From the NCBI GenBank assembly GCA_965213705.1, contig OZ243913.1, positions 2,656,001-2,720,000 of the forward strand: a DNA stretch of 64,000 nt, in the 5' to 3' direction. This document shows positions 1-64,000 of the stretch, piece after piece. The notes under the pieces were generated by a model. The model made no database searches. It was not told the origin of the DNA and saw only the letters and a program-made list of their open reading frames with translations. Position numbers and translations under genes: made by a program. The stretch is from Trueperaceae bacterium. GTDB taxonomy: Bacteria; Deinococcota; Deinococci; Deinococcales; Trueperaceae. Within the stretch, counting starts at the first letter, position 1. The number at the start of each line of letters is the position of its first letter.

Positions 1-49
1 GCACGCCCGGTTTGTCGCGGACGGTTACGCTCAAAACGTGGGTCGTCAT
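1..49 (-). CDS. ilvN: Acetolactate synthase small subunit, N-terminus (runs off window)
   Basis: ATG at 49 overlaps the ilvB stop (ATGA); translates MTTHVLSVTVRDKPGV, a typical IlvN ACT-domain start. Confidence 0.85.
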   Translation of the reverse strand, partial: MTTHVLSVTVRDKPGV

Positions 50-1758
50 GCTGGCGTCTTTTCGCCGTAGACGACCGCGTCGTGCTCCAACTCGTCCTCC
101 TGGTCGCCTAAAATCATCTCATCGACACCTGCGCCCGAAGGTACCATCGGGAAAACTTTTTCGGCTTCGTAGACGACGAAGTTCACCAACGCGGGCTTGC
201 CGGTGTTGAGCAGCTTGGGGATGAGGTCTCGAGCCGTCTCGCGGTCGAAGACGTTGTAGCCGTCGATGCCGTAGGCCTCGGCGAGCTTGGCAAAGTCGGG
301 GTTCGAGTCGGCTAAGTAAATCTCGCTGTAGCGCTGCGAGTGGAACATCTCCTGCCACTGCCGCACCATGCCGAGCACGCCGTTGTTGCAAATCGCTATC
401 AAAATCGGCAGTTGGTGTTTGTAAATCGTCGCAAGCTCTTGAATATTCATCTGAATGCTGCCGTCGCCCGCCACGCACACCACTTGCTCGCCGGGCCGCG
501 CAAAAGCCGCGCCGATGGCGGCGGGCAACCCGAAGCCCATCGTGCCCAGTCCACCCGAGGTTATCCAGGTGCGCGGTTTGCTGGTCGGAAATAATCTGGC
601 CGCGAACATCTGGTGCTGGCCGACCTCGGTCGTCACCACGCAGTCGCCGCCGGTCGCGGCCTCGAGCATCTGAATCACTTCCTGCGACACGAGCGGTTTG
701 TCGGTCTTGTAGCGCTCGGGGTACTTGCCCTTCCACTCGTCGAGGGTCTGCCACCAGTCGGCTATGTCAAGCTTTTCCAATTCCTTGCCCAACCGCGGCA
801 GCACGTCGCGCAGGTCGCCGACGACCGGCACGTGCGAGTGAACCAGTTTGGAAATCTCGGCGGGGTCGATGTCGATGTGGACGATTGAAGCCTTGGGCGC
901 GAAGCGGCTGAGCTTGCCGGTCACCCGGTCGTCGAAGCGCAGACCCGCACCCAGAATCAGGTCGCTGTGGGTAATCGCCCTGTTTGCGGTAACGGTGCCG
1001 TGCATCCCCGGCATCCCGAGCGACTGCGGCGCGCCCGCCGGGTAAGCCCCGATGCCCATGAGCGTGGTGATGACCGGAATGCCCGTTTTTTCGGCGAAGG
1101 CCATCACCTCGGGGGAAGAGGCCTGCGCGCCGCCACCAACCATCATGATAGGTTGCTTGGCCTTGCGAATCGCCTCGGCGGCCCGCTTGATTTGGCCCGC
1201 GTGGCCGGTCACGGTAGGTTTGTAACCGGGTAGATCTATTTCGACGTCGAACGTGCCCGTAAACGCAGCATTTTGAACGTCTTTGGGAACGTCGATAAGC
1301 ACCGGCCCCGGTCGCCCGGTCGAGGCGAGGTAAAAGGCTTCCTTGACGATTCTGGGGATGTCGTTAACGTCCTTGACGAGGTAGTTGTGCTTGGTGACCG
1401 GCCCGGTAATTCCGAACACGTCCGCCTCTTGAAAGGCGTCGGTGCCGATAAGGCTGCTCGGCACGTTGCCGGTGACGGCGACCAGCGCGGACGAGTCCAT
1501 GTGGGCGGTCGCCAAACCGGTGACGAGGTTCGTCGCGCCGGGTCCGCTCGTCGCGAAACACACCCCAACGCGGCCGCTGGCCCGGTAGTAGGCGTCGGCG
1601 GCGTGCGCCCCGGCCTGCTCGTGGCGCACCAGCACGTGCTGGATGGGTGAGTCGTAGAGCGCGTCGTAGACGGGCATAATCGCGCCGCCGGGATGGCCGA
1701 ACACGGTTTTCACCCCTTCGCGCTCGAGGGCTTTCAAAATGACTTCGGCACCGTTCAT
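46..1758 (-). CDS. ilvB: Acetolactate synthase large subunit (biosynthetic)
   Basis: GHPGGAI, RHEQ, TSGPGATN, GGLGTMGFG and ThDP-binding GDGS...NN motifs; SD AGGAGG. Confidence 0.97.
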   Translation of the reverse strand: MNGAEVILKALEREGVKTVFGHPGGAIMPVYDALYDSPIQHVLVRHEQAGAHAADAYYRASGRVGVCFATSGPGATNLVTGLATAHMDSSALVAVTGNVPSSLIGTDAFQEADVFGITGPVTKHNYLVKDVNDIPRIVKEAFYLASTGRPGPVLIDVPKDVQNAAFTGTFDVEIDLPGYKPTVTGHAGQIKRAAEAIRKAKQPIMMVGGGAQASSPEVMAFAEKTGIPVITTLMGIGAYPAGAPQSLGMPGMHGTVTANRAITHSDLILGAGLRFDDRVTGKLSRFAPKASIVHIDIDPAEISKLVHSHVPVVGDLRDVLPRLGKELEKLDIADWWQTLDEWKGKYPERYKTDKPLVSQEVIQMLEAATGGDCVVTTEVGQHQMFAARLFPTSKPRTWITSGGLGTMGFGLPAAIGAAFARPGEQVVCVAGDGSIQMNIQELATIYKHQLPILIAICNNGVLGMVRQWQEMFHSQRYSEIYLADSNPDFAKLAEAYGIDGYNVFDRETARDLIPKLLNTGKPALVNFVVYEAEKVFPMVPSGAGVDEMILGDQEDELEHDAVVYGEKTPA

Positions 1759-1805
1759 CGCTTCCTCCTTGTTGCCGCCCCCACCCGCTAAAGCGAGCTG
1801 GCAAG

Positions 1806-1835
1806 AAAAAACCCCGCCGGACGAAGACGGGGTTT
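1806..1835 (-). terminator. Attenuator terminator of the ilvBN leader
   Basis: Minus strand AAACCCCG-loop-CGGGGTTT followed by a T run, between the leader ORF and ilvB. Confidence 0.85.
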
Positions 1836-1855
1836 ACGCGGATGCTCAACTCTCA

Positions 1856-1921
1856 CTAAGCAGCACGACCCCGACACCCTAGAATTAGAGCGGTCAGTAG
1901 CGAAGGGGCGGTGCGGCTCAT
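1856..1921 (-). CDS. ilv leader peptide MSRTAPSLLTALILGCRGRAA
   Basis: 21-aa ORF with a Leu/Ile cluster (CTA CTG ACC GCT CTA ATT CTA) just upstream of the terminator hairpin. Confidence 0.75.
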   Translation of the reverse strand: MSRTAPSLLTALILGCRGRAA

Positions 1922-1929
1922 CAGCGGCG

Positions 1930-1958
1930 AGTATACGAAGACGGCGGCGCGGCGTCAA
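1930..1958 (-). promoter_or_regulatory. Sigma-70 promoter of the ilv leader
   Basis: TTGACG-17 bp-TATACT on the minus strand. Confidence 0.8.
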
Positions 1959-2198
1959 GCCCGGTAGGGCGCGCGGGATTGCAAAAAGTAGCAGAGGACC
2001 TAAAAAAGTAACAAAGACGGAGCAACGACAAAACTTCGCAGTTTCGGTTCATCGTTAAAGATGTCGCTACAAGCGTCGCGCACTTGTGTCAAACTGAGCT
2101 GGGTGGTTGGGGGCAGAAACGCGAGTTTCTGTTACTTGATTAAGCGCGGTTCGGGCTCTGGGAAAGCGCGGACATGCGGCAATGAGGGAGGATACGTC

Positions 2199-2474
2199 AT
2201 AGAAACTTTAAGAGTATCAGGGAGTTCGAGGCCCAACTCGGTGGCGGGTGCGGTTGCCGCCCTGTTGCGGAGCGAGGGCGAGGTCGAGGTGCAAGCCATC
2301 GGGCCGCACGCCATCAACCAGGCGGTCAAGGCGATCGCGATTGCTCGGAGCTACATCGAGGCGGAAGGCATAGACCTCTACACGCAGCCGTCGTTCGTCA
2401 AGCTCGAGCTGCAAAACGAAGAGCGCACCGCCGTCCGCTTTACGGTCACGAAAATCGACCTCGAGCCCGCCTGA
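2199..2474 (+). CDS. spoVS: SpoVS-family protein
   Basis: ETLRVSGSSRPNSVAGAVAA...QAIGPHAINQAVKAIAIAR; SD GGAGG at 2187-2191 lies 7 nt before an ATA codon; start uncertain. Confidence 0.9.
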   Translation: METLRVSGSSRPNSVAGAVAALLRSEGEVEVQAIGPHAINQAVKAIAIARSYIEAEGIDLYTQPSFVKLELQNEERTAVRFTVTKIDLEPA

Positions 2475-2616
2475 ACAAAAGCCTTTTGAGCTGTCATAAA
2501 ACCTGAGTATCATGCTGTCAAGCCGGTGGGGTCGATTTGGGGTAAACTAAATTCAAACCGCCGGCTTGCGCTGTCGGTCGTGACTTGTCAAATTCAACGT
2601 TCTGAAGGAGGACAAC

Positions 2617-3291
2617 ATGATTTTCGACCCCGTCTACCTGATTATCGGCGTCGTCTCGTTCGTCGCGTCAATAGCCATTCAGGGTTACCTGAAAAGCACC
2701 TACGGCAAGTGGATGCGCGTGGAGAACACCGCCGGGCTTACGGGTGCGGAAACGGCCAGGGCCATCCTGCACGCTAACGGTCTCGACGACGTCAAGGTCG
2801 AAGCGGTCAAAGGCCAACTGACCGACCACTACGACCCGCGCACCAAAACCGTGCGCCTGTCCGAAGGCAACTACGGTCACAAAAACGTCTCCGGCATGGC
2901 GGTCGCGGCGCACGAGGTCGGCCACGCGATTCAACACGCCAAGGCCTACGGCCCGCTGCAAATCAGAACGGCCATTTTGCCGGCTGCCAACCTCGGCTCG
3001 CAGTTCGGACCTATTGCGGCCATTTTCGGGCTGATGCTCGGTTTGGGCGGTTTGGTCAACATCGGCATCATCTTGTTCGCGGCTGCGGTCTTGTTCCAAG
3101 TGGTCACGCTGCCGGTCGAGTTCGACGCCTCACGCCGCGCGCTGGTGCAGATGAACAAACTCGGGCTCGCCACTTCCAACGACTCGGGCGGGGCGCGCCA
3201 AGTCTTGACCGCCGCCGCGCTGACCTACGTCGCCGCCGCCGCGACCTCGATTGCTTACCTGCTTTACTTTATCGGCATGAGCCGCGACTAA
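2617..3291 (+). CDS. Neutral zinc metallopeptidase, YugP-like membrane protein
   Basis: LTDHYDP, AAHEVGHAIQ (HExxH), TLPVEFDAS and AAALTYVAA motifs. Confidence 0.9.
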   Translation: MIFDPVYLIIGVVSFVASIAIQGYLKSTYGKWMRVENTAGLTGAETARAILHANGLDDVKVEAVKGQLTDHYDPRTKTVRLSEGNYGHKNVSGMAVAAHEVGHAIQHAKAYGPLQIRTAILPAANLGSQFGPIAAIFGLMLGLGGLVNIGIILFAAAVLFQVVTLPVEFDASRRALVQMNKLGLATSNDSGGARQVLTAAALTYVAAAATSIAYLLYFIGMSRD

Positions 3292-3295
3292 GACG

Positions 3296-4528
3296 ATTCA
3301 CACCGCTAGACAAACTGCCCTTCAAATCAAGCGCCGCGTCGACAGCGGCGCTTTTGCTGCGGCGGTACTGGCCTCGAGCTTGGGTGAATTGGAGGCTCGA
3401 GAGCGCGCGCTCGTCACCGACCTCGTTTACGGCACCTTGCGGCTCGAGCGCTACTTAGACGCTTGCTTGGCCCCCTTGTTGAAACGCCCTGACAAACTGC
3501 CCGCCGACGTGCTCAACGCGCTCCGCCTGGGCGCTTATGAACTCTTGATACGCGAAACGCCGCGCCGCGCGGTGGTAAACGAGTGGGTCGAGGTAACAAA
3601 ACGCGACTACGGCAAACTGAGCGGCCTCGTCAACGCAGTATTGCGCCGGCTCGAGCCCGTCGAGACCGCCCCCGCCGTGCGCTACGGTGTCCCCGAGTGG
3701 CTTTTTGAAGAGTGGGTCGAGCTTTTCGGCGCGAGTAAAGCTGAGGCTATAGCTCGAGGCATGGCCGAACCCGAACCCCTGTGGCTGCTGAGCTACCACC
3801 CGGACGCGGCGGCAAGCCTCGAGGCCGAAGGCTGCGAGGTCACCCCCGGCCCGTTGCCGGACACCCTGGCCGTCCGCCCCTCGAGACCTTTAGCTTCTCT
3901 CGAGGCCTTCAAACGCGGCTGGGTACAACCCCAAAACCCGAGTTCGACGCTGCCGGCACGACTTTTGAACTTACACCGAGGCGAGCGCGTCCTCGACCTG
4001 GCGAGCGGCAACGGCGTCAAGGGCGCGCAGCTCGCCGCGACAGGTGGCGAGGTCGTGAGCGCGGAACTGGACGCGACCAAGGTTAAACGAGCCGAGCGCA
4101 ATTTAGACCGGCTCGGCTTGACGGTTGAACACCTCGTTTACGACTTGCGTGAAGTGCCCGCGCTCGAGCCCGCCCCCAAAGTCTTGCTCGACGCGCCCTG
4201 CACCGGCACAGGCACGCTCCGCGGCAACCCGGAAATCCGCGCGCGTTTGACCCGCGAGGCTGTCACCGAACTCGCAACCCTGCAACGCGAACTGCTGAGC
4301 ACCGCCGCCGCGCTCACCGCACCGGGCGGCACGCTTGTGTACGCCGTTTGTGCCCTCACGAGGGAAGAAAGCCTCGACAACGCAAAGTGGTTTCTGGAAA
4401 AGTATCCTAACTTCGGGCTCGAGTCCTTCACCACCGAACTGCCGAATCTCCAAACCGAGACCGGCACCTTTGTTTTACCTCTCGACGGCTTGGACAGCTT
4501 TTTTATCGCCCGTTTCAAGCGAGCTTGA
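3296..4528 (+). CDS. rsmB: RsmB/NOP family RNA m5C methyltransferase with NusB-like N-domain
   Basis: LVYGTLR, VNAVLRR, DLASGNGVK, DAPCTGTG and YAVC motifs; frame open from 3281; start uncertain (ATT 3296 or TTG 3380). Confidence 0.85.
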   Translation: MHTARQTALQIKRRVDSGAFAAAVLASSLGELEARERALVTDLVYGTLRLERYLDACLAPLLKRPDKLPADVLNALRLGAYELLIRETPRRAVVNEWVEVTKRDYGKLSGLVNAVLRRLEPVETAPAVRYGVPEWLFEEWVELFGASKAEAIARGMAEPEPLWLLSYHPDAAASLEAEGCEVTPGPLPDTLAVRPSRPLASLEAFKRGWVQPQNPSSTLPARLLNLHRGERVLDLASGNGVKGAQLAATGGEVVSAELDATKVKRAERNLDRLGLTVEHLVYDLREVPALEPAPKVLLDAPCTGTGTLRGNPEIRARLTREAVTELATLQRELLSTAAALTAPGGTLVYAVCALTREESLDNAKWFLEKYPNFGLESFTTELPNLQTETGTFVLPLDGLDSFFIARFKRA

Positions 4529-4615
4529 TGCGGCTTCGTTCAGTATTTGGGAGACGCTTCGTCGGCCGTTTTCTGAAAAATCGTTACTTCGAGTACAAAT
4601 AAATTGGAGAATAAG

Positions 4616-5116
4616 ATGGTGCGCTTAGACGCTCGAATCGTGCCGAACGAAAGTTTGGGGGGGCTCCAATTAAGAACTAAACTTCTCGAGCTTCAGGAAC
4701 TCGTGGCTGGTTTTCTCGACCCAAGTACCTTTCGTCTCATAAGTCCTTTCAACGCAGTTTACACACTTGCAGGCGGTGCCATAAAAATAGACGTCGACGT
4801 TCGTAATGGCAAAGTCTCTATGCTTTCTGCACTACCTGGCTATAGGGGAACATTATTCGAGAAGATTTATGTAGGAATGAAGGTGAAAGATGCTTTTGCT
4901 GCAGAACCTCGTTTGTACTATGACGAATTTACGGAGACTATAGTCTGTAAGGGGGTAAAAGGTTTGTCGATTGATGTTCCGGACATTCCATTGGCCTCTA
5001 ACATCCAAGACAAATCCCTTACGTTCTCGGATCAAGTTCCAGAAATGGACATTTCGTCGATATCTGTTTTTGCAGCTGAAATCGTGAGCCCAAAGGGGAA
5101 CCGTGGCTACTGGTAG
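4616..5116 (+). CDS. Hypothetical protein, low GC
   Basis: 166-aa ORF with SD GGAG; AT-rich relative to flanks. Confidence 0.65.
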   Translation: MVRLDARIVPNESLGGLQLRTKLLELQELVAGFLDPSTFRLISPFNAVYTLAGGAIKIDVDVRNGKVSMLSALPGYRGTLFEKIYVGMKVKDAFAAEPRLYYDEFTETIVCKGVKGLSIDVPDIPLASNIQDKSLTFSDQVPEMDISSISVFAAEIVSPKGNRGYW

Positions 5117-5229
5117 GCCTAAAGTGATGCCTCTTCTTGAACTTGACATAGTTTTATTCTAGAAATCTAATCACCTGTAGAACCCCCGACAGAATCCTCC
5201 TGTTACACTCGAGGCTTGGAGGTCTCCCC

Positions 5230-6120
5230 TTGCCAAATCCTTTATTCGCCCAACTGAGCGAGCACGTCTATTACCTGCCGGGAGCCGTCAACTGCGCAGT
5301 GGTGGTGAACGGCGGCGAGGCCGTGCTGGTCGACACGGGCGGCGATAAAGACTATGGCCGCGCCCTTCGTAAAGTTTGCGACGCCCTGAACGTCTCCCCC
5401 GTCGCCGTCCTCAACACCCATTCCCACGCCGACCACTACGGCGGCAACGACTATTTGCTGCGGCAGTTCGACGTGCCGGTCTACGCGCCCGCGTTTGAGG
5501 CGGGGATTTTGCAAAATCCTTACTTAGAGCCCGTTTACCTGTTCAACGGGGCCAAGCCTCTGCCCGAACTGATGTCAAAGTGGCTCCTCGCCAAACCCTC
5601 CAGGGTAGATGTCATTTTGGAGCCGGGAACGCTCGAGCTTATCGGCTTGCCGTTCGCAATCCTCGATACCTCCGGCCACGCGCACCGGCACGTGTCGGTC
5701 AAGGTGGGTGACGTGCTCATCGCCGCCGACGCCGTATTCGGTGCGGCGGTGTTGGGCAAGTATCCACTGCCGTTCGGGCAAGACATCGGCGGGCAGATAA
5801 AGAGTGCTCGTTTGGCGGAGGTGGGGGCTCGAGTGCTGTTGCCCGGTCACGGCGAACCGACCGAAGAGATTGAAGACCTCGTTGCCCGTAATCTCGAGAC
5901 TTTTCAACGCGCCGCCGACGCGGTCGAAGCTGCTTGTCTTGGGATTTTGACTGAAGAGGTTTTGAAAGAGGTCTGTAAAACGCTAGCTATCGAAATGCTC
6001 GACTTGCCACGTTTTTACCTTAACCGTTGCGTGGTCACGGCTTATTTGAGCTACCTGCGCGACGAAGGTCGGGTCGAGGTGGCGCTACACGAGAATAGCC
6101 TTGCCTGGCGGCGGTTGTAA
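5230..6120 (+). CDS. MBL-fold metallo-hydrolase
   Basis: LVDTG, THSHADHYGG, GH, D and PGHG metal-ligand motifs; SD GGAGG. Confidence 0.9.
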   Translation: MPNPLFAQLSEHVYYLPGAVNCAVVVNGGEAVLVDTGGDKDYGRALRKVCDALNVSPVAVLNTHSHADHYGGNDYLLRQFDVPVYAPAFEAGILQNPYLEPVYLFNGAKPLPELMSKWLLAKPSRVDVILEPGTLELIGLPFAILDTSGHAHRHVSVKVGDVLIAADAVFGAAVLGKYPLPFGQDIGGQIKSARLAEVGARVLLPGHGEPTEEIEDLVARNLETFQRAADAVEAACLGILTEEVLKEVCKTLAIEMLDLPRFYLNRCVVTAYLSYLRDEGRVEVALHENSLAWRRL

Positions 6121-6183
6121 GAGGTAAGTTTTTCATTGTTCCCTTTCAACCTAACAACGAAAAACCTGCTTTCTTGACTTCGC

Positions 6184-6807
6184 TCAGCCGACCCTGAGCG
6201 TTTCCTCCGGCTCGCCTTGCAAACTTTTCATTATCGCCTCAGCGACCTCGTCCGGACTCAGGGCGTCTTTGGGCGCGGTGCCGACGTTTTTCCAGAAGTC
6301 GGTGTCGACCGCTTTGGGCAAGACGAGGGTGAACGAGGCTTTGCGCTTCATCTCGATGGTCGCAACCTCGAGCACCGCCTTCACGCCCGCCTTGGCGGCG
6401 GCGTAGACCCCGAAACCGCGGTAGGTGACGAGGTCGGGGCGTGCGCCCAAAACGAAGACCCTCGCCTCGTTGAGTTTGGGCTCGGCATACTTCAGCGTGA
6501 AAACGAGGCCGGTCAGGTTGGCATCGATGACGCGGTAATAAGCGCTCTGGTCGACCATCTTCAAAAGTTCGGGCTGGATGTCCCCGGCGGCGTAAATCAG
6601 CACGTCGACGGGTGCGACCTCCTCGAACAAGGCTTGAATTTCCAACTCGCTGGCGATGTCCGTGGGGATGACGGTGCCGTACTCGCGCAGCGCCGACAGC
6701 CGCCGCGTGTCGCGCCCGACGAGGGTGAGGGTATAATCGTCCTTCAGCCTTTTCGCCAGGGCCGTGCCGATGCCGCCGGTCGCGCCGATGAGAAGTGCGT
6801 GTTTCAT
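6184..6807 (-). CDS. Short-chain dehydrogenase/reductase
   Basis: GATGGIG Rossmann motif and YAAAK; TAAGCT 5 nt before ATG. Confidence 0.85.
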   Translation of the reverse strand: MKHALLIGATGGIGTALAKRLKDDYTLTLVGRDTRRLSALREYGTVIPTDIASELEIQALFEEVAPVDVLIYAAGDIQPELLKMVDQSAYYRVIDANLTGLVFTLKYAEPKLNEARVFVLGARPDLVTYRGFGVYAAAKAGVKAVLEVATIEMKRKASFTLVLPKAVDTDFWKNVGTAPKDALSPDEVAEAIMKSLQGEPEETLRVG

Positions 6808-6957
6808 ACCGGAGCTTAACCTCCGGGTCTCGAGCGCTACTGTAAGTAAGACGTGAAACGCGGCCTGGTAGGTTGTATCTTTATACATTCTTGCCACACG
6901 CGCCCGCCCGTCAGCCACCTTACGGTGCAAAATCGCCAGGTACGGTTTACTGGTTTC

Positions 6958-9348
<2,391 letters not shown>

Positions 9349-9365
9349 AGTTTACGAACTCGAAG

Positions 9366-9397
9366 AAGAGCCCCAACAGATTTGTTGGGGCTTTTTC
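9366..9397 (+). terminator. Intrinsic terminator after lon
   Basis: AGCCCCAACA/TGTTGGGGCT stem plus T run. Confidence 0.85.
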
Positions 9398-9446
9398 ATA
9401 TTCCAGACGCCTCACTCGAATTGTAGTGACGAAGAAATGCGACTTG

Positions 9447-10232
9447 TCACTTGGCTAAATTTTCTCTAAAACCTTTTTCTAAATAGAGACCTTTGTTAGA
9501 AAACCTATCACGTCCATCATCGAATTCTTTTGAAGCTTTATCAGCTAAACCAAACATCGACATCCTTAAAACGTCTACCTCGTAAGTCGTAGCCATATTA
9601 TCGTTTGTGAAAAGCTGTATCCCAACTCCATTAAACGAAGAGCCAAGAAGGCCAAGATCCGCGTACGGTAAGGGTTCTATCGTCAAAAAGTTAGCGATAA
9701 AAAAGTCCCCTTTACTTAGACAATTATCGTAATCTTGATAGGTACTCAAGCGAGCTGCCTGTAAGTAGCAATTCTCAAAGACATCAAGATACTTTTCACC
9801 TTTGTTGAGAGGATCCAGATATATTTTTAACCACACATCGATTTCTATAGACTCACCTGGAAAAACAGTTATGGGAATTTGTTCAGGCTTGACAAGGTCA
9901 TTATCATATAACACGATAGGAACTATCCTTCTACCAGAAGGCCTTCCATTGTATGTTTCTATTGACCTGACTTTAATAATGGAAGCCGCCTTTCTACCAT
10001 TGTTCTGAACAAGGCACTTGGCTTTAACTTTTAGAGTGGAAACCTCTCCAAACTCCTTGATGATAAATGCTTCTGATTGACTGCCAAAACTGCAATTTGC
10101 TAACAGATCACTCTCATCCTGTGCTCTAAATTGAAAATTCACCTGCCACAAAGAAAATAGAGACAAACCTATAGCTAAGGCTGCAAGTGCGGTAGTCATT
10201 TTTTCATTCGCGGTGAGTTTATTCATCTGCAT
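9447..10232 (-). CDS. Hypothetical membrane-anchored protein, low GC
   Basis: 261-aa ORF with a single N-terminal hydrophobic helix; strongly AT-rich. Confidence 0.65.
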   Translation of the reverse strand: MQMNKLTANEKMTTALAALAIGLSLFSLWQVNFQFRAQDESDLLANCSFGSQSEAFIIKEFGEVSTLKVKAKCLVQNNGRKAASIIKVRSIETYNGRPSGRRIVPIVLYDNDLVKPEQIPITVFPGESIEIDVWLKIYLDPLNKGEKYLDVFENCYLQAARLSTYQDYDNCLSKGDFFIANFLTIEPLPYADLGLLGSSFNGVGIQLFTNDNMATTYEVDVLRMSMFGLADKASKEFDDGRDRFSNKGLYLEKGFRENLAK

Positions 10233-10452
10233 CCTGTATAGTCTAAACTGATTTGAATATTCGGGTCTTCAACAAAAAGTATGATTTGTGAGGCTATACT
10301 CATGTAGTTTAATCTAGGCGCTACAAAGGATGTTTAGCCGTTATATCGTGAGTGCAAAAAGGAGTCAGGGTGTGTTTCAAAGCGTCGTCGGCCATTCAGC
10401 GCCCCTGAGCTAGGTCCGTTCAACAGCTCTGGAGTTATAATCGTTTTTCATT

Positions 10453-10653
10453 ATGCCAAGGAAAGTTCGTGAGTTGGTAAGAGACCTACGCGACGCTGGC
10501 TTTGAGCTTGTACCCGGTGCCGCCAAGGGGTCACACCGAAAGTTCGTGCATGTAAATTACTCCGGTGCCGTAACTCTCAGCGGTAAAGACGGTGATGACG
10601 CCAAAAACTATCAGGAAAAGCAGGTAAGGCGGGCAATCGAGGAGGTAGTGTAG
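10453..10653 (+). CDS. hicA: HicA-family toxin
   Basis: MPRKVRELVRDL..GF..KGSHRKF motif. Confidence 0.9.
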   Translation: MPRKVRELVRDLRDAGFELVPGAAKGSHRKFVHVNYSGAVTLSGKDGDDAKNYQEKQVRRAIEEVV

Positions 10654-10874
10654 TGAAGAGCATCGACCAGTATCATCGTTGGGTGGAGTGGAGCGACGAG
10701 GATCAAGCGTATATCGGGAAATGCCCCGATCTCATCACTGGAATTCACGGTGACGACCCGGTCCAAGTCTATAAAGAGCTAGGGGAGGTGGTACAAGAAG
10801 TCATTAACCATTTTCAACAAACAGGGCGCGAACTTCCCCTCCCGCGAACACGGCCGATGATGGAGGTGACATAG
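10653..10874 (+). CDS. hicB: HicB-family antitoxin (short form)
   Basis: VEWSDEDQAYIGKCPDL..GIHG...LPLP; adjacent to hicA. Confidence 0.85.
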   Translation: MKSIDQYHRWVEWSDEDQAYIGKCPDLITGIHGDDPVQVYKELGEVVQEVINHFQQTGRELPLPRTRPMMEVT

Positions 10875-10988
10875 TTCCTGTGGTAGTGGCACAGTGTCGA
10901 ATACCGACTCGTCGTCTCAGGTCGCCTCTGTCAAGTCTTGTGGCGGAAATCTCAGCCTCACGACGTTTCAGCGCGTAAGCTCGAGACC

Positions 10989-11486
10989 ATGAAAAAACTA
11001 CTGTTACTCGTTTTTATATTATCGTTGTCCGCCTGCTCGTTCGCGCCCATCACCGTGCCGGTCGAGGACTTTTACATTCGTACCGGCTCGAGCGGCAGCG
11101 ACGTGTGCTACACCGAAGTCACCGAGTCGGTGTCGATGAAGTTTCGCAGCGTCTTTTACGAGGGCGACGCGACCTACACACCGGGACCGAGTGTGGGCGA
11201 CAATTCTAAGGTGACGATGGCGGTGTTCGGCCGCGCCTTGGACCCGAATCCAAGCTCGAGCGACACCTTCAAGTGCGTGACGCGCAGCGACGCCGACCTG
11301 TTGCTGGCGGGCGACATCGAGCTTACGGCGAACACGAGCAAGCGCATCCGGGCCGGGGGTGGCGAGCTTGCCAAACTGGTTACACAGGAGCGGTACTGGT
11401 TGGGCGGCTCCTTGGACGACTCGAGCCTGTTCAGCTTTCCGGGTGACATCACCTTTACAAACGGCGTGGTGAAGGCGAACTTTTAG
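10989..11486 (+). CDS. Putative lipoprotein
   Basis: MKKLLLLVFILSLSAC lipobox; TAAGCT 7 nt upstream. Confidence 0.8.
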   Translation: MKKLLLLVFILSLSACSFAPITVPVEDFYIRTGSSGSDVCYTEVTESVSMKFRSVFYEGDATYTPGPSVGDNSKVTMAVFGRALDPNPSSSDTFKCVTRSDADLLLAGDIELTANTSKRIRAGGGELAKLVTQERYWLGGSLDDSSLFSFPGDITFTNGVVKANF

Positions 11487-12241
11487 GGCAAAGCAGAGAA
11501 GAACACGCGCAACTCCTCGCTAATTTGTGTCTCAGCCTGCGCGCGGGTCACGGTCGGCACACCGTCGCCTCGTTGCGGGCCGTAACGCCCGAAAAAGCTG
11601 TGGACGGAGCCATTTATAAGCTCGAGCCTCGTGTCGGGCGGCAAGCGGCTCAGGCCGTCGCGCACTTTTGCAACCGTCGCCAAACCGTCGTGCTCAGCGG
11701 CCAGGTCGAGGACGGACAAGTCGAGGATTGATAAATCATCGTTCCCCGCGCTGTACGCGCCCATCAGCACGAGGCCGTCGACGCGTTCGGGGTTGCGCAG
11801 CGCGTAGCGCGCCGCCATCGCCCCACCCAGCGAGTGTCCGCCGACGACAACGCGACTCGGTAAAGTTTCCAAACTGTCGAGAAGTTGCGTTGCCCGGCCG
11901 GGCGCGATGACGGCCAGGTCGAGCGGCATCACCGGGATGAGGGTGCGCACGCCGAGCGGCGCAACGGCCACGCCGAGCCATTCGTAGGTTTGGGGCCGCA
12001 CCAGGCCGCCGGGGTAGAAGACAAAAAGTGTTTCGGCGTCACCCTCGGCGGGACGAATGTCTAAGTAGCCGCCCACCTCGTTTACAAAGGTAGAGGTGTA
12101 AGAGGTGCTCGAGACCTCGGCCACCACAGCGTCTTGGTGTAGTACCAGCGGTTCCGGCCTCAGCAGCATGTAGGCGACACCCAAACCCGCCCCGAGCGCG
12201 ACGAGGGCCAGAATCCCGACAAAGGAAAGAAAACGTTTCAC
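11483..12241 (-). CDS. Alpha/beta hydrolase with N-terminal membrane anchor
   Basis: FYPGG, GGHSLGG, HSFFGRYG. Confidence 0.85.
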   Translation of the reverse strand: MKRFLSFVGILALVALGAGLGVAYMLLRPEPLVLHQDAVVAEVSSTSYTSTFVNEVGGYLDIRPAEGDAETLFVFYPGGLVRPQTYEWLGVAVAPLGVRTLIPVMPLDLAVIAPGRATQLLDSLETLPSRVVVGGHSLGGAMAARYALRNPERVDGLVLMGAYSAGNDDLSILDLSVLDLAAEHDGLATVAKVRDGLSRLPPDTRLELINGSVHSFFGRYGPQRGDGVPTVTRAQAETQISEELRVFFSALP

Positions 12242-12388
12242 GGTCGACTGCTCAACCCCGCGCCCGGGTCCGAGCGTGGGCGAGAAGCGAGTCTCAAGCT
12301 GTCACCCCCGGCGTGTTCGACGCCGGCGTGACCGAAAAGGCTGTGAGGTCTATGCTGTGGGGTCTGGTCGGGGTCCTCGCGGGCGGGG

Positions 12389-13069
12389 TCAAAGGTCGGC
12401 TCTGGGCGCAGCCGACGCCCCGAGCCGCGCTTCGAAGGTTGCCAGACCTTCGTCGACCTCGGTACGCGGTAGGCCGCCCGCGTTTAACGCGGCGTCGGGT
12501 TTGGCTTGCAGGGCGCGGTAAAAGGCGTGGCCCCGCGCCTTGAGCGGGTCACTCGGTCCGAAAGTCTCGAGCAGCGCGAACAAACCGTCTTCGGCGTCGG
12601 CGTAACGGCCGCGCAACGTGTCGTACTCGAGCACGCGCCACTGCGTCGCCTCGGGCAGCACGAAATCAGCCAGCTCGAGGCGCGTCTCGGCAATGTTCGT
12701 GTCCAGCTCTTCAGCGTCCAACTCGGCCAGCGCCGCTTCTAGGTACAGGTCGAAGGCTTTGAGTTGCAGTGCGACCGGCGCGCGTTCTCCCTTGGCCCGG
12801 GCCAGCGCCGCCTCCGCCCCGAACAGCGTGGCGAGGAGAAAACTTTTCTCACGGTCCAGAACACCTGCGCTGCTCAGCACGCTGAGCAACTGGTCACTCG
12901 GCAAGCTGCGAAACAGGGCGGCGTCGGCACCCGTGTGTTCGCGGTAAGCCTCTTGCAACGTCGCCTCGACCCTGGCAACACCGTTCGGGTCACCGAGACC
13001 GCCGAGCGCCCGCACGACTTCGGCGAGTTGTTCCAAAGTGCGCTGGATAAGGTCGTCTTTCAGGGGCAC
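12389..13069 (-). CDS. Conserved hypothetical helical protein (DUF6483-like)
   Basis: DDLIQRTLEQL start, GRYADAED and GGLPRTEVDEG; TATAGT just upstream of GTG. Confidence 0.7.
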   Translation of the reverse strand: MPLKDDLIQRTLEQLAEVVRALGGLGDPNGVARVEATLQEAYREHTGADAALFRSLPSDQLLSVLSSAGVLDREKSFLLATLFGAEAALARAKGERAPVALQLKAFDLYLEAALAELDAEELDTNIAETRLELADFVLPEATQWRVLEYDTLRGRYADAEDGLFALLETFGPSDPLKARGHAFYRALQAKPDAALNAGGLPRTEVDEGLATFEARLGASAAPRADL

Positions 13070-13215
13070 GGGCAACTATACACCTCCGTTGCGCCGTGCG
13101 TGCGGTGTCGACGCCCGGACAGAAAGACGCTCGGTGAGAAAAGGGCGGTTCGGCTACCCGCCAAAAAGCGTAAAATAACCCGGTCTTGCGCGGGCCGCGG
13201 CCTATACTGGACGTT

Positions 13216-14082
13216 ATGAATTTGCCCGTCCTCATCACCACCCCGCACAGTTCCGGCTTCGTGCCTTTCGACATTCTCAGCAACATGTTGGGAGCGGGGG
13301 TTCAAGACCTCGCCAAGCGCACAGAGCGCCTGAACTGTTTGTACAACGAAGGCGACCCCTACACCGACGCGCTGTTTCACCTGCCCGGCGGGGTGCACGT
13401 CAACGCGTCCGTCTCGAGGTTTGTGGTCGACCTGAACCGGCGGCGCGACGAGGGCGGTTTGAACGGCGTCATCAAGGTTACCGACTTCGGCGGGCATCCG
13501 CTTTACCAAGGCGGCTTTCAGTTCGACGCCGGTGAGGTCGCCGAGCGGTTGACGCGCTACTACGACCCGTTCCACGCCGCTATCGAGCGCGCGGTAGCCC
13601 GCGACGACATCCTCTTTTTTATCGACGGACATTCGATGTCGCCCAAGGGGCCGCTCATCGGACCCGACCAGGGGCGGCCACGCCCCGCGTTCACGGTTAT
13701 TACCGGGGGCAACCTGTTGGGCGAGCGGCGCACGCCGAACGAGACGCCGAGCGTCCCGGCAAGCGTCGCGCAAGAGGTGGTACGCGGTTTGGAAAAGCAC
13801 TTCGGCGACATCATCCAGGACACGCCCGACGTGCCCAACACGGTGCTGCTCAACGCGCCCTTCGACGGCGGCGGCATCCAGCAGTTTTACAGCGACCCGC
13901 GGAGAAAACACGCCAAGCCGGGGTTTTCTTTGGAGTTCAACCGCGCCCTGTTTTTGCAAAAAGGAAACGACGGGCTCGACGAACCCATGCCGGGCCGCGT
14001 CGAAGCGCTCAACGAACGCTTTCAACGGTTCGTGCGCGACCTCGTGCCGGTGTTCGAAACGTTGCGGACGGTCGTCGGCTGA
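13216..14082 (+). CDS. N-formylglutamate amidohydrolase family protein
   Basis: TTPHSS, GDPYTD, SRFVVDLNR, YYDPFH, DGHSM, LEFNR. Confidence 0.85.
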   Translation: MNLPVLITTPHSSGFVPFDILSNMLGAGVQDLAKRTERLNCLYNEGDPYTDALFHLPGGVHVNASVSRFVVDLNRRRDEGGLNGVIKVTDFGGHPLYQGGFQFDAGEVAERLTRYYDPFHAAIERAVARDDILFFIDGHSMSPKGPLIGPDQGRPRPAFTVITGGNLLGERRTPNETPSVPASVAQEVVRGLEKHFGDIIQDTPDVPNTVLLNAPFDGGGIQQFYSDPRRKHAKPGFSLEFNRALFLQKGNDGLDEPMPGRVEALNERFQRFVRDLVPVFETLRTVVG

Positions 14083-14247
14083 ACAGGTGCAAAAGGCTCG
14101 AGACCGCTCAAAAAACACCTACAGCGCGAGCAACCGTTCGGCCTGCCTTCGCGCGTGTTCCGGTTCGACGTGCCAGCACACCGCGACTTCCCAGGCGACC
14201 AACGCTTTGGTGAGAGCGCGAGGCAGCTGGCGGTCGGCGTCAGCTTG

Positions 14248-14850
14248 TCAAATCGTAGTGTCGAACAAAGAAGCGTCCAGCCGCGCCTCGTCCCAGTCCA
14301 AAAGTGCAAGGCGTCCGTCCGGCGTCTTGAGTACGTTGACCGAGCCCAAGTCGCCGTGGACGACCGAGACGGGTTCACCGACAAAAAGAGTCCAGGCCGC
14401 GCGGCACGTTTCGACAAGGTCGGGTGGCATCTGAGACAGGTCGACGTCGCCGCCCTTCTCGGCGGTCAACAAGTCGACTGAACTCGCAAAGCCCAGGCGT
14501 TGCGGCCAGTTCCGGGTTAACTGGTGAAAGCGCTCGAGCCGCGGCTGCGCCCCAAGCAGGTCTTCAACCGTGGCGGGCGAGCCCTCGACAAAGGTCTCTA
14601 CCGTCACGCCGTCCTCCGCAAGATTGTCCCGCAAACTCGGTACGAACTCCGGCGTCACGAAATCCGCGGCTCGAGCCTCTTGCATGGCGTCCGCAACCCA
14701 GCGCAGGGCCGCCTCGCTCCGCCGCGTCGACTTGGCGACGTAAACACGGCCTGCCATTTCAACAAGCACGACGGTGTTGCGGTGACCGCCGGGGAGATTC
14801 TTGACAACCCGGCCCGGCGGCCAGTGGCGTAAACCCGCTAAAACGCCGTC
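14248..14850 (-). CDS. Aminoglycoside phosphotransferase/kinase-like protein
   Basis: GGHRN loop upstream of the tracked GTG (14769), VAK, VHGDLGSVN, LLDWDE; true start unclear. Confidence 0.75.
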   Translation of the reverse strand, partial: DGVLAGLRHWPPGRVVKNLPGGHRNTVVLVEMAGRVYVAKSTRRSEAALRWVADAMQEARAADFVTPEFVPSLRDNLAEDGVTVETFVEGSPATVEDLLGAQPRLERFHQLTRNWPQRLGFASSVDLLTAEKGGDVDLSQMPPDLVETCRAAWTLFVGEPVSVVHGDLGSVNVLKTPDGRLALLDWDEARLDASLFDTTI

Positions 14851-14999
14851 GCTGTGGACACAGGTAAACTTTTCCTAACTGTCTCTCGTACCCTTAAACA
14901 CGGTCTTGAGACAAACGGCTTTTGACCTTAGATTCCCTTTACAGGGGATTTTCCTTCGGGACGGGGATTCACAGCGCAGCGGCGACCCGATGACGCCTC

Positions 15000-16214
15000 C
15001 TACAACTCGCCCAGCGCCGCCAAAACCGCGTCCACGTCTGAAACGTCGTTGTAGTGCAACAGACTCAGCCGCACCGCGCCTTCGCGCCCGCGCAAACCGA
15101 CCGCGTCCATCATGAGGTCGTAGGCGTAGTAGTGGCCGTCGGCAGCGGCGACGCCGCGCTCGCCCAGGTGCTCGGCGACCGTGCGGGGCGCGTGCTCGCC
15201 GACGTTCAGGGACACCGTGGCGGTGCGGCCTTCGACGCCGGGCAAACCGTAGCGGGTGACGCCCAGGTCGTCCAGGCCGGCCAACAGACGTTCAAACAGC
15301 GCGGTTTCGTGCGCGTGAAACGCCTCGTACACTTTTTGCCAGCGTTCGCGCCGCGTACCCTGCGTGCCGAGCCTGTCGGCGACCTCGTCAAGGTAGTCGA
15401 ATACCCCGCCAAAGGCGTAAATAGCTTCGTGGTTTTGGGTGCCGGGTTCCCAGTTGATAGGTTTTTCCTGCTCGAAAAAAGCGAGGCCCGGCCCGGCCAG
15501 ACTCGAGCGCAGTTCATCACCCAAGTACAGCACGCCCGCGTGCGGCCCGAACACCTTGTACGGGCTGAACACGAGGGCGTCCGCGCCGAGCCTTACCACG
15601 TCGGGCAAAAAGTGCGGCGAGTAGTGAACCGTGTCGACCATGAGGTGAGCGCCCGCGGCGTGGACCCGCTCGGCCGTTTGCGCGACCGGGGCCAGCGTGC
15701 CGAGCGCGTTGCTGGCGGCGGTCATGGCGACAAGGCGCGTCTTGTCGCTCAGCAGGGGCTCCAAGTCCTCGAGTTCCAACGTGTGGTGCGGCGCGCGCGT
15801 CGGCCAGGTTTTCAGCGTAAACCCCCGCTCTTTCAAACGCCGCCACGGGTCGACGTTGGCGTGGTGGTCGAGTTCGGTGACGACGATTTCGTCGCCCGGT
15901 GCCAACCTGCGCCCGAAGGCTTGGGCGAGCAGCTCGAGAAGCGTCGTCGCGTTCGGGCCGAAGGCGACGTTCTCGGGAGAAGACGCGTTCAAAAAGGTGG
16001 CGACGTCCTCCCGAACTTTCTCTTTGGCCGCGCCGATGCGCGCCGACTGCGCGTACGCGCCGCCCTTGTTGACCTGCATAGTGGTGAGGGCTTCGACCAT
16101 GTTGCCGACCACTTGCTGCGGCACCTGCGCCCCGGCGGCGTTGTCCAAATAAACGGCCCCGCCACGCTTGAGAGCGGGAAACTGGTCGCGTATCCAGGCG
16201 ATGGGATAGGTCAT
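15000..16214 (-). CDS. Cysteine desulfurase-like aminotransferase class V
   Basis: YLDNAAGAQVP, DHHAN, SPYKVFGPH (PLP lysine), EPGTQNHE. Confidence 0.9.
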   Translation of the reverse strand: MTYPIAWIRDQFPALKRGGAVYLDNAAGAQVPQQVVGNMVEALTTMQVNKGGAYAQSARIGAAKEKVREDVATFLNASSPENVAFGPNATTLLELLAQAFGRRLAPGDEIVVTELDHHANVDPWRRLKERGFTLKTWPTRAPHHTLELEDLEPLLSDKTRLVAMTAASNALGTLAPVAQTAERVHAAGAHLMVDTVHYSPHFLPDVVRLGADALVFSPYKVFGPHAGVLYLGDELRSSLAGPGLAFFEQEKPINWEPGTQNHEAIYAFGGVFDYLDEVADRLGTQGTRRERWQKVYEAFHAHETALFERLLAGLDDLGVTRYGLPGVEGRTATVSLNVGEHAPRTVAEHLGERGVAAADGHYYAYDLMMDAVGLRGREGAVRLSLLHYNDVSDVDAVLAALGEL

Positions 16215-16359
16215 AGGCAAAGCTTATCACCCGGCTCGAGGCTGCGGCTTGGTGTCGACAGCAGTCAGGCAAGTTATGGGTCGCTCGGTACCGGCCACAC
16301 ACGAGGGTCGTCTTTGGTTCACCTCAAGCTGCGCAAAAATGTCGGAGAAAGTTTTCAGG

Positions 16360-16935
16360 TCAGTGCAAAAGCTTAAGCGCCAGTTCGGTAACCGCTTCTC
16401 GGCACTCGCGCAGCTGCTCGACGAAAGTAGCAGCGTCGGGAGAGGTCCGCATCAGGTCGATGACGACGCCCTCGACGGCGGCAATGGTCATCGTCACCCG
16501 CAAGTCGCGGTTGTCCTCGGCGGCACCTTCGGCCAGCAACTTCGCAACCTGCGGACGCGCGGCGAGGGCGAGTTCCCTGTGCGCGTCCGGCAGGCGCTCA
16601 TTGTCACGAAAGGCGGCCAGGGCGACGCCGCTGTGAACCTCGAGCGCCGCCAGCAAACCCCCAATAATTCGCCGGGTACGCGCGTCGCCGGAAAGCTTTT
16701 CAGCCTCTCTCACCGCGGCCTCCACTCGCTCGAGGGGTTCGCTCAAAAGCTCGGCCAACAAATCTCCTTTCGACCTGAAATGGTAATAGAGCGACGGGTT
16801 GGCGATGCCTAGTTCCGCCGCGATGTCGCGTACTGAGGTGCCCGCATAGCCGCGCTCCGTAAAGAGGCGTGCCGCGACCTCGAGAATCCGCTGGCGAGTA
16901 TCGTCCTTGTTAACGGCGTGGGTGATGTTTTTCAT
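16360..16935 (-). CDS. TetR-family regulator
   Basis: TRQRILEVAARLF..GYAGTSVRDIA..LYYHFRSK. Confidence 0.92.
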   Translation of the reverse strand: MKNITHAVNKDDTRQRILEVAARLFTERGYAGTSVRDIAAELGIANPSLYYHFRSKGDLLAELLSEPLERVEAAVREAEKLSGDARTRRIIGGLLAALEVHSGVALAAFRDNERLPDAHRELALAARPQVAKLLAEGAAEDNRDLRVTMTIAAVEGVVIDLMRTSPDAATFVEQLRECREAVTELALKLLH

Positions 16936-16952
16936 GTGTTTAGCAGTCACCC

Positions 16953-17014
16953 TTGACAGTTTACCTAGCACATGCTAGTTTGACAACGAGAAACGAACCT
17001 AGCAGGTGCTAGGT
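16953..17014 (+). promoter_or_regulatory. P450 promoter with two palindromic operators
   Basis: TTGACA(16953)-17-TAGTTT(16976); ACCTAGCA-NN-TGCTAG(G/T)T at 16963-16980 and 16997-17014. Confidence 0.75.
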
Positions 17015-17106
17015 AGAGGCAGTGCGAACGCGCCGAACACCAGCAGTAGCTGAAGGAAGGCTTATTTTTCTCGTGGCTGGCGTACCCAGAACAAAAGGAG
17101 AACCTC

Positions 17107-18324
17107 ATGACTACCACCGTCGCACAACCGGACTGGCAGAGCGCCGAGTTTAAGACCAACCCCTACACCTTTTACACCCAGCTTCGTGAGCAGGCCCCGG
17201 TGTACCCAGGCCCCAAAATTCGGGGGCAGCAAGCCTGGCTCGTCACCCGTTACGACGACGTTGCCCGCGTGCTCAAAGATGAGACGTTCGCCAAAGACAC
17301 GCGCAATGCCTGGACGCCCGAGCAGCTCAAAAAAGCGCCCTGGCTGCCGCCCATGTTCAGGCCGCTGCAGAACAACCTGTTGTCCCTGGACCCGCCCGAC
17401 CACACGCGGCTACGCGCCCTCGTCCACAAGGCTTTCGCGCCTCGCATGGTCGAACGGATGCGCGCCGAAACCCACACGCTCGCGCACGAGCTTGTGGACA
17501 AGATGGCGGCCGAGGGGGGTACGGTGGACCTCATCGAGCGTTTTGCTTTACCCTTACCCATCACCATCATCGGGCGCATCCTGGGGGTGCCGGAGAAAGA
17601 CAACGCCAAGTTTCACCGCTGGACCAGCGCTTTCGTCTCGCTCGGGTCGTGGCGACACGCCTTTTTGAAGGTTCCTGCCGTGTTGCAGTTTATACGCTAC
17701 CTGCGCAACCTCGTTCGGCAGCGCGCCGAGGTACCGCAGGACGACCTCGTTTCGGCGCTGGTGCTGGCTAGGGAGCAGGACGACGCGTTGACCGAAGACG
17801 AAGTGCTCGCCATGACCTTTTTGCTGCTGAGCGCCGGGCACGAGACGACGGTGAACCTGATAGCCAGCGGCACGCTCGCGCTGCTCGAGCACCCCGACGA
17901 GTGGCGCAGACTGCAAGCGGAGCCGGCGCTGATGAAAAGCGGCGTCGAGGAGCTTTTACGCTTCGTGACACCCGCCGAGATGTCCACCGAGCGCTTTGCG
18001 CGGGCGGACACAGAGGTCGCAGGGACGGTCATCCCCAAGGGTGCGTTAGTCTTAGGCGTCATCGCCTCGGCCAACCGTGACCCCCGGCGTTTCGAGAACC
18101 CCGAGACCGTGGACGTTGCCAGACAGGACAACAAACACCTCGCCTTCGGACAAGGTATTCATTACTGCGTCGGCGCGCCGCTCTCCAGGCTCGAGGCCGT
18201 CGTTGCGTTTGGGGCGCTGACCGAGCGACTGCCGAACCTGCGCCTGGGCGTAGCGCCCGCGAAGCTCGAGTGGCGCAGCAGCCTTATCCTGCGCGGGCTA
18301 AAGGCGCTACCCGTTTCGGTTTAG
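17107..18324 (+). CDS. Cytochrome P450
   Basis: AGHETT, EELLR, HLAFGQGIHYCVG heme motif. Confidence 0.96.
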   Translation: MTTTVAQPDWQSAEFKTNPYTFYTQLREQAPVYPGPKIRGQQAWLVTRYDDVARVLKDETFAKDTRNAWTPEQLKKAPWLPPMFRPLQNNLLSLDPPDHTRLRALVHKAFAPRMVERMRAETHTLAHELVDKMAAEGGTVDLIERFALPLPITIIGRILGVPEKDNAKFHRWTSAFVSLGSWRHAFLKVPAVLQFIRYLRNLVRQRAEVPQDDLVSALVLAREQDDALTEDEVLAMTFLLLSAGHETTVNLIASGTLALLEHPDEWRRLQAEPALMKSGVEELLRFVTPAEMSTERFARADTEVAGTVIPKGALVLGVIASANRDPRRFENPETVDVARQDNKHLAFGQGIHYCVGAPLSRLEAVVAFGALTERLPNLRLGVAPAKLEWRSSLILRGLKALPVSV

Positions 18325-18335
18325 ACGCGCGAGGC

Positions 18336-18720
18336 GTGGCGGTGGTGACGGTAAGCGTACTGCTCTGGAGCGTGCAGCGACTGCTAGCGGGGTTGTTTTC
18401 GTTCGCGGGTCAGCTGCTTTCTGTTGACACCGCGGCAAAAGCTCGTGGCGGGCGCGGCGTGGGCAAACGGGTTCTCTGCAAGCACGACCAAGCTTATCGG
18501 CCTGCTCGAGGTGCTCGGGGCGGTTGGACTTGTCGTGCCGATGCTGACCGGCGGTCCTGCCGTGGCTCACGCCGCTGGCGGCGGTTGGGCTGGCTTTACT
18601 CATGGGCGGCGCGGTCACTCTTCACCTGCTCAACGGTGAGTACCTTTACACTCCTGCCGCTGGCCGTGTTGCTGAGCATCTTTGTCGTTTATGGACGGCG
18701 CGTGGTTTTGACTCTCTTGG
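18336..18720 (+). pseudogene. DoxX-family membrane protein, frameshifted
   Basis: Fragments in different frames: LWSVQRLLAGLFSFAG / LIGLLEVLGAVGLVVP / MGGAVTLHL / LLSIFVVYGR. Confidence 0.65.
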
Positions 18721-18908
18721 TAAACCGAATGATGAGAAACACCGGTTCTTTTTGCAAAGCCACAAGATTGCCAACCGGCCCATTCACCCTACACGTGAGG
18801 TATGCAAGACCTCAGACGGGTGCTTAAGTATACGGCGTCGGTCCATACTCTCCATAGTCGACGCCTCCCGAACCCACATTCTCACCCTGAACCTTTACAC
18901 TTAAAAGC

Positions 18909-19136
18909 ATGTACGACGCCGAGGGTTCTTACGACAACGAACGCTGCCCCCAGTGCGGCAGCTTGAAAACCATCACCTACCGCTTTGAGGAGGGCTTTAG
19001 CGAACTCGAGTGCGAGACCTGCGGTTTTCACTCGGACGCGCCCGAAATCAGCGACTTGGGCCGGTACCGGGGCGAGTTGCTCGAGAAACCCTTGGGCGAC
19101 CTGCCGCCGATTCCCCTCAAGAAGCTCGAGGCTTAA
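18909..19136 (+). CDS. Small zinc-ribbon protein
   Basis: CPQC...CETC; TACACT 7 nt before ATG. Confidence 0.75.
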   Translation: MYDAEGSYDNERCPQCGSLKTITYRFEEGFSELECETCGFHSDAPEISDLGRYRGELLEKPLGDLPPIPLKKLEA

Positions 19137-19286
19137 ACGTGAATGTGTCGAAAAGCCATCATCGTTCTTAACGACTTTTGCGTATACTTGACGCTAACTT
19201 TAGCGCCGTGATGCCAGAACGACGTGCCGAAGAGAACGCGCCAGCCTACACCGGGGGCAAATCCCTCGTTAGGGAAAGGAGCTAGT

Positions 19287-19655
19287 ATGGACGTAAAGGT
19301 CGTGCTGAGTTCGGACGAAATCGTACGGGGTTTGAGACACTACAGACGTATCGCCAAACAGGACCTATTACGCTCGCCAGAAACCGAAAACCCCGACGTT
19401 CTTCGCTCGCACGCCGAAGCTCGGCGCGAGGTCTACGCTTACCTGAGCGACCTGGCCGAGCGCTTGAGCCCCGCCGACGTCGCCAAAGAAGCGCTCAACT
19501 ATTACCAGCAACTGCCCTTTGTGACCGGCTCGCCCGAAACCGAATTTGTCGACATCAAAGCCAAGGAAAACGCCCTCGAGAACTTCTTTTTGATGATCGG
19601 TTTAGAGCCCAAAATCCGCCGCGAGGTGCGCAGCCAAAGGCCCTCGAAAGCCTAG
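19287..19655 (+). CDS. Conserved hypothetical protein
   Basis: SD AAGGAG; host-like codon usage; followed by a terminator. Confidence 0.75.
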   Translation: MDVKVVLSSDEIVRGLRHYRRIAKQDLLRSPETENPDVLRSHAEARREVYAYLSDLAERLSPADVAKEALNYYQQLPFVTGSPETEFVDIKAKENALENFFLMIGLEPKIRREVRSQRPSKA

Positions 19656-19723
19656 CGGTCGGCCCGACGTTTTTGCGCGCTTGTCGAAGCGGCGGCAGTG
19701 TGGTCGGTAACTAGAATTTCAAA

Positions 19724-19756
19724 AAGAGCGCGCTTCAACAAGCGCGCTCTTCGTTT
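19724..19756 (+). terminator. Intrinsic terminator
   Basis: AAGAGCGCGCTT/AAGCGCGCTCTT stem. Confidence 0.75.
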
Positions 19757-19877
19757 GCAAGCTGTCCAGCGGTTGCAGGGCCACGCTTTTGGGTAGACTG
19801 GGGCAGGATTTTAAGCCACCCGAGGTTCGGACCCGGCCGGCCTGAGGGGACAACCTTTACCCCAGAGGAGTTCAAGC

Positions 19878-20492
19878 GTGACCCTAGCAGACCTCGAGAA
19901 ACAAGCCTCGACGAAACCCAACGGTTTGGACGCCCTGAGCGACAACGTCGTTTTCGGCGAAGGCCCGCCCGACGCCAAACTCATGATTGTCGGCGAAGCG
20001 CCCGGCCAGGACGAGGACGAGCAGGGCCGCCCGTTCGTGGGAAGAAGCGGCCAACTGCTCGACCGGATTTTAGACAGCGTAGGGTTGCACCGTGACGACG
20101 TTTACGTGACCAACATGGTCAAGTACCGCCCGCCCGGCAACCGCAACCCGACCCCGCAGGAAATTACAGCCAGCGAGCCGCTGCTGCTGGAACAAATCAA
20201 GCTCGTCCAGCCGCAGATTATCGCTACGCTCGGCAACGTGCCCACGCAGTATTTTATAGGCACCAAAGACGGCATCACCAAAACCCACGGCAACTGGTAC
20301 GAGTGGCACGGCGTGAAGGTGTTTCCCCTTTATCACCCGGCTTACTTGCTCCGCAACCCGAGCCGCGAAAAGGGCAGCCCCAAGTGGCAGATGTGGCAGG
20401 ACATGTTGGAGCTTAAAAAAACCCTGGACGAGCTTCCCCCGAAAGAGGGTAACTTCGTCCTTGACACCGCGCAGCAGGAAGGGTTGTTTTAA
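19878..20492 (+). CDS. Uracil-DNA glycosylase family 4 (cysteine-free)
   Basis: GEAPG, GRPFVG, RPPGNRNP, YHPAYLLR. Confidence 0.92.
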   Translation: MTLADLEKQASTKPNGLDALSDNVVFGEGPPDAKLMIVGEAPGQDEDEQGRPFVGRSGQLLDRILDSVGLHRDDVYVTNMVKYRPPGNRNPTPQEITASEPLLLEQIKLVQPQIIATLGNVPTQYFIGTKDGITKTHGNWYEWHGVKVFPLYHPAYLLRNPSREKGSPKWQMWQDMLELKKTLDELPPKEGNFVLDTAQQEGLF

Positions 20493-20558
20493 GGAGAAAG
20501 GAAAAAGGAGAAAGTGGAAAGAGGTGATTCTTTTTCCTTTCTCCTTTTCACTTTCCCC
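20491..20558. repeat. Inverted array of degenerate heptamers
   Basis: AAGGAGA AAGGAAA AAGGAGA AAGTGGA AAGAGGT, spacer, TTTTTCC TTTCTCC TTTTCAC TTTCCCC. Confidence 0.75.
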
Positions 20559-20567
20559 TGACTTCCT

Positions 20568-20837
20568 ATGTCCGACAAACACTTTATCGGCCTGGTCCAC
20601 TCGGTGCTGAGTTCGGCCCAGGCGGCGCTCGGCGAAACCGACAGCCCGCTGACGATGCGCTTGGCGAACGACGGAATCCTGGCGCGCAAGACGGCGGAGC
20701 GGAGTTTGGCGCTCCTCACGATGCTCCAAACCAAAACCCTCGGCAATTTGGATGAAACCGAGCGGGACGTTCTCACCAAGGCGATTGACAAGGTTCAGGG
20801 CGGTCTGGAACGGCTCGAGCCCGCCGACCTCAACTGA
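20568..20837 (+). CDS. Small helical protein, DUF1844-like
   Basis: [14 protein letters not shown]...[14 protein letters not shown]. Confidence 0.75.
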
Positions 20838-21280
20838 TGCGCGCGCTTCTCCAGCGGGTGTCCGAGGCCAAAGTCACGGTGGGCGGCGAAACGGTGGGCG
20901 GAATAGGCGTAGGTCTGCTCGTGCTCCTCGGCGTCAGCCGCGAAGATACCGAAGCCGAAGCGCGCAAGCTCGCCCAAAAAATCGCCAAGTTGCGCGTTTT
21001 CAACGACGACGCGGGCAAGATGAACCTCAGTGTCAAGGACGTGGGCGGCGCGGCGCTCGTGGTCAGCCAGTTCACGCTGTACGCCGACACCTCGGGCGGC
21101 AACCGGCCGAGTTACGTCTCAGCGGCGCGGCCCGAGCAGGCCATACCTCTTTACGAGTTTTTCAGCGAAGCGTTGCGGCTCGAGGGCCTCAGGGTCGAGA
21201 ACGGCGTGTTCGGGGCCGACATGGACGTGGAACTCCTCAACCAGGGGCCGGTGACGATTTGGCTCGACACGGACCACTAG
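20837..21280 (+). CDS. dtd: D-aminoacyl-tRNA deacylase
   Basis: [25 protein letters not shown]. Confidence 0.96.
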
Positions 21281-21379
21281 CCGCCCGCTTTTTCACACCA
21301 AGTCGAAGAAAACGGTCTTTGACCTTGCCCCCTCGACAAGGGGGCGCAAAAGAGTCTCGGCTACTTGCGGTGTCGGTGC

Positions 21380-21411
21380 AAAAAAAGGCGGCCGGTTCTC
21401 GGCCGCCTTTT
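21380..21411. terminator. Bidirectional terminator between convergent genes
   Basis: AAAAGGCGGCCG/CGGCCGCCTTTT. Confidence 0.8.
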
Positions 21412-21428
21412 CGTGCTCGGTTGAAGCT

Positions 21429-22613
21429 CTAGCGCGGTGTCAGGGCTTTGGTGACCATAGCCGTGGGCATCAGGTCGAAGCCGTAGCCGAGGAGGTAGGC
21501 CTCGAGCGTCGTCGAGTCGCCGCCTGAGAAGTCAATCGTGACGTTCTCGCCGGGTGTGCCGTTGGCGTTTTCGTCGTCGAGCACGCCTGCGAAAGTCGCA
21601 GCGTCGTCGCCGTCAACCGTGACGGTGCCGTCGCTCAGCCGGGCCGAAGCGACGCCCTGGAAACTGCCCGCCATAAAGTCGTTGACGCTCAGGTTGAAGT
21701 CGGCAAAGACCACTTCGCTGAAGTTCGTGTCCACGCGGAAGCTGTGGCTGTCGTCGGTCATGGTCGAGGCCGCGCCGAAGCTCAAACTCCCGCTGTCGAC
21801 TTCAAAGCTGTCGGTAAAGCAGGCGTCCCGGGTCAGGGTGCCGCTGACGTTCAGGGTGAGGTCCGCGCTCAACTCGGTTCCGGCTTTGAGCGCGCCCTGC
21901 ACCTGCAGCGAGGTGTCGCCGAGGCTGTAGCCGACGTCGCTGAACGTCACCGAGCCGACAGCGCCGCTCAGGCTCACGCGGGTCGGCTCCAGGATGCCGT
22001 CGGCGCTGCCGCAGTCCGGCGTGTTGTACCAACTGAACGCCCCGTTGAGACTGGCAACTTCTACACCGTCCGCCGTAAAGGTGGCGGTCATGTCGGTGGG
22101 AACTTCGTACAAGTCGCCCCCCCGGTCGGCCACGTCCAGGGTGTCGCCCCAGTCGACTTTGAGTTCGGCCGTGGCGCTGCCGTTTTCGGTCTGGTAAGGA
22201 TAGCGCAGCACGAGGTTGTCGGTGTCGGCCGCGTAGGTGCAGGTGCCGGTCGCGGGGTCGTAGGTGTAGGTGCCTCGAGCCAGGGTGTAACCGGCCGGGG
22301 TGTAGTCGGCCGGGGTGTAGTCGGCCGAGGTCGCCAAACCTTGCGGGTCCAAGCCGCTCTTGAAGGTGATAAACCTGAAAATATCTTCGACGACGGGACA
22401 GCCCTCAAGGTTGAGGGGCACTTGTAAGGCCGCCGCGACGGCGCCGAACACCGCGGGGTCGTCGAAACTTCCCCAGTCGTCGCCCAGACCGTTCATGACC
22501 GCGGCGAGGTCGGTTTCCGTGTAGGTCTTGCCGGTCGGCACGGGTTCCGGGCGCGCGCAAGCCGCGAGCAGCGCTGCAAGTAAAAAGGGTAGCAAAAAAG
22601 TCAAACGTTTCAT
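21429..22613 (-). CDS. Putative lipoprotein, beta-rich
   Basis: MKRLTFLLPFLLAALLAAC lipobox; SD GGAGG. Confidence 0.8.
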   Translation of the reverse strand: MKRLTFLLPFLLAALLAACARPEPVPTGKTYTETDLAAVMNGLGDDWGSFDDPAVFGAVAAALQVPLNLEGCPVVEDIFRFITFKSGLDPQGLATSADYTPADYTPAGYTLARGTYTYDPATGTCTYAADTDNLVLRYPYQTENGSATAELKVDWGDTLDVADRGGDLYEVPTDMTATFTADGVEVASLNGAFSWYNTPDCGSADGILEPTRVSLSGAVGSVTFSDVGYSLGDTSLQVQGALKAGTELSADLTLNVSGTLTRDACFTDSFEVDSGSLSFGAASTMTDDSHSFRVDTNFSEVVFADFNLSVNDFMAGSFQGVASARLSDGTVTVDGDDAATFAGVLDDENANGTPGENVTIDFSGGDSTTLEAYLLGYGFDLMPTAMVTKALTPR

Positions 22614-22718
22614 CGAATCCTCCGTGTGTAGCCGAACGTAACTGTATGTAACCGAACGCGTGTGACTGGGGCATGAAAACGAGGTGTGAGAACGAGCAAG
22701 TTCGGGGCGACCGCCTTG

Positions 22719-23141
22719 TTACTGCTTTTCCAAGTCCAGCGTGCCGTTGATGGTGCCGACACAACCGACACCCGTGTAGCTGCCGCTGAGTTTAGCACTC
22801 GTTGCGGGGTCGACGCGCGTCACGCTCGCCTGGTAAGGACAGTAGTCCGGGTCGTCGGGCGTAAGCCGCAACCGCAACGTTTCACCCTCCAAGCGGCCGG
22901 TCACGTCGCCCGCCGCCGCGTAACGTGCCAAACCGGCGGTGAAAGTCAGCAGCATCTCGCCCGTCAACGTGTCGCCGTCTTGAACGAGAACCAGTTCTAC
23001 GTCGGCGCGGCCCAGGTTGTCGGCCGCGTCACCCAGGTAGCGGCCCGTCAAGCTTGCCGCGGGCGCGGGCGGCGGGGGTGCCAAGCGCGGTGAGGCGCAG
23101 GCGCTCAGCAGGAGCGTTGTGAAGAGCAGAGCGCGTCTCAT
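22719..23141 (-). CDS. Putative lipoprotein
   Basis: MRRALLFTTLLLSAC lipobox, Pro linker, Cys pair. Confidence 0.75.
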   Translation of the reverse strand: MRRALLFTTLLLSACASPRLAPPPPAPAASLTGRYLGDAADNLGRADVELVLVQDGDTLTGEMLLTFTAGLARYAAAGDVTGRLEGETLRLRLTPDDPDYCPYQASVTRVDPATSAKLSGSYTGVGCVGTINGTLDLEKQ

Positions 23142-23181
23142 AAAAAGGTCCGGCGCTGCTGTTTGCAGCGCCGGAAACAAG

Positions 23182-24108
<927 letters not shown>

Positions 24109-24126
24109 GTGTAGTCTCCTTTCGCC

Positions 24127-25155
24127 TTAGGGAAGGTTGTTGGGGAATTCGGGGTCGAGCAGCACGGCGAACTCGGCTTCCAACCCGGGAGGTACGCTGA
24201 TGCCTTTCGGGAAAAAGCCGCCCGCGGCGTTGGTAACGTCCGGGTTTAGAAAGACGATGTTGGCGACCTGCCGCGGCGTGCGGCTGAAGACAATCGAGTT
24301 TTCGTCGGTCGGGACGATGTTCGCGCCGCCGTGGGCTTGGGTGGACATCCCGTTGAGCGCGGCTTTGGTAATGCCCTGGTCCAAGTCGGTGGGGCCGTCG
24401 AGCGAGTCGCGCGCGTCTGAAATCGCCTCGACGATGTTCCAAATCGGCAGCGGGCCGTACAGGCCGTCGGCAAGGTCGCCGCCGTTTACACGCCCGTCGG
24501 CGGCGTACAGCACGAGTCGGATTTCGCCCGCGTGGTAAGCCTCGACGCCCAAAATGCTCGCCGCCGCTTGAAGAAAGTCCTTGTTTTTGACAAAGCGCGC
24601 CGCGCCCTTGTAGGCCGTGACGCCCACGTCTTCAAAGATGAACGCGCCGTGGAGGAAAAACACTTCCGCTGCGAACGGGTTGAAGTCTTGAGGCGTAAAG
24701 GGCAGCGAAGCGCCGTTGTCGGCAAGCGTGCCGAAGGCGGCCGCCGCGGCGTTCTGAAACGACATGTTCAGGTCCAAAACCGGCCGCTCGGCGGCGTCGG
24801 GTCCGAGCGCGCCGCGCAAAAAGTTGACGTGGGCAAGTTCGTCTTCGGCAATTTCCAGAGCGTAGGCTCGAGCGAAGTCGTTTTCGAACGGCAACTCTTT
24901 GCTGCCGTCAAAGCCGCTCGGCAAAAGCACCTCGGCGGTGCCGCCGGGCAAGCGGTCCAGCTGGCCCACGGCGGCCAGGTAAAAAGCGGCTTCTAAGTAC
25001 TCCAAGTTGAGAGCGAAGTTCAAAATGGCCGGGTCCAAGTCTTGCGGCACGGCCTTCATGCGGGGGGTACAGGCGGCGAGGGTCGCGCCCGCGCCCACCA
25101 TCGCCAGGTTGTTGAGCAATCTACGGCGGTCCATTTTGGTTTCGAAAAGGTTCAT
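24127..25155 (-). CDS. Ferritin-like domain protein, desiccation-related type, Tat lipoprotein
   Basis: DRRRLL..LAAC; same di-iron motifs; tandem paralogue. Confidence 0.9.
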   Translation of the reverse strand: MNLFETKMDRRRLLNNLAMVGAGATLAACTPRMKAVPQDLDPAILNFALNLEYLEAAFYLAAVGQLDRLPGGTAEVLLPSGFDGSKELPFENDFARAYALEIAEDELAHVNFLRGALGPDAAERPVLDLNMSFQNAAAAAFGTLADNGASLPFTPQDFNPFAAEVFFLHGAFIFEDVGVTAYKGAARFVKNKDFLQAAASILGVEAYHAGEIRLVLYAADGRVNGGDLADGLYGPLPIWNIVEAISDARDSLDGPTDLDQGITKAALNGMSTQAHGGANIVPTDENSIVFSRTPRQVANIVFLNPDVTNAAGGFFPKGISVPPGLEAEFAVLLDPEFPNNLP

Positions 25156-25477
25156 CTGTTAGGCCTCCCTGCGCTAACCGGTTGAGTTTTTGCTGTTAGC
25201 ATGTCGGTTTTCATGTCGTCGGGACCTTCCTGGGGTGCTTCTTGACGGGTGTGCTCCTTTACGGCTGCGGCTGAATACCTCCCTCGTCAGCGGTGTGGAA
25301 ACGGGACGGCGACTGCACAGCGTGTACGCTTTTCCTTTCGGCTCGAATAAAAGACAAGGCACAAAACGGTCTCGAGCGGTCAAAGTTAAAAACTTCACAC
25401 CTTGTGACAAGTAGCTACACGCGCCGTGCGAGATTGGATGTGAGCTGTTTAAAGGTAGCCGCCGGCGTGAGCTTGGC

Positions 25478-26935
25478 TCAGGGCGCCAGCGGCAGGGTGA
25501 AGGTGAAGCTCGAGCCCTCCCCCACCACGCTTTCCACCCGAATCGTCTGGCCGTGCAAGGCCAAAATGCGTTTGGCAATCGCCAAACCCAAACCGGTACC
25601 CTCGCCGACCGTATCGACGCGGTAAAAGCGGTCAAACAGGTGAGACAAGGCTTCGGGCGCGACGCCCTCGCCGCTGTCGGTTATCTCGACTTCCAACAGG
25701 CGCGGTTTCGCGCGCAAGTTCACGCGCAGGTTCACGCGCACCGTGCCCCCCGGCGGCGTGTGGCGCAGGGCGTTTTCAATCAGGTTGGTCAACACCCGCT
25801 CGACGAGGCCCAAGTCGGCGCAAACAAACGGCAGCGCGTCGGGTGCCTGCACGCTCAAGCTCAGGTTTTTGTTCGACGCGGCAAGTTCGAACTTTTGCAC
25901 CACGTCTTGGGCTAAGTCCTGGAGCGGGAACGCCTCCGGACGTGCCAACACCGCGTCGGCCTCGAGCCGCGACAAGTCGAACAGGTCGGTGACCAAGCGG
26001 CCCAAACGCTCGGCGTTTTTACGCGCCGCTGCCACGTAAACCCGGCGCTGCTCGTCGGTGAGCGTGGCTTTGCGTTCGACGGTTTCTAAGTAGCCCTGCA
26101 ACGCCGCGAGCGGCGTGCGCAGGTCGTGCGACACGTTGGCGATGAGTTCGCGGCGCAAGCTGTCGGTTTGCCGCAACGCCCCGACCTGTTCAGTGATGCG
26201 CTGCGACATCTCGCTGAACACGTTGTGCAAGGTGTCGATGTCGTCTTTGGGCGAGGGTACGGGCGGCAAGGGCGGCAGGGGCGCGAAGTCGGCTTGCCGA
26301 AAAGCGGTCATCGCCGCTTCTAAAACGCGCAAGCGCCGCGTCAGCAGGGTGAACGCCAGCACGCCCGCGCCGAAGACCAGCAGCAACGTCACCCCGCCGC
26401 TCCACAGCCCGACCCGGAGCACGGTGCTGTTTTGCGCCGCGCGAATCACCGAGTCGCCGGTTTGGTCGGCCAGCAGCACGTACAAGTAACCCATGCGGTC
26501 GGCGAGCGGTGTGACCGAAAAAATCTTGCGGCCGCCCGCGTGGCGCGGGTCGGTGCCGAGGACGGGAGCAGACGCGCCCCGCAAAAACGCCGTCAACGGC
26601 TCCAGAGCGACTTTTTTAAGCTCGAGGTCCGCCATCGGCACCGACGAGCCGATAATCTGCCCGGCTTGCGTCAGGATGTACACCTCGACGCCGGGGTTGG
26701 TCATCGCCAGGGTTTCGGCGAGGCCGTCGAGCTTGGCGGTGTCGACCGTTTCGCCGATCATCAGGTCGGGCGTGTCCGCCAACAAACTCTGCGCCAAACC
26801 CACGTTCAACTGTTGGGTAATTTCTTGGTAGTAGCGCTGCGCGGTCGTGAGGGTCGCGAAAACGAACAGCGCGCCGAGCGGGACGAGCAGGGCGGTCAAC
26901 ACGAGCAGCAAGCGGCCGTGAAGGGTTTTCAGCAT
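25478..26935 (-). CDS. Sensor histidine kinase (HAMP-HisKA-HATPase)
   Basis: Two TM helices, SHDLRTP, NLIENA, DSGEG, GTGLGL. Confidence 0.94.
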   Translation of the reverse strand: MLKTLHGRLLLVLTALLVPLGALFVFATLTTAQRYYQEITQQLNVGLAQSLLADTPDLMIGETVDTAKLDGLAETLAMTNPGVEVYILTQAGQIIGSSVPMADLELKKVALEPLTAFLRGASAPVLGTDPRHAGGRKIFSVTPLADRMGYLYVLLADQTGDSVIRAAQNSTVLRVGLWSGGVTLLLVFGAGVLAFTLLTRRLRVLEAAMTAFRQADFAPLPPLPPVPSPKDDIDTLHNVFSEMSQRITEQVGALRQTDSLRRELIANVSHDLRTPLAALQGYLETVERKATLTDEQRRVYVAAARKNAERLGRLVTDLFDLSRLEADAVLARPEAFPLQDLAQDVVQKFELAASNKNLSLSVQAPDALPFVCADLGLVERVLTNLIENALRHTPPGGTVRVNLRVNLRAKPRLLEVEITDSGEGVAPEALSHLFDRFYRVDTVGEGTGLGLAIAKRILALHGQTIRVESVVGEGSSFTFTLPLAP

Positions 26936-26936
26936 C

Positions 26937-27647
26937 TCATTCGGGCGTCGCGAACTTGTAACCGACGCCCCACACGGTCTGGATGTAACCCGGCTGCGCG
27001 GGGTCCGCTTCGATTTTGGCGCGCAGGCGGTTGATGTGCGAATTCACCGTGTGCTCGAAGCCGTCGTAGCCGTAGCCCCACACCAGGTCGAGCAGTTGCG
27101 CGCGCGTGTAAACCTTGCCGGGGTGCTGCGCGAACTGCACCAGCAGGTCGAACTCTTTGGCCGTCAGGCCGAGCGAGCGCCCGCCCAGGGAGACTTCGCG
27201 TTTTTCCAAACGGATGACAAGCTCGCCGGCACGCAGTTCGGCGGGCGCGTCGGGCGCGGGGGCGCTCGCCAACTGCGCCTTGCGGCGCAGAAGCGCCTTG
27301 ACCCGCGCTTGCAGCTCGCGCAGGCTGAAGGGTTTGACGAGGTAGTCGTCCGCACCCAGTTCCAGACCCAACACCCGGTCGAGTTCGCCGCTTTTCGCCG
27401 TCAGCATGAGGACGAGGGCGTAGGGCTCGCGCTCGCGCACGCTTCGGCACAGCTCGAGCCCGCTCAAAGACGGCAACATCAGGTCTAAAACAATCAAGTC
27501 GTAACGCCCCGACAGCGCCGCCTCCAGCCCGTCCGCGCCGTCGTGAACCACGTCGACTTCGTACCGCTCGTCCCGCAAGGTGAGCGCGACGAGGTGCGCG
27601 ATGTCCCGGTCGTCTTCGACCACGAGAATTTGAGCCGTTGCCGTCAC
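26937..27647 (-). CDS. OmpR-family response regulator
   Basis: VVEDD, LDLML, GADDYLVKPF, IQTVWGVGY. Confidence 0.95.
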   Translation of the reverse strand: MTATAQILVVEDDRDIAHLVALTLRDERYEVDVVHDGADGLEAALSGRYDLIVLDLMLPSLSGLELCRSVREREPYALVLMLTAKSGELDRVLGLELGADDYLVKPFSLRELQARVKALLRRKAQLASAPAPDAPAELRAGELVIRLEKREVSLGGRSLGLTAKEFDLLVQFAQHPGKVYTRAQLLDLVWGYGYDGFEHTVNSHINRLRAKIEADPAQPGYIQTVWGVGYKFATPE

Positions 27648-27761
27648 CGCCTAACAGTATGCCCTCGAGCCTTCACGAAAACGTCGCGGGGGCACAACGA
27701 GAGGAGTTTGCTCACCGAACACCTCCCTGAAAACGGCAAACGAGGACCACCCCATCCCCTT

Positions 27762-28325
27762 TCAGCGGGGCCACCGGTTGGCCCGCTCGTTCTGCTGGGC
27801 CAGCCGCGCCGTCTCCGCGACGCGCTTTTGCCGGGTAGCATCACGTTTCGCGTTGAAAATCCACTCCAAGATGCCGCGCTGAGCCGAGGGCGGGAAGGCC
27901 TGAAAGTTCGCCTCGGCCCGGTCGTACTCGGCAAACGCCCGTTCCAAGTCTTCGGGGACGACGAGGTTTTCCACGTCGTCGAGCGCGTCCCAACTGCCGT
28001 TTTCTTTAGCGACCTCGACCAACTTGCGCCCGGCCCCGGTCAGCAGGCCGGCACGCTCGAGCGCGGCAATCCGGCGTTTGTTCAGGCCCGACCAGTTGCT
28101 CTCAGGACTGCGCGGCGAGAGGTACAGTTTGGTTTTTTCGGCGTCGACCTTGCCCGGCTTCGAGTCTATCCAGCCGAAACAAAGGGCTTCTTCGGCGACG
28201 TCGTCGTAGGACAGGGTGCGCTTGTCGCCCTTGTAAAACACGACCCACACGCCTGCGGCCTGATTATGGTTCTCCGCCAGCCAGGCGCGCAGCGTGGCTC
28301 GGTCTGCCACAAAAACGTCTTTCAT
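27762..28325 (-). CDS. YdeI/OmpD-associated family protein
   Basis: AWLAENH, EEALCFGWIDS, WIFNAKRDATRQKR. Confidence 0.9.
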   Translation of the reverse strand: MKDVFVADRATLRAWLAENHNQAAGVWVVFYKGDKRTLSYDDVAEEALCFGWIDSKPGKVDAEKTKLYLSPRSPESNWSGLNKRRIAALERAGLLTGAGRKLVEVAKENGSWDALDDVENLVVPEDLERAFAEYDRAEANFQAFPPSAQRGILEWIFNAKRDATRQKRVAETARLAQQNERANRWPR

Positions 28326-28415
28326 GTTCCCAGCAGGATACTACAGCTTCGGCGTTCGTTCGCCTCGGCCTCGCCCACACAAGACTTTCTTCGTGTTAGC
28401 TTAACGTCTACTCAC

Positions 28416-29339
28416 ATGACACCACCCGCCCCCGGACACGCCCCCAAACACGTCGTCAGCGTGGGACTGGGCTCGAGCACGCGCGACGCCCACATCGAAA
28501 CCGAACTGCTCGGGAGAAGGGTCGTCATCGAGCGGCGGGGAACGGACGGCGACCTTGCCAAAGCCGCCGCGATGCTGAGAGACTTAGACGGCAAAGTGGA
28601 CGCTTTGGGTTTAGGCGGCGTGGTTTTGTTCGTGCAGGCTGCGGGACGGCGTTACTACATGCGTGAGGCCGTGAACCTCGCCAAAAACGCGCCTCACACG
28701 CCTACCGTTTGTGGGGCGGGACTCAAAAACAGCCTCGAGCGAATTGTCGTGGAACGGCTCGACGATGCGCTCCACTGGCAAAGCAAGCGCGTGTTGATGG
28801 TCTCGGGCGTCGAAAATTTCGGTATGGCCGAAGCGCTAAACGCCCTGGGGGCAAGGGTGACTTACGCCGACCTCGTTTTCTTTTTGGGCGTGCCCGTCCC
28901 GCTGAAAAGCTTGCCGGCCCTGGCTCGAGCGGCTAGAGTGCTCGGCCCCGTCGTCACGCAGTTGCCCATCAGCTGGCTCTACCCCACGGGCAGCAAGCAG
29001 GAGACGAACCAGAGCGGTTGGCGCGGTCGGTATTTCGAGGACGCCGACGTGATAGCGGGCGACTTTCACCTCATACGCCATTATCTCCCCGGGAGCTTGA
29101 CCGGGAAAATCATCCTGACACAGACGACGACGCCCGCGGATGTCGAGTTGCTCCGCCGGCGCGGCGTCGAAACCCTCATCACCACCACGCCCAGGTTTGA
29201 AGGCCGCAGCTTGTCGACCAACATGCTCGAGGCCGCCTTTGTCGCGCTGTCCGGCAAGTACCCGCTGTCGGACGCGGACTACCGCGAACTCATCGAGAAG
29301 AGCGGGATTGTACCGGACGTGCTCGAGCTGAACCCTTAA
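28416..29339 (+). CDS. Conserved protein of the family often labelled quinate 5-dehydrogenase-like; function unverified
   Basis: VVSVGLGSSTRD, GTDGD, LDGKVDALGLGG, TTTPRFEGRS..TN. Confidence 0.75.
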   Translation: MTPPAPGHAPKHVVSVGLGSSTRDAHIETELLGRRVVIERRGTDGDLAKAAAMLRDLDGKVDALGLGGVVLFVQAAGRRYYMREAVNLAKNAPHTPTVCGAGLKNSLERIVVERLDDALHWQSKRVLMVSGVENFGMAEALNALGARVTYADLVFFLGVPVPLKSLPALARAARVLGPVVTQLPISWLYPTGSKQETNQSGWRGRYFEDADVIAGDFHLIRHYLPGSLTGKIILTQTTTPADVELLRRRGVETLITTTPRFEGRSLSTNMLEAAFVALSGKYPLSDADYRELIEKSGIVPDVLELNP

Positions 29340-30025
29340 GCCTCGCTCAAGTCGGCACCACCTGCCGAATCGCCGAACGACAAAAGAAGCGGCCCTGTTT
29401 TCGCCATCACCCTAACCTTTACCGGCAAATGGTCGGCCGCTTCGTCCTCGGTCGGAAACCAAGTGCGCCCGCGTTGCACGACGATGAAAAGGCCGTGTTC
29501 GTCACCTACCGGAGCAAACGCCGGGTTGCCCGACCAGCGGTAGGGCGTCGCGCCGGTCAGCGCGCGCAGGTGAGCGACCTGGGACGCTACGTCTTCGGCG
29601 GCAATGCCGATTTCACTGATATTCAGCAAACTTTGCCCACCGAACGGCACGTCGCTCGTCGCGCCCAAGGTGTGACGGGCGACCAACTCCACGACGTTGC
29701 CCGCAGCGTCGTGAAAATACAGCATGTGCGCGTCCCAGCTTTCCGAGTAAAATTCGTCGCTGCCGTCTTTGTCCTTCATGAGAGGCACGCGCTGCCTCAG
29801 CCACACTTTTGCGTCCTCAAACCGGTTTTCAGGGATGTCGAAGGCGAAATGGTAGCCGCCGGGCAGGGTGGCGGGCGTGTGTGTAAAAGTCAGGCGTGAC
29901 CGGCCGACTTGAAAACTCAACCGTTTCAAGGACGCCGTCAGGGGCGGCACACCAAAAAGCTGCGTATAAAAATCGCGCTGTTGCGGAAGGACGGAAGTCG
30001 CCAGTTCAAGCTCGAGGATGTCCAC
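29336..30025 (-). CDS. VOC/glyoxalase-family protein
   Basis: YHFAFDIP, YFHDAAGNVVELVAR, ISEIGI, GDEHGLFI. Confidence 0.85.
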   Translation of the reverse strand: MDILELELATSVLPQQRDFYTQLFGVPPLTASLKRLSFQVGRSRLTFTHTPATLPGGYHFAFDIPENRFEDAKVWLRQRVPLMKDKDGSDEFYSESWDAHMLYFHDAAGNVVELVARHTLGATSDVPFGGQSLLNISEIGIAAEDVASQVAHLRALTGATPYRWSGNPAFAPVGDEHGLFIVVQRGRTWFPTEDEAADHLPVKVRVMAKTGPLLLSFGDSAGGADLSEA

Positions 30026-30031
30026 AAAATT

Positions 30032-30790
30032 TCAGACGGCGATGTTGGGCAGTGGCTTCACCGGCTCGAGCACCTCGTCGCGTACAACCCGGCCGTCTTG
30101 CAGCACCACTTGCCGCTCGGCCAGCGCGGCGATGTGGGGGTCGTGCGTGACCATGACGACCGACATGCCCTCTTCGTGGAGGCCGGTGAGAATGTCGAGA
30201 ACCGCGTTGCCAGCCTCGGTGTTGAGGTTGCCGGTGGGCTCGTCGGCGAGCAGCAGCGTCGGGGTGTTTACGAGGGCGCGGGCGATGGCGACGCGCTGCT
30301 GCTGCCCGCCCGAGAGTTGGCTCGGCATGTGTTTGACGCGGTCGCTCAAGCCCACTTTGTCGAGCATCGCCCGAGCACGTTCCCGCCGCTCCCGGTTGCT
30401 CACTTTGGCATAAACGAGTGGCTGTTCGACGTTCTCGAGCGCGCTCAGGTCGGACAGCAAGTTATACGCCTGAAATACGAAGCCGAAGTGCCGGTTGCGT
30501 ATTCGCGACAGTTCCTTGTCGGGCAAGCGGGTGATGTCGTGGCCTTCCAACTCATACGTTCCCGAGGTCGGCGTGTCGAGACAGCCCAAAAGGTGCAGCA
30601 GGGTCGACTTGCCCGAACCCGACTGCCCCACCACGCCGACGAACTCACCGCGCCGCAGCGTAAAACTGACGCCGTCCAGCGCGGGCACGTCCACCGCGCC
30701 CATGTTGTAGACCTTGTAGATGTCGCTGAGGTTCAGCATTGTCTTAGCAGCCACTGGTTTTTCACCTAAAGTTTCACCAGCTTCCATCAC
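30032..30790 (-). CDS. ABC transporter ATP-binding protein (MacB/LolD type)
   Basis: GQSGSGKS, LSGGQQQR, LLADEPTGNL. Confidence 0.95.
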   Translation of the reverse strand: MMEAGETLGEKPVAAKTMLNLSDIYKVYNMGAVDVPALDGVSFTLRRGEFVGVVGQSGSGKSTLLHLLGCLDTPTSGTYELEGHDITRLPDKELSRIRNRHFGFVFQAYNLLSDLSALENVEQPLVYAKVSNRERRERARAMLDKVGLSDRVKHMPSQLSGGQQQRVAIARALVNTPTLLLADEPTGNLNTEAGNAVLDILTGLHEEGMSVVMVTHDPHIAALAERQVVLQDGRVVRDEVLEPVKPLPNIAV

Positions 30791-32097
30791 TTGACCTCCC
30801 CTGCTGGAACGAGTTCGATATTCGGCTTGTCTTTGAACGCTTCGTAGGAACTGCTCACGATTTTGTCGCCCACGGCAAGACCTTCCCTGACCTCGACCCG
30901 GTTGCCGTCGACGAGCCCGAACACGACGTTGGTGCGGGTGGCACTGTCACCGTTCACGTCGCCATCCACCAGGTAAACGAACCGCTCGCCGCCCGTGCTG
31001 AGGTAGGCGTCGCGGGGTAAAAACAGGGCGTCCTCCTTGCGCGCCGCCTCGACGTCCACGTCTGCACCGGCACCGATGCGGATTTGCTCGGGCGGCTGGT
31101 CGAACCCCAGGGTGACCGCGACGACGGGGCCGTTCTGCGAACTTTCGGCGTTGGGCGAGACCTGGACGACGCTGCCCCCATAGTCCTGGTTCGCCACGCG
31201 CAGCTTGGCGCTCTGTCCGACGCTCACGCGGCCCGCTTGCGCTTCGGGTAAACGGGCGACCACGCGCACGTCCTGGCTGCTGGCGACGGTGGCGAGCAGC
31301 GTTTGGGCGCTCACCGCTTCGCCCACGGCCGCGGCAAGGTTCATCACGCGGCCCGCGACGGGGGCTTTCAGCTCGAGCCCCGTCTGCTTTTCCTGCAGGG
31401 TCGTTAGGGCGGCCTGGGCCTGCTCGAGCTTCAGACGCGCTTCTTGAACGCTCAAGTCGCTCGCCTTGACCCCGTTTTGCCGGGCGAAGGTCGCGCCGTC
31501 TAAGTCTTCTTGCGCCGAACGCACCTTTTGGGTGGCGGCGTCGAGGTCTTTCCGTGAGGCCGCGCCCGCCTCGAAAAGCCGCTGCGTGGTGGCTTGCTCG
31601 GTTTGGGCGGTCGCTAACGCAGCCGTGGCCCGGTCTACCGCCAGCACCGTCTCGCGTGCGGCCGCGCCGTCGCTGAGCGCCAGTTTGTCCAGGACCAACT
31701 GCGCGCTGCGCACGTCGGCCTCGGCGTCGGCCACGTCCTGGCCCAGACTCTTCGACGCCACGCTGCCGAGCAGCGCGCCTTGCGCCACTTCGTCGCCCTC
31801 GGCGACCAACCATCCGGCAAGCGTACCCTCGACGGGCGACAGGACGGAGCGCTCGAGCTTGGGCACCACCGTCCCCGTACCCCGCACCCAATCTTGCAGC
31901 GTGCCCGTTTGCACGACGGCGGTCGTGTAGCTGCGCAAGGTGTAGGTGTCGGCGCGGGGGCGCAGCAGCAAAAAGGGCACGGTGAGCAGCGCCGCCAGGG
32001 TCAGAGCCACAAACAGCCACAATGTCCAATTGCTACGGCGTTTCTCACCCTTGGGCCGGGCGCGGGTTTGGACGATGGGTTCGTGGCGGTCGGTCAT
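30787..32097 (-). CDS. Efflux periplasmic adaptor (MFP)
   Basis: N-terminal TM, lipoyl half-motifs (VAEGDEV, APVAGRV), coiled hairpin. Confidence 0.9.
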   Translation of the reverse strand: MTDRHEPIVQTRARPKGEKRRSNWTLWLFVALTLAALLTVPFLLLRPRADTYTLRSYTTAVVQTGTLQDWVRGTGTVVPKLERSVLSPVEGTLAGWLVAEGDEVAQGALLGSVASKSLGQDVADAEADVRSAQLVLDKLALSDGAAARETVLAVDRATAALATAQTEQATTQRLFEAGAASRKDLDAATQKVRSAQEDLDGATFARQNGVKASDLSVQEARLKLEQAQAALTTLQEKQTGLELKAPVAGRVMNLAAAVGEAVSAQTLLATVASSQDVRVVARLPEAQAGRVSVGQSAKLRVANQDYGGSVVQVSPNAESSQNGPVVAVTLGFDQPPEQIRIGAGADVDVEAARKEDALFLPRDAYLSTGGERFVYLVDGDVNGDSATRTNVVFGLVDGNRVEVREGLAVGDKIVSSSYEAFKDKPNIELVPAGEVK

Positions 32098-32099
32098 GC

Positions 32100-33329
32100 T
32101 CAGACGGCTTTCAGGGCCTGCACGATTTGGGTGCGCGCGGCCCGGAGCGCCGGGAAAATACCCAGAACGGTACCTAGCAGGAGCGTCACCCCCACCACCA
32201 GCAGCGCCGCCAAGGGTCGCCAGTACAGCTCGACGCTCCAGAAGAGGTCGTCGCCGACCTCTCTAGCCAGCAGCGGAATGACCCCCGCAGCCAGCGCGGC
32301 CCCGACGAGCCCGCCCAAACCCGCCAGCAGCGCGGCTTCCAGGGTCATGGCGCGCACCACGCTCCCCTTTGTCGCGCCGAGGGCGCGCACAATGCCGATG
32401 TCGCGTTCGCGCTCGAGGGCGTCCACGACCATAATCGAAAAAATCCCGATGGACCCGACGATTAAAGCGACGATGCCGAACAAGCTGAACATGACGATGG
32501 TCGGGTCGAGCAGCGCCGGGTTGGCTCCGAACCCACGCTCGCCCTGTTCACGGATGTAAAAGTCTTTGCCGGGCTCGAGGTCGTAGCTGCGCACGGCGTC
32601 CCCAAAGACCTGCCGCGCGGCGCTCAAAGTTTGCTCTCGCGCCGCGTCGCCGCGCCCTGGGGCGGCGAGCACGTTGAGGGTGGCGGCTCCGCCTCGAGAG
32701 TTGTCGTAAGTCCACAAGGCCAAGTAAACGGCGCTCCGGTCTTCGGCCGTTGCAGGTTGGTCGGCAAAGGTGCCGATGATTCGGTAGGTGACGGGCGCTC
32801 CGACCGGCCCGAAGTCCTCGTTGGGCACGAACTTCAAGGTCTGCCCGAGGGGGTCCGCGTCTGGGAAGAGGATGGCGGCAGCCTTGTCGGAAAGAAGTGC
32901 GACGGCGTCTTGCGCGGCGGCTTCTTGTTCGGTAAACAGCGAGCCGCGCGTCGGTTGGATGTCGTTCAGCTCGAAGTAGACGTTATCCACGTAGACACCT
33001 TGCCAAAACTGGTAGAGGCGGCCTTCTTTTTCGACGGTCGGTTGCCACTCCTCGGTGTAAAGAGCAACTTTTTCAACGTCCGGGGCAAGTTGCGCCAGCT
33101 CGGCGGCACCTTGTTCGTCCATCATCATATAGGTGCTGCTCGAGCCGTCCTCGTCCCGAAACCCGGCTATCAGGTCGAAGCGCTCGGCCTCGCCCCGGTG
33201 CTGCCGCGCGTAAGCGTCCAGGTAAGCGGACAACGCCAAGGTCATCGCCAACGAGCCGAGCACGACTTGCAACAGCGTGAGGGTCGTCCGCAAGGGTTTC
33301 CGGCGCAAGCGCCGCACCAGGCTGGTCAT
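32100..33329 (-). CDS. ABC permease, MacB/FtsX family
   Basis: PLRTTLTLL, ERERDIGIVRALGA, GIFPALRAA. Confidence 0.9.
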   Translation of the reverse strand: MTSLVRRLRRKPLRTTLTLLQVVLGSLAMTLALSAYLDAYARQHRGEAERFDLIAGFRDEDGSSSTYMMMDEQGAAELAQLAPDVEKVALYTEEWQPTVEKEGRLYQFWQGVYVDNVYFELNDIQPTRGSLFTEQEAAAQDAVALLSDKAAAILFPDADPLGQTLKFVPNEDFGPVGAPVTYRIIGTFADQPATAEDRSAVYLALWTYDNSRGGAATLNVLAAPGRGDAAREQTLSAARQVFGDAVRSYDLEPGKDFYIREQGERGFGANPALLDPTIVMFSLFGIVALIVGSIGIFSIMVVDALERERDIGIVRALGATKGSVVRAMTLEAALLAGLGGLVGAALAAGVIPLLAREVGDDLFWSVELYWRPLAALLVVGVTLLLGTVLGIFPALRAARTQIVQALKAV

Positions 33330-33340
33330 CTCAACCCCTC

Positions 33341-34561
33341 TCAAACTTCCCGCAACGCCTCGACCGGGCGCAGCCGCGACGCTTGCCATGCCGGGTAAAA
33401 GCCGAAGATGAGGCTCGTCAGCAGCGCCAAGCCGAAGCCGACCGGCAGCGCCAGCCACGGAAACGACGCGATAAAACTGCTTATGTCTTCCCCGTAGACC
33501 GCTGTCTGGTAGCTGTTGAAGGCCGCGTAGAGCCCGTAGCCCGCCAGCACGCCCAGCGCGCCGCCGACCGCGCCGAGCAGCAAACTCTCGCCCAAAAACT
33601 GCCGCAGGATGGTCGCCCGGCTCGCGCCCAAACTGCGTAAAATACCGATGGTGTGCCGCCGTCTGAGCACCCGCGCCAGCATCAGGTTCATGATGTTGAG
33701 CGCGGCCGCCGCCAGCGCCGTCGAGGCGAAGGCCGCGATGACGACCGCGACGAGCCGAAACTGCCCGTCGGCGTTGAAGTCACCTTGCGAGCTGACCGTC
33801 ACGCGGTCGCCCCACTGCTTTTCGGCGTAGGCTTGCAACTCCGCGCGGGCTTGCGCCAGGTTCGCTTTGTCCTCGACGGCGAAAGTCAAGGTTTGCAGCC
33901 CGTCCGCTCCCCTGGGTGCAAGCTTGTAGGGGGTAAGCGTGGTCGGGCCGCCCATTCCTTGCTCGGAGCCCTCGAGCACGCCTACAACGGTGTAACTCTT
34001 CTCCCCTTGGAAATCCGCCAGCTTGACGCTCTGCCCGACCGGGTCACCCTCCAGCCCCAGTTTGGGCAGTGCGCCCTCGGCGACCAACAGGACGTTGCGC
34101 CCTTCGGCGAAGTCGCCTTCGCTGAACAAGCTACCCTGGATAACTCGGACAGCCGCCGCCGCCAGGTAGTCGGCGGTGACGGGTCTGAGTTCCAGCATGA
34201 GCGAGTCGTCACCCGCAACCGTAAACCTGTCCCAATCCGTAAGGTAAGCGTGGTTCACCGTCGGCGACGCCGCCTTGGCTGCCGCCAAGTCGTCCAGCGT
34301 CAGCGCGACTTTCTCCTCGCCCGACCGCCCGACCTCGCGGACGGGGATGGTCTCGCCGCCGTTATAAAACCCACTCCAGTCGTTGCTTTTTGTTTGCAGG
34401 GTCATCTCTCGTTGCCAGAGTTCGTTGCTGCTCAACTGCCGGTTGTACTGGCTAAACGTGGCGACCACCGCCGTCACCACGGCCACCCCGAGCGCGACCG
34501 CCAGCGCGATGAGCAGTGACTGGAGCGGGTACGCCTTAAATTGGCGAAACGCGCCTAGCAC
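33341..34561 (-). CDS. ABC permease, MacB/FtsX family; 5' end possibly disrupted
   Basis: PLQSLLIAL, IGILRSLGA, GFYPAWQASRL. Confidence 0.85.
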   Translation of the reverse strand: MLGAFRQFKAYPLQSLLIALAVALGVAVVTAVVATFSQYNRQLSSNELWQREMTLQTKSNDWSGFYNGGETIPVREVGRSGEEKVALTLDDLAAAKAASPTVNHAYLTDWDRFTVAGDDSLMLELRPVTADYLAAAAVRVIQGSLFSEGDFAEGRNVLLVAEGALPKLGLEGDPVGQSVKLADFQGEKSYTVVGVLEGSEQGMGGPTTLTPYKLAPRGADGLQTLTFAVEDKANLAQARAELQAYAEKQWGDRVTVSSQGDFNADGQFRLVAVVIAAFASTALAAAALNIMNLMLARVLRRRHTIGILRSLGASRATILRQFLGESLLLGAVGGALGVLAGYGLYAAFNSYQTAVYGEDISSFIASFPWLALPVGFGLALLTSLIFGFYPAWQASRLRPVEALREV

Positions 34562-34946
34562 TGAAAACCTAACACTTGAGTACCCAGCACCGGACTATCG
34601 CAGCACCGCAGACGAGCCCTAGCCATTCCCCCACACGCACCAACTCCTCAAAAGCGCCCGAAACGTCTTAAACGTCGCAGCGTCCATCAAGAAAAGCCTG
34701 TCCAGGCCACGCGCAAAAGCCTCTGTGGGCTCCGCGGAGAAAATAGTGCAAAGAGAAACCCGTTGACTATCAGTTTAAGGAGGTGAAGGTACGTTGTCTA
34801 GCCCTTGATGATTCATCTTCTCGAGCGTTGTCGCACACTTCCAGACCGAGCCGACAAACGCGCTCCAGGTACGGCTTCTCGAGTTCTGAGGTCACCTGCC
34901 GAGACACTTGCAAAAAGGGTGGCGCTGTAATCACGAGCCGAATTCT

Positions 34947-35918
34947 TCAGCCCTTTTCCTCGCTCCGGTCGTGCGCGGGCGGCGGCTCGGGCGACAGGGC
35001 GGACACCTCCGCACGCATCTCCGGGGTCATGTCAAACCCGGCGGCGGCGAGGGAGGGCTCGAGCTGCGCCACGTTCCGCGCGCCGATAATCGGGGCAGTT
35101 ACCGCCGGGTGCGCCGCGACCCAGGCGACAGCGAGCGTGACCGGGTGAACGCCTTTTTCTTCAGCGTAAGCCGTGAACTTCTCGGCCACCTCGAAGTAAA
35201 CGTCTTCGCCGTAGCGCTTGGTGTACATCTTGTTGTCGACGAGTCGCCCCTGCTCGGGCTTGCCTTTGGTGCTGTACTTTCCCGTTAGCAAGCCGCCGCC
35301 CAAGGGGCTGTAGGGGATGACGCCCAACGTTTCCGAACGCGCCAGCGGCAGGATTTCGACCTCGGCTTGGCGTTTGACGAGGTTGTACATCGGCTGGACG
35401 AGTTCGAAGCGGGCGAGCCCTTCTCGAGCCGCAGTCCCGAGCGCTTTGACGATTTGCCAGGCGGCCCAGTTGCTCACGGCCGGATAGAGAATGAGGCCGC
35501 GCTCGACCAGGGTGTCCAGCGCGCGCAGCGTTTCTTCCATAGGCGTGTCCGCGTCGAACTGGTGGACGAAATAAAAGTCCAGCCGGTCGGTTTGCAAACG
35601 CTTCAAACTCGCCTCGACGGCTTGCACGATGTGACGCCGTGAGAGCCCGCGCGCGTTCACGTCCTCGCCCATTTTGCCGAATACCTTGCTGGTGACGACC
35701 AATTCGTCGCGCCGCCCCTTCATGAGCCGACCGAGGATTTCTTCGGAGCGGCCCCGCGCGTAGACGTTCGCTGTGTCGAAAAAGTTGATGCCCGTGTCCA
35801 GGCAGCGTTCGAACATCTTGGCCGACTCGGGCTCGTCGGCGGTGTCGCCGAACGACATCGTGCCGAAGCAGAGGTTTGAAACCTTGACGCCGGTACGGCC
35901 TACGGTGCGGTAGTCCAT
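34947..35918 (-). CDS. Aldo/keto reductase
   Basis: GTMSFG, FDTANVY, SLKRLQTD, YSPLGGGLLTGKY. Confidence 0.93.
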   Translation of the reverse strand: MDYRTVGRTGVKVSNLCFGTMSFGDTADEPESAKMFERCLDTGINFFDTANVYARGRSEEILGRLMKGRRDELVVTSKVFGKMGEDVNARGLSRRHIVQAVEASLKRLQTDRLDFYFVHQFDADTPMEETLRALDTLVERGLILYPAVSNWAAWQIVKALGTAAREGLARFELVQPMYNLVKRQAEVEILPLARSETLGVIPYSPLGGGLLTGKYSTKGKPEQGRLVDNKMYTKRYGEDVYFEVAEKFTAYAEEKGVHPVTLAVAWVAAHPAVTAPIIGARNVAQLEPSLAAAGFDMTPEMRAEVSALSPEPPPAHDRSEEKG

Positions 35919-36123
35919 GTGTGCGCCTCCTGCCCGCACTTTAACAAGCTCGGGAGCTAGACGTTTTTAGGTGTTGGTTTTGAGTTTTCGTCTTTTGCGA
36001 ACAACCGACAACGAATGACGAACGACGTTCTTTGTACTTTCCTCTCTACAACCTAAAAAATAGAGTCGCGTGGCTGTAACGACCTGAGCCCCGTTTGGTA
36101 CGCTCAGCGCACCAGGAGGCTTT

Positions 36124-37092
36124 ATGAAAGCTGTGCAAATAACCGAACAAGGTGGCCGCGAAGTCCTACACCTCACCGACTTGGACACCCCGACGCCGGG
36201 TGAAGGTCAGGTGTTGGTTAAGCTCGAGGCCTCCGGCATCAACTTCATCGACATCTACCAGCGCACCGGGCTGTACAAGGTGGATTTACCTTATGTTTTG
36301 GGGCTCGAGGGCGCGGGCACGGTTCAAGCGGTCGGCGCGGGTGTGAGCACTTTCAAAGAGGGCGACCGCGTCGCCTACACGGGCGTCGCCGGCAGCTACG
36401 CCGAGGCGGCGCTCGTCCCCGCCGACCGGCTCGTCACGGTGCCCGAGTCGGTGGGTTTGGAAACCGCCGCCGCCGTGATGCTGCAGGGCATGACCGCGCA
36501 GTACCTCAGCCACAGCACGTATCCGGTTCAAGAGGGCGATACTTGCCTCGTCCACGCGGTCGCGGGCGGCGTGGGTTTGCTCCTGACCCAACTCGCCAAG
36601 CTGCGCGGCGCGACCGTCATCGGCACCGCCTCGACCGAGGAAAAAGCCGAGCGCGCCCGCAAGGTCGGGGCCGACCACGTGATTCTTTACACCGAAGAGG
36701 ATTTCGAGGCGGAGGTGCAGCGGCTCACCGACGGCCGCGGCGTGCAGGTCGTTTACGATTCGGTCGGCAAGACGACGTTCGAGGGAAGCTTGAACTGCCT
36801 CGCCAGGCGCGGCTACCTGGTGCTTTACGGGCAGTCGTCGGGGCCGGTGGGCGCGTTCGACCCGCAGGTGTTGAACGCCAAAGGCTCGCTCTTTTTGACC
36901 CGCCCGAGCCTGTTTCACTACGTCGCCGAACGCGAAGAGCTGGTCAAACGCGCGGGCGAGCTGTTCGTGCTCATCTCCGAGGGCAACCTGGACGTTCACG
37001 TCGACTCGACATTCTCCTTATCAGAGGTCGCCGAGGCGCACCGCAAGCTCGAGAACCGCGAGACCTCCGGCAAGGTCTTGTTGACGCCTTGA
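36124..37092 (+). CDS. qor: NADPH:quinone oxidoreductase (zeta-crystallin type)
   Basis: GINFIDIY, AGGVGLLL, YDSVGK, GSLFLTRPSL. Confidence 0.9.
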   Translation: MKAVQITEQGGREVLHLTDLDTPTPGEGQVLVKLEASGINFIDIYQRTGLYKVDLPYVLGLEGAGTVQAVGAGVSTFKEGDRVAYTGVAGSYAEAALVPADRLVTVPESVGLETAAAVMLQGMTAQYLSHSTYPVQEGDTCLVHAVAGGVGLLLTQLAKLRGATVIGTASTEEKAERARKVGADHVILYTEEDFEAEVQRLTDGRGVQVVYDSVGKTTFEGSLNCLARRGYLVLYGQSSGPVGAFDPQVLNAKGSLFLTRPSLFHYVAEREELVKRAGELFVLISEGNLDVHVDSTFSLSEVAEAHRKLENRETSGKVLLTP

Positions 37093-37551
37093 AGTTTTGG
37101 TAAGTGCTCCGGCTCCGGTAACCTAAACCATCTCGATGAGGGTTTTGCGCGCGAGATGGGTTTTGTTGACGTTTTCCAGTTTAGGTTGTTTCGGTGTGCC
37201 CACTTAGCATGGAAAAACGGGGCTCGAGAAGAGGTTGGCTGGGCCGAAGGCGGCTGTCGTCCGGCGGTTAAGACACTTGCCCGAATAAGGGTTGCACCCC
37301 TTGTCGGACCTCTTCTCGGTCGAAGAAGTAATGCTCCAACCTCTCCGCCACTTCCTGCGAGTCCGAACTTGACCGGTCCGAGCTGCGCTTTCTCGGAAAA
37401 AAGCTTCACAACCTTAACAGACTGTACGCTGTGCATAAATTCACGGTATAGTCTTTTCAACGACGTCTTGTAACAAGGAGGCAACCTGGAAAAGACTGCG
37501 TCTCGACCCGCCCAAGTCACGAGAAAAACTTTCCCCCCGAACGGAGAACAT

Positions 37552-39255
37552 GTGAAAAAACTCAGTCTGGCTTTGCTTATGCTCGGTCTGCTCGTCGGCA
37601 CCGCCTCGGCGCAGCGCGGCGTCGAGGGCGACCTCGACATCATCTACTGGCAAGCCCCCTCGACGCTCAACCCCTACCTGTCGGGCGGCACCAAGGACAT
37701 CGAGGCGGCTTCGCCCATCCTGGAACCGTTGGCGCGCTACGACGAGGCCGGCAACTTGGTGCCGTGGCTCGTCGACGAAATTCCGACCGTGGAGAACGGC
37801 GGCGTCGCCGAGGACTTGAGGAGCATCACCTGGACGCTTAAAGACGGCATCATGTGGTCGGACGGCACGCCGCTGACCGCTGAAGACGTGGTCTTTACCG
37901 GCAACTACTGCCTCAACGAAGAGATGGGCTGCAACTCGCTCTCGTACTTTACCGACGTCGACAGCTTCGAAGCGGTCGACGACCAGACGGTTCGAATCAA
38001 CTTCTCGGTCGCCAAGCCTTTCCCTTACGGCCCCTTTGCCGGCGCGGAAACGCCCATCCTTCAAAAAGCGCAGTTTGAAAACTGCACGGGTGCGGCGGCG
38101 CAGAACTGCACGGCTGAGAACTTCGGCCCCGTCGGCACCGGCCCCTACAAGGTAGTCGACTTCCGCGCCAACGACGTGGTCGTCTACGAACCCAACGAGA
38201 ACTACCGCGAGGCCGACAAGCCCGCGTTTTCGCGCGTGACCCTCAAAGGCGGCGGCGACGCGGCTTCGGCGGCGCGCGCGGTGCTCGAGACCGGCGAGGC
38301 CGACTACGCCTGGAACTTGCAAGTCGAGCCCGAAATCTTGACCCAGATGGAAGCGGGCGGCCAGGGCGAGGTCGTCAGCTCGTTCGGCACCTCGGTCGAG
38401 CGTCTCGTCATCAACCTCACCAACCCCGACGCCTCGCTGGGCGAAAACCGCTCCGAGTACATGGGTGGCGAAAACCCGCACCCCTTCTTGAGCGACCCGG
38501 TGGTGCGTCAAGCGCTGTCGATGGCGATTGACCGCTCGATACTCACCGAAATCGGTTACGGCGCGGCGGGTCAGCCCGGTTGCAACATTTTGCCCGCCCC
38601 GGAAATCTACGCCTCGACCGCCAACGACGCTTGTCTGCAGCAGGACATGGAAGGCGCGAAGAAGCTCCTCGACGACGCGGGCATCGTCGACACCGACGGC
38701 GACGGCGTGCGTGAAAAAGACGGCGTACCCTTGAGGATTCTTTACCAGACCTCGACCAACTCGGTGCGCCAGGGCACGCAAGCGCTCGTCAAGCAGTGGT
38801 GGGACGAACTCGGCGTCGAGACCGAGCTGCGCAACATCGACGCGGCCGTCTTTTTCGGCAACGACATCTCGAGCCCGGACACCTACGGCAAGTTCTACGC
38901 CGACGTGGAGATGTTCACCAACAACTTCTCGGGCACCGACCCCGAAAACTACATGGCGAACCTGACCTGCAAAGAAATTGCGCAACGCTCAAACCAGTGG
39001 CTCGGCAACAACCAGCCGCGCTGGTGCAACCCCGAATACGACGCGCTCGTGGCGCAACTCGGCGAGACCGCCGGATTGGAAGCTCGAGCCGAAATCGCCA
39101 AGCAACTCAACGACATGATTTCGCAAAACTACGTGCTCATCCCGCTCATTTGGCGCGGCGACGTGTCCGCGCACGCGGACTCGCTTGAGGGCGTCCGCAT
39201 GAACAGCTGGGACTCGGAACTCTGGAACATCGCCGACTGGACCAGGACCAACTAG
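37552..39255 (+). CDS. Peptide ABC transporter substrate-binding protein (family 5)
   Basis: Signal peptide; WSDGTPLTAEDV, PVGTGPY, VRQALSMAIDR. Confidence 0.93.
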   Translation: MKKLSLALLMLGLLVGTASAQRGVEGDLDIIYWQAPSTLNPYLSGGTKDIEAASPILEPLARYDEAGNLVPWLVDEIPTVENGGVAEDLRSITWTLKDGIMWSDGTPLTAEDVVFTGNYCLNEEMGCNSLSYFTDVDSFEAVDDQTVRINFSVAKPFPYGPFAGAETPILQKAQFENCTGAAAQNCTAENFGPVGTGPYKVVDFRANDVVVYEPNENYREADKPAFSRVTLKGGGDAASAARAVLETGEADYAWNLQVEPEILTQMEAGGQGEVVSSFGTSVERLVINLTNPDASLGENRSEYMGGENPHPFLSDPVVRQALSMAIDRSILTEIGYGAAGQPGCNILPAPEIYASTANDACLQQDMEGAKKLLDDAGIVDTDGDGVREKDGVPLRILYQTSTNSVRQGTQALVKQWWDELGVETELRNIDAAVFFGNDISSPDTYGKFYADVEMFTNNFSGTDPENYMANLTCKEIAQRSNQWLGNNQPRWCNPEYDALVAQLGETAGLEARAEIAKQLNDMISQNYVLIPLIWRGDVSAHADSLEGVRMNSWDSELWNIADWTRTN

Positions 39256-39275
39256 GCAAGTCGCCCGTTCCAAAC

Positions 39276-39308
39276 AAAGTGGTTTGCGTGTCAAACGCAA
39301 ACCACTTT
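39276..39308 (+). terminator. Intercistronic hairpin (stabiliser or partial terminator)
   Basis: Perfect 14-bp stem AAAGTGGTTTGCGT/ACGCAAACCACTTT. Confidence 0.65.
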
Positions 39309-39339
39309 CTCTTAAATTCCTTATTTTAAGGACAGCCAC

Positions 39340-40353
39340 ATGTTTCAATACATCATACGCCGAGTTTTGGTCGCTATACCGACGCTTCTAGTTATCAGCG
39401 TGGTCATTTTTGGCATTTTGGAACTCGCCCCTGGCGACCCGACCGGCACCCTGCCCCTCACCATCCCACCCGAGGTGCGCGAGCAAATCAAAGAAGCGCT
39501 CGGGGCGAACGACAAGTTCCCGGTGAACTATCTCAAGTGGGCGCGCCAATTTTTCGTCTACGAACCGCTGGCGATGTTTCAAGACGCGACGGGCATAGAG
39601 GTCGGCGACAGCAGCCAGCGCACCCGCATCTTGTCCTGGACGACGCGCAGCCCGGTGATGGACCTTATCATCCAGCGTTTGCCGCAAACCTTGTGGGTCG
39701 TAGGTCTGGCCTACGTCGTCGGTATCCTGATAGCGATTCCAGTCGGTATTTTGTCGGCCTACAAGCAGTACTCCATTTTCGACCAGGTCGGCACGTTCGT
39801 GTCGCTCATCGGCTTTTCGGTGCCGACTTTTTTCACCGGGCTCGTCGCCATCATCATTTTCAGCGTCAACCTGAGGTGGTTTCCGTCGATTTACGACACC
39901 ACCCTCGTCGTGAACGACTGGCCCAGCTTCGTCGAGCAAGTCAAACAGATGATCATGCCGGTGATGGTGTTAGCTTTTTTCAACGCTTCGCAGCTCAGCC
40001 GCTTTATGCGCAGTTCGATGCTCGACAACCTCAACCAGGACTATGTTCGCACCGCCCGCTCAAAAGGCCTGAAGGAGCAAATCGTGGTGCTCGGCCACGT
40101 GCTGCGCAACAGTCTCATCCCGGTCGTCACTTTAATCGCGCTGGGCATCCCAGGGATTTTTGGGGGCGCCATCATCACCGAGCAGATTTTTCGCATCAAC
40201 GGCTTGGGCGCGCTGCTGATAGAGGGAATTCAGAGCGCCGACATCCCGCGGGTGCAAACCCTGACTTTCATCTTCGCCATTCTCATCGTCCTGTTCAACA
40301 TCGTCGCGGACGTGGCTTACGGCTTTCTCGACCCACGGATTCGGTACGGGTAG
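39340..40353 (+). CDS. Peptide ABC permease (OppB/DppB)
   Basis: YIIRRVL, APGDP, DYVRTARSKG, DPRIR. Confidence 0.93.
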   Translation: MFQYIIRRVLVAIPTLLVISVVIFGILELAPGDPTGTLPLTIPPEVREQIKEALGANDKFPVNYLKWARQFFVYEPLAMFQDATGIEVGDSSQRTRILSWTTRSPVMDLIIQRLPQTLWVVGLAYVVGILIAIPVGILSAYKQYSIFDQVGTFVSLIGFSVPTFFTGLVAIIIFSVNLRWFPSIYDTTLVVNDWPSFVEQVKQMIMPVMVLAFFNASQLSRFMRSSMLDNLNQDYVRTARSKGLKEQIVVLGHVLRNSLIPVVTLIALGIPGIFGGAIITEQIFRINGLGALLIEGIQSADIPRVQTLTFIFAILIVLFNIVADVAYGFLDPRIRYG

Positions 40354-40362
40354 GGGGTCGGT

Positions 40363-41280
40363 GTGAGCGTTGCAACCGCGCCCAAAACCGCCGCCAAGGC
40401 CGACCGTTCGCCGTGGCTGGACGGTTGGCGGCAGTTCGCCAAGCACAAAGGGGCGGTCGTCGGCATGGTCATTTTTTTCGCCATCGTGCTGACCGTTATT
40501 TTCGGGCCGCTGGTCTACCCCGTCGACCCGCAGTACAGCAACTTGTTGGAGCGCAACCAGGGTCCGTCGGGCAAGCACTTTTTCGGCACCGACAACTTGG
40601 GCCGCGACCTGTTCGCCGCCAACTTAGCGGGCGGGCGCATCTCGCTCGCGGTCGGCGTGGCGTCGATGCTCATCAGCATCGTGCTGGGCACGACCATCGG
40701 GCTGTTAGCGGGCTATTTCAGGTGGCTCGACGGCGCACTCATGCGGTTCACCGACCTGTTTTTGGCGCTGCCGCTACTGCCGCTTTTGCTCGTCATCATC
40801 TTGCTGTTCCGGGACAGCCTGCGCGCGGCCTTTGGGCCGGAGCTGGGTATTTTCATCTTAATCGTCACGGTTATCGGGGCGACGAGCTGGATGAACACGG
40901 CGCGGGTCGTCCGGGGCGACGTGTTGGGCGTCAAAGAGCGCGAGTTCGTGTCGGCGGCGGGCGCGTTGGGCTCGGGCAACAACCGAATTATGTGGCTGCA
41001 CATCCTGCCCAACGTGCTGAGCCCGATTCTGGTCTCGGCGACGCTCGGCATGGCGAACGCGATTATCACCGAGTCGGCACTGTCGTTTTTGGGCCTCGGC
41101 TTTCCGCCCGACTTTCCCACCTGGGGCCGGCTGCTGTTCGACGGCAAGGACTTTTTAAGCCTTACCCCGATGCGGGTCGTGTGGCCGGGCTTGGCGATTT
41201 CGCTCGTCGTCTTGAGCGTGAACTTTATGGGCGACGGTCTGCGCGACGCGCTCGACCCGCGGTTGCGGGGGCGGGGCTGA
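40363..41280 (+). CDS. Peptide ABC permease (OppC/DppC)
   Basis: GTDNLGRD, EFVSAAGALG, ESALSFLG, GDGLRDALDPR. Confidence 0.93.
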   Translation: MSVATAPKTAAKADRSPWLDGWRQFAKHKGAVVGMVIFFAIVLTVIFGPLVYPVDPQYSNLLERNQGPSGKHFFGTDNLGRDLFAANLAGGRISLAVGVASMLISIVLGTTIGLLAGYFRWLDGALMRFTDLFLALPLLPLLLVIILLFRDSLRAAFGPELGIFILIVTVIGATSWMNTARVVRGDVLGVKEREFVSAAGALGSGNNRIMWLHILPNVLSPILVSATLGMANAIITESALSFLGLGFPPDFPTWGRLLFDGKDFLSLTPMRVVWPGLAISLVVLSVNFMGDGLRDALDPRLRGRG

Positions 41281-41300
41281 GAGTAGTTCTTTTTTGCTAT

Positions 41301-41345
41301 CAAGTTTTGCTGGGTCAAGTTTTGTCGGGTCAAGTTTCGTTGGGT
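41301..41345. repeat. Degenerate 15-bp tandem repeat x3
   Basis: CAAGTTTTGCTGGGT CAAGTTTTGTCGGGT CAAGTTTCGTTGGGT. Confidence 0.8.
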
Positions 41346-41703
41346 CGAATTGAAGAGCGACGATTACAGGTCGTGTAGGTGCTCGGTACTGACGAAGCAC
41401 TCGACTGACGTTTGTCCTGTGGACCCGGCAACATCCAATTTTGCACGAACGGTGTACCACCCCTTTTAGAGAAACTTTTCAACCCTTGTTTCTCGAGACT
41501 TTCCTCAACCGGAAGGTCGACCCCAATCGGCTCAGCGCCGCCCCAGCTCGACCCACCCCCTCTAGTAGGCGCTGAGCCCACAAGCAGGAGACGACCCCAG
41601 CGGCTCGTCTCCTGCTTTCGTGTGATGTCGTGTCACGACGGGGTTTCCAAAGCCGGCTCGAGCCCGGAACTTAGCGGTTGGGGTTCGTGTCATACTTGAC
41701 TCC

Positions 41704-42744
41704 ATGAAGCTACGCCTTACCCTATGGGCGCTGGTCTGTTTGCTGCTCAGCGCCGGCGCCTCGGCCCAATACTACTTGGGCAGCGTGGGTGAGCGGCCGG
41801 CTCAGCTCGAGCTGAACTTGCCGGACACGCCCACAACACCCACCGCCAATTCCCTGACCGGCTCGTTTTACTACGACGCCGTCGGGCTGCCCCTTGACTT
41901 AGAGGGGCGGCTGACGAACACGGGCGAAGTGCGGCTCGAGGCCTACACCCAAGCCGTCACCACCTTGGGGCGGCAGCAAACGGGCGTGCTCGAGGGAACG
42001 CTGGCAGAGGGAACGTTGCCAGAGGGAATATTGCTGGGCGAAGCGAACCCCGGCGAGCGTTTCTCGGGCGTGTGGCGCTCGGCTTCCGGCGCCGCTTTGC
42101 CCTTCAGCTTCGACAAAATAGCGGAGTACGCCGACGTCGTTTTCGAGCAAGGACGAATTACCGCCGCGGCCAGCTACCCGGTTTTCTCTACACCCTTCAA
42201 CACCCTCGACACGCGGCTGCAGAGCGACCTTATCAACTCGCTTTTCGACTTTGTGCAGGAGGGGCAAGAGGTGAGGTCGGCCGGCGAACTGTTCGGCGGC
42301 TGGAGCCTGGAGCGCCGCCAAACCATCACCTACGCGTCGGCGAGCTTAGCGAGTATCGCCGAAACGCTGTACGTGTACACGGGCGGCGCGCACCCGAATA
42401 CCGGCTTAGCGAGTTATGTCCTTTTCACAGAGGCCGGCCGAACGCGCCTTCTCAGTTTGGCCGACTTTTTTTTGCCCGGGGTCGACTACCTGGCGTTGTT
42501 GTCGCCCTACCTCGTAAGCGCCTTGCTCGAGCAGGGTGCCCAGTGGGTGGTGGACGGTTCGGTCGACGGGTTTACCAAGGACGACTTAAGCGTCGTCACG
42601 GTCTCCCCCACCGGCTTGCGCTTCGGCTTCGAGCCCTACGCGGTCGGGCCGTACGCGCAGGGCACGTTTTTCGTCACGGTGCCGTTCGATGTTCTCGAGC
42701 CGGTCATCGACCCGGCGGGGCCGTTGCAGGCGTTTGTGGAGTGA
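41704..42744 (+). CDS. Secreted DUF3298/RsiV-like protein
   Basis: Signal peptide; YTGGAHPN, LSLADFF, FEPYAVGPYAQG. Confidence 0.85.
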   Translation: MKLRLTLWALVCLLLSAGASAQYYLGSVGERPAQLELNLPDTPTTPTANSLTGSFYYDAVGLPLDLEGRLTNTGEVRLEAYTQAVTTLGRQQTGVLEGTLAEGTLPEGILLGEANPGERFSGVWRSASGAALPFSFDKIAEYADVVFEQGRITAAASYPVFSTPFNTLDTRLQSDLINSLFDFVQEGQEVRSAGELFGGWSLERRQTITYASASLASIAETLYVYTGGAHPNTGLASYVLFTEAGRTRLLSLADFFLPGVDYLALLSPYLVSALLEQGAQWVVDGSVDGFTKDDLSVVTVSPTGLRFGFEPYAVGPYAQGTFFVTVPFDVLEPVIDPAGPLQAFVE

Positions 42745-42804
42745 AGACGGGCGCCGCTCGGCTTTGAACGGGGCTCGAAAGCTTCTTTAGTGGTTGAGGG
42801 AGCA

Positions 42805-43101
42805 ATGGACCATTTTGAAATTTCTCTGCCGCCCGGTACGGACGCCAAAGTTCTCGAGCGCCTCATCGACGAAACTTTGGAGCAAAGCGGTTTGAACGTC
42901 ACGCTGCGCGACACCCTCAAACAGTACTCGGGCTGCGTTCACTGGCACCTCAAACAGGGGCGGCAGTCGGGAACCCTGGAACTGACGCTGTGGCCCCGAG
43001 AACACCGCCTCTGGTTTTCGGTTCACAGAAACCGTACCGCTCCGTGGCTCGAAGAGGAAAGAAAGCGCCTCCACGCCGTTTTACTGGGCCGTTTGACTTG
43101 A
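42805..43101 (+). CDS. Hypothetical protein
   Basis: SD GAGGGAG; YSGCVHWHLK..GTLELTLW. Confidence 0.7.
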   Translation: MDHFEISLPPGTDAKVLERLIDETLEQSGLNVTLRDTLKQYSGCVHWHLKQGRQSGTLELTLWPREHRLWFSVHRNRTAPWLEEERKRLHAVLLGRLT

Positions 43102-43226
43102 GTCGAACTGCAGTTTTGAGTCGACAAGTTTTTCAAAGTCTCAGCCGAGCCCTCGGCGTGTGGCAAAATGGCTCGAGTATGAGTTGAAAATTCTTTGAAG
43201 CCGTTACAGCATTTTTAGAGGAGAGT

Positions 43227-43685
43227 TTGATGAAACTAGCCGAAGCCCTGATGGAGCGTGCGGACAGAAACCGCCGACTTCAGGAACTCCGTGAACGAAT
43301 TGTTCGCAACGCTCAGTACCAAGAAGGCGAAACGCCGGCCGAAGACCCGAACGAACTTCTTGAAGAGCACCAAGCTGCTTCTTTGGACTTCGAGCGTTTG
43401 ATTGTTCGCATCAACACCACCAACAACCAAGTGACTTTAGAAGACGGGAGGTCGATGGTCGAGGCACTTGCCCACCGGGACGTTATGAAGTTGAGACACG
43501 CGTTGTACAAGGCGCTCGCAGCCGCAGCCACGCCCCAACAAGACAGGTACAGCAAAAAAGAAATCAAGTTTATAGGTGCGGTCGACGTGAAAGAAATCCA
43601 GCGAGAGGCAGACCGACTCGCTAAAGAATATCGTGAACTCGATGCTCTCATTCAGCAAGCGAACTGGAACAACGACCTTCTTTAA
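43227..43685 (+). CDS. DIP1984/DUF6847-family coiled-coil protein
   Basis: MKLAEALMERAD, QEGETPAEDP, RINTTN, EALAHRD, RYSKKEI, RELDALIQQANW. Confidence 0.9.
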   Translation: MMKLAEALMERADRNRRLQELRERIVRNAQYQEGETPAEDPNELLEEHQAASLDFERLIVRINTTNNQVTLEDGRSMVEALAHRDVMKLRHALYKALAAAATPQQDRYSKKEIKFIGAVDVKEIQREADRLAKEYRELDALIQQANWNNDLL

Positions 43686-43893
43686 GTCAGGTTTGGTAGC
43701 TTTCAGCAAGAAGCGAACACAACCCGCCAACTGGGTCAAGTTGGATACTGGTTTGAGTGAAGGGCAGCTCCGTGGGTTCGACTCCCAAAGCCACAGCTTA
43801 GCTCAGTACTGTTACAAGCGTAAAGCGTACCGTGTACGGTTACTACCGTGTGTTGATTTTGTTGAAGGTGAGGGTGGGTAAGGGGAACCTGAC
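43686..43893 (+). ncRNA. Candidate structured ncRNA with a permuted tRNA-like module
   Basis: Terminal stem 43686-43694/43885-43893, 12-bp stem 43700-43711/43857-43868, T-loop TTCGACT and TAGCTCAG D-arm motif. Confidence 0.7.
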
Positions 43894-43941
43894 GATAGCG
43901 CTGAAGGAGTACTGAAAAAGCAGTCTCGAGAGGTGAAAAGT

Positions 43942-45837
43942 ATGCCAACCGAACAAGCCGAACATACCGAATTCAAAGCTGAAATCAAACAAGTTTTGGA
44001 CATCCTCATCCACTCGCTTTACACCGAAAAAGAAATTTTCCTGCGCGAACTCGTCTCGAACGCGTCGGACGCGCTGCACCGGCTCAAGCTCGAGAGCCTG
44101 AAAAGCCAGGACATGGTGAGTCCGGGGGCCGAACTGGGGATTTGGCTGGAGGGTGACCCGCAAACCGGCACCCTCACGGTGCGCGACAGCGGCGTCGGCT
44201 TGTCCCAAGAAGAGATGGGGCGCTACCTGGGCACCATCGCGAGTTCGGGGGCGAAACAGTTTATCGAGACGATGAAAAGTCTCAACCAGGGCGACACCAA
44301 AACGACCGCCGACGTCATCGGGCAGTTCGGGGTGGGTTTTTACTCGGTGTTCATGGTCGCCGACGAAGTCACGGTGACCTCACGCTCTTACAAGCCCGAC
44401 GCCGAGGCGGCCTACTGGCGCTCGACGGGCGAGGGTACTTATCAAACGGGTCCGGCCGACAAGGACGAGCGCGGCACGACTGTCACCCTCAAGCTCAAGG
44501 ACGATGCTAAAGAGTTCGCCGAGGCGTACCGGTTGCGGCAAATCGTCAAGGAGCATTCCAACTTCGTCGCGTTTCCCGTCTACCTAAAAGAAAAGGGCGA
44601 ATGGCAGCAAATTAACGAGCGCACCGCGCTGTGGCGCGAATCCCCGCAGGGGGTCGAGGTGGACAAGTACCGGCGCTTTTACCAGGAACTCACCTTCGAC
44701 CCTCGAGAGCCGTTGCGCACGATTCACTTTACGACCGACATGCCGATTCAGTTTTACGCGCTGCTGTTCGTCCCGTCGCGCCGCGACCACAAGCTGTTTA
44801 CCAACGCCGACGACTACGGCCTCAAGCTGTACGCGCGCAAAGTCCTGATTCAAGACGAGTTCAAGGCGTTGCTGCCGCCCTACCTGCGCTTTTTAGAGGG
44901 CGTCGTGGACTCCGAGGACCTGCCGCTGAACGTCTCGCGCGAAACCGTCCAGGCGACGCCGACGGTGGCGCGGATTCGCAAGGTATTGGTTGGGCGCGTC
45001 GCCAGCGACTTGGAGCGCATGGCCGAGCACGAGCCCGAGCAGTTTGAAACGTTTTACAAAGAGTTCGGCACGTTTCTTAAAGAGGGCGTCGCCAGCGACC
45101 CTGGCAGCGCCGAAAGATTCATCGGCCTGCTGCGTTTTCCCTCGACAAAAACTGAGGGCGACGCGTTGACCTCGCTCGAGGCCTACGTTGAACGCGTGAA
45201 GCCCGAGCAGAAAGAAATCTACTACGTGTTGGGCGACGACCTGGCAACCGTGGCGCGGAGTTCTCACCTAGAGTATTTCCGCAAGCACGACCTGGAAGTC
45301 CTCTACCTCACCGACCCCGTCGACAGCTTTATGCTTGTGGGCTTGAACGAGTACGGCGGCAAGGCGCTCAAAAACATCGACGACGCCGACCTGGACCTGC
45401 CCGCAACCGACGAGAAAAAGCTCGAGCTTCCCAAAGACGAACGCTTTATCGCGCTGAGCGCTTTTGTCAAACAAACTTTGGGCGACCGCGTGGAGGCGGT
45501 ACGGGAGAGCAAAGTCCTGACCGACGCCGCGGCGCGGCTGGTCAACCCCCCGAACGCCGGCCCGACCAGCTTTTACCGCGCCCAGCGCATGATGGGCCGC
45601 GACTTCGAGGTGCCGAAGAAAATTCTCGAGCTCAACCCGAAAAGCCCACTCGTCAAGGCTTTGGGCGAACGCTTGAGGGCAAACGACAAAGACCCGCTGT
45701 TGCCGGTCTTAATCGAGCAAGTATACGAGAACGAACTGCTCATGGAAGGCGGCCACCCCAACCCCGCCGAGATGGTTCCGCGCATCCAAAAGCTCATGGC
45801 GGCGGTTGCCGAACCCGACGGACAAGAGCGAAACTGA
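43942..45837 (+). CDS. htpG: Molecular chaperone HtpG (Hsp90)
   Basis: FLRELVSNASDA, IGQFGVGFYS, DSEDLPLNVSRE, LELNP. Confidence 0.97.
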   Translation: MPTEQAEHTEFKAEIKQVLDILIHSLYTEKEIFLRELVSNASDALHRLKLESLKSQDMVSPGAELGIWLEGDPQTGTLTVRDSGVGLSQEEMGRYLGTIASSGAKQFIETMKSLNQGDTKTTADVIGQFGVGFYSVFMVADEVTVTSRSYKPDAEAAYWRSTGEGTYQTGPADKDERGTTVTLKLKDDAKEFAEAYRLRQIVKEHSNFVAFPVYLKEKGEWQQINERTALWRESPQGVEVDKYRRFYQELTFDPREPLRTIHFTTDMPIQFYALLFVPSRRDHKLFTNADDYGLKLYARKVLIQDEFKALLPPYLRFLEGVVDSEDLPLNVSRETVQATPTVARIRKVLVGRVASDLERMAEHEPEQFETFYKEFGTFLKEGVASDPGSAERFIGLLRFPSTKTEGDALTSLEAYVERVKPEQKEIYYVLGDDLATVARSSHLEYFRKHDLEVLYLTDPVDSFMLVGLNEYGGKALKNIDDADLDLPATDEKKLELPKDERFIALSAFVKQTLGDRVEAVRESKVLTDAAARLVNPPNAGPTSFYRAQRMMGRDFEVPKKILELNPKSPLVKALGERLRANDKDPLLPVLIEQVYENELLMEGGHPNPAEMVPRIQKLMAAVAEPDGQERN

Positions 45838-46226
45838 ACGCGCCGATTTTTGGCAGCGGGTGAGTTCTCGGGTTGAGACCCCACCCGCTCTCTGCTTAAA
45901 AGGCCGGGCAAGGCCGGGCGACGTCGCGGATGGGGTTGATTAGCTTTGCGGGCCGCCCGGCAGGACCGGTCTTCAAACGGACGACCAAAGACGGCTCCCG
46001 AGCGAGAGTCCCGACGTGGGAACGACGCCGGGACCTCGAGGGTCAGCTCCAGACAGACGCCCTGCGTGACAGCTGAGCGCGCCTAATACGGATGCCGATA
46101 CTACAGCTCGTCAACCCTTGGAAAAGTTGTTCGCTTTCTTATCGAAATCCGTATTTTTTTCTCGCCCTGCTCGCAGTTTATTCCGAGGGAATTAAACGGA
46201 ATGAGTATGAGGTTGGTAGAAGTGGT

Positions 46227-46619
46227 TTAGTAGCGGTCGCGGCCACCCCCGCCACGGCCACCCCCGCCGCCCCGGCCGCCCTGGTCACCACCACGGTCGC
46301 CACCACCACGGCCACCGCCGCCGTAGCCGCCGTTTCTACCGCCGCCAGTTCCGCCGCCACCGCCACCCCGACCGCCCCCGAAGTCACCACGGCCCCGGTC
46401 GCTTACCGGCGCAGCGTTCGTTACCTTAACGTCGGCGGCTTGCAAGCCCTTCTGGCCCTGCTCGGTACGGTACTCGACTTCGTCGCCTTCGTTCAGGTTT
46501 TTAAAACCGCTGCCTTGGATGGCCGAGAAGTGCACGAACACGTCTGCGCCGCCGTCGTCCTGCTGAATGAAACCAAAACCTTTTTCGCCGTTGAACCACT
46601 TTACTTTGCCTGTCGGCAT
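46227..46619 (-). CDS. Cold-shock protein with Gly/RGG-rich tail
   Basis: [21 protein letters not shown], then about 55 aa rich in G/R. Confidence 0.93.
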
Positions 46620-46796
46620 GGTGTCTCCCGGTCTCAGCTTGGAATACCAGAGGTCACGACGTCACCTGTAGAAACGTCGTTGTCTGGGGCTGAGCGTTCA
46701 TACCAGTATAAGGCTTAGACGCTTTTTAGGCTACCGTTTAGGCGTCGACTTTCACCGAACCGCTTGTGTTCAAAAAATGCCGCCTCGCACACGCGC

Positions 46797-47279
46797 CTAC
46801 ACCAAACTGCCGTTGCTCGTTATGAGTTCGACGGCCGGGGGTAGCGAGTCCAGAATTACGGCCAACGAGTCTTTTACACCGTTGGGGCCGCCGGGCAGGT
46901 TGACGATGAGGGTTTGCCGCCGCACCCCGCAGACGCCGCGGAACAGTGCCGAGCGCGGGCTGTTGCGCATCCCGGCCAACCGCATGACTTCGGCCAGACC
47001 GGGCACCTCACGCTCGATAACCTCACGGGTGGCGTCGGGCATGCGCTCTTTTTGGGAGAGGTTCGCGCCGCCGGTCGTCAGCACGAGGTCGGCACCGTCT
47101 TTGTCAGACAGGACGCGCAGTTTGGAGCGGATGAGCGCCTGTTCGTCCGGAATGACTGTAAAGTCCACTTCTACAAAGGGGCCTTTGCGCAGCAGTGAGC
47201 GAATCACCTCGAGCGTGGCGACGACGCGCTCGTCGCCCGCGCCTGCGTCGTTTACAGCTAAAATGACGGTCCTTATCAT
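46797..47279 (-). CDS. MogA/MoaB-family molybdopterin-binding protein
   Basis: VIPDE, DLVLTTGG, PGLAE, NLPGGPNGV. Confidence 0.8.
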   Translation of the reverse strand: MIRTVILAVNDAGAGDERVVATLEVIRSLLRKGPFVEVDFTVIPDEQALIRSKLRVLSDKDGADLVLTTGGANLSQKERMPDATREVIEREVPGLAEVMRLAGMRNSPRSALFRGVCGVRRQTLIVNLPGGPNGVKDSLAVILDSLPPAVELITSNGSLV

Positions 47280-47520
47280 AAGGTTTACAGTAGTTGAACC
47301 CTTGCTTTTTGTCTTTGCGATGCACCACACCTGAGCCCTGAAAAGAGGCAGGTTATTCGTCGTTCGTCTCGACGGCGGCCTCGAGCCGCAAACGAAAACC
47401 TCCGTCCATCCTATAAAGGCGAGCCGCAAGTCCGACCCGCTCTTGTACTCGGTCACCATCTCGAGTTTTGCGCATCGACGCGTCGGCGCGGTAGGCTAAC
47501 GTGACTTCAAAAGGAGGCAC

Positions 47521-48747
47521 ATGAAAATTCACGAGTACCAGGCCAAACAACTCATGAAGGCGCGCGGCATCGCCGTTCCGAAGGGGCAGGTCGTCACCAC
47601 CGTCGACGAAGCGGTGGCGGCGGTGCGCCCGCTCGTTGAAGAAACGAACAACCCCGTCGTCGTGGTCAAGTCCCAAATCCACGCGGGCGGGCGCGGCAAG
47701 GGCCGCTTTAAGGAACACCCGGACTTGGGCGGCGTTACCGTCGTGACCGAAGGGTTGAAGGGCGGCGTCAAGGCGACCGAGGAGCGCGTGCGCGAACTTG
47801 CCAAAACCATGCTCGGCTCGACCCTGGTGACCGTTCAAACCGGCGACGAGGGCAAACAGGTCAACCGCCTCTACATCGAGCAGGGCATCGACATCGACCG
47901 CGAGATGTACGTGTCCGTCGTGCTCGACCGGGCGCAGGGCCGCAACGTAATGATGGTCTCGACCGAGGGCGGCGTGGAAATCGAAGAGGTCGCCGAGCAC
48001 AGTCCCGAGAAAATCCTGCGTGAGGCCATCGACCCAGGCGTCGGCCTGACGGACTTTCAGGCTCGAGCCCTCGCCTTTGGATTGGGCTTGGAGGGCCAAG
48101 CGTTCAAAAACGGCGTCAAGTTTATGAAAGCTCTCGCCCAGGCCGCCGTCGAACTCGATACCGACCTGGTCGAAATCAACCCGCTCGTGGTGACCAAGAG
48201 CGGCGAGGTGATGGCGCTCGACGGCAAGATGAGCCTCGACAACAACGCCCTCATGCGCCACAAGGACGTCGCCCAGATGCGCGACGAGTCCGAGGAAGAC
48301 CCCGCCGAGGTCGAAGCGGCCAAGTACGGCCTGAGTTTTATTAAATTGGACGGCAGCATCGGCTGCCTCGTGAACGGCGCAGGTTTGGCGATGGCGACGA
48401 TGGACACCATCAAACAGGTCGGCGGCGAGCCCGCCAACTTCTTAGACGTGGGCGGCGGCGCGACCACCGAAAACGTCACGGCGGCGTTTAAGATTATTAC
48501 CAGGGACGAAAACGTGCGCGGCATTTTCATCAACATTTTCGGCGGAATTATGCAGTGCGACACCATCGCCAACGGCGTGGTTGAGGCGGTCGGACAAGTC
48601 GGTTTGCAAGTTCCCCTCGTCGTGCGTCTGGAAGGCACCAACGTCGAACTGGGCCGCAAAATCATCGACGAAGCCGGCATCGACGGCGTGGTGAGCGCCG
48701 ACGACATGCTGAGCGGCGCGCAGAAAATCGTGGAGTTGGCCCAATGA
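47521..48747 (+). CDS. sucC: Succinyl-CoA ligase beta subunit
   Basis: [38 protein letters not shown]. Confidence 0.97.
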
Positions 48748-49682
48748 GCATCCTCGTAAACAAAGACACCAAAGTCATCGTGCAGGGTTTGGGCGAAGCG
48801 GGCACCTTTCACACCGACAAGGCCATCGCCTACGGCACGAACATGGTCGGCGCGGTGCGCCCCGGCAAGGGCGGGCAGAGCGTCCACTTCGAAGGCGAAA
48901 CCGACCACAGCGGCGTGCCCGGCCGCTCCGACACCTACAGCCTCGAGTTGCCGAGTTTCAACACGGTTAAAGACGCGATGGAGGCTACCGGCGCGAACGC
49001 CTCGGTCATCTACGTGCCGCCCGCCTTCGCCGCCGACGCCATCATGGAAGCGGCCGAGGCCGAAATACCGCTCATCATCACCATCACCGAGGGCATCCCG
49101 ATTATGGACATGGTGAAGGTCAAGGCGTACCTGCAAACGCGTTCGTCCCGCCTTATCGGCCCGAACTGCCCCGGCGTCATCACCCCTCACGAGTGCAAAA
49201 TCGGCATTATGCCCGGTTACATTCACAAAGGCGGCAAAATCGGCGTGGTGAGCCGTTCGGGCACGCTGACCTACGAGGCCGTGTTTCAACTTACCAACAA
49301 CGGCCTCGGCCAGACGACCGCGGTCGGAATAGGCGGCGACCCGGTGAACGGCACGAACTTTATCGACGTGCTCGAGCTGTTCAACGACGACCCCGAAACC
49401 GAGGGCGTGATTATGATAGGTGAAATCGGCGGCAGCGCCGAGGAAGAGGCCGCCGCCTGGATTGCAGCCAACATGACCAAGCCCGTCGCCGCCTTTATCG
49501 CCGGGACGACCGCGCCCCCCGGCAAGCGCATGGGCCACGCGGGCGCGATTATCTCGGGCGGCAAAGGCACCGCCGAAGACAAAATTGCCGCGTTGAAAGA
49601 CGCAAATGTGGTTGTCGCGCCGACGCCGACGGATATGGGTGGGGCAATGGTGGAGGCGATGGAAAAAGCAGGCGTAGCCTGA
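48744..49682 (+). CDS. sucD: Succinyl-CoA ligase alpha subunit
   Basis: [24 protein letters not shown]. Confidence 0.97.
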
Positions 49683-50284
49683 TGGGAGAGTGCGGCATAA
49701 CCCCATTTCTGAGTTTGTTATGCCGCACTATGCTTGCTTGAAAATCAGTAACTCTTGTTGTATCGAGGTTGGTACTGTGGAAATTAAAGTAGACGAAGTT
49801 ATCAGTTGGATAACAGAAATACTGAGGGCTGAAGTCACAAAGGAGGATGAGACATTTATTTTTACAGTCGAGCGTCGAGGTGAAAAAACAATCGAAGTCC
49901 TAGTGAGTGATAAAGAATTGTCTGAAAAAGTGGAAGCTGTAAACTCAAAAAAGGAAATTGATGAAACTGTACTTTTTGATACCAACAATTACGAAGTTTT
50001 AGTAAAAAACCATTCCTTTAGGTCACCATTCTTTCGTCGTGAAGGCATAAATCAAGAAGATAGTGTAAACAACATCAAGTATCATTTATCTGACGCTAGT
50101 GAAGAATACTTAATTTTTTTCCTTTATAAAGTTGCACAGCTTTTACCCGTTGGTAGAAGTTTACGTACTGTGCGAATACCATTTCAACGTCCAATAGAAC
50201 GGCCTAAAGAAGAACTTTCGATTTTTGAGGTTTTGAGATTCTATTTACCGAGAGTAGAAACTTTACTTGTCAAATCAAATCGCA

Positions 50285-51063
50285 GGTAGTGGCCCACCAT
50301 CAACTGACAGCAGCACGCTCAAGATTGTAGCGGACCAAGAACAGATGCAAGCAAATGAGGTGCATGTGTTCGGACTTGGAGAAGGATAAGGTCTTTCTGA
50401 CAAAGCGCGCTAGGCGTTGGCGGATAGTATTGTTAAAGCGCTCGACGTGTGCTGTAAGCCCTGAGTCTTTACCAACAGCTTGATGCTGTTCATCGGGAAC
50501 GACGGCCTGATAAGCTTCCCAGAAGTCACTAAACACCGTGCCTTGTTTATAAGCATCTGGGATGTTACGCCAAAGTTTTTGACAAGTAGCAATGCCACGT
50601 CCACCTACAACACAAGCGACCACCTGGCGTGTCTGCTTACAAAGCGCTATCCAGGCCCACCGTTTGTTACGTCTACATCGAACAAATGACCACATCTCGT
50701 CGAGTTCGAGTTGCACCGCTTCAGGGTTCTCGGGCGTAACCAGTGTGGCGCTAAGCGGCGGTGTCGTCGCGGCTTTTTTTGAGCCATTTCGCTATTGTGG
50801 TGCGGGACACGCCGAATGTTCTGGTCAGCCCACGCATACTAGAGCGCTCCTGATACGACTTCAGTATCTCATCTTTCTTCGCTTCGCTGTACCCTTTAGT
50901 GCTCGCGTTCTCGCGACTGGACTTGCCGCACGCTCGACACAGGTACTTTTGCTTGCCGTTTGGTGCATGACCGTTCTTGACAAGCTCTTCGCTCTCGCAG
51001 TGGCAGCAACGTACAACTTTGGTGACCATTCCTTAGCTTATCAGTCTTTGCTAAACCACTACC
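50285..51063 (-). mobile_element. IS1-family insertion sequence (779 bp)
   Basis: Ends GGTAGTGG/CCACTACC; 9-bp target duplication CAAATCGCA (50276-50284, 51064-51072). Confidence 0.95.
50300..51029 (-). CDS. IS1 transposase InsA-InsB, expressed by programmed -1 frameshift
   Basis: InsA zinc ribbon/HTH 50751-51029; InsB ELDEMWSFV, SDFW, ERFN; A7G slip site at 50773-50780. Confidence 0.9.
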
Positions 51064-51521
51064 CAAATCGCAGTAGAGTAGAAAGTGAATTTAGAAGTTA
51101 CGCTAACAGTTTTCTTTTTCAGCTTTCATACAATTTGGACATTGCCGTCGTACAACAGAGATTTATTGAGGAGATAGTTCGCTCTAACAGAATATCTCGT
51201 AACAGACGGACAAACGTTGCTGAACTAGAGGCACCTAGGCGTCGTTACATTGCCGATTTAGTTTACCACTATCAAATGGGAGTAGCGTCCGATAATCCCT
51301 CGCTAGAGTATTTGTCCTATTATCATGTTTCGGAACATTTTTTTGAATCTATATTCAACGATGATTTGCTAGAAGAAGTAAAGGATATGATTACCCACCC
51401 AGATTTCTCATATCAACGCAAAGGTGACCTTAGAAAACTGGTGCGTGACGTTACTAAACGAGTTCAACTTAGAAACGAGACTATAGTTTTTAATGAAGTT
51501 GAAGCTCTAAAGCTGACACTA

Positions 51522-52375
51522 GAGCGTGTTATGAACTAGCCGGAAGAGTTAAAAAAGGGGCTAAGCGTTTAAGCATGAGCATAGAGAAAGCTAAGAAATG
51601 CAGCCCAGCAAGGGTTTCAGGCAGTCGTTCATAGTCACGGGCTAAGCGCCTGAGTCGGGATGTCCAGGCAAAGGAACGCTCTACGACCCAGCGTCTGGGT
51701 AGCAAAACGAAGCCTTTCTTAGCTTCTTCGTGTTTAACAACGAAGAGCCGAATGCCTTGGCTTTTAGCCGCCTCGGCTGCGTCGTCACCTGTGTAGCCCT
51801 GGTCTACAAACGCAACCTCGACGGATTCTCCAGTTATGGTTTGAACTTGCTCGGCAAGCGCTTCAACCTGATGGCGTTCTTGTTCGTTTGCAGGTGTAAC
51901 GACAAGGGCTAAGAGTAGACCCAAGGTATCGACTGCCAGATGGACTTTAGAGCCTTTCTTACGCTTGTGTCCGTCATAGCCCGCACGTTCGCCACTCTCA
52001 GGCGTACTTTGTAAGGTGCGTCCATCAAACACCGTCGCTGTTGGGTTTTCTCCTCGTCCTTTCAGCCGTCTCAGCAGGCTTCGTAGGTCGTGGGTCATCT
52101 CCTCGAACACGCCTGCTTTTAACCACCTTTGGCTTTGCTGATATACCGCTTCCCAAGGTGGGAAGTCACCAGGTAAATAGCGCCAAGGTGAGCCTGAGCG
52201 AACCATCCATCTCAAAGCATCAAACACCTCTCGTAGGTCATAACTTCGTTGTGGGGCGTCTTCTCTGATTAAGCTCAAGTACGGTGCTACAAAAGCCCAT
52301 TCTTCATCGCCGACATCACTCGGATAACCTTTCCTTGTCATTCTTTAGTTTAGCGATTGAGTTCATAACACCCTC
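51522..52375 (-). mobile_element. IS5-family insertion sequence (854 bp)
   Basis: TIRs GAGCGTGTTATGAACT / AGTTCATAACACCCTC (one mismatch); TA duplication. Confidence 0.93.
51529..52341 (-). CDS. IS5-family transposase
   Basis: [39 protein letters not shown]. Confidence 0.95.
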
Positions 52376-52885
52376 TAAACAAATATGTTGACATAGATGA
52401 ACTACGAACAAAGTTAAATGAGTATGATGACTCTTTAGTTTCTTATTATGGCAGCAGTCCAGTTGGCTTCTCAGAAGGTCCGTTAGTCAACTTGAACGAC
52501 AGTGACCATCAGCGTGTAGTAAGTTCTATAGCCTCTAGAATTTACAAAACCAGAAACGCAATAGTTCATAGCAAAGATGGAGAGAAGGTCAGATATATAC
52601 CTTTTCAACATGATCGTGTCTTGGTTAAAGAGGTTCCCTTGATACGCTTTACTGCAGAACTGATCATTGTCAAAACATCTCGTGTCTTTGGTGGTCCAAC
52701 AGCACTATAGAAAGAATAAAGTGAGTGCAAAAATATCAAGACACACCTTGTAAGAAACGCAGTCCGATACCCTCATGGAACCTCGGGCCACACAGCCCCT
52801 TTTTCAGTCCTAAGGCTCGGCTCGAGCCTGAACCGTCAAACCTCTCCATCACACCTAACAAACGAGCAGTCGCTATACTTTCGGT

Positions 52886-53140
52886 ATGACTGAACAAGGC
52901 ATCCTCGAGATACCTTCAGAAAGCCTGTTGAGCCTCAAACTCATGCCCGACGAGATGGCGCAAGAACTGCGCTTGGCTGCGGCTATGAAGCTGTACGAGT
53001 TGGGTAGATTGTCCACGGGAGCGGCGGCCACACTAGCAGGTATTCCCAAACCTCTGTTCTTGACAAAGTTAGCAGACTACGGCATCGACAGTTTCGACCT
53101 GACGGCTGACAGCTTCGGGCTCGAGACGCGGCTTGCCTAA
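52886..53140 (+). CDS. UPF0175-family antitoxin-like protein
   Basis: ELRLAAAMKLYELGRLSTGAAA.LAG..K..FL..L..YG. Confidence 0.85.
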   Translation: MTEQGILEIPSESLLSLKLMPDEMAQELRLAAAMKLYELGRLSTGAAATLAGIPKPLFLTKLADYGIDSFDLTADSFGLETRLA

Positions 53141-53225
53141 GTTTGTTTGCAACACCTCGCCTTTGATGCTTCATTTAGCTGGAGAAGCAAAATGGTTTTT
53201 TGGTTCGTCAGGTTTCAAAGAGTGA
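53133..53225 (+). pseudogene. Truncated DUF3368-type PIN toxin remnant
   Basis: MPKFVCNTSPL start overlapping the UPF0175 stop; ends after 30 aa next to repeat 2. Confidence 0.55.
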
Positions 53226-53280
53226 ACTATGAAAGCTCAAGCCCCTAACCTCTTTTTCAGCCCCAAGGCTTGGCTCGAGC

Positions 53281-53694
53281 CTACGCAAACCAGTTTTCCA
53301 CCTCTAACCCCTCAAAAGGTTCAAAGTCTCGGACATTACGCGTGACCAGACTTAGGCCGTTGGTTGCGGCGATGGCGGCGATTTGGCCGTCAACAAAACT
53401 TACCGGCTGCCCGAGGCGCTCGAGTCTGGTGCGCTCCTTAGCCTGCCACCTCGCAGCTTTGTCGTCATAGGCCAGCTTGGGGAAACTCGGGTCGACGCTG
53501 TCAAAAAGGTAGCGCTCCAACGTTCTCTTCTTTTTGCCCTCGTCCATGCGGTAAAAACCGTAAAGAAGTTCGTGCCAGACAGGTGTAGCAATGGCGCACT
53601 CTCTTTCAAACGTCCGGAGTTTATTCTGCACGGCTTCGTTCGGTTGCGGACGCACAAGTTCAGAGAGAACATTGGTGTCTAATAAGTAGGTCAA
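53281..53694 (-). CDS. vapC: VapC PIN-domain toxin
   Basis: YLLDTNVLSE, ELLYG, DGQIAAIA, LVTRNVRDF. Confidence 0.93.
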   Translation of the reverse strand: MTYLLDTNVLSELVRPQPNEAVQNKLRTFERECAIATPVWHELLYGFYRMDEGKKKRTLERYLFDSVDPSFPKLAYDDKAARWQAKERTRLERLGQPVSFVDGQIAAIAATNGLSLVTRNVRDFEPFEGLEVENWFA

Positions 53695-53957
53695 AAGACA
53701 ACCACTCGACCCGTGCCTTCGTCCCGCAGATGGTCGAAATCGTCTTCTTCCAAAGGCATAAAGTCGGCAGACTCTCGCAAAGCGCGTACTTTGTGCGTGA
53801 AGCCGGGGCGCACAGCCGTGAGGTTTTCATAATCGTCTGCAGCGATAAGCACCGCCACCCTTTTCCCGTGGCGTGTAACCTCGATGGTGTTTCCCTTTTC
53901 GACCTCACGAAGTGCTTGGGTCAAACGGGCTTTCAACTCGGAAACAGCGTATTTCAT
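53691..53957 (-). CDS. Phd/YefM-family antitoxin
   Basis: VSELKARL...IEVTRHGKRVAVLI. Confidence 0.92.
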   Translation of the reverse strand: MKYAVSELKARLTQALREVEKGNTIEVTRHGKRVAVLIAADDYENLTAVRPGFTHKVRALRESADFMPLEEDDFDHLRDEGTGRVVVF

Positions 53958-54088
53958 GCTTTAGAGTAGCACAATTATGGTCATTTTTCTAGCTTTGTGA
54001 CTATTTTTGAAAAAGGGCTCGAGCCCCCCAGCCTCTTTTTCAGCCCAAATCTCGGCTCGAGCCCATTCTCGAGCGTGCCAAACTCACC

Positions 54089-54270
54089 ATGAACACATCC
54101 AACTCCGTAGAATTCCTCAACTTTCTAAAGCGCAGCGGCGAAAACTGCTCGCGCAACAAGCCGAAGAGGTTGCTCACTTGTACCAACCTGGTAGCGAACT
54201 GCTCGAGTGGACAGAGAACTACGCGGAGGGTGCGCCGAGGCATGACCCCCTCACCCAAACGAGGGAATAG
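54089..54270 (+). pseudogene. Degenerate TA module: frameshifted antitoxin-like ORF plus MazF/PemK-like N-terminal stub
   Basis: MNTSNSVEFL / LSKAQRRKLLAQQAEE in different frames; MTPSPKRG at 54242 cut off near GCTCGAGC. Confidence 0.45.
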
Positions 54271-54280
54271 ACGCTCGAGC

Positions 54281-54541
54281 CTACTTAGAAACCAGCGGGT
54301 ACTTTTCCGGCTCGAGAATCATCGCCAAGTTCAGGTCAATATCCAAGTCGGGCCAGTAAAGGTGTTCGGGCGCTTCTTCAACGACGTTCAAAATCTCTTT
54401 GACCTTTGCCTCTTTGAACCAAGGGAAATGTTCGTAGGGTAAAAAATACTCCTGAGCGTTCCAGTCAAGCCACACGCCGTGCTGACTAATATCAAGGATT
54501 TCCAAAGTGTTTTTCCCAAGCGTCGCGGATGACATGTTCAT
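54281..54541 (-). CDS. DUF2442-family protein
   Basis: FLPYEHFPWF..A, HLYWPDLDIDL. Confidence 0.88.
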   Translation of the reverse strand: MNMSSATLGKNTLEILDISQHGVWLDWNAQEYFLPYEHFPWFKEAKVKEILNVVEEAPEHLYWPDLDIDLNLAMILEPEKYPLVSK

Positions 54542-54734
54542 TCCTCCTCACCAGCTCTTGAAGCTCGTTGAGTTGCTTTTTGTTAAGTCCTGTGTAATTC
54601 GCCAAGGCCACGGTCGGCTCGAGCCAAAATTTAGCCTCTCCTTCAGGACTGCGGACGTGAACGTGCAGTCGCGCTTCTTCGCGAAAAAAGAAGAAAAAGC
54701 GGTAGGGACCATGTCGCAAAACGGTGGGGCTCAC
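54492..54734 (-). CDS. DUF4160-family protein
   Basis: PTVLRHGPYRFFFF..E..HVHV, EAKFWLEP. Confidence 0.88.
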   Translation of the reverse strand: MSPTVLRHGPYRFFFFFREEARLHVHVRSPEGEAKFWLEPTVALANYTGLNKKQLNELQELVRRNEHVIRDAWEKHFGNP

Positions 54735-54857
54735 GTGAGGCTAGTTTACTACACGTTTTCAGCGGCTGAGGGTCGGTACGGAGGGCTTGCGCCCCCAGCC
54801 TCTTTCTCAGCCTCAAGCGCGGCTCGAGCCCAACCCAGAGCGTGCTAAACTCACACC

Positions 54858-55076
54858 ATGCTCGAGTGGTCAAGCTGCCCCGCCGTCGAACGCAACCCAG
54901 ATAAACTGAGTGGCGCTTGGGTGTTCAAGGGCTCGCGCGTACCGGTCAAAGCTTTGTTCGAAAATCTCGAGGACGGCGCGAGCGTAGAAGATTTTTTGAC
55001 GTGGTTTCCCGGTGTGAGCAAAGCTCAAATAGACGCCGTTCTAGAACATGCCAGCCACAGCCTAGAAGCAGCTTAA
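54858..55076 (+). CDS. DUF433-family antitoxin-like protein
   Basis: PDKLSGAWVFKGSRVPV..LFENLEDG..FPGV. Confidence 0.88.
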   Translation: MLEWSSCPAVERNPDKLSGAWVFKGSRVPVKALFENLEDGASVEDFLTWFPGVSKAQIDAVLEHASHSLEAA

Positions 55077-55079
55077 AGG

Positions 55080-55200
55080 ATGAAGTTTTGTTCGACCAGG
55101 GTATGCCTTTACAAAAGCGCTTGCTTCGAGGTTTCTACGGCGTTTGAATTGGGTTGGAACGAACTGAGAAACGGCGAACCTACCGGAGCGGCTGAGTGCT
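55080..55200 (+). pseudogene. Degraded PIN-like (DUF5615-type) toxin partner
   Basis: VLFDQGMP and EVSTAFELGWNELRNGE in different frames. Confidence 0.55.
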
Positions 55201-55412
55201 ATAAGAGCACAGCCCCGACGTTGACGTTTGGCGAAGCTGGAACACGTTATCGGTTTTCGCATAAGATAGTCCGGTATGCAGCGGTAACGCCCTGGTACAA
55301 GTCGCATGGCTTCTTCAAGAACCAGGCGCTGTTCTAAACTATCTTCCACGACACTTTACGCCGGCACGCTTTTCCTTGCCCACCCAAGTTGCACCTGCAG
55401 GTCCGGGAACCG

Positions 55413-55442
55413 TTGACATGGTTCGTGAAGGACTTGTATACT
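55413..55442 (+). promoter_or_regulatory. Sigma-70 promoter of the tRNA cluster
   Basis: TTGACA-18 bp-TATACT. Confidence 0.8.
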
Positions 55443-55456
55443 CTGTGAGCTAACCC

Positions 55457-55547
55457 GGAGGGTTGGCAGAGCGGTTGAACGCGGCGGTCTTGAAAACCGT
55501 TATAGGGTTTCGCCCTATCGGGGGTTCGAATCCCTCACCCTCCGCCA
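55457..55547 (+). tRNA. tRNA-Ser(TGA)
   Basis: Cloverleaf, long variable arm, anticodon loop CTTGAAA, encoded CCA. Confidence 0.96.
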
Positions 55548-55606
55548 TCCTGTACAAAAGCGTAGCGGCTACGGGGTCGGAAGGTTTCTGCAAGGCTGTT
55601 TACGTT

Positions 55607-55699
55607 GGAGGGGTGGCCGAGCGGCTGAAGGCGCTCCCCTGCTAAGGGAGTATAGGGCCAAAAGCTCTATCGAGGGTTCGAATCCCTCCTCCTCCGCCA
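55607..55699 (+). tRNA. tRNA-Ser(GCT)
   Basis: Cloverleaf, long variable arm, loop CTGCTAA, encoded CCA. Confidence 0.96.
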
Positions 55700-55787
55700 C
55701 ATTACCGGCAGCATCAACGTCGTGTTTGCTGATACCGTTGGTAATATTGAGCTTTGCTTATAGGAAAAGAGGCAACACCCGGTACAC

Positions 55788-55864
<77 letters not shown>

Positions 55865-56364
55865 GAAAAGCAAGACTGGCACGAAGAAACCCCCGCTGTG
55901 AGCTTACGGCCATAGCGGGGATTCACCTTTGGGTTTCCGTTGCGCTTCAAATCGAGAGCATTTTTTCTAAGGACAAACTGTCTCCATGTGAAGCCTCGCG
56001 GAGAATATGAAGGTAGACGGCCTCAGTCGTTCGCATCGCCCCGTGGCCGAGCCAGCGCGACACCCACCTGATTTTCAGCGCCCTGTCGCTGGCGACGGCG
56101 CCCGTTTTGCTGTTCTGTTTCGTGCTTCAGCGGCAGGCCATTGGGGGGGCTGACGGGGGGTTCGCTCGAGAAGCAACGTCTGTGCGAGTCACCCTTTTCA
56201 CCCGAGCCCGTTTTCAGTGTGCGCTTGACGCAGCCGAGCTTTTCAAAGATGATGAACGCTATGCGCCTGAAACTCGTTTGGTTCGCTGCCGTGCTCGAGC
56301 CAGAAAGCCTACAGCTCGGGGCTGCTGTGGGTTCCAACACCACAGTTCGTACCAAAGTGAGACC

Positions 56365-57276
56365 ATGCCGAGGCGGCTCGAGCCGAACAGCGAACGCACC
56401 GTGAAGACCGACCCCCAAACCTCAGCACCGAACTGGCACCCCGCCTGGTGCGATGTCGGCGGCATTCGCACACGCTACGCCGTCGCGGGCGACCCGCAGC
56501 GTCCGCCCGTCGTGTTGCTGCACGGCATCGGCCGCAGTCTGGAAGACTGGTCGGCGACGGCGGCGCTCGCAGAGCGCTACCGCGTTTACACCTTGGACCT
56601 GGTCGGCTTCGGTTACACCGACAAACCGCGCGGACCTTACTCGTTGGCGAGTTTGGCCGCGTTCGTTGAACGGTTTTTGGATGTTTTGGCGGTCGCGCAA
56701 TCCGTTGTTCTGGTCGGAAACTCGCTGGGGGGCGCGGTGGCGCAAATTTTCGCAGCCACGCAGCCGGAGCGGGTGCGCGGCCTCGTGTTGGTTGCCAGCG
56801 CGGGGTTCGGGTCGGAGGTCACGCTGGCGCTGCGACTTGTTACGGTGCCCGGTTTGGGCGAGTTGCTGCTGCGACCCTCGCGGCACAGCGCTAAAAACAC
56901 GGTCTCGAGCCTGTTCTACGACCCGAGTTTCGTTACCGACGAGCGTGTCGAGCACGCCTTGAGTTTGGCGCGGCAACCCGGCGCGGCGCGGGCTTTTTTG
57001 AGCGTGGCGCGCGCCCTCGGCAACCCGCGCGGCGTTAAAGCGGCGTGGCGTGAGGACCTCAGCCACCGCCTCGCCGCGCACAGGCTGCCCACGCTTCTCA
57101 TGTGGGGCGAGTACGACCGAGTGTTGCCGGCGCTGCACTTAGAGGCGGCTGCCGAACTCTACCCGCACGCGACGACCCACCTGTTTCCAGACACAGGGCA
57201 CGTACCCCAGCTCGAGCAGGCCGCCGACTTCAACGCCCGCACCTTGACTTTTTTAGGCGCGCTGGACCTTCAGTAG
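56365..57276 (+). CDS. Alpha/beta fold hydrolase
   Basis: LLHGIG, DLVGFG, GNSLGG, WGEYD, GHVPQLE; start 56365 or 56401. Confidence 0.9.
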   Translation: MPRRLEPNSERTVKTDPQTSAPNWHPAWCDVGGIRTRYAVAGDPQRPPVVLLHGIGRSLEDWSATAALAERYRVYTLDLVGFGYTDKPRGPYSLASLAAFVERFLDVLAVAQSVVLVGNSLGGAVAQIFAATQPERVRGLVLVASAGFGSEVTLALRLVTVPGLGELLLRPSRHSAKNTVSSLFYDPSFVTDERVEHALSLARQPGAARAFLSVARALGNPRGVKAAWREDLSHRLAAHRLPTLLMWGEYDRVLPALHLEAAAELYPHATTHLFPDTGHVPQLEQAADFNARTLTFLGALDLQ

Positions 57277-57711
57277 AGGGGATAGGGCTCGAGGTTGGGT
57301 CGTGACGGCGTGATTTGCAAAACTGTTAAAACCGCTCCAGGACGCTCAGCAAGACACAAAAAGGGAGTTGAAACTTTTTATGCAGCGGCCGACCCAAACG
57401 AGCGTCCAAACACTCGTAGCTTGACCTTCCAACTCAACCTTCGTCGATGAGCTGTTGGACAAGCGGTGGGTAGAGGGCCACGTCGGCACTTGTCAGCGGC
57501 TCGCCGGCAACATTTCACACAAGCACCACGCCGAGTTGAGCTGCACTGAGACTGCCCCGGACTTTGGCGGGGTCGCACACAGTAAAGACCTCGTCGGGGT
57601 CGTTGACCTCAAAACTCAGAGGTGAGTTCCGAGGTAGGTCTCCGGTTTCAGGCGTTCACCCCTAAGCAGAGGCTTTCGTCGGCAAGGTCGGTCAGGTGAA
57701 AGCCCGCGGCA

Positions 57712-58749
57712 CTACTCTTCCGGCAACCTGAAAGCAAGCGTTTCGCTGCCCGCCTCAGCACGTTTTCCCCTGAACGAAGCAACTTCTCTGAACTCGTCTT
57801 TGGTGTCTGCGTAAAGAACTCTCACCAACGGATTTCCGAGTTTTGCAGACCATTCGAGCCTCAAGCTGTTCAGCCCCGGCACCACATACGCGGCGACGTC
57901 CAGGTCGGTCGTGCCTGCAAAGTCCCCGACTTTTTGGTCGTTGATAAAAATAGCGATGGTATCGCCCCCCGTCACCACGCTGAGCAAGGTTTGTTTGTCG
58001 ACCGAGCCGTAACTGGGTTTTGGGTCCGCGCTGTCGGGCGTTGTGGACGACAGGTCGGGCAGGGTAAAACTCAGGGTCTTTGACGTTGCTTCTCCCTCAG
58101 CGCCCAGAGCCGCATCAAAGGACAGCAGCTCACGGAACAAGTTAAGCTCTTCGGCGTAGTCGACGCTCAGCACGGCGCGCCCGACCGCGTCGCCCTCGAG
58201 CCTCAACTCGTTCTCGCCGGGCTTGACCAATCGGCTCAGGTCATAATCGAAACCGCCGGTAAACTCGCCGACAAATTGGTCGTTTATGTAAACGGCGAGC
58301 GGCTCCCCATTAATCTGCAAAATGTTGAGTAGAGTTTGCTCATCTCTGGAGCCGGGGCGCGGCATCTTTTCAGGCTCGAACATCCTAAAGCGTATTGTCT
58401 TGCTGTTTGCTCTTTTTAACTCCGCGCTTTTGACGTCGATTTGTGCTATTTCGGCAAAAGCCCCCGCCTCGGCGGCGTGGGACAAGTGCGCCTCGTAGAG
58501 CCTGCCCACGGGCGCGTCCCAGGACAGTTCAAAGGTGTTTTCGCCAGGGGTCAAGAGGTCGCTCACGTCCTGACGAACGTTGTCCTCGAAAGGTCCCAGT
58601 TTCTCACCGTTTAGGGTCACGTAGACCTCACCCCCTCTGGGGGCCATGTTGACGATAAGCAGCGTCTGTCCGTTGAAAGCAGCGTCGCCGGTCTGGGCGA
58701 GTGCCAGACCCACAAGGGCGAGCAAGAGGCAGAAAACGTGCTTGGGCAT
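57712..58749 (-). CDS. Secreted protein with three similar beta-sandwich repeats
   Basis: Signal peptide; three units QTLL..V/IN..G.F...D.S....PG.N...L.W. Confidence 0.75.
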   Translation of the reverse strand: MPKHVFCLLLALVGLALAQTGDAAFNGQTLLIVNMAPRGGEVYVTLNGEKLGPFEDNVRQDVSDLLTPGENTFELSWDAPVGRLYEAHLSHAAEAGAFAEIAQIDVKSAELKRANSKTIRFRMFEPEKMPRPGSRDEQTLLNILQINGEPLAVYINDQFVGEFTGGFDYDLSRLVKPGENELRLEGDAVGRAVLSVDYAEELNLFRELLSFDAALGAEGEATSKTLSFTLPDLSSTTPDSADPKPSYGSVDKQTLLSVVTGGDTIAIFINDQKVGDFAGTTDLDVAAYVVPGLNSLRLEWSAKLGNPLVRVLYADTKDEFREVASFRGKRAEAGSETLAFRLPEE

Positions 58750-59325
58750 GGCGCGAGTTTAGCAAAAAAGTCGACAGCGAAGCTGACGCTCGGCTCTCAG
58801 GTGTCTACCTCAGCCGCGAGCCAGTTGAGATACGGCTGTTTGTCCCGTTCTCGCTTGGCTCGAGCGGCTTCGCCCTCTCCCAAGTCGGGGTGTTCCGTTC
58901 ATCATGTCCCTGAAAAGCCGACATGAAGTCGAAAGTTGTCGCCAAGGTGGCAGGCGAGTTTCGCTGAGCGCGTCTTGGGCGGCTCGAACGCAGGCTCGAG
59001 CCGGAGCGTTTTGCAAGCCAGGCCGGGGGTGGAACAGCAAAAAAACTGCTGGGTGACCGAAGAAAACTCTTTTTCGCGGGTCGCTTTGAACCAAGGTAAA
59101 AAGGCAAAATAGTCTCGAGACGAAGGTGCTCACCTAGAGTGTTGGAGCGAACCGACCCTGTCTTCTTTTTCTGTAAGGGTGTCGACCCTAGCAGCAAGAT
59201 CTTGCTGCTACGGCACCGACACCGTGCCGCGGCACGTGCCGAACAGCACTTACGTCTGTGCCGTCACGCTGCCTATGCTGCCTCTGTGACGCTGTCATCA
59301 ACACGTCACATGAAAGGAGCGTTTT

Positions 59326-60843
59326 ATGTTGAACCCACTGCAGCTAAGGCGTAGACCGCAAGAAGACGTCAAGTTTGAGATGGGTGAAGTTGAAAGGTGG
59401 CTGACGTTGGCTACCGGTTTCGCGTTGCTCACCTTGTCAAACGGACGCTTTGCCGTACCGATAGCTGCTTGGCTCGCCCCTATTTTTCTCCTGCGCTTCA
59501 TGCGTGGCGGCGCAAGGCGGGGTTTGCTTGTCTACGGCGTGCTGTTCGTCAGCTTTATGGTGATGTGGCCCGGCTGGATTCCCGTACCCCCTGCCATGTT
59601 TTTGGTCATGGCAGCCAGCCTCAGTCTTTTTCAACTTTTACCGTTTCTCATAGATAGCTGGCTCAGCCGCAGACTACCTGCTTTTGCCGCCACCCTTGTT
59701 TTGCCGACGGCTACTGTTGCCCTTAACTACACCATGTCTACATTTTCACCCTACGGTACAAACGCAGATATCGCCTATTCGCAGGCGGGTGTGCTCGAGC
59801 TGACCCAACTGCTCTCTGTTACAGGTATTCACGGCGTGACCTTTTTACTGTACTGGTTTGCCGCCACGGTAGCCGGTGTCTGGGCGGACGGCTTGAGCCG
59901 CCCTTGTTACCCCCGCATGCTGACGATGCTCGGGTGTCTCGCCGCCCTTTTTATCGCGGGCGGCTTGCGTAGCGAGCTACCGGCACCGGCTGAAACGGTT
60001 CGTGTCGCGGCTGTCGTGAGCGACCAGGGTGCGCTTTACGAAGCTATCGGCGCAACCGGCTTCGACCTTCACGCGGCTACGCCGACGCCGCCGGAGGTGC
60101 GTTTACTGATCGAGGCGCATCACGACGACCTGTTCGAGCGTAGCGAACGAGAGGCCAGGGCAGGCGCGAAGATCATCGCCTGGGCTGAGGGGGACGCTCT
60201 CGTACGCCGAGGGGAAGAAGCGGCGATGTTTGGGCGTGCCGCCGCACTCTCTAAGCGCTATGAGATTTACTTGATCGTCGCCGCTGCAACCGTCGTTCCC
60301 GGTCAACCGCTGGTCGAAAACAAACTGGTGACGTTTGGTCCTAGCGGCGCGCAAATCGGTGAGTACTTTAAGACGAAGATCGTTCCAGGAGATACGAATG
60401 TGGTAGGCGACGGCAACATGCTCGTGCTAGACACCGCGTACGGCCGTATTGCCCAAGCTATCTGTTTCGACCTGGACTTTCCCGCGTTTGCCCGTCAAGC
60501 AGGGGCTGCGGACGCTGACATAATTATTGCGCCCTCGAGCGATTGGCAGGCCATCAACCCGTACCACAGCTTGATGGCCTCTTTTCGCGGCGTCGAAAAC
60601 GGCGCTTCGGTCGTGAGGCCCACCCACCGTGGCCGCTCGCTCGCCAGCGATTATCAGGGCCGCGTTTTAGCGCAAACCGACTACTTTCAGACCACACCGC
60701 CCACGATGGTCGCGGACGTCCCTATCCAGGGGGTAAAGACCCTTTATGCCCGCTTCGGTGACTGGTTTGCCTGGCTCAGTATAATCGTCTTAGTCGGATT
60801 GACCCTTTGGGCGCGCCAAACACCTGTTGCCATGACAAGGTGA
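59326..60843 (+). CDS. Membrane nitrilase-superfamily protein (Lnt-like)
   Basis: Multiple TM helices plus CN-hydrolase E-K-C triad (WAEG, YFKTK, ICFD). Confidence 0.85.
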   Translation: MLNPLQLRRRPQEDVKFEMGEVERWLTLATGFALLTLSNGRFAVPIAAWLAPIFLLRFMRGGARRGLLVYGVLFVSFMVMWPGWIPVPPAMFLVMAASLSLFQLLPFLIDSWLSRRLPAFAATLVLPTATVALNYTMSTFSPYGTNADIAYSQAGVLELTQLLSVTGIHGVTFLLYWFAATVAGVWADGLSRPCYPRMLTMLGCLAALFIAGGLRSELPAPAETVRVAAVVSDQGALYEAIGATGFDLHAATPTPPEVRLLIEAHHDDLFERSEREARAGAKIIAWAEGDALVRRGEEAAMFGRAAALSKRYEIYLIVAAATVVPGQPLVENKLVTFGPSGAQIGEYFKTKIVPGDTNVVGDGNMLVLDTAYGRIAQAICFDLDFPAFARQAGAADADIIIAPSSDWQAINPYHSLMASFRGVENGASVVRPTHRGRSLASDYQGRVLAQTDYFQTTPPTMVADVPIQGVKTLYARFGDWFAWLSIIVLVGLTLWARQTPVAMTR

Positions 60844-60923
60844 GGGCTCGAGCCTTCAACCTGAACCGCTAATCGCGGCGTCGCGACAGGTTCACTAGAC
60901 CACTCGGAGAGGCTGACAGTCTG

Positions 60924-62156
60924 ATGATCAAACCACCCTTGCTTGCGCGCGCCGTGCTCAACGCCCGCACGCTGGCCTTTCTGCTCGTCGGCGCAGGGAT
61001 TTTCGGCATTGTGGCGAGTATGGTGCCGACGCTTTTTATGGCGTCACTTGCGCCTGCAACCCTTTACGCAGCGGTTTTGCTGAGCGCCTGCTTGTGCTGG
61101 GCGCTCATACTCGCCGTTTTATCGCAACACCGGGCTCTGCGGCTGCACCTGACGCTTTTAGGGGGCGCGGCTTGCATCGTCGCGATGTTCTGGCTTCAAC
61201 CCGAACAGTTCGGTAACGTGTTCATCTTCTTTTTTATGTTGGGGGGCGTTGCCGCCGTGCTATTGCCGTTACCACAAGCGTTGCCTTGGGAAGTCCTTTT
61301 TTATCTACTGACCCTGCTCAATGCTTGGCTGGCCTTTGGGCTCGGCGGTTTGTCGGGTTGGTACGGAGCAGTTGGGGCGTATATTTTTTTCGGGATTTTT
61401 GGTTTCATCCTTCAGCAAGCGGATAGCAACTTTAGGCGCAATTTGGAACTGTACGACGAATTGCAAGGCGCACATGAGCAGCTGCGGCGCTACGCGCAGC
61501 AAGAGCAGCAGCTCGCCGTCGCCGAGGAACGCAACCGTTTAGCGCGTGAGATGCACGATTCGTTGGGGCACCAGTTGACCGTCGTGATGATGCAACTGGA
61601 GGGGGCGCAGCGCCTCGCACAAAGCGACCCGGCGCACGCGGCCCAGCTCACTACCAGCGTGCGTCGGCAGCTCAAAGAGGCGATGAACGAACTGCGCAAC
61701 CTGCTCAACACCTTGCGCACTTCCCCCGAGGACGACGGGAGTAACACCTCACTACCCAAAAAGGATACAGCAGCGAGTCTCGAGCACCTCATCGACACGT
61801 TCGCCCTGGCGACAGGTTTGAACATCACCCTGCAAGCGGCGGCGTTACCAACCCTACCCCCTGCCGTTGCACAAGCCATCTACCGAACGGTACAAGAAGG
61901 TCTCACCAACGTCCACCGACACGCGTCCGCAGAGCGGGCGTGGGTCACCCTGGAACATTCGGACGATGTGCTTGGGGTGCGCGTAGAGGATGACGGCGTA
62001 GGGTTTGGCTCGAGCGAGAAAGACGGCTCGTTTGGTCTTGTCGGCTTGCAAGAGAGAGCGGCGGTGCTAGGGGGCACCCTGACCCTCGCGGCGCGGGCGG
62101 GAGGCGGAACCATCCTCCGTTTCGACCTCAAAGACGTGCGGGGCAAGCGTGAATAA
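60924..62156 (+). CDS. Sensor histidine kinase (HisKA_3)
   Basis: EERNRLAREMHDSLGH, QEGLTNVHRHA, DDGVGF, GLVGLQER. Confidence 0.93.
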   Translation: MIKPPLLARAVLNARTLAFLLVGAGIFGIVASMVPTLFMASLAPATLYAAVLLSACLCWALILAVLSQHRALRLHLTLLGGAACIVAMFWLQPEQFGNVFIFFFMLGGVAAVLLPLPQALPWEVLFYLLTLLNAWLAFGLGGLSGWYGAVGAYIFFGIFGFILQQADSNFRRNLELYDELQGAHEQLRRYAQQEQQLAVAEERNRLAREMHDSLGHQLTVVMMQLEGAQRLAQSDPAHAAQLTTSVRRQLKEAMNELRNLLNTLRTSPEDDGSNTSLPKKDTAASLEHLIDTFALATGLNITLQAAALPTLPPAVAQAIYRTVQEGLTNVHRHASAERAWVTLEHSDDVLGVRVEDDGVGFGSSEKDGSFGLVGLQERAAVLGGTLTLAARAGGGTILRFDLKDVRGKRE

Positions 62157-62790
62157 AATCCGGGTCATGATTGTCGACGACCAGAGACTAATTCGCCAAG
62201 GTCTCAAGATGCTCCTCGAACTCGAGCCCGACATCACCGTTGTCGCTGAGGCTGAAAACGGCCAGGACGCGCTTAACCTGTTCTCCCGAACCAACCCTGA
62301 TGTCGTTTTGATGGACGTGCAAATGCCTATCTTGGACGGGGTGAAAGCAACGCGCGTACTCACAAAACGCTTCCCCGACACTAACGTTATTGTGCTGACC
62401 ACCTTTAACAAAGACCACTACGTGGTAGAAGCGGTGCAGGCGGGTGCCAAAGGCTTTTTACTCAAAGACAGTTCCGGTGAAGAGATTGCCGCAGCCGTTC
62501 GCGCTGTCAGGCAGGGCCAAGCGATGATCGACCCAGCGGCCGCCAACGCCCTTTTCGAGGCCGTTTCTCACGCCGCGCCACCCTTACAACCGCTGACGGA
62601 AGCTCTTTCAAGCAAAGAGATAGCCGTTTTGCGGCTGGTCGCGGACGGTATGACGAACGCCCAGGTTGCGGCCGAACTCAGACTTGCCGACGGGACGGTG
62701 AAGAATTACGTCAGCGCTATTATTCAAAAAACGGCAAGCCGAGACCGCACCGAAGCCGCCGTCAAAGCGCGTACGCTGGGGTTGATTTGA
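62149..62790 (+). CDS. NarL/LuxR-family response regulator
   Basis: IVDDQ, LMDVQMP, GFLLKD, C-terminal LuxR HTH. Confidence 0.94.
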   Translation: MNKIRVMIVDDQRLIRQGLKMLLELEPDITVVAEAENGQDALNLFSRTNPDVVLMDVQMPILDGVKATRVLTKRFPDTNVIVLTTFNKDHYVVEAVQAGAKGFLLKDSSGEEIAAAVRAVRQGQAMIDPAAANALFEAVSHAAPPLQPLTEALSSKEIAVLRLVADGMTNAQVAAELRLADGTVKNYVSAIIQKTASRDRTEAAVKARTLGLI

Positions 62791-63445
62791 CGGGCAAGGA
62801 TTCGAACCGATTCAAAATGAGTATTCTGCCCACCGGCTGCCTTGGTTCCTGTTCGCTACACTCAGCTTGCACCGCTTTTGTAAGCGACTCAACCAAAACA
62901 CATAGCGTACCCTTTCTGTTTGATTTCCTTGGAATTAGGTGTGAGCAGAGCGAAAAGAAAGAATACGGACTAGCGATAAGAAAGCGAACAACTCTTCCAA
63001 GGGGAGCTGTAGTATCGAAATCCGTATCACCCATAGGTTTCCACTGTTTTTGCCTAACTGCCTGTGCTCTGAGAGCTGCTTCAGCGGCTACTGTCTGTGC
63101 GCAGATTGCGCGCAACAACCGCAAAAGATGTGTCTTTGAAATTCACTGTCTTCTCTAGCACTTCCCTGTTGACAGCAAGATGCTTTTGTCGCGCTATAGT
63201 CTAACTTTGGTCTAAGACAGTACGCTCCGCGCAGGTTTATCGACGTCATGACATCTTCTCAACTTCTCGACCACTTATGAGACGATGGTTCGCACACGCT
63301 GCTGCAACCCACCTCTCAGCGCTCGGGGTACTCCGTTACTCGTCCCAACACGCCTTAGAGGACGGTCAAGCCGTATACTGACCCGTAGTACCGAGCTGGC
63401 GATTTTGGGGCGGGGGGTCGGTGGGTGCTCGAGCCGGGGGAAGGT

Positions 63446-63962
63446 TTGAAAGAGAGTATCCGGCCGTCGGGAAGCCGGCTGAGGACGTTGCGCGGGCGAC
63501 TCTCACTGCGGGACGAGTTTGCCCTGGCGTTTCTGCCGACGGTGACGGTTTTGCTGGATTTTTGCGCTGGTCGAGGTACTCAGCCGCCAACGCTTGCTGT
63601 TTGCCTCGCTGGCCTCGTCAGCTTTTTTAATCTACCTCGACCCCGAACACGGCATGAACAGCGCCCGCACCCTCGTGACCGCACAGATGGCCGCGGCGCT
63701 TATCGGACTGGCCGTCCACGCGCTGCTGGGGCCGGGCTACTTGGCCGGGGGCGTGTCGATGCTGCTCACCATCACGCTCATGATTTTGCTCGACGCGGTC
63801 CACCCGCCGGCGGTGTCCACTGCGCTGGCCTTTGCGTTTCGGGCGGGTCAAGACAGCAACTTGCTTGTCTTCGCCCTCGCCGTCGGCGTGACCGTTACAC
63901 TTTTGGGTATAGAGCGGGTGACGGTGTGGCGCTTGGCCGTGCTCAAACGGAGGAAAACGTGA
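63446..63962 (+). pseudogene. HPP-family membrane protein with a single frameshift
   Basis: N-part LRDEFALAFLPTVTVLL (from TTG 63446) shifts +1 at ~63557 into IFALVEVLSRQRLLFASLASSAF...HPPAVSTA. Confidence 0.7.
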
Positions 63963-64000
63963 ACGACGATTCAGGTTCACCGGTCTACGGGTCGTGGCTG

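Follow-up and report, generated by a model that had tools for sequence, protein, structure and literature searches.

The window, a stretch of 64,000 nucleotides from a Trueperaceae genome, carries on its forward strand a gene of the DUF6847/DIP1984 family, a structured non-coding RNA that begins at the base after the stop codon, and htpG (Table 1). The open reading frame matched the DUF6847 profile with E 3.6e-54 and the DIP1984 profile with E 5.5e-57, each above the curated cut-off; the original prediction had placed it in this family with a start at 43227, and the family was confirmed, the start being likely the ATG at 43230 and not the TTG at 43227. Fold searches gave PDB 3kdq as the sole clear match (E 2.9e-32, 42% identity, TM 0.92); the fold is all-helical, as expected there; no RNA-binding fold and no nuclease were matched in these searches, and Snf7/PspA rows at Z 8–8.5 were set aside as being at the level usual for long helices. 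ESM Atlas returned only clusters without names, at 0.89–0.90, and PADLOC and PHROG searches gave no match for the protein. The family counted 1866 representatives at E ≤ 1e-10; in 138 representatives the residues R10, R23, R83, R106, R135, K2, K113 and W146 were near-invariant and the proteins were net acidic (median charge −2); the loop QDRYSKKEIK is conserved and has low confidence in the structure model. DUF6847 was also found as a C-terminal fusion in longer proteins, P0138 (368 aa) and P0151 (516 aa). The window genome (G000; 4.25 Mb, 98% complete) holds one DIP1984 gene and one copy of the RNA.

Table 1. Features of the DIP1984 locus in the window (positions of the window; all on the + strand).
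Feature	Position	Strand	Properties and basis
DUF6847/DIP1984-family gene	43230..43685	+	151 aa, four long helices; profile and fold searches
Structured non-coding RNA, full-length form	43686..43893	+	208 nt; covariation; model match 149.6 bits; single genomic copy
P1, 5' strand	43686..43694	+	pairs with 43885-43893; swapped-partner controls
Conserved GGUAG	43695..43699	+	opposite YGAG (43869-72); alignment
P2, 5' strand	43699..43711	+	pairs with 43857-43869; RNAalifold, MI-APC, covariation
Conserved internal loop RGCG and P3 5' strand	43712..43721	+	loop opposite GA, C43714-G43855 pair; covariation
P3 strands	43716-21/43849-54	+	covariation
P3a, variable hairpin	43727..43744	+	segment folding against shuffles
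P5 hairpin (GAGU/GCUC)	43755..43770	+	loop with GGGC 43762-65; 0/1000 swaps
tRNA-like T-arm, optional	43773..43787	+	loop UUCGACU; motif in 34/84 homologues
GCUC, 3' strand of supported pseudoknot	43801..43804	+	pairs with GGGC 43762-65; covariation
Repeat tract	43805..43848	+	about six (G/U)YA(C/U/A) units every 6–8 nt, ends in conserved ACNACC; alignment
G-rich loop GAGGGYGGGNNNGGGG	43870..43885	+	Gs invariant, spacers variable
htpG, incidental neighbour	43933..45837	+	profile search, locus comparison

That 43686-43893 is a real conserved structured RNA is virtually certain, and the proof is comparative, since the 208 nt taken alone fold no more stably than shuffles (z −0.19; 82 of 200 shuffles equally good). 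For covariation, 55 full-length, non-duplicate homologues were chosen by their 3' G motif, short forms being left out; P2 and P3 were recovered from the alignment unaided by RNAalifold, and a model of 17 pairs (P2/P3, the C-G loop pair and GGGC/GCYC) had two-sided changes at all 17, so that the covariation expected across phyla was found. Of 913 cells in this alignment, 94% were paired, a level reached by 0/500 shuffles; with slid partners as control, pairing dropped to 30–37%; the ten top MI-APC column pairs were all P2/P3 pairs. In 76 dereplicated sequences P1, P5 and the GGGC/GCYC pseudoknot were each better than partner-swapped controls (0/1000 each). The strings and coordinates given in the original prediction for P1 (43686-94/43885-93), P2 (43700-11/43857-68), P3 and the hairpin 43727-44 were all correct; its three helices are upheld by covariation (P2, P3) and by swapped partners (P1), and its hairpin stands, the segment being more stable than its shuffles (−6.8 vs −4.5 kcal/mol). 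Its pseudoknot ACCCGCC/GGUGGGU had to be given up: the two strings are complementary in the window but do not covary (Watson–Crick runs 3.43 vs 3.39 with swapped partners, 294/1000; with G-U pairs 49/1000), and they are in competition with the hairpin 43727-44. Two pairings of ACNACC, one with the G tract and one with GGUAG, also did no better than swapped partners and were rejected. The minimum-energy fold of the window RNA is predicted to pair part of the repeat tract, and lies 20 kcal/mol below the covariation model taken without its pseudoknot.

The Rfam 15 covariance-model search of the window gave no match over the RNA at E ≤ 1; on 20 homologous loci at the gathering score Rfam returned only tRNAs, located elsewhere in the loci, and neither ARAGORN nor Rfam called a tRNA or tmRNA at 43686-43893.

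From the outside inwards the RNA is built of P1, an internal loop with GGUA opposite GAGGGYGGGNNNGGG, P2, the RGCG/GA loop and P3; GGUAG opposite YGAG presumably resembles a loop-E/bulged-G motif. Inside P3 follow P3a, P5, the optional T-arm, which lies between GGGC of the P5 loop and its downstream partner GCYC, and then the tract that runs back to P3. The pseudoknot was met as GGGC/GCCC, GAGC/GCUC, GGAA/UUCC, GCAC/GUGC, GGGU/ACCC, GCGC/GCGC and GGGA/UCCC, and it takes up the D-like loop of the RNA, the T-loop motif being present in 34/84. The length of the repeat tract is 44–47 nt in 75 of 84 homologues; in 71 tracts the autocorrelation of YA steps peaks at 6–8, 13–14 and 20–21 nt (z 7–14), G is almost missing after the A of these steps, and the tract is no more folded than shuffles. 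Judged from these sequences, the tract is likely single-stranded and a putative protein-binding site. For the G-rich loop no pairing partner was found among the homologues, and it is missing from the short form of one genus (g32); it may form a G-quadruplex, which the invariant Gs would fit, yet there are only three G runs. At L081, L086, L088 and L116 the RNA is of a longer subtype, which starts with GGUGUAG, measures about 245 nt and differs in its pseudoknot region, and a phage (L122:4467-4626) has a minimal 160-nt form in which the outer stems, the G-rich loop and the repeat tract are present and no clear pseudoknot is seen.

The locus sample comprised 30 loci from the phylum, the best 80 of 581 confirmed from GTDB genomes, and 14 viral loci; conservation of the DNA past the stop codon was visible by eye in Deinococcota, Cyanobacteria, Proteobacteria, Bacillota, Actinomycetota, Acidobacteriota, Chloroflexota, Bacteroidota and Desulfobacterota. 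The covariance model R1 matched 88 of 97 sources, in 87 directly 3' of the DIP1984 gene (outside the training set 33/42 and 32/42, respectively), and the coupling of a structured RNA to this gene, as originally predicted, holds. Among the misses, two lay at contig ends, one in a masked stretch, and two were loci with weak, partial protein matches; the others were L116 and L118, where the repeat tract is visible by eye but was missed by the model, and L060 and L120, where the gene is present and the R1 search found no recognisable RNA. In genus g32 only the core of P3, pseudoknot and repeats is left (11/22 at E < 0.01). Scanning of 101 whole genomes, with strict filters by which many short forms are missed, placed 15 of 17 R1 matches directly 3' of a DIP1984 gene, the other two being 43-nt scraps; at 3/3 loci with a broken or partial DIP1984 gene no RNA was matched. 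The RNA was present in 6/6 plasmid and phage records (plasmids of Picosynechococcus, Mycobacterium, Streptomyces and Acinetobacter; an Enterococcus record), and the protein family lies on 371 plasmid records, 342 of them in Acinetobacter. Behind the Acinetobacter plasmid 'septicolysin' (sep) gene, a DIP1984 member, a diverged RNA copy was found (L125:2993-3172, pAB0057); its naming as a toxin seems to be an annotation error. Phage L113 has two RNA copies (4986-5190 and 5787-5995), which follow the gene at distances of 0.5 and 1.3 kb and have an endonuclease VII gene between them; a second, weak copy lies at L092:5774-5922.

Expression was read from a relative of the same order with the short RNA form (G037, locus L131), in three raw random-primed RNA-seq runs of one study. 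Sense depth over the ORF was 28, 57 and 48, against 1949, 3062 and 2246 over the RNA, an excess of 70-, 54- and 47-fold, the strand being assigned by the usual library convention. The molecule has sharp ends, approximate in random-primed libraries, at 1586/1587 (minor 1579) and 1736/1739 (minor 1753); this is a discrete RNA of about 150 nt, in agreement with the model match 1587-1728. The outer stem (1571-81/1732-42) holds the processed ends, 1586/87 being the start of the inner stem, and the ends 1579 (minor 5') and 1736 (main 3') leave a 2-nt 3' overhang. The discrete transcript of about 200 nt that had been predicted was thus met in a relative as a discrete and abundant RNA, its size there being that of the short form; such a molecule is very probably present in the window organism too. 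A RIP-seq contig (X13), one 37-kb piece, was uninformative.

Genes of RNA repair (RtcB, Ro60-like, Rnl) lie within 4 kb of the pair in at least 15 of 80 genome loci from 5–6 lineages, the count being a lower bound in that the queries came from these loci: RtcB at L049, L102 and L089/L095/L101, Ro60 at L045, L057 and L058, Rnl1 with phosphoesterase at L045 and L050. A Ro60 or TROVE-like neighbour was found in 9/80 loci, with a TROVE/vWA-like protein upstream of the gene in six Microcoleus loci. The latter (479 aa; L046:2488-3924, also L047, L051, L056, L061, L080) lies directly upstream of the gene and next to a tRNA-Lys gene, has no Pfam match and is TROVE/vWA-like by ESM Atlas and PHROG 850; it may be a divergent Ro60-like family of Cyanobacteria. 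RtcB adjoins the pair in 4 of 28 RtcB-bearing genomes, with about 0.1 expected by chance (estimated from the sizes of windows and genomes). Repair genes often accompany the pair but are not required parts: 65/80 loci have none nearby, RtcB occurs in 28/50 genomes and TROVE in at least 6/50 (strong in 2; divergent proteins like the Microcoleus neighbour escape the Pfam TROVE model), and the window genome gave no RtcB, TROVE, Rnl or TROVE-like match. Of the 12 viral loci scanned, 5 are inside arrays of 9–24 tRNAs, and in phage loci L111 and L116 the next tRNA abuts the 3' end of the RNA. The nearest neighbours, 85 proteins upstream and 84 downstream, were otherwise a varied set; toxin-antitoxin genes made up 6 of these 169, and many lie around L126. 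In an Armatimonadota genome a reverse transcriptase with HEAT repeats, likely defence-associated, lies at a distance of 2 kb from the gene (L086:6513-8444, minus strand). According to the accessible part of PMC8421152, translational stress induces rtcB together with long tRNA arrays, in keeping with this context; the DIP1984/RNA family is not mentioned in that part.

The explanation we propose, which as a whole stands at an even chance, is that the RNA is processed out of the 3' part of the DIP1984 message, and that an oligomer of the protein holds it in a complex that responds to RNA damage. The RNA would be co-transcribed with the gene and then released as a stable, abundant molecule. Cleavage by RNase III leaves a 2-nt 3' overhang; because the ends at L131 give such an overhang in the outer stem and the main 5' ends mark the inner stem, an RNase III-like cut of the outer stem (1579/1736) may be followed by 5' trimming to the inner stem (1586/87). 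The RNA probably binds the DIP1984 protein. P3 and the pseudoknot would clamp an unstructured tract of fixed length, and such a tract with YA every ~7 nt is the design of RNAs read by ring oligomers; fixed length, periodicity and survival of the same core in short forms point to a counted protein-binding site, one subunit holding each ~7-nt repeat, with the conserved arginines and W146 as candidate contacts. The net acidic charge of the protein, its lack of a match to an RNA-binding fold and the minimum-energy fold that pairs part of the tract count against this. TRAP, HutP and Hfq are ring oligomers that bind mRNA leaders; DIP1984 would resemble them in reading a short motif at fixed spacing, one per subunit, whereas their folds are unrelated to it and the RNA here is dedicated and co-encoded. 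The weakest step is the RNA-damage role, to which we give somewhat less than an even chance: the RNA would serve as sentinel or decoy, and its being nicked or protected would signal or dampen a ribotoxin attack. This reading is favoured over a toxin-antitoxin pair, a stabiliser in cis and a Ro60 tether because the pair adjoins RNA ligases, Ro60-like proteins and phage tRNA arrays, and the YA(C/U/A) steps of the tract resemble the sites of PemK/MazF-type RNases. More tentatively still, a DIP1984 ring with a pseudoknot-clamped RNA might be a widespread new class of ribonucleoprotein, used by bacteria and by phages with tRNA arrays, the 7-nt YA repeats serving as tripwire or sponge for RNA-cutting toxins, and this might be the real function of the Acinetobacter plasmid 'septicolysin'.

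The pair might instead be a type III-like toxin-antitoxin or abortive-infection system, in which a toxic DIP1984 protein is neutralised by the RNA. In ToxIN/AbiQ systems, which occur on plasmids, one protein gene goes with a processed and abundant RNA that has a pseudoknot. The DIP1984 RNA likewise shows a great excess over the message (in G037), a pseudoknot, a tie to one gene and many plasmid records, above all in Acinetobacter; gene and RNA are also lost together, and toxin-antitoxin genes are among the neighbours, with many near L126. Against this stand an all-helical fold with no nuclease match, a single RNA downstream in place of a repeat array upstream, the lack of any PADLOC or PHROG match and the carriage of the pair by phages among tRNAs, so that this reading is considered unlikely. 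Still less probable is a 3' UTR that acts in cis by stabilising or autoregulating the DIP1984 message, the abundant fragment being a decay-resistant leftover: the RNA always lies directly past the stop codon, and a closed stem with a pseudoknot would withstand nucleases, but the conserved tertiary design, the optional T-arm, the fixed-length tract and the 47–70-fold excess exceed the needs of a stabiliser, and in L111 and L116 the RNA ends at the next tRNA. The least probable reading is a heat-shock element tied to htpG, the gene from which the original prediction drew its stress link. It had in its favour that htpG starts 40–50 nt past the RNA with no terminator between; htpG adjoins the DIP1984 gene at none of the loci L002-L124, and no match to the HAIR or CIRCE consensus motifs was found upstream of the gene in the window.

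That the RNA is a divergent Y RNA, by which Ro60 would be tethered to DIP1984 as its effector, is very improbable, though RGCGAR/UUGAY is similar to the Ro site, a T-arm is present and Ro60 or TROVE-like genes lie near the pair in L045, L057, L058 and the six Microcoleus loci. In the accessible parts of PMC4201824 and 10.1101/312249 the Ro60 (Rsr)/Y RNA/YrlA modules join a protein gene to an adjacent tRNA-mimicking RNA, often near RtcB or RNA ligases and also in phages, and bacterial Y RNAs carry the motif GNCGAAN0-1G near the 5' end (PMC4201824). This motif was found in 14/84 of the DIP1984-linked RNAs and is absent here (AGCGAAC) and from the RNAs near Ro60-like genes; the Rfam YrlA and Y RNA models gave no match; in the window no Ro60 gene lies within 4 kb on the same strand. 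DIP1984 is unrelated to Ro60 and the pair occurs without it, the T-arm is optional, and Y RNAs have nothing that corresponds to the pseudoknot, the heptad tract or the G-rich loop. By motif and gene context the RNA does not class as a Y RNA, and Ro60 as obligate partner was rejected on its rarity (the 6/50 genomes above, a lower bound; none in the window genome).

Band-7 with b7a-tRNA is a further protein with a tRNA-like RNA adjoining RtcB, as given in the accessible part of 10.1101/312249; there the b7a-tRNA strongly resembles a whole tRNA, whereas the DIP1984 RNA had no tRNA call and DIP1984 is not a Band-7 protein. By context, the pair may work like the Ro60–Y RNA or Band-7–b7a-tRNA modules. 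GOLLD and ROOL, in the accounts accessible, likewise belong to tRNA arrays and phages and are large and ornate, but they are much larger than the DIP1984 RNA and assemble from RNA only, and the DIP1984 RNA has no Rfam match. Literature on DIP1984/DUF6847/PF20935 and septicolysin with non-coding RNA described no function and no partner RNA; the window protein and 3kdq are members of one family, which one plasmid record names septicolysin. No description of the RNA was found in literature including the accessible parts of PMC4201824, 10.1101/312249, PMC8421152, PMC13141974 and PMC11109978, nor in the supplements of PMC8040213 (searched in part) and PMC8217566, and it may be an unnamed catalogue entry.

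An abundant RNA class across many phyla, phages and plasmids is thereby added, and 3kdq, an orphan of structural genomics, is given a concrete hypothesis: that its ligand is the RNA encoded just after its own gene. This RNA is short and is strongly expressed in a relative with public RNA-seq, and the protein has a crystal structure, so that binding, structure and phenotype are all testable. If the proposal is true, the gene called 'septicolysin' on hundreds of Acinetobacter plasmids is to be reinterpreted, and the RNA-damage conflicts of phages and bacteria gain a new player.

In the flanks of the window locus, the direct repeat TTGAGTCGA occurs twice, 19 nt apart, in an AT-richer gap upstream of the gene (43097-43124); it is a possible operator candidate and not a full HAIR site. 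An ORF of 103 aa (42790-43101, plus strand) had no Pfam, NCBIfam, PADLOC or PHROG match and no relative in the compared loci. A cold-shock protein with a long Gly/Arg-rich tail is encoded at 46227-46619 (plus strand), and over 46385-46707 (minus strand) Rfam gave a weak cspA thermoregulator, below the gathering score; the cspA-like reading is on the plus strand in the six-frame list and on the minus strand in the Rfam alignment.
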